From Vermamoeba vermiformis (lineage: Eukaryota), in the NCBI GenBank assembly GCA_045837725.1, contig JBEWZL010000006.1, positions 310,001-347,643 on the forward strand: a stretch of 37,643 nt of DNA. Direction: 5' to 3'. Under the pieces are notes generated by a model. The model saw only the letters and a list, made by a program, of their open reading frames with translations. It did not search any database and was not told the DNA's origin. This document shows, piece after piece, positions 1-37,643 of this stretch; within the stretch, counting starts at the first letter, position 1; each line of letters begins with the position of its first letter. Position numbers and translations under genes: made by a program.

Positions 1-1110
1 TGAAAGTATATGGCAGAAACGCATGTCTTAGTATATTTGAACGAAGAAAAGAGGATATTATTAAATGTATTATTCTTGAAGATCTGATGGAAGACAAACG
101 ATTCAGACCGCTGTTCAGATACATGGCGGAAAGAAAATTAACTTATAGAGCTGCGGAAGAAGAAGATTTAAGAGCATTTTCTGACTCTATTCATCATGAA
201 GGCATAGTCATGGTTACTAAACGACCTGAAGTTTTGGATGTGGATCAAACTATCGAAATGATTCTTTCAAAGTACAATCAATTCGCTAAAAATAAGCGCG
301 AAAAAGCTATTCATGAAATTAAGAATGATAAATATGCATTAGAGAATGAAAATGAAGATGAAATTCAGCGTGAAGAACTGGATGTGGAGGAGGAAGAAAC
401 TGCTAACAAAGAATCTGCTAGTGCTCAATCATGGGACTATCAAACAATAGCTATGCTTGAAAACGTGCAAAATCCGCACAACTTGGGTGCATTAGTCAGA
501 GTTTTAGCCTTTTTTGGAGTCAAGATGGCGTTCGTCGCGAATTTGGACGCTTATAACACTCAAAAAGATACGTAAGTCTATTAAAACATGCATATTAATC
601 AGTCCATAAACTAATATTGTCACTTATTATGCAGCTTCAGTGATACAACTCCGAGTTGGAAGTTGAAAAAATTGGCGCAAGAAATGACCGAAGTTCAGTC
701 TCCAACTGTCTATCGATTAGCACAAGGAGGCATGGAACACGTGACCGTAAGTAACAGTAATATAATATATGTCATAAGGCATTAATATTTGCTTCAAGGT
801 TGTTCCGATCTTGAATCCGGAAGAATTTTCGCGAGTTTTGTACAAGTTGAAGCGACGAGGCAATTACAAAATTGTTGCCACGTCATCAACAGCACCTCGC
901 AAAGATTCATTATGGGACGAACGAGTTTTTAACGACTTGCACGACAAAAATAGAATATTGTTGTTTGGATCTGAAGCTGAAGGTTTGTCTCGTCGCGTAT
1001 TAAACTCCGCAGATTACATCGTTGAAGTTCCTGGCGTAGGAAATATTGAAAGTCTTAACGTGGCGACTTCAGCGGCTGCTGTATTGACCATGTTAAATCG
1101 ACCAAAATAA
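1..1110 (+). CDS. SpoU/TrmH-family RNA 2'-O-methyltransferase, YfiF-like (5' end lies outside the window; 2 introns, ~572-634 and ~747-798)
   Basis: The frame is open from base 3 (KVYGRNACLSIFERR...). SPOUT motifs are present: LENVQNPHNLGALVR, LLFGSEAEGL and IESLNVATSAA. Stop TAA at 1108-1110. GT..AG introns join the ORF pieces. Confidence 0.88.
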
Positions 1111-1225
1111 AGATCTAACATTAAAATTATGGCAAAGATCGTTTTAAATTAGCCAAAATACAATATACAACAATAATTCGCGTTAAATTTCGAGGTCTAT
1201 CTATATATTAATGAATAGTATTATC

Positions 1226-2941
1226 TTATTTCTTAGTCATTTGCGAGCGAGTGTATTCGTAAGCCAAGAAGCAAGTAGCATTAGCCACGAAAGCTCTGAT
1301 TAAGCACGGTGTAAAGCCCTTGAAAAACCCTCCAATGCCCGAGCGTTGATGAATTTTCTTGGCGCAATCGAGCACGCCGTTGTATTTTCTCTTGGACTTG
1401 TCGGGGTTGTCTGCTTGAATTGAGGACTTGATCACGTCAATGGGGTACGTGGTCAACCTACAAATAGGAAGTACTCATTAGCGTCTGTAGATCCGTGACG
1501 TCAAAAATTTCGATCGGATCCAGTGAACGATTCGTGCTAATTGTATTGAAAATTCGATGACTTAACGTATTACAATAATATGCGTACCAGAAACCAACAC
1601 CACCGAGACCACCAGCCAAAAGTACTTTAGACATGGGCAACTTATCGACAGTTGAGTCCTACGAACAAATTATTTTCAGCACTACAGCCTCGTCAAATTT
1701 TATCAATTTTATTTCTAATTTCTTACCTTCGGCGTCATCCATCGACGAGTCAGTTCGTAAATACCAAAATAGGCGCTGTTCGCGGGAACGTCACGCAATA
1801 AAGTAGGAATCATACCCTAGAGTCGTATTAATACCTCGTATATGCATATCAATATTGTTTAATAGTACCTGGAATGCACCAGACACTCCGTAGTGTTTAA
1901 TAATTGACGAGGCACAGTGCACGACGTTCTTGTAAGCAGCTGCAGATCCGCCCTAAAAAATTTTACGATTAAAATAATGATCTTAATAACGATGACACGT
2001 GGTATAGTTAATTTCCAATACGAATAATAAGTATAGAACTGTAACGTACCTGTCCTTGGACTTGCATCTGAGTTTTGAAGAGATCGACGGGACAATCGAC
2101 AAATGAAGCGACAACTGCGTAAAGAGCGTTAAATAATTATTAATAATAATCAAAGATTTTTTTCGATTACAAATGAGTTCATCGCAAATAAAAAATCAGA
2201 TCGAGATATTTACTTCGTACAATCAATAATACGCATACTAATATTTTTAATATAATTAATAAGCATATAGGACGTACCTCCGACGATACCACCGGTTAAG
2301 AAATATTGAGCAATGCTCATCTGGGTCGGATCTCGTGGATCGGTTCTTGAAGAGACCGAGCCGATTGTAATATTGTTCTTAACGAAGTGTTTGCTATTAC
2401 CATATGTTACGAACAATACGGCGTTAATGATAGCCAAGCCAGCAAGAGGGCTGCCAACTCCTTTGTACAATCCGAGCGGACCTTCACTTTTAACAGTCTT
2501 GCGAACGCAATCGACCATACCAGTGTACTATAATAATATAATTAAGTGATGGTTCATATTTAATTGGTATGAATTTCAATTAACTTTTCAACTCTCGATC
2601 TTAAATGGTTCTTATTACAGTATTTTATAGGAAATCTTTCGCTAGCATAATTATAATTTGCGTATTTAAATATATTGTAAGCATAAATAGAGCTTATAAA
2701 CAGAAAATGACGAAAGCCAAGCCGATCGAACTTTTCGAAGCTTCGAAAATAAAAGGCTTACCATAGGTGCCTCGCCAGGAGCAGGAGTAGGCATCGTTTG
2801 CAGACGCACTTTTAATGTATCGAGAGGGTGACCGCTCAAAGTTTGAGCAACACCTCCCGCAGTACCAGCAACAAGATCACGCCAGAAACGCAGAGCAAAA
2901 GACTCTTCTTCCTTCTTAACGACGGTATTATTATCGGCCAT
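1226..2941 (-). CDS. Mitochondrial carrier (SLC25 family), carnitine/acylcarnitine or YMC1-like; multi-exon
   Basis: Three Px[DE]xxK signature repeats: [22 protein letters not shown] (small exon ~2049-2115) and [11 protein letters not shown]. Also EGPLGLYKG and [18 protein letters not shown]. Substrate is inferred from family resemblance only. Confidence 0.92.
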
Positions 2942-3614
2942 AGTTAAATATTATCCTCGTGGAGCAGTGAGTTGTGTTGCTCTATCTTTAATCAAAAGAC
3001 AAAATTTTTGTAACGGCAACTCGATCAAATTCAGGGCCGCGTCCCTTGGTCAAACAACCATATTTAGCCAATCTCAAGACCAGATTACAACAATAATCCA
3101 TGGGGCACGTATATTTAGCATTCAAGCACTCCTTATTTGGTCGATCGGGGATAAACGAATAAATATAAAGATAAATTTGTGGAGAGCGACCAAAGTATCT
3201 CCCACCGAAAAGGCAAAGTGCAAGGAGTAAGTAAGCTATTTTACATGGAACGATAAATCGTTGCAATTTTTTTCCTCCATCTCGATCAAAATCCAGGTTT
3301 GGATACTGAAACAAAAAAAATAATCCTTTTGACCTACAAACATATTATTGAAAAAATATGATAATTATTAACGTTCAATAATCCGAGATACGCTTATCTC
3401 ACGATTCTTAACGTGCATGATCCAATAATCTTTGTTTTAATTTTGTTTTGAGTTGTATAATATTAATACAATATGGTGACAAGTTCGAACTTGTGACGAA
3501 CAGATCAAGGAAAATTCAATGTTGTCAATCGAAACGGGACCTGTCTCCTCCCTGGACTTTATTTTTCACACGACGTAGAAGCTATACACTACAACGCCTC
3601 GAGTATCTCTATTC

Positions 3615-5128
3615 ATGAACGGTATGTACAGGGCAACTGGTACGCTTGACGCTAGATCTAATAGTACACTTCGACCTTAGGCCGGATCTTGCTCGCTTGG
3701 ACTCTCATTGCTATAAATAGTGTTGCTTACGGTAAGCCATTTGTTTTTATAGCTTCAGTTGCCGATCCAGGAAACCAAATCCAGGATCAGCGAGTTCAGT
3801 TCATCAAATTTCATTTAAAATTGCTCAGCTGCGAAATAATTATTACCACATCAATATTCCGTGTATTATTCTTTATAGATTTTCGATTCTATATTTCCTT
3901 GAAATTGTATTTTGGTCCCATTGTCAAGCGAATCACATGAACGAGAATTTTACTGCCATGTTCGAAGGACCTAACGCTCGCTATTATAGGAGAATTGCAT
4001 TATAAACCCAACGCAATTGCGTCGCCTTCATTCACAACACCGCTGTGCGACTCCATTCTGCTGTGCGAGCACAACACTTCTATCATCCCGAGCGTCAATG
4101 GACACAATCTCACTTTCACGTGGACGATCAACGGCGCTACACACAGCAGCACGGACTCGTGGCTATATCTGACAGAAGAAGATCTGCCCTGCGAATCCAA
4201 TCATACGATATGCATCACGGCTACGAACCCTGCAGGCTCAGTGCAGAGTTGTGGCTCGTTCCTCGTCCTTAAAATGCAATCCATCTTTCATAAAACACCA
4301 TCGCCGAAAGACCATCCGCAGTCTGTGTGGTTCGCGGGCACCAACGCCGTATTTCGCGTCGAAATCACGCCGAAGATCTGCACGCGACACACGTGGTGGA
4401 TCAACAACCAATTGGTTGCCGAACACGAAGGACTGCACAGCAACTTGAAGCTCAACATAACAACTGACCTGCAAGATGCACACGTGTACGTGTTAGCGGA
4501 GTGCGGCAACAGCGTCGTCAAGTCCAAGACGTACACGTTCAGAAGTGTCAGTGAACTTACCATATTTGGCTTGGTCATAATCATAGTTTGCGTCGTGATC
4601 GTTGTTGGCGGTGCTGTCATCCTATTGGTAGTCTTCAAGCGCAAGAAGAACAAACACAGCGATTACGATGAAGAATTGCAAAGTCTGGTAGTGCGTGATA
4701 AGACGAAAGAAGAGGCTGAGTGGATATTACAGACGACTAGATATGCCTGGTCACCGTCAATGGAATATTTGTTCAAACCAATCGACAAATTGCCGTTTTC
4801 AGTGCACGCGTCACAGTTCAGCGCCATTTCAAAGCCCCAGGACAATTCAGCAGCTTATGCCGTGCGAACAGACGTGATATTTACTCGCAAGAAATCACTT
4901 TCAAACGACGGTCTGAAAGAGCCCCTGATTGGTGGAACTAAGATTGACTTGTACGTCCCGCCGGAGCACGGAAATTTCACTTTAGATCCTCCGAGCGTTG
5001 TGCTTAGCTCGAGTGCAGTATCTGCAGGATTATCAGCAACGATGGCTGCTGGTGCTAAGGTCTGTTTGTTGGTCGTGTGCGAGCAACTCAAGATCTACTC
5101 GATGTTGGAGTTCAAGCTGAAAATTTAA
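3615..5128 (+). CDS. Type I single-pass membrane protein with signal peptide, two Ig-like domains and a ~165-aa cytoplasmic tail
   Basis: Exons 3615-3621, 3681-3731 and 3990-5128 splice in frame to give MNGRILLAWTLIAINSVAYGELHYKP (signal peptide). Ig-like patterns: LTFTWTING...TICITATNPAGS and HTWWINNQ...VYVLAEC. The TM segment IFGLVIIIVCVVIVVGGAVILLVVF is followed by KRKKNK. Confidence 0.78.
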
Positions 5129-5378
5129 GTTGTAATATTGGTTGATTGCAAATGACAAGCCTAAGGGTTTGTTCAGTTTGCAAACGAAACAATTTTTTGC
5201 GCAAAATATATAACCTCCAATCCTTTGGATTCTGCCTTTAATGGCACTGACCTTACAGTGCAAGAATCAGAGACGAAAGAACAATAAGCTAGTTGTAAAT
5301 AAATCAAATAATGTTATGCACTACGTTCTTTATTTACAATGAATTAATTATTGTTACTAATCTACATTTTTTCACTCG

Positions 5379-7685
5379 TTAGTCATCTTCTTCTGATGAT
5401 GAAGAAGAATCTTGTTGGTTGTCTACTTCACCTTGCGAGGGCAAAGTGGATGCACCAGCAATGACTCCTGTTGAGGCGTTGACTTTCTTTGAAGAGGACA
5501 TGGCGCTCTTAGCCTTGCCTGACGAGATCGAACCCTTGCTGCTGTCAATGTGATGCACGATGGAGTCTGTGAAGAACCACAACATGATCCATAGTGCAAT
5601 ATTTTCAGCGAATCTAAGACTAAATTCGATACCCATACTCATATCTGCATTCAAGGGCAGCAAGCTGAATAATAACGAGTTAGAATAATGCCCACCGGTG
5701 CTATCGCGTGTCGAAACTTACTTCGCAATGATGTTCGCAGCAACGGCGTAAAATCCGATGACACCAATCACGGTCAATACAATCGCAATCTAAAGCAGAT
5801 TAATACTTCCGCTGATATTCACGTGGTACCGTTTACCTTTTTCTTCAACATTTTGTCCTTGCCGTCACGCTCAGTTTTGCTGTTTTTGATTGTTTGCATC
5901 AGATGCAACAACCTACCACCAGCAACCTAACATGAAAAGAATTAAGTTTTGAACAAATGCGTAGCGTTAAAGCGTACCATGAAGCCAATGACGATGATCA
6001 ACAAAAATACGGCCAAAATGATGTTGCCAACTGAAAGAGCGCCAAGTGTAGGATCGACGCTGTCAACAATGACGGTCACGAACAAAGAAATGAGCAGCGC
6101 TATATTTAGACACAAGCAACATATGCGCAAAATTCGCGACACTCGTTTTTTGCGCCTCCAAAGGGAGATCTCGAGCCTGGGGAAAACGTTCAGCCTTTGC
6201 TACTCGTGCATATTTTCATCGAGTATTACGTACCACGCGACAACAACGACTGAAAACACGACCGCTACCATGGTGTCACCCGCGAAGAGGATGAACTGAA
6301 GGCCAAGTGAAGTGTACACAGCCTGATAGCCACGAAAATCGACAGGATAGACAGCCACGCGCACTAAATTTGGAAAGTTAATAATCTCGTTAGAGCTGGC
6401 CAAATTAACGGATAATTTAGGGTTAATCTTTAGTTCGCCGAAATCGCTCTTAATTTGACTTACGTGAAGTCAGGATAATAATGCCGAGGAAGGTTAAAAA
6501 TACGAGCAAAGTCCCGTAATTCAGTTGATAATATTTTTGACGGAACGGCAGCAGGATTACAGCCCAGACGAGGGAAATGCCGGACAAGACTGTCGCGACT
6601 GCCATCATGGCTCGTACTCTTACTACATGCTCCTGCCACGGTATAATGACTATAAAAAATACTTTGTTAATTTTGGATTGTTAATTGAATATAAAATTGC
6701 GGATTCAGGACCATTCTGAACATTTTGAACATTCCTATGGAATTGCCTTTTTTAGAAATACCTCGATACAGATTAAAGAAGGGATTTAAAGCTATATTGA
6801 AAATATAGAAAGATTCTTACCATCTTCTGGGGCAACCAAGATCGTAGCTGACATCTGCACTAAATTTTGTGCTCCACCATACATTTCAATAATGCCATCA
6901 AAAGCCTGTTGTTCTGTAAAAATAGCGTATGTTGTGCCTGCTAAGAAATTGCCCGATTCGTAATCGTCGTTCAATCTGCTGTCGTTTCGGATAAGGATCA
7001 CTGCCAGCAATGCATTATCTCTTTGCGCAGCCGCGATCAATTGGAATGAATTGCACGAATTTACGTAATTCTGTCTCTCTGTTTTTCTTGTGATTCTGAC
7101 GATGCCGATCAGTCCTTCAGTTTCTGCACGCGGATTCGCAATCGAGCACGGGACATTCTCTGGGACATCCAACGCTATTTGTGAACGTCAGTATTCGAGT
7201 ATTATAGTATTGTAATAATATTCAAAAGTTAAGGTGTCGGGCAAGCTTCGATCCATCTTAAAATACCCAGGAGTTGATCCCAATTGGTTAATTAATCGGA
7301 GTCTTACCATTAAAATAATATTATCGTATTTACTATTACGCATTCTTTTAACGGATAGTAATAGATTTCATTGCCGGTAGCACAATTGCGTGTCGTCTCA
7401 AAAATAGATGCAAAATCAAATTTACGATATTCTGCGTAATTATTGCACTTAACTTCATATTTACTTACCAATAATATTAGCACTGAATTCTTCCTGTGGA
7501 TCGGACATTACGCGAGATATCCAAGCGTACGATGAAGGCAATTCAATATTGGTAACTTTCGTGCCATTGCTTAATGTGAGATCCAACAGGACAACATTCT
7601 TATCGCCAGGAACCACTTTAAGGGCATTGGTCATGCAGCTCAATGCAATGATTACTATCGCAACGAGCAAGATCCGTGGTACCAT
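5379..7685 (-). CDS. Signal peptide + extracellular (PA-like) domain + ~7 transmembrane helices; GPCR-like orphan receptor; multi-exon
   Basis: N-terminal MVPRILLVAIVIIALSCMTNA. Extracellular exon ~6821-7175 contains a PA-like IAAAQRDNALLAVILI segment. Successive hydrophobic helices lie in exons ~6463-6650, ~6230-6363, ~5975-6195, ~5722-5788 and 5379-5665. Ser/acidic C-terminal tail. Confidence 0.62.
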
Positions 7686-8148
7686 AGTTTGTCTTCCTGG
7701 CTTTCGTTGTCGGTATTAATGCCAATTGAATGACGCCAAAGAAGTAAATATATGATACGTGTTTAATACCTTCGTGTTGCTTATTTAAAATAATTTTTGA
7801 TGAATGAATGGCGTTTGATGAACTAAATTTGGAAACTCCTCCAACTGATAATCCAAATATCGGCACTTCTGAATGTGCCGCTCCAACGAAAGACATGACG
7901 CACTAGCATAATGTGGTCATTGACGAGAAAGGCCATCATAAATAGAATGATTAGAAATTCTGCATTTCAAACGTTTCAACTTGAAAAATAGTTAAATGAG
8001 CGTTATTATAGTTGAAGTTTATTATCAACAGTAGTATTAGCTAATCGACAATTACATGATGATGATTTGACGAATTGTCAAGATATCAAGTTTGATGTGA
8101 CACAAGTAAATTGTGTGTTCGAATTCCTTTATTTATATGTACAATACC

Positions 8149-11100
8149 TCATTCGATGATTTTAATGCGTGTTTTTCCATCAGTGCGTGGTGGCAATATG
8201 TTCGGACTGGCATTGAACGTTGTTCCGCCAACAGGTTGTCGGTTACGATACCGCTGCCAACTGTGTTCCGCTCCACCGCGTGGTGTTGGCTGAAATAAAT
8301 CACGGCAATTAATCAAATGTCTATTACTGAATATAAGTGTAATTACCTCTTGTCCAAAGTTAAATCTTGAGCCCTGCGTTGTTTGTTGTTGCGGTCTGCT
8401 TGCCTTGACCTGCGGTAGCTTTGTTTGAATTTCTAGCAGTCTTTCAATAGCTTTTTGTGCGGCAGAATGTACGTCGAAGTTAGCTACGATAGAAGTGCGC
8501 GCAGCGGCTGCTCGTTGTTGTGCATCTGCTCGATCTTCTAAACATTTCGACATCTGTTCGCGTAAGTGATTTTGCGATACGGTAGCCCATTTATGACCCT
8601 CTTCATTCGCGTCATCCATCTTCTCGACATCGAGCAGGTAAGAATTCTCGTTGTTCATGAACTCTGTGTGAAGTCCAAAATTAGCTCTTTATCGTTGCAA
8701 AATATTTTTAGCTACGGCGTAATATTTACTTACCGGTATTCCCCGACCAGTTAGTACCTATTGTAGGTACTTGCATGGACATCGCTTGGTGGAAAACCGT
8801 TAATAACGAACTTAAGTTCATTTAAGGGTTGTACCTTCCATATAAGGCAATCCCCAACCTTCGCCGTGAGAAGGCAATACAAAGCAATCGACTGACTTGT
8901 AAAGGCTAGGCATCTTCATGTAGGGCAGTAATGTGTCCAAAAATCGAACCGGCTAAAAAATTGACCTCATTAGCACATCCGCGATTTAAATTCATTTCAG
9001 CAAATTGCAGTAATCTTACCGGTAATGAAGATAATTCAACACCGCTCTCGTTTATATATTTTCGCGTGATTTGCTCGTATTCATTCTTGCTGTCCTCGTC
9101 CATTCGTGCGCGAACAATCAATTCAACGTTCTCGTGATGTTGAGAGCCAGTTTTGAATAGCTCAAAGTACGTTGGTAATAATATGTTCCAAGCTATAAGT
9201 ATGATAGGTTAGATAAGCCTTCAGTCTATCCTCAAACCATCTTCCGTGCCTTTTCTTTTTTCCCATTTACCGACAGCCAAGTAACGGAACTTGTGCGAGT
9301 GAGCTAACTCGCGGAGTGGTTTGTGAATGGCGGGATTGTAGTGATTTGTATCAATAGACTCGGGGACCTACAACGATATTTGAGTTATCTTCTCGATGTA
9401 GGTGTCAAGCTCTGCACGTACCACAAACAGCTTTGAGCTATTGACGCCAGCCTTCGAAAAAGTCTCGACGTTAAAGTGACTCGGGACCCAAATTTCATCA
9501 ACCTCATCGTTACACTGCTCAACCCAACCATTGGGAATACTATCAGTCTCGTACATGCTACGACCAATCACGTAGTCTGGCTCCTCGTTATAGCTGAAGG
9601 AGTTCTTGAAGAACGAGTAGCTGTGCGCCCGTTAGTATTCTAGTGGCAGAAACGACAGCACAAACATACCGCCCAGGGTCTCTGTGAATAACAAGAGCAA
9701 AGTCTCCTTTGTTGCGGAACTCGCCTTGCATCAACAGACCAATAATCTTGCGTGTGCTTGCAGGCAGGCCAATCTTCTTCAACTCTTCTTTGCACTCGTC
9801 CATATTGTTCACTTTGATTTTGACGCGTAACTTGCTACTAAGGCCCATCAGGAATCCCGTGGCCTCAGTAGTGAACCCGAGGACCTAAACAATAAGTCGC
9901 GAAGTTAGGCATTTCCTGTTATACTTCACGAGAAGAACGTACCTGACCAGTACCGCACTCCATGTTCCAAACTACTGTGAAGTTCTTCACTTGATAGCGC
10001 TCAGTTATCTCTTGATGAAGCACCACTCCGTAGTTGAGTTGAAACACTGCGAGATCTCGCTTAGTGTTTGAGTTTTCGAGGTCATCATCTCGGCTGTTCT
10101 CAGACAAGCTGTCTTCATTAAACATCATAACTGCGGAAGGATGAAATTTGACTTTTTTGGCAAAATTTCTGACCAACCGCTGCGATAAATCGGCATCAAA
10201 GTAGTGATTTAAATAGGACTCGTTGAACTTCCCTGCTGTCATGAATAACTCCCGAGGTATCATCATGCAATCTGTATTCATATTAGATAGGGGGCACATT
10301 AATTTGATGCTTTTAGATCTGACCTGCGCTAACAGCAGGCACTTCTTCGGCGATAATAGTTCTCGTGTCCATAGCATTGTAACCTTCGTAACGGTGGAAA
10401 ATGATTGGAATGTCCTCAGGCTCTTCAACCTCGTCACTGCTCGCGGTATTGCTTTAAGGGAATTAGAATTGAGACACGTGTAATTCATTGCCGTACCTCC
10501 ACACTAAGCTCGAAAATCGACTCTTGCTAGGGTTGTGCGCCATAATAAACTCAATGCCTGCACGATGCACGGACCTATCGTCCGATGAGATCACTTTGCA
10601 GCCTAATTGACCGAGTGAATCTTGTTGACTAGCAAAGGCGTTCAACATCGAGTGCATTGCCTCCACAGAGATCAACTCCACCGTTTCGTCCAAAAATAGC
10701 AAATAAGGTGCTCGCGCAAGTGATGCTAAACAAATGTTAGTGATATAAAATACGGCAGTAGCGGTATGTTGTCAGCGATATAAAATACGACACTAGTGCT
10801 GCAAGTGTTATATTATGACTATATCGTCTGAGCTCTAGTATTCCCCTGGCGAATTCCATCGCGAATCATGAAACACACGTGTCCATTGCCTTTTAAAGTC
10901 GAACACGTGACAAGCTTCGGACGGTTAGATTCCGGGGTTGACTTATTTTTATATGGGTAGTAAGCGCTATTTACCTGCTTTGTTTAGAATAGTAACGACG
11001 GTCTCAGTGTTGTTGGGCTCTAGGAGGGTCATTGGCACGCCATCATATTGAGCTTTAAGGGTTGTAATGAGCGAGTCCAACGCGTCATATCTCGCCGTGC

Positions 11101-11524
11101 TACTGAGTGCCACAAGTACTTCTACATTAATAGCTTTTTCTCTAAATCAAATTGTATACATTAGAATCTTAAAGGTCAACGAAGAGATCGACCAGTTAAT
11201 TTCATCTGTTTCCGAAAAATAGTAATAAAAATAAGGATAGCAATTTGCGCATTAACATAATAAATTTACAACAAATTTTTGTAATAGTGGGTTAAATAAA
11301 TTATGGAGCAACAGATCAAAAGTTCGCAAGTAAAAGAGATCATACCCGTTCCTCTGCTGTACAGCTCGTTGAATTGACATTAATGATTGTTTAATATAAA
11401 TAAGAGGACTGGACTGCGCTTTCACAACTATGCTGACATCTGGGGTTGGATCCGCCAAGCAAACAACTGCAGTTGCTAGCAAAATAAATAACAAACCACA
11501 ACGCAGAACCACTATTTTGTTCAT
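8149..11524 (-). CDS. Secretory-pathway glycosyltransferase: N-terminal GT-A/GT2-like region plus C-terminal GT4 (GT-B) domain; multi-exon
   Basis: Signal peptide MNKIVVLRCGLLFILLATAVVCLA. GT4 motifs: IGRSMYETDSIP, VDEIWVPSHFN, VGKWEKRKG and DCFVLPSHGEGWGLPYME/AMSMQVPTIGTNWSG. The N-terminal part has DVSIVV and LFLDETVE...LGCKVI...HRAGIEF, resembling GT2 enzymes. Confidence 0.82.
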
Positions 11525-11612
11525 TTCCGTTATTTAACTATTCGCATGTTAATAGTCTGTGGTCGATCTGGTTGTTATGAGAGTTCCAATGAAATTTTCA
11601 GAGGGAGCAGAT

Positions 11613-14514
11613 TTATTGTTCAATATCTTTGCCAAGCAGGTTCTTCAACTCTTTGTACAAATATTTAAACATAGGCAATGTTAGCGGTATCGTTTGAAGA
11701 TTGCTCAAATGAATTGACATTAGATCGAAGGCGATGGAAACTTTGTCCTCGCTAACTCGTTCGCCTATATCAATAATTTCATCTTTGGATAGATGAGTGA
11801 TATTGTGCATGTCTAAATTCTTGAAAGAAGACGTCTTCTCGTCTGTTTTGATGGATCTAATGTCGACCTGAGGAAGTGGCTCTGGATACACGAAGTCAAC
11901 GACCGGAATAATGGATTGGCGTTGAGAAAAATGTGTCAGAAGCACTCGGTATGGATTTAGCCTTGATGCCATGCTAACAACGGGTTAGTGAGTGCTGCAC
12001 GGTTAAGATTTAAGAGCACTTACAATAAAGCCTCGGATGTCGTCGAGTGATTCTTTTTAATGGCTAGTTCCCTATCTTTGTCTTTCATTGTTGCCTAAAT
12101 AAAAAGTAAGAACACTTGATGGTACATCGACAATGCATACCTCGTAGATAACCAGATCGCACTGTTTGTCGCCAACCAAGTCAATCAAGCTTTGAGTAGG
12201 TCTGGTGTCGCCTGAGAACAATATTCGCCAGCCTCTTTGATGCTCTACCAGCAGGCCCCATGAGTCAGTGGCGTGAATCACGGGGACATTTCGTACAAGT
12301 GTCAGATCCATTTCATTCGCAAAGAACGGGCTGTCTCATGTTAAACAAGCACAACTCACTCTACTATATAGTACTTACGATAAAGCGTGCTCAACTGTCG
12401 TTATTTCTTTGTTGTGATAATATTGATAATGCAACGAGACACCTGTGATCATTGACACCTCGCGCACGTAACCTTCGATGAACCTTGGGGCAATTAGCAC
12501 AAGAGGCGTCATCTTGCGACCAAGCTTTTTAATATACTACATTCCTATGGTCAGTATGGCGGGAGAGCAAATATCAAATCAGACCCTACCTGCTGTCTTT
12601 TCTCGAGTAACATAATCAAGCCTGCGTGGTGGTCCCCGTGCTTGTGTGAAATCCAAATGCACTTCAGATTGGCCATAACCTCGTCAATTTTGGGTCCAAA
12701 TCGACGAGACAACTTGAACTATATTAGTATGCTTGTAAGCGAGGCGTAATTTTTACCTGTCCATAAGTTCCAGAGCCACAATCCATAATCAAACCGCCAC
12801 GGTCAAACAGGTGCAAATAGATGCCACTTTCGTTTCGCACGTCGCTTGGGTCAGCAGAAGTCGTGCCTAGCATGACTAACTCCGCACCGTCATATTTCTC
12901 CACAGCAACTTCCTTCGCTTTTTGCGCATCATACTCTTGTTTCAATGCTTTGAATGACTCTGACGCCAGAATTTTCTCGTACGGTGATTTTTTCTCGAGC
13001 ACTTGACTGTACGCTGAATTGTCGATTCCCATTCGAGTAACGGGCTGCAGAATGTATTTCATGAGAGGCTCAGCGATTGTTATTTTAGCACCACTCTCTG
13101 CAAATGACTTGGGCAAATCTACTAATAACTGATCGCTTTCAAACGGCGAAGGAAAGAGCTCGTGGTCCACGGCGTTTAAAAGTCCGAACAATCGCTTTGA
13201 CTTTAAAAATATATGCTTGTGATGGCAGTTCTCACCATTGGCAATAATGTGCTGACGAACGATAGTTAGTCAATGCACTTTGAACGATTTGATACTTACG
13301 TCTGCTGCCGCACCAAACTTCATCATCCAAGCAATGTACTTCGGATTACCAAGAATGCTAGCTGGTGTCAAGTGAATAAACGACACAAGCTTGGCACCGC
13401 TAGGATCATTGGCAAGTTCTGTCCACTTTGGATGATCAACGAAGTCATCGAGCAAGTCTTCGCTCGGACACGTCACGATAGCGAGCATCTGTCAACTATT
13501 AGCACCGTATAGGAGCAGCTACAGTGAACTTACGGGTCCTGGTTGTGCAGGTCCATTCATCACATCTTCAGGCTTCACTACGGCTCCGGAAGGCAAAGTG
13601 ACAGAATTTCCTTTTGACAGTTGACCAATCATGGGACCTGGGTTAATACCGAGAGCTTTAGCTTTTTGCATGTCAATTTTAGGAGTGACCGTTGGTGTTT
13701 GAATGCAATAAGATATGGCCATCGGGCACGGAGGTGGTATTGACACCACCGACTTGCAATCAAAATTTAGCACGAGATCCATTTCCGTGGACCTTTTCGA
13801 TTCAACCGCTGTCTTATTGATCATTGCCTGTTTCAAAGCACTCTCTGCGCTTTGTTGCATGGCTTTAATATGCGGAATTTCTTCTGAATCGCTCGTGTCC
13901 AAATAAAACTCCATTGCATCAGCAAAGCTTTGATTGATGATTAGCTGTGACCCAGCGGTTACTGACTTTTTTACGACAATAGGAATGACTTTCAAGCCGT
14001 CCTTAGTCTCCACTGGCTTGGCCTTTTCATCGATTTCTCGCAACTTCATTGTGAAGTCGGGACTTCCAACGGCGTTAGAATAGTGACTCAATTGAATATC
14101 ATTACGTACCAGAACAGAGTATATCTTGTTGCTATTGCAAGGTCCGTTAAGTTTGTTGGCCCCATGATGGTGAGCTCTTTAGTCGTGGTATCGTTCAAAT
14201 AATATACGATGTCTGTTTGCTGAATGAATTTCGGTATTTTTTAAAACACGCGCATAATGCCTTACCTGCAATGCCACTCCAATTACTCCAATCGAGCTCA
14301 GTCAAGAATAAATAATTTAATTTAGTAATTTTGGTGCCCAAATTGCCGTGCTCTTTACAGACTCTTTTAGTTCCCTCGCCTGCATGCGTTAAAAATATAT
14401 TTAGACGATACTACTATTACCTGCGTTAAATAAGATTTTAACATTTTCAGATGTGACCAAAATGGATGGAGCAACGTTGCTCTCCGAGCTTGTTCCAATG
14501 ATTTGTGCTTGCAT
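11613..14514 (-). CDS. ELAC2: tRNase Z long form (ELAC2/Trz1 family), metallo-beta-lactamase tRNA 3' endonuclease; multi-exon
   Basis: ATG at 14514 (MQAQIIGTSSES...ILFNA/GEGTKR). Flexible arm KALGINPGPMIGQLSKG. Also LGTTSADPSDVRNESG, MDCGSGTYGQ, His motif ISHKHGDHHAG (~12620-12660), FSGDTRP, YEAT, HSTTSE and THFSQR. Confidence 0.92.
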
Positions 14515-14665
14515 TGTAAGTAGAAAAAATAAAATGAACATAGAAATCCGCTGCTCGAGTTAAGTGGCGCACGTGATCGGCTGTCAGTATTTTTCGTTCT
14601 GGACTATTTCCGTTATTGATGAAGTTTGACATTTTATACATTAAAACACAACTTTTACACGCTGA

Positions 14666-17600
14666 TTATTTCTTTTTGAACAACTTAACACCCTTCTTGT
14701 CGCTCTTTTCTTTCTTTCCTCCGCCAACAGCCGCAGAGGAGTCGATCTTTACGATTTGTTCGGTGAGGTCTGTCAACAATGTCTTGTATGTAGAGCGCAA
14801 TTGTTGGATGAAGAGCTTGCTCTTGTATGCTGAAAGCTCTCCGTTGACCACTAAAGTTCACGTTAGATGAGGCCATCCGCGGTTACCAGGTATTTTGCAA
14901 CTTACTCTTTTGCAACAACCATTCTCTGAACGCAGGACCATGTTCGAACAGAGTAGGGTAGGGAAGTGGAGGTCCATATTGAGGTACATCTGCTTGTTCA
15001 GCGACTTGAACGTTGTAATACACGGGCTTGTCCTTGGCGGTCGGATCTCGAATGACACGCACAACGATAGTGATTTCTACAAGCAGTGATTAGTAAACAG
15101 ACCAAGCGATTTGCTACTTCTATTGTGTTATAATGTCGCGAATACTTACGAATATAATTGGACTTGACACAGTTGGGTACAAACGGTTCACTGCCCTCTT
15201 CTTGGAACACAACGAGAATGATATCGTTACCCAAGTGACGCTTCTTCTGCACTTGTTGTTCACCAGCCTCCATCGGTAGCATTGTTGCAACGTGGTACAT
15301 GAGTTCGTAGTCATTCCACTTTGTGAAGTACGAGTGCGTGCCAGTCGTGTTCTCGCGCACATCGAGACCACCAGCGAAACCTTTCCAGCCCTTCAATTCA
15401 ATCTTGTCTCCGATTAAACCCAAGAACTTTTCATAGTCCTCGCCAGCGTGAGCTAAAGATATCGTTAGAATACCATGTAGTGAGTCTCATGTTGTCGCAA
15501 CTTACGGTTATTAAACATCTCTTCTTCGACTTTTTGTCCTTTTTTACATAATAATACACCAAATTTGAACTTGCGAGTGATCTGAAAGGCCGTTAGCTAA
15601 GGTCTTTAGAGAGCTGCTATGACTTACTCTCATATCCTTCTTTTCGTAGTCCAAAAACAACTGTTGCATGCCTTGACCCATTGTCGGGCGGAACTCCGTT
15701 TCTCTGTATTTGGGGTCAAACATGCCCATAATAGCGTTGTATTTCTCTTTCCAGTTGCTTGCCAGATCTTTGTGAGCAGGCAACGTGGTTCGAACATTGC
15801 CCTGAAAGTAAATGTCAATAAATTACTCCGCAACATTTAAACTGTTCGATAAGGTACTTACATCCTTAGTGCGCAAGAGAAGTCGGAAGATCTTGTTATC
15901 GTTTTCCTCTTCTAACTTCAATGAGGCAATGGTGGCAATATTGGCAATGTCGTAGCCGATAATATTAATGTGTTCTAGAAATAGGTTAGCATGTTCGAAA
16001 ATTATCATCGCACGCGTACCTTGTCCGAAGAAGTGGTCTTGATACCAGTAGCTGTTCTCGCTGATAAACATCGGCCAGGTTCCTTCGGATAAATCGCTCG
16101 GCAAGATGACACCAGTCTCGGCACGCATGCCTAACGGGATGGGGGACAAAACTCCGTAAGTATCGAACAATTTGTAGCTCGAGTTGACGAGATCTTGCAA
16201 CTCCTTCAATTTCTCAGCGGGCAAATCTATATCAACGAGTCTGTTCTTCATGTGGTTTAGCTTTGAAATCAGTTCGCTGATGGCCGCGACAATCTTTTGT
16301 CGAATAGAGAGGATCTTCACATTTGGCACGGCAGCAGCTTCTTCTTGAGTCAGTTCTTTGGGAACAAAGTCGGGTTCAGTATCTTCAAACTCCAAATGCT
16401 AACAGATAGGATTATTACATGTGCCAAAGAGCTTATAGTATTCCATGAACTTACCTTGCCAATCAAGACTACAAGTTTGCTCAGATCCGAAACACGAACA
16501 AAATCTTCTTTTTCTTTGACGCTGTCGAACGCTTTATCGATGGCGATCAATCGTGCTGCTGATTCTTCGAGCTCTCTCACGTATTGTTGCACTTCTGAAA
16601 TTCGCTTTTCCATAGCAATGCCTAATTTAGTAAAATGAGTTGATGTTGCTTGACGATAAGCCGTGCATGCCAATCAGTCACTTGTCATGTTTAATTAAGT
16701 TAATTGAGTGCACTTACGCCTGCTTTCTTGTTCTGGAGTCTCTTCCCAATCCTCGTCAGACATTTCTTCATCAAAAATTGACTTGCTTGCGCCATTGCCA
16801 CTGCGTTCGCGCACGTCCCCTTTGGAATGAGAGCCGCCCAAAAACGTTTGAAAAGCCAAGAACTCTTCAATGCCTGGCAATCGTGTGATGCCTTGCAAAA
16901 AGGCTTCAAGTTTAGCACGTCGCTTCGCGATGTGATTGCTGGTCAAGTTTCCAATCATCTTTTTCTTAGGGAATGCTGGCAACTCGGTGAACACTTTCGA
17001 TAACTATAGTGCATAAAACTCATCAGCTAAATAGATCCAGGATCGAGCATTTTTGACGAAATTCCTGTTCGTTTCGTGTTACTTACACCACTATGTAAGG
17101 CCAAAAATTGCGAAAATCTTCTTAATATGGTCTGAGTCTCTCCATTTGGGTATATAACGGTAATCCAATAGTTCTATGATTTAAAAGTTGAGATCAATAT
17201 AAAGTAAATTTAAATTAATTAACAGCACTTACTGTGAACTCTTTCTCATTCGCTGGTCTAACAGGCACGGTGGAGCTGATAAAAAATTGAAAATGACCTG
17301 TACCACGTGGTGTTCCAGCCATGGGCGAATGGTACTGTAAAGAGCCGGGCTGATCTGATGATGACGGGGACGGCGATGGCTTCTTTATTTCGCTTTGAGA
17401 CTTGCGTCTCTTTGGTTGCTTTTCCTCAGCGTGAATGCGCTTGATTGGCTGCGGGGTTGTTGGAGCAGATGTCGCCAGCTCCTTGCGGGAGGATTTGAGT
17501 GGTTCGTCTGTATCCGTCCTGCGAAAAAGCGTCGTTAGCGACTTTCCGCGAGCTATCTTAATTGGTTGCAAACAAAAAGAATGACAGATTTAAATTCGAG

Positions 17601-18190
17601 TGCTTTGTCCGAGGAGTTTACATATTTGGTCATGTATCTCCGTCCGAGATTATCTCGGTGGCGGTACAGACTTCTACCCCAGAGTTATAATACAGCACGT
17701 ATTATTAAATAAATTAAAGTAATTTAGGAAATTAATGCTGGTATTTCGGCGTTTGGTGGCACGAAGATTCGCGAGATGTGTCAGTATGCGGGTACAACGA
17801 TTGAATCGTTGACTGATGCAATTAATTAACTCTGCCTATAGCAATAGTAGTACGATACTTATGTGCCAATAGGCCGCATCCGAGCGCAGAACGAGATCTC
17901 GAAGTATTGCAAGTATTGGCAACCTCGATCTAATGCCACCAAAAGAAAATAATTCGCCATTAACAATATAAAATGGAATTTCGATGCATATTTCTTGTAT
18001 TAAATAAACAGATTTGATCGGATTAAGGGCCAGCAACTTACTTTTCCTTGCGTGCTGATTGTAATCCCTCGGGATGTGCGTCTTTCAGTGCAGCTGCATT
18101 GAACTTTGGAGGGTCAGAGCCAGACATGCTGTTACTGCGAGGTCTCTCAAGAGCTCTTGCAAGCGATTTTTTAGCTATCGCATCAGCCAT
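14666..18190 (-). CDS. PX-domain-containing Rap/Ran-GAP (RapGAP) protein; multi-exon, 5' exons uncertain
   Basis: RapGAP core LKGWKGFAGGLD...ELMYHVATMLP...QKKRHLGNDIILVVFQE with the catalytic Asn. PX-like segment LPAFPKKKMIGN...KRRAKLEAFLQ...FQTFL. A putative first exon MADAIAKKSLARALERPRS... runs from 18190 to a GTAAGT donor at ~18041; its connection to 17571 needs an intermediate exon. Confidence 0.82.
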
Positions 18191-19069
18191 GGCTGTTACT
18201 TTTTCTTGGTCTATTTTTGTGTAGTGTTATTCGTGGACTAAATATAAAAATATTAGATTCACGTACGATGTTTAAATTAAAATATAAGATAATAATTTGT
18301 TTAACTCAAACGGTCAATTTCCATTTTAATAACAGTTATTATGCTAAGTTAGAATTAATGGCCACAATATTCTTCGTGCAAATAAAATGATAGTTGTTGT
18401 TGGGTCGATTGATATTTAATGCAGATCGGTTAAACTCGCATTATTTGATCTTTCGAGCAAGATAATTACCCTTGATAACTTTAGTAATAGCGTGAATACG
18501 TTGCCTTATCGGCAATATTCTGCTTTGGTGTTGTTTTAATTGAAAGTAATAAATGAAGCGAAATTGCGCGAACCACTTTCTGTGTTAGCTGCACGCGATC
18601 TTTGGCTTACTCAATCGATGAGTTATGTGCGTAGACATTAAATGTCATAATTAATCGGTGCAGAGATTATATCACAACATGGGGATACAGGTGCCGAAAG
18701 GGGATTCGGCTTCCCATCTTCGCTCAAATAATTTAGTTTCTACTCTTTTAACGTCTAATAGCTTTACGTATATGTATGGAGTAAATTCTCGAGAGTCCAA
18801 CGTGAAATAAAAATATTGTGGGTTAGATTACCCCTTACAACGGCTATATTGCTTGCGAAACTCAATGGAGCGTGATTCAAACTTTCCAAAAGTTTTTTTT
18901 GTTACGGCAAACACAATTTACTACTTGCACGCCCCTTCTTTGATTGATGGGAGTGCCGGGACTCTTGCTGTCTTGCTTTCAGCAGCACAAGCAAAAAAAA
19001 ATCTCCGCGAGATACTCCATTCAAATTTTGAAATACGAACGCAGCAACAGGTCCTTAACAACTAACACA

Positions 19070-22000
19070 ATGTCAAGTGTTGCTCAAATCAGTAAGTAGC
19101 TGTGATCTCCACCAGGAATGAATGCTCCCTTGAACTGATCGCTCAATCTCGTCACTCAATTCAAAATTGGCCCTTTATTCATTTAATGATATTCCACACG
19201 AGATCGAGCACGTATTAATTCAGTCAAAGTGAGCGAACTCGAGAAAAATTTCCGCATTCAATTTTTTCAAAACAAAAATTTCGATTTTTTCGTATTGCGA
19301 ATAAAATGCGTGCAGCGAATGCAGTAGTTATAGCGGTCGCATTTTCAAGTGATTTGATTTCAAATTTCTTTGTTTTATAAAATACTACCGTTATTAACTT
19401 TTATTATTTTTCAGTTCGTAAAATCATTGACGACCTTTCCGATGGTGTATCGCAGTTGGTGTTGCTCGTCGTGGTGCTCCAAGAAAAGAACGCGGAGGTT
19501 CCGCCTCAATTGCCGCAAGCCGCTGGAGTAGTTAACCAGACTGCTGGAACCCTCGCTAAAATCGCTAAACAGCTTGCTGAGGCCAACTATAAGGTAAATT
19601 CAATTTACGTGTAATCTTTATCAATCAGATAAGTTTCTTAGGTAAAATTTTACCAGATGTGATCTAACTCAACCCTTTAGGAACACCCCAGTATTCAAGC
19701 AGAAATTGTCGATGCTGCCAGCACAGTCGATAAGGCAGTGGCTATCCTTGAGGGAGCTGTAGTAACCTTGCAGACCTCTCCTAAGCGCCAAGTAAGTGAC
19801 GTAACCCGCGCTCTGTGTGCCTTGTGTTAATTCTCGATATTAGGCTGGTTGGGAAGGTTTAGTCGAAGCTTGCAGAGTTATGGCCGGCAAGACTATTCGT
19901 TTGCTCGAAATTGTCTACGGCGCCGAATTGAAGAGATTGTTCGCTGAGGCTGAGCAAATCCTCGAAAGCCTCAAGAATTTCAGCACAGACTTGGCTCAGA
20001 GCGATCCGCAAGCTTTTGCAGATCAGGCCAGCGACATTGGTTCTCGTGCTGCTAACATGGCCAATCACTTGATGCAACGTGCCAACGACGAAGAATCACC
20101 GTTGTTGCGCGAACAATTGCAAAAGAAGGCTGAGGAGATCAACCAAGCTGCCAACGAATTCATCAATGCAGTCAACGACTTGCTGCAAGACCCCGAGAAT
20201 CCTCAAGCCGTGCAACGCGTCAACGATGCAGCCGAACGTTTGCGTCAGTTGATGGACGACACTACCGGTCAATTGAAGGCCGCTGAGACTGAAGTACCCT
20301 CAGGCATGGAGGCAGCTTTGCCTTCTATTGATGCTGTTAAAGGTACGTGCAAATCATTCTTTTTTAACCAATGGAGGAATTAATATGACTGCAGCTTCTC
20401 GTCAACCCAACCTCACCGAATTGATTGCTCAAATGTCCCGTGCTGGTCTTGGAGGTGAACCTTCTCCTCTGACACACCAAATTGCTGAGGCCAAGCAAAA
20501 TGCCAACAACGTTGTTGATGCTGCTTTGCGTCGTGATGCTCAAGGCCTGACACAATTGGTCTCTTCATCTCAAGCCAAGTTCGACGAATTGAGCAGGTTG
20601 GCCGACGAATTCGCTGGTGCTGATGCCTCGAAGAGAGCTCAAATTCAAAACACGATCGCAGAGCTCAAGCGCTTATTACCTCAACAGATTCAAGCTGCTC
20701 GTTCAGTTATACAAGACCCTGATAACAAGCAAAAGCAAGAGGAGTTGAATAAGGTTACCAGCAGCATCAACGATTTGTTGGATCAATTGGCGGAGGAGAC
20801 TCGTCCCAACCAAATTGCTTCGAACACTAAGAAGGCTCAACGCACTTTGGAAAATATCAACGAACACATTCGTACTGGCAACAAGGCTGGCATCGACGCG
20901 TTGCTTAAGGACTTAAGCGATATCAAGGAGCGCATCTCTCAAGAAGCTGCCACTTACGGCCCCGGAAAACTCACCGAACTCTCTGCTGCTTTGAATGACT
21001 TGGAGAACATGATTCAACACTTGAGAAAGGACGTTAACTCTGGCAACACTGCTCAAGTTACTAAGGATATCAAGGATCTCAGAGATCAATTAGAGGCTCT
21101 TGCTAAGAAGGCCAACGCCGAATCAGTCGCGGCTGCAGACAGAACCGAAGCTGACTTGCACAAAGTCGCCATCGCTCTTCGTCGAAATGACCCTGCTGGT
21201 GTCAAGAGAACGGCCAAGGTATTGGGTCTCGATGGAAAGGCTTTGGTTGAAGCTGCACGCGCTGCCGCTGCTGCCGAAACCAACGCTCAACGCCGCCAAG
21301 AGATTGTCACTGCTACTAACGTCACCGACGCTGCTTTGAGAAACGTGCTGTCTGCTGTTCAAGCTTACTTGGCTGATCCTGACAATCCTGCCGCTAGGGC
21401 CAGACTCGTCGAAGAACAAAACAAATTGCAACTGTCCATTAATCAATTGCGCGACGTTCTTAAGGGCCACCCTGCCGGTGCTGGTGATACATTGAAGGAT
21501 ACTGTCAACAATACTCTCTTGGCTCAATCTACTATCGATGCTAAAAAACAATTAGAAGAGCTTGCCGATCTTTTGGCACGTGCCTCCAAGGGCGATGCTG
21601 AGGCAGCCAGACGCCTTGCCGAATTGGCTGATGAAGTTGATCGCTCAACTTCGTCCATTGCTACCGCTGTTGTAAACCAGCGACCTGAAGATGAGATCTT
21701 CTTGGGCCTTAGCGACCTCAAGAATGCCCTCAGAAACCTTGACAATGCTGTCAAGAGACAAGATGGCCAAGGTGCTGTTGTTGCTAGCAGGTATGCATAG
21801 GATTATTCACTTATCTTTGTGTGTTCGTTAACACTGTTTTCAGAGCTTTGATTGAGGCCTTTAAGCCATTGCTTGAAAGAATCCGTGCTGAAGCAAACAA
21901 CCCTAACTCAAACTTGACCCCTGAGCAACGTCAACAACTGCTCAAGATGGCTGACGACATTGAAAGATTGCTTCCTACCGTCTTACGTAATGCCAAGGAG

Positions 22001-24339
22001 GCCATTACCAACCCTGCTGAGTACTCCAAGTTTAACAACTCGTTGAACGATCTTAAGCGCATTGTTGAGCGCGCTACAGATACAGTTAGCTCACCTTATG
22101 ATGAGAAATCTATCCACGATGGTATCAAGGAGGTCGCTGTAAGTACCATTTACTTGTCTTTCGGGCACGGTTTACTGATTACCGCTGCCAGTCCGACATG
22201 AACAAAGTCCGTGAAGCTGCCAGAAAAGGTGATGTTAAAGGCGCTGAAGAAGCTGCCAAGAAGGTGCAACAGAAATCTCTTAACATCATTAAGAGTGCAC
22301 GAAGACATTTGCCACCCAGTGAAGACGACCCCATGAAAGAATTGAAAGCTGTTTGGGATCGCTTGTTGCCAGCCGCCAGAAAGGCTGCCGAGAATCCTAC
22401 CAACAAGCCTGCTCACGACGACTTGGACAACGTCTTGAAGGGCTTCGAGAACGGTCTCCACAATGTTGAAAACAAGACTCGTGCCGCTGAATTGTCTCCA
22501 TTCCAAGATGCCAGCGAGGCCTTGGATCGCTTAGTTGATGCCGTTGACAGACGAGATACCCAGGGCATCTCAACATCTGCTCAAGATCTCATTCAAGCTG
22601 CTAATCGTGTCGTGGAGCGCATTAACAATGTAAGTTTAGCTCGTCGTGAATATAATTTCTGATATCTTTATAGGAAACCGATAACAAGAAGAAGCAAGCC
22701 TTGACTGACGCCTTGGGTGTAAGTATTGCTGCTTAATCCGTTTACCGTGAAAGCAAGCTGACGCGTGTGACAGAACATCAACGATCAAATCAAGGGCGTG
22801 CTCGAGGCTGCTAAGAGTGCCGCTGCTGATCCTGAAAACAGAGCTAAGAATGCTACTATGAAGAGTCACGTAGCTCAAACTAAAGCTAACTTGGCTCGTG
22901 GTTTGAATGTCATTGCCACTGACCCTGCTCGCTCTCTGAACCAACACATCCAACAAGGACACTCCGACTTGGCCAGTAAGTCATTCCTCCTCGATAGCAT
23001 AGTGAGGAGTAGCTCTTCTAACATTTTGCGCAGATGTTAAAGCTGCTAATCAAGAAGGCAACGTTGGCCGCGTCTCTGCTGCCATCAAGAAGTTTGAGGA
23101 GACTGCAGCCAAGGCCCAACAAGAAGCTCAACGCGTTGCTCAACTTGAAAAGAACCCCGAGCGCAAGAAGCACATCGAAGCTGCTGCCGCTAAGTTGCAG
23201 CAATCAGCTCAAGCTCTTGCTGCCACTACTCCCTCGGACAAGGACAGCGTTGCTCATAACACCAACAAGGCCGAGGACGCCTTGAACGATTTGGCTCAAG
23301 CTGCTAAGGGTGACGACAAGCAAGACGCTCTTGACACTCGTTCCAAGATCCGCGGTTTGGTTGCCGCTATGAAGGCTGCTCAAGCTTCAGGCGATTTGAA
23401 TGGCTTGTTGGACGCTGCCACTGAGTTGAGCAAGCTGTTGCGTGGTTTGATTGGTGACACCACTAACTTGGCCAAGTCATTCGGCGTAAGTACAATTTCG
23501 TTAAGATTATCCGTAGCATTAACACCGTTTAGGGCGAGGGTCTGAGTGACAAGGCCAAAACGGCTCTTGACATCGATGCTTTGTTGTCTTCTATCGAAAG
23601 CCAATCAACCTCGGAGCCCAGCGTGGAGTCCATCGACAAGTTGTTGGGCTCATTGCAATCGTTGCAAGAAGCCATCAAGCCCAAGCCTCAACCTGTTGCC
23701 GAACCTAAAACGTTCGAAGATGTTGTCGACAAAGTTGCCCAAGACATTCGTGACAAGGTTGAAGAGACTGAAATCAAGTACCAAGAGGCCACCAACGTTG
23801 CCGATGCTTTGACCGCTTTGGCCACTGCTGCCAGAAAGGGTCAACGTCAAGTAAGTATTAACCAGTTATGTATTCGCCGTCTGACACGACATTTCTTTTA
23901 GCCCATGATGCTCGCTGGTCGTGCCGTCGCTACACACATTACTGCCATCGAGAAGGAACTCAGAGTAAGTTTATTGCCACTATCATCGCCTGCTGTCTTA
24001 ACTCACGCACGAATCACTTGCAGGCCATTGCTCAGCGTGTTGGCAACAAGAACCCTACCGTGCAAGACAAGCTCATTCGCTACGCTCAAGCCTTGCGTAA
24101 CTACTCGACCCAATTGAAGATTCTCACCTCCGTCAAGGCTGCGTCCATTGAGGTAACGCTTTCTCAGACATTAACTCGTTAGTACTCGAATTAACTTCAT
24201 TCAACAGCAAACCTCTGATGCTGACGAGTCGTTGACCTCTATCACTCGCTCATTGGGTTCAGTTCTTTCCGACGCTTTGGGTACCATCGATGTTGCTAAA
24301 ATCGCTGTGCTCAAGGAAGTGAAATCAACCCGTAAATAA
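19070..24339 (+). CDS. Large vinculin/alpha-catenin family protein (~1,400 aa estimated, ~13 introns)
   Basis: N-terminus MSSVAQI/IRKIIDDLSDGVSQLVLLVVV resembles a vinculin head. A long run of amphipathic helical bundles follows. The C-terminal tail QDKLIRYAQALRNYSTQLKILTSVKAAS matches the vinculin tail motif STQLKILSTVKA. Stop TAA at 24337-24339. Strong codon bias suggests high expression. Confidence 0.85.
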
Positions 24340-24509
24340 TTTTCATGTATTTTATCACTAAACAATGCTTTTCTGCACGAGAACGCCGTTGATGGATGTA
24401 TTCTTCCTTAAGATTTTACCCAGATCGCTTTCGAGTATCCCGCGGAAACGTCGCCAGATTTTTTCTGCGGCTTTTGAGATCATAGATACTTTCAACTCTT
24501 CCTAGTGGG

Positions 24510-24593
24510 TGCATTGGTGCTTTGTCTGTCTTCGCTGACTTTATGGGCGCTATTGGATCTGGCACTGGTATCTTGTTGGCTGTGACCACAATC
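24510..24593 (+). pseudogene. Isolated fragment of Sec61 alpha coding sequence (C-terminal TM9-TM10 region)
   Basis: Translates to [28 protein letters not shown], nearly identical to the conserved Sec61alpha segment [28 protein letters not shown]. No other Sec61 sequence is seen on either side. Confidence 0.8.
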
Positions 24594-24804
24594 TCAAAAG
24601 GTGGTACGCTGGTGCTCATCCGATCGGATGAGCGGAACAAACTACAACAAAATGTACCAACAGAAAAGTGGGCAGGATTTCTATTTCTAGAGTATTACCT
24701 CAGCCCAAAGAAAGTCCAAAGAAAAAAGTGTTTGAACGAACAAGCAAAATAAAAACAATTTTTATCGTGCAACTCAGGATGTAATACACTATGCGAGTTA
24801 AATA

Positions 24805-27800
24805 ATGGAACAAACTAGTAGTACAAATAACCTTTCTGAATCGACAATATGGAGTAATACTACGCTGCAATTTTCCAAAGCACAAGTTACTGCCCTGTCG
24901 ATCTCTTCAGACGGAAGAAAAGCGGTTATTGGAGGGTATGTATACGCTTAAAATTGGTAGTATTTTGCTATCAGTTCCTCAAGAAAATGCGAGTTGCCTG
25001 TTAGTTTACTTTCAGACCTACATCCCAAGTTCTCTTCAATTTATTTATTTTGATTTATTTTAGCATAAAATGAAGTAAAAGTATGCTAATATAATTTTGT
25101 AACTAGGAAAAAGTCGTTGTATTTGCTAGACCTTGAAAAATTCAATGATCCACCGCAAACTTTAAAATCACAAAAAACACCTCTTTATGATGTCAACCAA
25201 ATTAAGTGGAGCACTAGAAGTAATGTAATTGCCTCAACGGTACGTATTATTATAATTTTAGGAATAAGTTGGGCCGATCTGAAACACAAAATTCAACTCA
25301 TTCGCAAGTAATGCTTCAAAATTTGGTTGATTATGGCATAATATTTTTCTAAAATTCGGCCAGCTATATCTTCAATTTTTTATTTCAAAATATCGCGCGA
25401 ATCGTTCGATGACATTTCTGTCGAAAAATGTTCTACAAATATTCTAATTATAGTCGCATACGATATCAATCTAAATATTAACTTCATTGGGTTTATTAGA
25501 ATAATCAATTGCTAAATGTTTGGGATATCAACGACGAACGATTTGCCTTGCAAGCACAACTCCAAGCACATAGACGACCCATTCACGATTTGAATTGGAA
25601 CACTTTCGAGCCTAATTTGCTCACTACGGCCTCACTCGATGGCTACATTTTCTTGTGGGACACGCGTGATTTGAAAAAACCCGCGAAAATGAAATATTTC
25701 AAACCTGGAGGTACGTTAAATTAAGCAGCGCTTATTATTTGTTGACAAAATTCCAAAAAATGGAAAAATAATCTATTCTTGAAATTATAGGCACGTGCAG
25801 TCAAGTTAAGTGGAACAGATACCGATCAGTTATTTTGGCTGGCAGTAGCGGAGGTGAAGTGCGCGTGTGGGATATTAGAGTAAGCATCGAGTATAATCGA
25901 TATGACAAGTGTCGCCTTGACAGGAGTGAATTCATTGAGTTGCTCAAAAAAAATAACCGCCGTGTAATTAATGAAATTATTCTTCAGACTGACGCCCCAC
26001 TCGTGAATATTCGAGCAGAGTCAGCGGACATTGTGACATTGGATTGGAGTTACACTGACGAGTCTGAATTGTTGACAGCGAGTCATACTAATAATATCAA
26101 GGTAACATCGACAAGTGAATCGCGATTAAGTGTTCTAACAACGAACTGTAGTTTTGGTGCATTGATCGACCACGCGTACCAACCGGCACATTAATTACTC
26201 CACTCGCCGTGAGCAGAGCAAAGTTCTCGGTATGTTGTTTCCCCTTGTGGTGACTAATGAAGCTAATTTTTGCGGGGCAGCCCTTTGGTTTTGGTGTCGT
26301 TGCGCTTTCGAACAAGAACGTGTCTTCGTCCTTGGATTTGTACAGTTATGCCACACAAGAGGCGCCCAAAGGACCCAACAACATCAGTATCATTCAGAAC
26401 TACGTCTCGGGCGTCACTCCAGCTTCGAGCAAAGCGAGCGTCACGACTTCGTCCGTCGCGTGCTTGTCTCCCGACAGAAACTCTGAGCTGGCGTCGTTTG
26501 ATTGGCGTGTTGTCGAGACAAATGGTAGTAGTAAGTCATACTAACGGGCAATAGACTAACTACCATGGCGCAGGTTACCGCGAGTATCAAATTCTTGCAT
26601 TGTCCAAGAAGGATCACAGCTTGAGGTTCATTCCTATTTCCGCCGAGCAGCAGAAGGTACAGTTCTTGTTCTTACTATTCGTTCAGTAGTATTGACAGAT
26701 GTTAGGCTTGTGGTTACGAGCCCTCAGCAGCGTGTGTAGCCAAGTCAAGTGGCTGCACTACCGACAACAAAGAAAACATGACGAGCAGTACCATGCTGTC
26801 ACTCGACCAAGAGTTCTCGCTGATCAAAAGTCTCCAAGTACCTAATATTTTGATCGAAAAAGTGTCTTCACAGACGCGCTCGTTGATCATCACGGCTCAG
26901 CGCGGCAAATTCTTGGTGCAAGTTAAGATCACGTTCCCTTCGCTCTATCCTATTGAAGCACCTCCCGCTTTTGAAATGTTGTCCAATATCTCACCGCAGT
27001 CCAAAGTCAAGATCAAGGAGGTCAGTAACAAATACCTGAGACATGATAATGTATCGTGTCAATTGACAATTCTTCTGCCCAGGCGCTTGTTGGCACCGCG
27101 CAAGAGTTCGTGGAAAAGAATAGTAACTGCATTGAGCCGTGTCTGCGCAAGTTATCTATTTTGCTCGAACAAGAGGAGTTGAGCAATCAAACCAAACCTG
27201 CTGTACCCACCAGCGTGTCAATGCCCACCATTTCAGTTGCAACTCTTGGAGGAACTTCGGTCGATCCCAATCTGCCGTCGAACATGACGAACTACATGGT
27301 CAAGCCATTCGACACCTTGGCTTCTATCGCACTTACATTTGGCATGAACATCGCTGAGCTCCGTCAACTCAACAAAATCCACCACAGCTCACAACTGCTG
27401 CCCGGTCAAAACTTGGTTGTATACAAGAAAGCACCAACCAAAGGCAAAGTTAGTCCGCGTGGTGACCACACGGGAGAAAAACCCACGCTAGGTGTGAAGC
27501 GATCCATGACAGCTGTGTCTCGCGGTGATAGCCGCAGACAGTTGAAAATGAGTCGAGATGACTCGCACATCAGTGAGGTCAAACACGACCCGACATTGTG
27601 GCAGCACGCAAAACAAAAGTAAGTTTTGTCCTTTGTAGATAGTCCGTGAAGCCTAACAATTGTCGTAGGAGCAATGTTGAAGTGAAGCACAAGTTCAAGC
27701 CTTCGATTGGCAGTGCAGCCGTACACAAGGCTAAAGTGAAGTTCATCGACATGTCCAACTCACAGCAAATCAGCTCAGTATGTTACCCGTGGTTAATACT

Positions 27801-29379
27801 CAACACAGTGCTAATAATATAATTTAGATTACTGGTATTCTCACGATCACCACAACGCAGTTTATTTTCGAGCCAGATCTCGATCAATACGCTGTGTGGG
27901 AGCGCGGCGTGCTGCAGTACACGATATTCAATGAGATGACAAATGTCATCAGCTGCGAGGTCGTTAACTCTGACATGTTTTTCGAGGACGATGACGTAAG
28001 TGTGCACTTGCAATTGTACCTGGAGCGTGTGCTTAATGGGAATATTAGGCCGACAAAGGTACCTGGCGATTCGACGATGAGCACGCCAATGCACTGCTGC
28101 AGGTGTGCATGGATGAGGTGCAGAAGGTTACCAACTCGAAGATCTTGCACTTCTTAACACCACGTGTGAAGTACGTACTCAATAGACCACCTTTTAGTTC
28201 GAGACACTAATTCTTTCAGGGCTCGTGAGCTGAGCAAAGCCATCGAACAATGGATTACACGCACGAAAGAGAAGTCCTTGATGGAGTCCCTCAACTTGGA
28301 CTCACCGTTCCGCAAGTGGACTGGCGTCACTCTGCGCAGGAACAGCGTGGCACCGAGCAAGACTATGATCGGCAAGCGACAGACTGGTGGCAATAAAGAG
28401 AACGCTGTTGTAAACACAGCACAAACAGCCAATGCCAACCAAACTGCGACGCAACCAGCTCCCAAGTTGAAAGAAGAGCCTCGTCGTTTGAGCTTCTTCG
28501 AGAAGTTGACTGGTCGTCGTTCTTCGAAGTCCTCACAGCCCGCTCCAACTCAGACCCAGCCAGCACAAAAGACTTCGATTATTAACTCCTTCTTTGGTGA
28601 GTGGGAGGAAGTAGAGGCTGCGGCAGAAGAGCCTAGTCCTAACGCACCTGTGACAGCTGTCACCAGTCACATGTAAGTCTCGCTGGAGTTCAATCTAGAA
28701 CTAGGACTAATCGCCGACCATACTTAGTACCAAGACTGGCAGTCAAGTGGCTAGCGCGGGTGTCAAAGAAGTGCCGCCAGCAGCTGCCGAAGAAGATGAT
28801 TGGCTACCTATCTTGCTCGATGAATCCAAACTGCTCACAAAAGAATCAGTCAAAGAGCTGTGGGACTGCGTACCCAATCGCTATCGCTACGACTATGACT
28901 TGCGCAAGTTGTTCTCGACTGACACTAACGGCACGAGTTTGATCACGTTCTTCTCAAAAATGCGCAATCAACAGCCTTCATTGATTATCATTCGCGATGA
29001 AAATCAATACATCTTTGGCGGTTTTGCGTCAGCACCGTGGGAGACCAACCCTGTGTTCTACGGCACGGGCGAGTGTTTTGTCTTCGCCTTGAAGCCCGAG
29101 TTCAACGTTTACAAATGGACCAAGTCGAACAACATGTTCATGTACGCCCAACGCGACGGAATTGCCATGGGTGGAGGGTAAGTTTAGCGCGTTTACAATG
29201 CTGGCTCTTTACTGATTGTTCGTAATAGTACTGGAGGTCACTATGGATTCTGGATCGACTCAGAATTCAACTGCGGTACCAGCGAAGTTTCCAAAACATT
29301 TTTGAATCGTCGATTGTCCGCCAGCGAAGAATTTAAATGTAGTATTGTGGAGGTTTGGGGACTTGTAAAGAAGAAATAG
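24805..29379 (+). CDS. WD40-RWD (WDR59/Sea3-like) fused to LysM-GRAM-TLDc (OXR1/NCOA7-like); multi-exon
   Basis: ATG at 24805 (…VTALSISSDGRKAVIGG). WD repeats such as AHRRPIHDLNW...LTTASLDGYIFLWDTRD. RWD LDQEFSLI...VKITFPSLYPIEAPPAF. LysM YMVKPFDTLASIALTFGMNIAELRQLN. GRAM-like ITGILTITTTQFIFEPD...GVLQYTI. TLDc LFSTDTNGTSL...IFGGFAS...FYGTGECFVF...IAMGGG...VEVWGL. Stop TAG at 29377-29379. Confidence 0.85.
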
Positions 29380-29469
29380 ATGTAATGTAAATAAAAGCGT
29401 ATTTATTAGACAGTATTGGTTTGTATTAACATTATTCCATGTGAAATTTACAAATAATTGATAGTGCAC

Positions 29470-31053
29470 TTAACGGAGAGTGTTGCCTTTGCCTCCGAAG
29501 GGAACGAATTTCTTGTCGTCTGCTTTGGGTTCCTCTTTAGCCGCAGTTGTGGTAGTGGTAGTGGTGGGCTTAGGGTGCACAGGAATAGGCTGTTCGAACG
29601 TTAGGTTTGGTTAACAACTGATTGCTACAGTACGTACAGAGTTTCGAGGAGGAGTTGTGGCGAAGTTGATACTAGCTCCTGTTCCGTAAGGTGATGAAGA
29701 CAAGAGACTGGAATTGTTCGGTGACCTGCACAAAATGAGCGGTAAATCAATCTGTGCACGAGAGGCATAACAGAACTAGCCCTTACTTGGACAAGTTATC
29801 GAGAGTAGTTGACGCCTTGTTGATTGGCTTGCCGCTAATTCTGCTGCCACTGCCGCCGAAGGGCACAAACTGATTCTTTTTCTCCTCTTCATAACTGTCC
29901 TCCGAGTCATCGAGTTCGCGCTCCAAGTCGTGCAACTCATCCTTGTTGGCCATCAAATCTTCCAAGTCAGGTTCTTCGTGTTTTGGTGTGGGTTCTTGAT
30001 AGCCGATTGGAGCTGCGAAGTCGACTTGCATGTCTGTTTCGATTATCGACACCGCGTTTAACGGATTAGTCGGGCGCGCTTCGAGAACCTAGTCGTTGAC
30101 TGTTATAATCTTTGCGTAACAAAGTTCTTTTGTGCTCCCTCTTACCGCCAAGTAGTAGTCCTTGTTGTTGTAGCGGAACAAAATGATGTCGCCAATCGTC
30201 AGGGCGGAATATTTACGCAGTGTTTGTTCCAACCTGTAAAAGAGTACTTAAGTGTCATGCTATTGATATTAGGCGTTGTCGTCGACATATTACATACACG
30301 GCTTTGGGGTTTGAAATGTCCAAAAAGTCCACGCTTTGTGGTTGAAATTTTGCGTAGCTGGCGCGAGGTAAAGAGACGCTCGTTACTTTGAGAAAGTCGT
30401 TTGGTTCAATACCAATATTTTGCATCATCTAATGACTAGTATTAATTTTGAAGTTCGTTTTGATCTGGTGTATTTACCCATAGAGGCACGTAGACCTAAG
30501 GTAATCAAATTAGCAAATAATAAATCGAAATAATATTAATTTTAACGTACTCTTCCTTCTTCGGCCGTAAATTCTAATACACCACCTGCGTGACGTCATT
30601 ATTACAAACGTGTAGAAAGTTTTAGTCTTGGTTCACTTACAGTGCGATTTTCTGGCAGGGAATTTTGGGTTTATTAATGAAAATAAGAGGGGATAAACCA
30701 GGTTCAGTTGCGCTGATCAGGAGTCATTTAGTTTTTCATTTAAAAAATAATTAGAATATTTACCAATTCGTCCTAAGGCACTCGGAGGCATAATAACTAC
30801 GAAAAAATATATGTGAGTATATTTAAATTAATTTTTAGGGTTTATCGAGATTAAAAAAACATTTCGAAAACTGGATGCTTACTCTTTCCGCCATCTTCAA
30901 GTTCTGGTTTCATAGCCAGCATTGGTGTAACCCTATATGTTTGAGAAAAGGGCGCAGCAACAGGGTTATTCATTCCGGGGAAATTAATTTGTGGATACTG
31001 GACAAACACGATACCGATCAGCGACGAACTATTGGAAGAATTTTACTTACCAT
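29470..31053 (-). CDS. UFD1: Ubiquitin fusion degradation protein 1 (p97/Cdc48 cofactor); many short exons
   Basis: ATG-only first coding exon, then EDGGK/IIMPPSALGRL, HC/GVLEFTAEEGR, VYVPLW, FLDISNPKAV/LEQTLRKYSALTIGD and VSIIETDMQVDFAAPIGY. Two SHP boxes: FVPFGGSGSRISG and FVPFGGKGNTLR*. Confidence 0.93.
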
Positions 31054-31730
31054 TTGTTTTCTTATCGCCGATTGTGGTGTTGTTTTTTGTAATGTTGTGA
31101 AAGAGCAACCTCGATGAAATTCTTGCCGGCGAGGAAAATTCGGCCGTCGAACGTTTCCAAAAAGGGCAATCTCACTAGCTGGTACTGCTCATTACCCAAG
31201 TATGTGAGGTTGAGAACAGCCGCTTTGTATCGCTAGAAGTGACATCCTTATTACACATAACTAATGTTTGCAATCTCGTAAGTCTTACGAACTGATTGGT
31301 TTTGCACCGGGACGTCTAATGTGTATATGTACGTATAGGATTCAACGCATAGGAGAAACGTCCGGCAAAACGTTGATTCGAAAGTTTTTTTTGCATTAAT
31401 AATTCTGAAGATTCAATTCCAATTGCTTACAACAATTAAAATCTCAACGAAACATCTTTATTTATGGTGCTTGATTGATTTTGATACTTAGCAGTGCAGA
31501 TTCAATGATTAGCGCACGGGATCAAGGTAGGTTACGGATGCACAAAAAATAGTCTGAGATGCTAATTTGAATATACCATAATTTTGAATAATTACCATTC
31601 CTCAAATTATCGAATATGATTTCAATTGGCTAAATATTAACTCTATTTGATATTATTTTCCAAATTAGATAAATTATTACAATCTGACGAATAATGTTTT
31701 ACCTTTGTAGAAGGAGAATAGATAAGGTAG

Positions 31731-34700
31731 ATGGAGCAATTAAAAAGCGCTTTTGGACTAAAAGACATCATCTCTGACGTCTCATCCCGAATCAGGACGA
31801 GCGATCGGCAACAGATAGTAACGCGATTTCTGCAAGACGATATTTGTATCGCCGATCATGCGAGTATCAGTTATATTTTGGAAACACTTCTTGGTTCAAG
31901 TATTGCGATAACCAAAAGTGGAATTACTTCTGTGGTTGTTGATTGCTCTGATCATGACGCGCAACATTACGACGTTTCCGTTAGTATTCAAAGCAACGAT
32001 GTTGCAGCAAGTATGAAGGAGGAAGAATCAATCGGCTCAGAGCAAATTGCGAGGTAATTGAGCTGCTTCGGGGATACAAATATACTAAAACGCTTTAGTG
32101 CCGCGGTTTGCAAATGCATCAAGATGGTAGAATCAATGAAAGGAACAATCACTGGCGGTTTCAACAGAGATTTTGGCACAAGGTTCAGATTTAACATCCA
32201 TGCAGCGAAATCTCCCACTCCGGAATATTGTGCGCGCACATTAACGACGGAAGAACAAGCGAAACACGACAGAATCATGGCGATGTTCAGGACGTCGGGC
32301 AAGAATGGCGAACTTATGGCTGCGACGGACTGGTCGAAGACACCATTGGGACCACTCGAAACTTGGCCTCAGAGTTTGATCACTACCGTTAGTATCTGCT
32401 TGAAGTCAAGATTTCCGATGCTCATTTGGTGGGGACCGCAATTGACAATGATTTACAACGAAGATTACAATTCCATCTTGGGTGCGAAACACCCGAAGTC
32501 CATGGGTCAGATCGGATCGGAATGTTGGCCCGAGGTCTTCGACATCATTGGCCCTATGCTTCACGGAGTCATGCAAGGCAAGGGAGCCACTTGGTCAGAA
32601 GATCAGATGCTCCCTTTGTACAGAAACGGTTTTGTCGAGGAGTGCTACTTCACGTTCTCGTACAGCGCCATTCACGACGAAACCAATGACATTGCAGGCA
32701 TATTCACAGCTGTTTTCGAGACCACAAAGAGCGTCATTGACAAGCGCCGCCTCAACGTGTTGAAAGAGATGGGTCGCGCTACTTCAGCGACTTCAGTACG
32801 ACAGGCCTATCAGATGATTGGTAATGCACTCTCAACGTTGCCGAATTGCTTGCCGTTTTGCGCATTGTACAGCTTAGAGAACGAGAGGTTTGTTCGTCAG
32901 ACCGTGTGCGGACTTCCCGAAGATCACGCGGCTTGCCCAATAGAGCTGAACGAGCGCAGCCTTTGGCCTTACTCTCAAGTTATTGAAAGCCGCAAAGCCG
33001 TTGTCGTGAAGGACGTTGTGAAAAGATTTGGCTCAATCTTTTGTCCTTCATGGCGAGAAAGAATTACGAAGGCGATGATAGTGCCCTTATTCTCGAACAA
33101 GCAGTCAAGCGAAATTATCGGCTTATTCATCACTGGACTCAGTTCGTGGCTGGTGTACAACGAAGAATACACGAGCTTCATTGATTTAATTGGAAATCGT
33201 ATCTGCAACATTGTCAGCACCATTCAGTCGTATGTAGACCAAGTTCACCGAGCGGAAGAGTTGATGCGCATCGACAAAGCCAAGACCCAATTTTTCACCA
33301 ACATCAGTCACGAGTTCCGCACGCCACTCGCGTTGATGTTGGGCCCACTTGCCGATTCATTGGCAGATGATGTTAACCCATTGAATGAAGAGCAGCGCAG
33401 GCGACAAGAAATGATTCAAAGCAATGCTCTGCGGTTACTGAAGCTCGTGAACAACGTGCTGGACTTTGCCAGGATCGAAGCCGGACGCACACAACTCAAT
33501 TTAGTACCCGTCAATATCTCCGAAGTTACCAAGAATCTCAGCGGAACATTTCAGTCGATCATTGCTCACGCAGGACTGGAGTATGTCGTTGATATTCAAC
33601 AAGTTCCGCAGACCTTCCTCGATGTAGATATGTGGGAAAAGATTGTGCTCAATTTATTGTCCAACGCGTTCAAGTTCACTTATCGCGGTAGCATCACTGT
33701 ACGACTGCACCAAGTGGAAACAAACATTATGTTTAGCGTTGCTGACACTGGCGTTGGCATTGCTGAGAGCGAGCAACCGAAGATATTTCAGCGATTTTAC
33801 CGTGCTGAGCATTCACAGGGCCGCAGTTTTGAAGGCTCTGGCATTGGCTTGGCACTCGTTCAAGAACTTGTCAAATTGCACAACGGAACCATCTCTTTCC
33901 AAAGCCAAGTCAACCAAGGAACTACGTTCACAGTGGTCTTGCCAATTACGAAAACCAACGATCGTTCCGACTTCGCTCCCGTTGCCGCTGCACCTGCAAC
34001 TCATACCATCCAAAACAGTCAAGCCGCCCTCAACGAGATCAGTAAATGGGTTGCGCAAGAAGACGAGCGCTTCGTAGTCAAATCTCTCGGACAAAACGCT
34101 CGCGCTCACGTGCTACTCGTCGACGACAATGTAGACATGCGAAACTACCTCCAAAGTATTCTGGCACCACATTACCGTATTTCGATTGCGAAGGATGGCC
34201 TTGAAGCGCTCGAAGTAGTAGAAAAAAACCCACCCGATCTAATACTCAGCGATGTTATGATGCCTCGACTTGATGGCTTCGGCTTAATTAAGCGTCTGCG
34301 TAGTTTGGCAACTACAAATAGCATTCCAATCATTGTTCTCTCTGCGCGTGCTGGCGAAGAGGCTAAAGTTGAAGGCCTTGAAGTTGGTGGGTAGAAGTGC
34401 AGTGCAGGTTTAACCCTAACTAACCACTTAATCTCAGGTGCCGATGATTACTTGGTCAAAACAGCCTTTTCTGAAAAGGAGTTACTAGCTCGCGTCAAGA
34501 CTCACTTTGAGTTGGGTCGATTGCGTTCCCACCTCGAACGAGAGGTTGCCAGAAAAACGGAACAACTGACGCAAGCAAACACTACGTTATCGGAGTTCAT
34601 CGACATGATCTGCCACGAGATACGAAATCCGTTGCACGGCATGGTTGGTAGCTGGCAATTGTTGTCCGAACACTTGGAAAATCTGAACATGAATATTTCC

Positions 34701-35762
34701 GAGCGCACTCACTCTAACTTGGCTATGGAATTATCAGAGATGAAAGACTACCTGACAAACATCAAAGAGTGCACGATGTATCAAGCACGTGTCATGGACG
34801 AGGTCGTACTGTTAGCCAAGCTATTTGCAAACAAGTTCGAGCTCCATCCTAAAGCCTGTCACCTCAGCAAGCTTGTCAACAAAATTCTTCGAAAGGTTGA
34901 AGACAACGCAGAGGCAAAAAGCATCAGATTTGTCCAAAGTCACAATATCAAAGAGGACACGCTTGAAATCGATGCGCGATGCATCGAGCAGATTCTGACT
35001 AGCGTAATTACCTACGTTATGGACACAACGAATAACGACAGTGTGGTGCATGTGTCGCTCTCATCGCGTTTGCAAGACCCTGACTTGGTGGAGCTGAACG
35101 CAAAGATTTTAGCAATGAATTTCATGATGGATGAAAGTGCATTTAATCGATTGTTAACCCTACAACAGCAGTCCTTTGCCAATCGAAGTGTTGGCATTCA
35201 TTACAACAATACTGGATTCAGTCTGGCCATCAGTGAACGACTAGTGAAGGTGATGGGAGGAAAGATTGAGGTCGTAAGTGAGTCAGCGAATGGTTCAACA
35301 CTGTCTGGCCTGGCATTCAACGTCATTGGCAAGTTATCATCACATGAAGATGAAAAGCCACTGCCACAAAGTAATCGAGTGTTCACCAAAAGGGCACTCG
35401 TTGCAGAGGACAACTACGTCAATCAAGTTTTGTGTCGTGCTCTGTTGAAGAAAAAAGGCTATGAGTGTCACATTGCTAGTAATGGAAGAGAGGCACTAGA
35501 AAAATATCAACCAGACTATTATGATTTCATTTTGATGGATATTGCAATGCCAGAAGTCAATGGCCTTGATGTAACAAAGCAAATTCGACAAATTGAAGCA
35601 TCAAATAATGTACAGTATCCAGTGTTTATCATTGGGCTCAGTGCTTATGCACAGGCAGAAAAAGTTGCTGAAGCGTTTGCAGCAGGAATGAATGATTTCA
35701 TCAGCAAGCCAGCTACCCTGGACAAAATTATTGGAATTATTAAGCAGTGGACAAACCATTGA
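31731..35762 (+). CDS. Multi-module hybrid histidine kinase (degenerate HATPase - PAS-like - GAF-like - HisKA - HATPase - REC - HisKA - degenerate HATPase - REC); introns 32054-32098 and 34387-34437
   Basis: DWSKTPLGPLETWPQSL sensor region. H-box FFTNISHEFRTPL, N-box IVLNLLSNAFKFT, G1 DTGVGI, G2 GSGIGL. REC LILSDVMMP. Second H-box FIDMICHEIRNPL and second REC FILMDIAMP...FISKP. Both introns restore the frame. Confidence 0.92.
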
Positions 35763-35880
35763 TGTAAATAAATGTATAAACTTAGTAACTAGGGATGGAT
35801 TAATTGTGGTCATGATACTAGCTGGTGTGCATGTTTATTTAGAGGACTGGTCTGAAGATTAACACATTTACTAACTTTGT

Positions 35881-36153
35881 ATGGACAAAAAACAAATGCT
35901 CCAATATAAGGCAGAACAATTACTGCTATTAAAGACCGTAATTGAACAAATCCCTTATATTAAAACCAAATCTGGGATTCCAAGCTTTGAAGAGCAAGAG
36001 GCTTTTGCCTGTTTGTGGAAGCAGCAATGCATCCCAAGTCATAAAACACTGTTCATTAAAACAGAGATAGTGCAGTGTGTGTGTAGAACCATCAAAGTGT
36101 CCTACTCATTGTGTATTGGACATGGTTTCAAGGGTGACAGACAGGGACCATGA
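35881..36153 (+). other. Intronless 90-aa ORF of unknown status in the CpG-depleted region
   Basis: ATG-initiated ORF with no recognisable domain; may be a decayed mobile-element or viral ORF. Confidence 0.25.
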
Positions 36154-36495
36154 CCTCCTGTGTAAGGAAAATCTAGTCAGATTTGTAACTTTGAAGCTAA
36201 GAAGAACCTGGCTTACCTCACACGGGTTCCTTACTAGACGGCAGTCCAATTGAAGCTTGTAGAAGGTGTAAGAAGGCCAGCAGCACTACAAAAACATTAA
36301 AAAGTAGATGCCACACATCTGAAGTTCCAGATTTAAAACCAAATGCCACCTGCTTGTGAGCTATTATCCTGAGAGCATGCCCCTAATTGAGGAACACGTA
36401 CATGAGTCAGTACTCAGCAGTGAGCCCGAGTTGCATTAGTATACTATGTAGGGCTAACTTCCACTTTAGGGTTTAACTTTTTAACTTTTTTTACA

Positions 36496-36630
36496 GGGGC
36501 GTCCCCGTGGCGCGGACGGGGTCTGGTCAAACTTGGTCAACAAGGGGGCGTCCCCGTGGCACGGACCGGGGTCTGGTCAAACTTGGTCAACAAGGGGGCG
36601 TCCCCATGGTGTGGACAGGGGTCTGGTCAA
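36496..36630. repeat. GC-rich tandem repeat, ~49-50 bp unit, ~2.7 copies
   Basis: GGGGCGTCCCC(G/A)TGG....GGGGTCTGGTCAA(ACTTGGTCAACAA) recurs at ~36496, ~36545 and ~36595. Confidence 0.92.
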
Positions 36631-36898
36631 TCACACAGAACTGATTTGGAATTGGTTAGCAAAAAAAATGCAAAATAAACCCTTAAACAATCTATTCTGC
36701 TTGTTTTTGCCTACTGCTGATGTTTTGATACAAATTTGACTAAGAAAAGAGCCCATTCTGGTTGCCTTGGTGTCAGAATTCTGACAGCACTCCAAGGTGA
36801 GATTAGTGCACTTGCAGCCTCAAAGGAACACTTGATAGTGTGCCGCAAGCGTGATTTTACTTCACTTTATTAACTTTTGGGCAGTTTTTTTTATTTTC

Positions 36899-37075
36899 CC
36901 TCTATGGCCGGCCATAGAGGCGTGCCTGCGCAGTACTGGCGCAGGTTCAATTCCAGGTGTGGGCAAATATATTATTTGTACTTTATGGCTGGCCATAAAT
37001 TGACTACTGCCAAAGTCCTGGGTTCAATTGCAAGTTTATCATGGCATAAGATCTATCTTTATGACCAGCCATAAT
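36899..37075. repeat. Three copies of a palindromic TATGGCCGGCCATA-type motif spaced ~76-81 bp apart, with GGTTCAATT in each spacer
   Basis: Perfect 22-bp palindrome CCTCTATGGCCGGCCATAGAGG (36899-36920), then TTTATGGCTGGCCATAAA (~36982-36999) and TTATGACCAGCCATAA (~37059-37074). GGTTCAATT occurs at ~36944 and ~37021. Confidence 0.7.
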
Positions 37076-37286
37076 ATTCAAAATTTGGGGTTTGGTGTCT
37101 TATTGCAACTTGAACTTGATTAACATTTCTGTGGAGCAGATCTCGCCTCTTCCAAATTCTCAAACTTTCACCATGTTAATGCCAAATATTTCTATCCCTC
37201 ATATATATTCTATTCTATCCTGTGCACTGCCACAGGTTCCACAAAGGCCTGCTCCAACAAAAAGAATTTGCATGAACTTCATTTAT

Positions 37287-37601
37287 TTACAGAGAATACA
37301 TGCTCAGATCTATATTGTCATATGTGTTCTTGATATCCTCTATTATTGCTTGTGCCTGTCCTTCAAGAATTATTTTAACAAGAGTCGCAACAGAAACAGG
37401 GGAGGAATAGTCGTTGATATCAAAATTGTTGGCGGAGTCAAGTAGCAGGAGCCTTTTTCCGTCCTTAAGAAAATCACGAAGAAACTTTAAGCAAATTGGC
37501 TTTGATTTCTCCATCACCCATAAGTATGGCAAAATGTGGAACAGGTGGTGCGCAATCTCGGCAGAAACTAAAGTTGTGCTTTTTTCCCCCTGTAAAGTCA
37601 T
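37287..37601 (-). CDS. Intronless hypothetical protein (104 aa)
   Basis: ATG-initiated ORF with protein-like composition and an AT-rich upstream region; no recognisable family. Confidence 0.35.
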   Translation of the reverse strand: MTLQGEKSTTLVSAEIAHHLFHILPYLWVMEKSKPICLKFLRDFLKDGKRLLLLDSANNFDINDYSSPVSVATLVKIILEGQAQAIIEDIKNTYDNIDLSMYSL

Positions 37602-37643
37602 GTAATTTAAATATAGGCTTATATTTGAAGTAAAAATAAAGTT

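Follow-up and report, generated by a model that had tools for sequence, protein, structure and literature searches.

A fusion gene joining the N-terminal half of a WDR59/Sea3-type protein to an OXR1/NCOA7-type protein was identified in a 37,643-nucleotide window of the Vermamoeba vermiformis genome (contig JBEWZL010000006.1), and it is almost certainly a real gene. The encoded protein begins with a WDR59/Sea3-type WD40 propeller and an RWD domain; a LysM domain and a predicted PH/GRAM-like domain follow in this order, and an OXR1/NCOA7-type TLDc domain lies at the C-terminus. The N-terminal half is very probably a WDR59 paralogue, with an OXR1-type C-terminal half. The gene is that of a lobose amoeba of the Tubulinea type. 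The V-ATPase is required for amino-acid sensing, and the mechanism by which it communicates with the Rag-GATOR-TORC1 nutrient pathway is still unclear. Binding to the V-ATPase is by now established for TLDc proteins, and the N-terminal module of WDR59/Sea3 is described, in the accessible part of the structural literature, as holding GATOR1. The two modules are joined here in a natural fusion that is conserved and is cut at the flexible connector of Sea3, which suggests that growth control and the acidification of lysosomes may be physically linked. It leads to a hypothesis of a GATOR1-TLDc-V-ATPase axis, which is testable directly in amoebae and, with the separate proteins, in yeast or human cells.

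The start codon at 24805 is the first Met downstream of an in-frame TAA, and the stop codon is a TAG (29377-29379). All 15 introns (49-260 nt) have GT..AG borders, and the joined coding sequence of 3387 nt is open throughout. The model is collinear over aa 12-1128 with an independent relative of 1286 aa (P0002) in a single alignment with 40% identity, a match far beyond chance. A second protein, P0001, is 89.7% identical to the model over aa 206-737, a range that spans seven exon joins. The features of the gene are listed in Table 1.

Table 1. Features of the fusion gene, in positions of the window
Feature	Position	Strand	Description
Whole coding region	24805..29379	+	16 exons, 1128 aa; splice model
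Exons 1-8	24805-24935, 25107-25239, 25500-25710, 25791-25879, 25988-26101, 26152-26229, 26281-26524, 26574-26656	+	
Exons 9-16	26706-27020, 27083-27618, 27669-27777, 27828-27995, 28049-28170, 28220-28672, 28728-29177, 29229-29379	+	
WDR59-type WD40 beta-propeller	24805..26656	+	Exons 1-8, about aa 1-361; Pfam WD40/propeller families on exon pieces
RWD domain	26799..27172	+	About aa 393-496; interrupted by intron 27021-27082
Junction exon	27083..27618	+	Last RWD helices, short linker of ~35 aa, LysM, start of basic linker; no stop
LysM	27293..27421	+	Pfam PF01476, E 6.9e-10, 39.2 bits (cut-off 20.9), residues 82-124 of frame 27050-27622
PH/GRAM-like domain and long C-terminal helix	27697..28293	+	Exons 11-13 and start of 14; borders approximate
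Low-complexity linker	28294..28815	+	Ends in acidic patch AAAEEDDWLPIL directly before TLDc
TLDc	28816..29376	+	Exons 15 and 16, intron 29178-29228; Pfam PF07534
AATAAA hexamer	29390..29395	+	11 nt past stop codon; possible polyadenylation signal, from sequence reading alone

The sequence-only reading had placed the end of the RWD and the LysM in a single uninterrupted exon, and this was confirmed. The stop-free frame 27050-27622 contains both FVEKNSNCIEPCLRKL (RWD end) and YMVKPFDTLASIA (LysM), and the junction is independent of splicing because both peptides lie inside one exon. This exon shows 88% identity with P0001 over 100% of its length and 49% identity with P0002 over 65%. The fusion is conserved: a WDR59-type RWD and a LysM in one chain were found in 13 of the best 150 representatives listed by an exhaustive search. 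The named carriers all belong to Tubulinea (Nolandella sp., Arcella intermedia, Rhizamoeba saxonica and Amoeba proteus) and derive from de novo transcript assemblies; environmental sequences and single genomic open reading frames of relatives cross the same junction. P0006 (931 aa) and P0007 (1379 aa), on contigs of up to 122 kb and up to 76 kb, respectively, are each one called gene across it.

The propeller is recognized by Pfam WD40 at 25500-25724 when single exon pieces are searched. The best PDB match of exon 3 is human WDR59 (residues 82-142, E 1.9e-18), followed by RBBP4 (7.4e-14), and propeller identity to named WDR59 proteins is 28-40% in blastp. Exon 9 matches the RWD of WDR59 at 390-458 (PDB, E 8.6e-4), and a single further match with E up to 1 is at chance level (E 0.14). 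Pfam RWD is weak on the gene itself (E 0.02, 15.5 bits against a cut-off of 22.8, piece 26706-27182) and above the cut-off in the relative P0005 (24.9 bits). The gene carries the RWD motifs FPxxYP..APPxF and NC[IL]ExCLRKL; alignments show FPxxYP..APPxF and NC[IL]ExCL to be common to the fusion, human WDR59 and yeast Sea3, and the N and C of the NC motif are invariant in 16 family rows. In the structural model of a relative, the RWD adopts a confident alpha/beta fold, with Sea3 of the SEACIT wing (8ae6_Q, 2e-9) as a Foldseek match. The PDB matches of P0002 rank human WDR59 (2.5e-58) above yeast Sea3/Mtc5 (6.3e-40), WDR24 (7.9e-21) and WDR5 (2e-14), and its second aligned stretch runs through the RWD of WDR59 and Sea3. 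This ranking and the placement in the tree bear out the proposed WDR59/Sea3 identity of the N-half.

In a tree built without a WDR24/MIOS outgroup and rooted at Acrasis by the analyst's choice, all nine fusion N-halves form one clade (support 100/99) that lies with the amoebozoan canonical WDR59s on the same side of a 98/96 branch, that is, inside the amoebozoan WDR59 group. Arcella intermedia contains a canonical WDR59 (WD40, RWD, zinc_ribbon_16) in addition to the fusion; the fusion is therefore a paralogue in this species, where it stands beside the canonical protein without replacing it. The architecture is already in public databases for Tubulinea amoebae, and literature searches turned up no paper on a WDR59-OXR1-type fusion, in agreement with the initial impression that it is undescribed.

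The TLDc domain is identified by Pfam (cut-off 24.5) in both coding pieces, with E 3.8e-36 and 125 bits at 28711-29181 and E 7e-9 and 36.3 bits at 29188-29379. Exon 15 matches zebrafish Oxr2 (1.4e-21), NCOA7B (1.5e-20), mEAK-7 (1.2e-14) and Oxr1p (3.7e-6) in the PDB, so the gene's own exon upholds the earlier assignment of the C-half to the OXR1/NCOA7 type. Foldseek of the relative's model matches 4acj (1.5e-16, TM 0.87 on target), as well as V-ATPase-bound NCOA7B (7uzg_T), mEAK-7 and Oxr1-bound V1 (7fde_P). The acidic patch and LPIL before the domain align with the sequence EEEEEGLPIL of NCOA7B.

GRAM is one of the PH-like folds. Of the domain order WD40-RWD-LysM-GRAM-TLDc first proposed, every part stood in full except GRAM, which was borne out in part: Pfam gave no match to it, even at E up to 10, and a PH-like fold was seen only in the AlphaFold model of a relative. 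Every full-length relative has this region as a conserved block. In the AF2 model of P0006, which has a mean pLDDT of 61.7 and was built on an alignment of 16 rows, residues 536-667 form seven strands and a helix with pLDDT about 88, and Foldseek of this middle domain returns PH-domain matches (E about 2e-4). The linkers between all domains of that model are disordered (pLDDT <50), including the stretch equivalent to 28294..28815. The long isoforms of OXR1/NCOA7 have the architecture LysM-GRAM-TLDc. The same order of LysM, putative PH/GRAM-like domain and C-terminal TLDc is present in the fusion, which differs in about 500 additional N-terminal residues of WDR59 origin and in having no GRAM detectable by Pfam.

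WDR59 of animals and Sea3 (Mtc5) of yeast are subunits of GATOR2/SEACAT and begin with the same WD40 propeller followed by an RWD. They also have a domain-invasion blade for Sec13, an alpha-solenoid and a C-terminal RING/zinc ribbon that pairs with MIOS/Sea4, whereas the fusion carries LysM-PH-TLDc instead of this cage part. Residues 501-1128 of the model show no similarity to 27 canonical WDR59 C-termini (best E 0.47), although 605 of the 702 ordered canonical pairs match each other, and contain no CxxC motif; the alpha-solenoid and zinc finger are thus missing, as had been supposed. The Pfam families zf-RING_16 and zinc_ribbon_16 occur on no fusion protein in the search and are present in canonical matches. 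No canonical WDR59 C-terminal part is encoded anywhere in the window. The cage-building piece is accordingly gone from the fusion (the blade donated to Sec13, the solenoid and the RING), and with it the known routes into the GATOR2 cage. A complete OXR1/NCOA7-type unit, made up of LysM, the predicted PH/GRAM-like domain, the acidic patch and TLDc, takes the place of the cage part, at the position of the Sea3 flexible connector.

The role of the retained half is indicated by yeast. In the accessible part of the structural study of the SEA complex (PMC9646525), the Sea3 Nter (propeller and RWD) sits in the SEACIT wing on Sea1-Npr2 and Npr3, a flexible connector is its only tie to the core, and without it SEACIT is not purifiable as a stable complex. 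The same portion of the study reports that removal of the RING from Sea2, Sea3 or Sea4 dissociates the complex and that deletion of the SEACAT portion of Sea3 alone gives a SEACAT-like phenotype. The propeller and RWD of human WDR59 are invisible in the GATOR2 maps, as far as the consulted section of PMC12507694 describes them. The half retained in the fusion corresponds to the Sea3 SEACIT portion (in yeast, on Sea1/Iml1-Npr2-Npr3, or GATOR1) and not to the GATOR2-cage part; it is the counterpart of the SIP module of Sea3 in the SEACIT/GATOR1 wing as that module is presented in the available text. The fusion also shows that the SEACIT portion of WDR59 can be separated in evolution from the GATOR2 cage, as a module of its own. 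Since the retained half is a module of the GATOR1/SEACIT wing, the proposed link is one from GATOR1 to the V-ATPase.

Mutants of Ncoa7 at G815, S817, G845, G896, L926 and E938 abolish or lower the V-ATPase pull-down, according to the accessible part of PMC8608904. All six residues are identical in the fusion TLDc, as counted on printed alignments with the numbering of that partly available source and with 4ACJ taken as starting at G635. In the same excerpt (PMC8608904), the purified TLDc domains of Tbc1d24 and Tldc1 gave no V-ATPase pull-down; a TLDc alone is therefore no guarantee of V-ATPase binding. The TLDc of the fusion probably binds the V-ATPase.

The preferred reading is that the fusion would act as a two-handed adaptor, with a WDR59-derived hand on GATOR1 and a TLDc hand on the V-ATPase, at its V1 sector. 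GATOR1 acts upstream of TORC1 as the GAP of the Rag GTPases. The adaptor would keep GATOR1 close to the proton pump on the membranes of lysosomes, phagosomes or contractile vacuoles and couple the state of the pump to nutrient signalling. The direction could be either way, with the pump informing GATOR1 or GATOR1 steering the assembly or disassembly of the pump. The surface for GATOR1 may have drifted, because the N-half branches are long and identity to canonical propellers is low; continued binding of GATOR1 by the N-half is given slightly less than an even chance, and simultaneous binding of GATOR1 and the V-ATPase is rated a tentative proposal of similar or marginally lower standing.

A precedent for a connection between TLDc, V-ATPase and TOR is mEAK-7 (MTOR-associated protein MEAK7), another TLDc protein, which is bound to V1 in solved structures (7u8o, 7u4t, 7une) and is tied to mTOR by the PDB entry name. 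It lacks the WDR59 part, and its TLDc matches that of the fusion more weakly than Oxr2 does (1.2e-14 vs 1.4e-21). The link of mEAK-7 to mTOR is not known to run via GATOR1. The yeast proteins Oxr1p and Rtc5p share the TLDc fold with the fusion (Foldseek 7fde_P, 7.2e-11, and 9nn1_R, 2.1e-5), whereas they lack LysM, PH and WDR59 parts and have low sequence similarity (Oxr1p 3.7e-6). Their reported effects on the V-ATPase are disassembly, or assembly and localisation, in the accessible parts of PMC8804929, PMC11094088 and PMC11066047.

A broader, Rosetta-stone reading would extend the pair to eukaryotes at large, where unfused OXR1/NCOA7-type TLDc proteins and the GATOR1-bound propeller-RWD of WDR59 (or GATOR1 itself) would cooperate on the lysosome. 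TLDc proteins would then be the missing physical link that carries the state of the V-ATPase to the GAP of the Rag GTPases or, alternatively, nutrient state would set pump assembly through them, and lobose amoebae would have duplicated WDR59 and then hard-wired the pair into one chain. This extension is considered unlikely.

The fusion could instead be an OXR1-type V-ATPase regulator with a borrowed propeller-RWD scaffold, which has lost the contact with GATOR1 and has no TORC1 role; this is somewhat unlikely, as is the corresponding use of the N-half for a different partner, for self-association or for a ubiquitin-related role of its E2-like RWD. Six of the nine fusion N-halves have long end branches (1.3-2.2), which together with the 28-40% propeller identity favours such a loss, as do the TLDc end, where conservation is highest (46-63% identity among relatives), and the automatic name of the Arcella protein in UniRef (A0A6B2KWW9, "Oxidation resistance protein 1"). 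The relation of RWD to E2 enzymes, with a ubiquitin-related role left open in the portion of PMC9646525 at hand, points the same way. However, the RWD signature motifs are kept across the fusion, human WDR59 and yeast Sea3, with the N and C of the NC motif invariant, and all nine full-length or nearly full-length fusions in the tree retain propeller and RWD together, exactly the unit that contacts SEACIT in the accessible structural description. Should the link between GATOR1 and the V-ATPase not exist, the gene would remain a clear example in Tubulinea of a paralogue that was neofunctionalised through a domain swap.

It is improbable that the fusion is a decoy, a cage-less WDR59 half that competes for GATOR1 and frees it from GATOR2 control, with the OXR1 part serving location or stability only. 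The coexisting canonical WDR59 of Arcella, the absence of solenoid and RING and the SEACAT-like phenotype of the Sea3 deletion (PMC9646525, accessible part) agree with it, but a decoy has no need for a fully conserved LysM-PH-TLDc with all six V-ATPase-relevant residues; it overlaps the adaptor reading and does not exclude it. Very unlikely is a fusion that serves as the organism's only WDR59 and remains in GATOR2 through contacts other than RING or solenoid. No canonical WDR59 is encoded within the window, in line with this, but both forms occur in Arcella intermedia, the tree keeps the fusion clade apart from the canonical sequences of Amoebozoa, and RING loss in Sea2, Sea3 or Sea4 dissociates the complex in the text available from PMC9646525. 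Finally, the reading as an artefact (a truncated WDR59 and a neighbouring OXR1 misread as one, or an assembly chimera), in favour of which the transcript support comes from species other than Vermamoeba vermiformis, is all but refuted by the stop-free passage from RWD to LysM inside one exon, by the same junction in the transcript assemblies of four named species, in environmental sequences and in single genomic open reading frames, and by the single clade of fusion N-halves.

A gene of 16 exons, read from the sequence and its stop-free frames, extends on the + strand from an ATG at 24805 to a TAG at 29377-29379. The 3387-nt coding sequence (1128 aa) was open at the first joining of the exons, and all 15 introns are GT..AG. 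Thirteen introns are 49-108 nt in length, most of them with a CTAAC-like branch site. The first two (24936-25499 region; 171 and 260 nt) stand out from these 13 by a much greater length and a higher AT content, and the GC content is 0.35 in 25001-26000 versus 0.47-0.50 over 26001-29000. The sequence-only reading had placed the end of the RWD and the LysM in one uninterrupted exon, and this was confirmed, as both peptides that it quoted lie in a stop-free frame (27050-27622) inside exon 27083-27618. The RWD-to-LysM junction is therefore independent of any splice.

The gene model was checked by a database search with the junction exon, considering longer proteins only, which yielded the relatives P0001 and P0002. 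P0001, a 533-aa fragment, is 89.7% identical to model aa 206-737 across seven exon joins, and thus originates from a spliced message or an intron-poor close relative. This fragment follows exons 5-12, and its last two residues correspond to a read into the start of window intron 12 (GTAAGT; 27996-28001), which points to intron retention or incomplete splicing in that record. P0002 (1286 aa) gives a single collinear alignment to model aa 12-1128 with 40% identity, and a third full-length relative, P0003 (1423 aa), was found with the P0002 junction region.

Domains of the fusion gene and neighbouring genes in the window
Feature	Position	Strand	Evidence or remark
WD40 repeats	fusion gene	+	Pfam, single exon pieces
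RWD	fusion gene	+	Pfam, weak, E 0.02, below cut-off, single exon pieces
LysM	fusion gene	+	Pfam E 6.9e-10, single exon pieces
TLDc	fusion gene	+	Pfam E 3.8e-36 and 7e-9, single exon pieces
SpoU-type RNA 2'-O-methyltransferase (substrate-binding and methylase domains)	3-575	+	runs off window start
Rap-GAP domain	about 14998-16398	-	Pfam E 2.5e-38; weak Rap-GAP dimerisation match upstream
UFD1 (ubiquitin fusion degradation protein) gene, several small exons	about 29470-30430	-	
Hybrid histidine kinase, long, intron-free (GAF, HisKA, HATPase_c, receiver)	32058-34394	+	
Second HisKA-receiver frame, directly after the hybrid histidine kinase	34395-35762	+	

The assignment of the N-half to the WDR59/Sea3 type is borne out by PDB matches of P0002 and of window exons 3 and 9, and by a tree of the propeller-RWD part. 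Among all PDB sequences, P0002 is matched best by human WDR59 (2.5e-58, with separate stretches for the propeller and the RWD) and yeast Sea3/Mtc5 (6.3e-40), ahead of WDR24 (7.9e-21) and WDR5 (2e-14). Window exon 3 matches WDR59 residues 82-142 best (1.9e-18; next best 7.4e-14). Window exon 9 matches the WDR59 RWD at 8.6e-4; apart from this, the PDB gave a single match at E up to 1, at chance level (E 0.14). Fifteen non-fusion proteins from a HMMER search were checked by name, and six are labelled WDR59-type, from Planoprotostelium, Balamuthia, a scorpion, a hemichordate and a coral, counting with them Arcella A0A6B2KXK2 (automatic name 'RWD domain-containing protein'); the rest have uninformative names or none.

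A careful IQ-TREE analysis of the propeller-RWD part (38 rows, 487 columns) was carried out after quick trees, omitting near-copies and isoforms (P0001, P0030, P0061, P0062, P0069, P0118, P0154, P0155, P0158-P0160, P0162 and P0163) and matches with a propeller alignment of <150 aa or without an RWD match. The nine fusion N-halves all fall into a single clade (ultrafast bootstrap 100, SH-aLRT 99), and long branches are found in six of these nine rows. A 98/96 branch unites this clade with the canonical WDR59s of Mastigamoeba, Balamuthia, Planoprotostelium and Arcella and three further sequences. Judged from sequence, the fusion N-half is an amoebozoan WDR59 paralogue when the tree is rooted on Acrasis, a root chosen by the authors; the tree has no WDR24/MIOS outgroup. 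The whole fusion clade has as its sister (84/82) P0070, a 1400-aa canonical WDR59 that contains a zf-RING_16 domain and is encoded on a contig of up to 149 kb; P0070 may be the nearest canonical relative of the fusion N-half.

The C-terminal solenoid and Zn finger of WDR59, claimed to be missing, are indeed absent: model aa 501-1128 lack similarity to 27 canonical WDR59 C-terminal parts (best E 0.47) and contain no CxxC motifs, and in a control 605 of the 702 ordered pairs of canonical C-termini gave a match. The rest of the window encodes no canonical WDR59 C-terminus either. According to passages of PMC9646525, the N-terminal part of yeast Sea3 (propeller and RWD, 'Sea3 SIP') belongs to the SEACIT wing, with the propeller on the Sea1-Npr2 junction and the RWD on the Npr3 C-lobe. 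The same passages describe a flexible, invisible connector that ties the SIP to the C-terminal 'SAP' (invasion motif, solenoid and RING), which builds the SEACAT core; without the SIP, SEACIT was not purifiable as a stable complex, and removal of the RING led to dissociation of the SEA complex. Maps of human GATOR2 also fail to show the propeller and RWD of WDR59 (PMC12507694). Preprint PMC13370336 contained nothing relevant on the propeller, the RWD or the V-ATPase. Compared with yeast Sea3, the amoeba protein keeps exactly the SIP, whereas the SAP is replaced at the connector by an OXR1 unit.

This unit is of the OXR1/NCOA7 type, as had been proposed. Window exon 15 matches the TLDc domains of zebrafish Oxr2 (1.4e-21), NCOA7B (1.5e-20), mEAK-7 (1.2e-14) and yeast Oxr1p (3.7e-6) in the PDB, and the last exon extends the TLDc match. 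An acidic patch and LPIL just upstream of the TLDc align with those of NCOA7B. In mouse Ncoa7, the V-ATPase pull-down was abolished by the substitutions G815A, G845A and G896A and reduced by S817A, L926A and E938A, according to PMC8608904. The window has the identical residue at each of these six positions, by the authors' own count on alignments with numbering that takes 4ACJ as starting at G635.

An AlphaFold2 model of the relative P0006 (16-row family alignment; mean pLDDT 61.7) contains four confident blocks, namely the RWD (181-292), the LysM (336-390), a seven-strand-plus-helix domain (536-667) and the TLDc (755-931), and the linkers between the domains are disordered. In Foldseek searches, the TLDc resembled 4acj (1.5e-16) and also V-ATPase-bound NCOA7B, mEAK-7 and Oxr1p, the N-part resembled Sea3 in the SEACIT wing (8ae6_Q, 2e-9), and the middle domain resembled PH domains (about 2e-4). 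The LysM-GRAM-TLDc order of the sequence-only reading stands for LysM and TLDc, both found by Pfam. No Pfam GRAM match turned up in pieces of the window or in the relatives taken whole, and a 143-aa stretch of P0002 gave none at E up to 10 either, so 'GRAM-like' holds at the level of the PH-like fold in the P0006 model only.

With P0001 as the query, 1.84 billion representatives were searched exhaustively by HMMER; 3209 matched at E up to 0.001, and the best 150 of these were sorted by Pfam and by their blastp similarity to the five model domains. Thirteen of the 150 carry a WDR59-type RWD and a LysM in one chain, most of them also with the PH-like block and TLDc; in 35 the RWD, alone or accompanied by WD40, occurs without an OXR1 part, and 102 have LysM only, being mostly multi-LysM proteins. 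The four species-labelled clusters among 14 fusion clusters (Nolandella sp. AFSM9, Arcella intermedia, Rhizamoeba saxonica and Amoeba proteus) all belong to Amoebozoa, Tubulinea, Elardia; the others comprise nine environmental clusters and one EukProt entry. This distribution points to a lobose amoeba as the source of the window. An ESM Atlas look-up with the relative P0008 gave no usable match. The fusion is a clean, conserved domain swap. No described protein with this architecture was known to the sequence-only reading, and no description of a WDR59/Sea3-OXR1/TLDc fusion was found in a full-text literature search that had most subscription journals outside its reach; the sequences are already public under automatic names, the Arcella intermedia fusion (UniRef A0A6B2KWW9) being called 'Oxidation resistance protein 1'.

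The analysis shows the anatomy of the protein and where its two halves come from, that the cage-building part has been lost, that the TLDc residues are conserved and that the linkers are flexible. [quoted passage not shown] The Rag GAP would thereby be kept beside the proton pump, and the state of the pump would be coupled with TORC1 input. This full adaptor role, with binding to both GATOR1 and the V-ATPase predicted, is put forward tentatively, at somewhat less than an even chance. The long-open question of the link from the V-ATPase to the GATOR-Rag branch of TORC1 signalling is made directly testable by the fusion. It is rather unlikely that the protein is an OXR1 using its WDR59 half for another purpose. 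A GATOR1 decoy, which overlaps with the adaptor role, is distinctly improbable. There is very little likelihood that the fusion is the organism's sole WDR59; Arcella intermedia contains both a fusion (P0016) and a canonical form (P0069/P0166, with WD40, RWD and a C-terminal zinc ribbon), and the fusion there is therefore an extra copy, not a replacement. An artefactual fusion is scarcely credible; the fusion proteins P0006 and P0007 are single called genes on contigs of up to 122 kb and 76 kb, respectively, so the fusion is present in genomes as well as transcripts.

Among the neighbouring genes, the UFD1 gene and the fusion gene are arranged tail to tail, with about 90 nt between the stop codon of the fusion gene and the UFD1 gene. 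A guess that the upstream frame 24486-24752 is the end of a Sec61-type gene was dropped, with no Pfam families found. The Rap-GAP domain is part of a large multi-exon gene, and its identification as TSC2, which would be a TOR-pathway neighbour, was ruled out by PDB matches (Rap1GAP 2.1e-26 versus tuberin 9e-9). Among 120 listed relatives of the hybrid histidine kinase, there are one 98% match and two or three at 52-57%, and the remainder are bacterial-type kinases (myxobacteria, cyanobacteria and Ktedonobacteria) with 39-47% identity. This kinase may be encoded by a gene of bacterial origin in a eukaryote.
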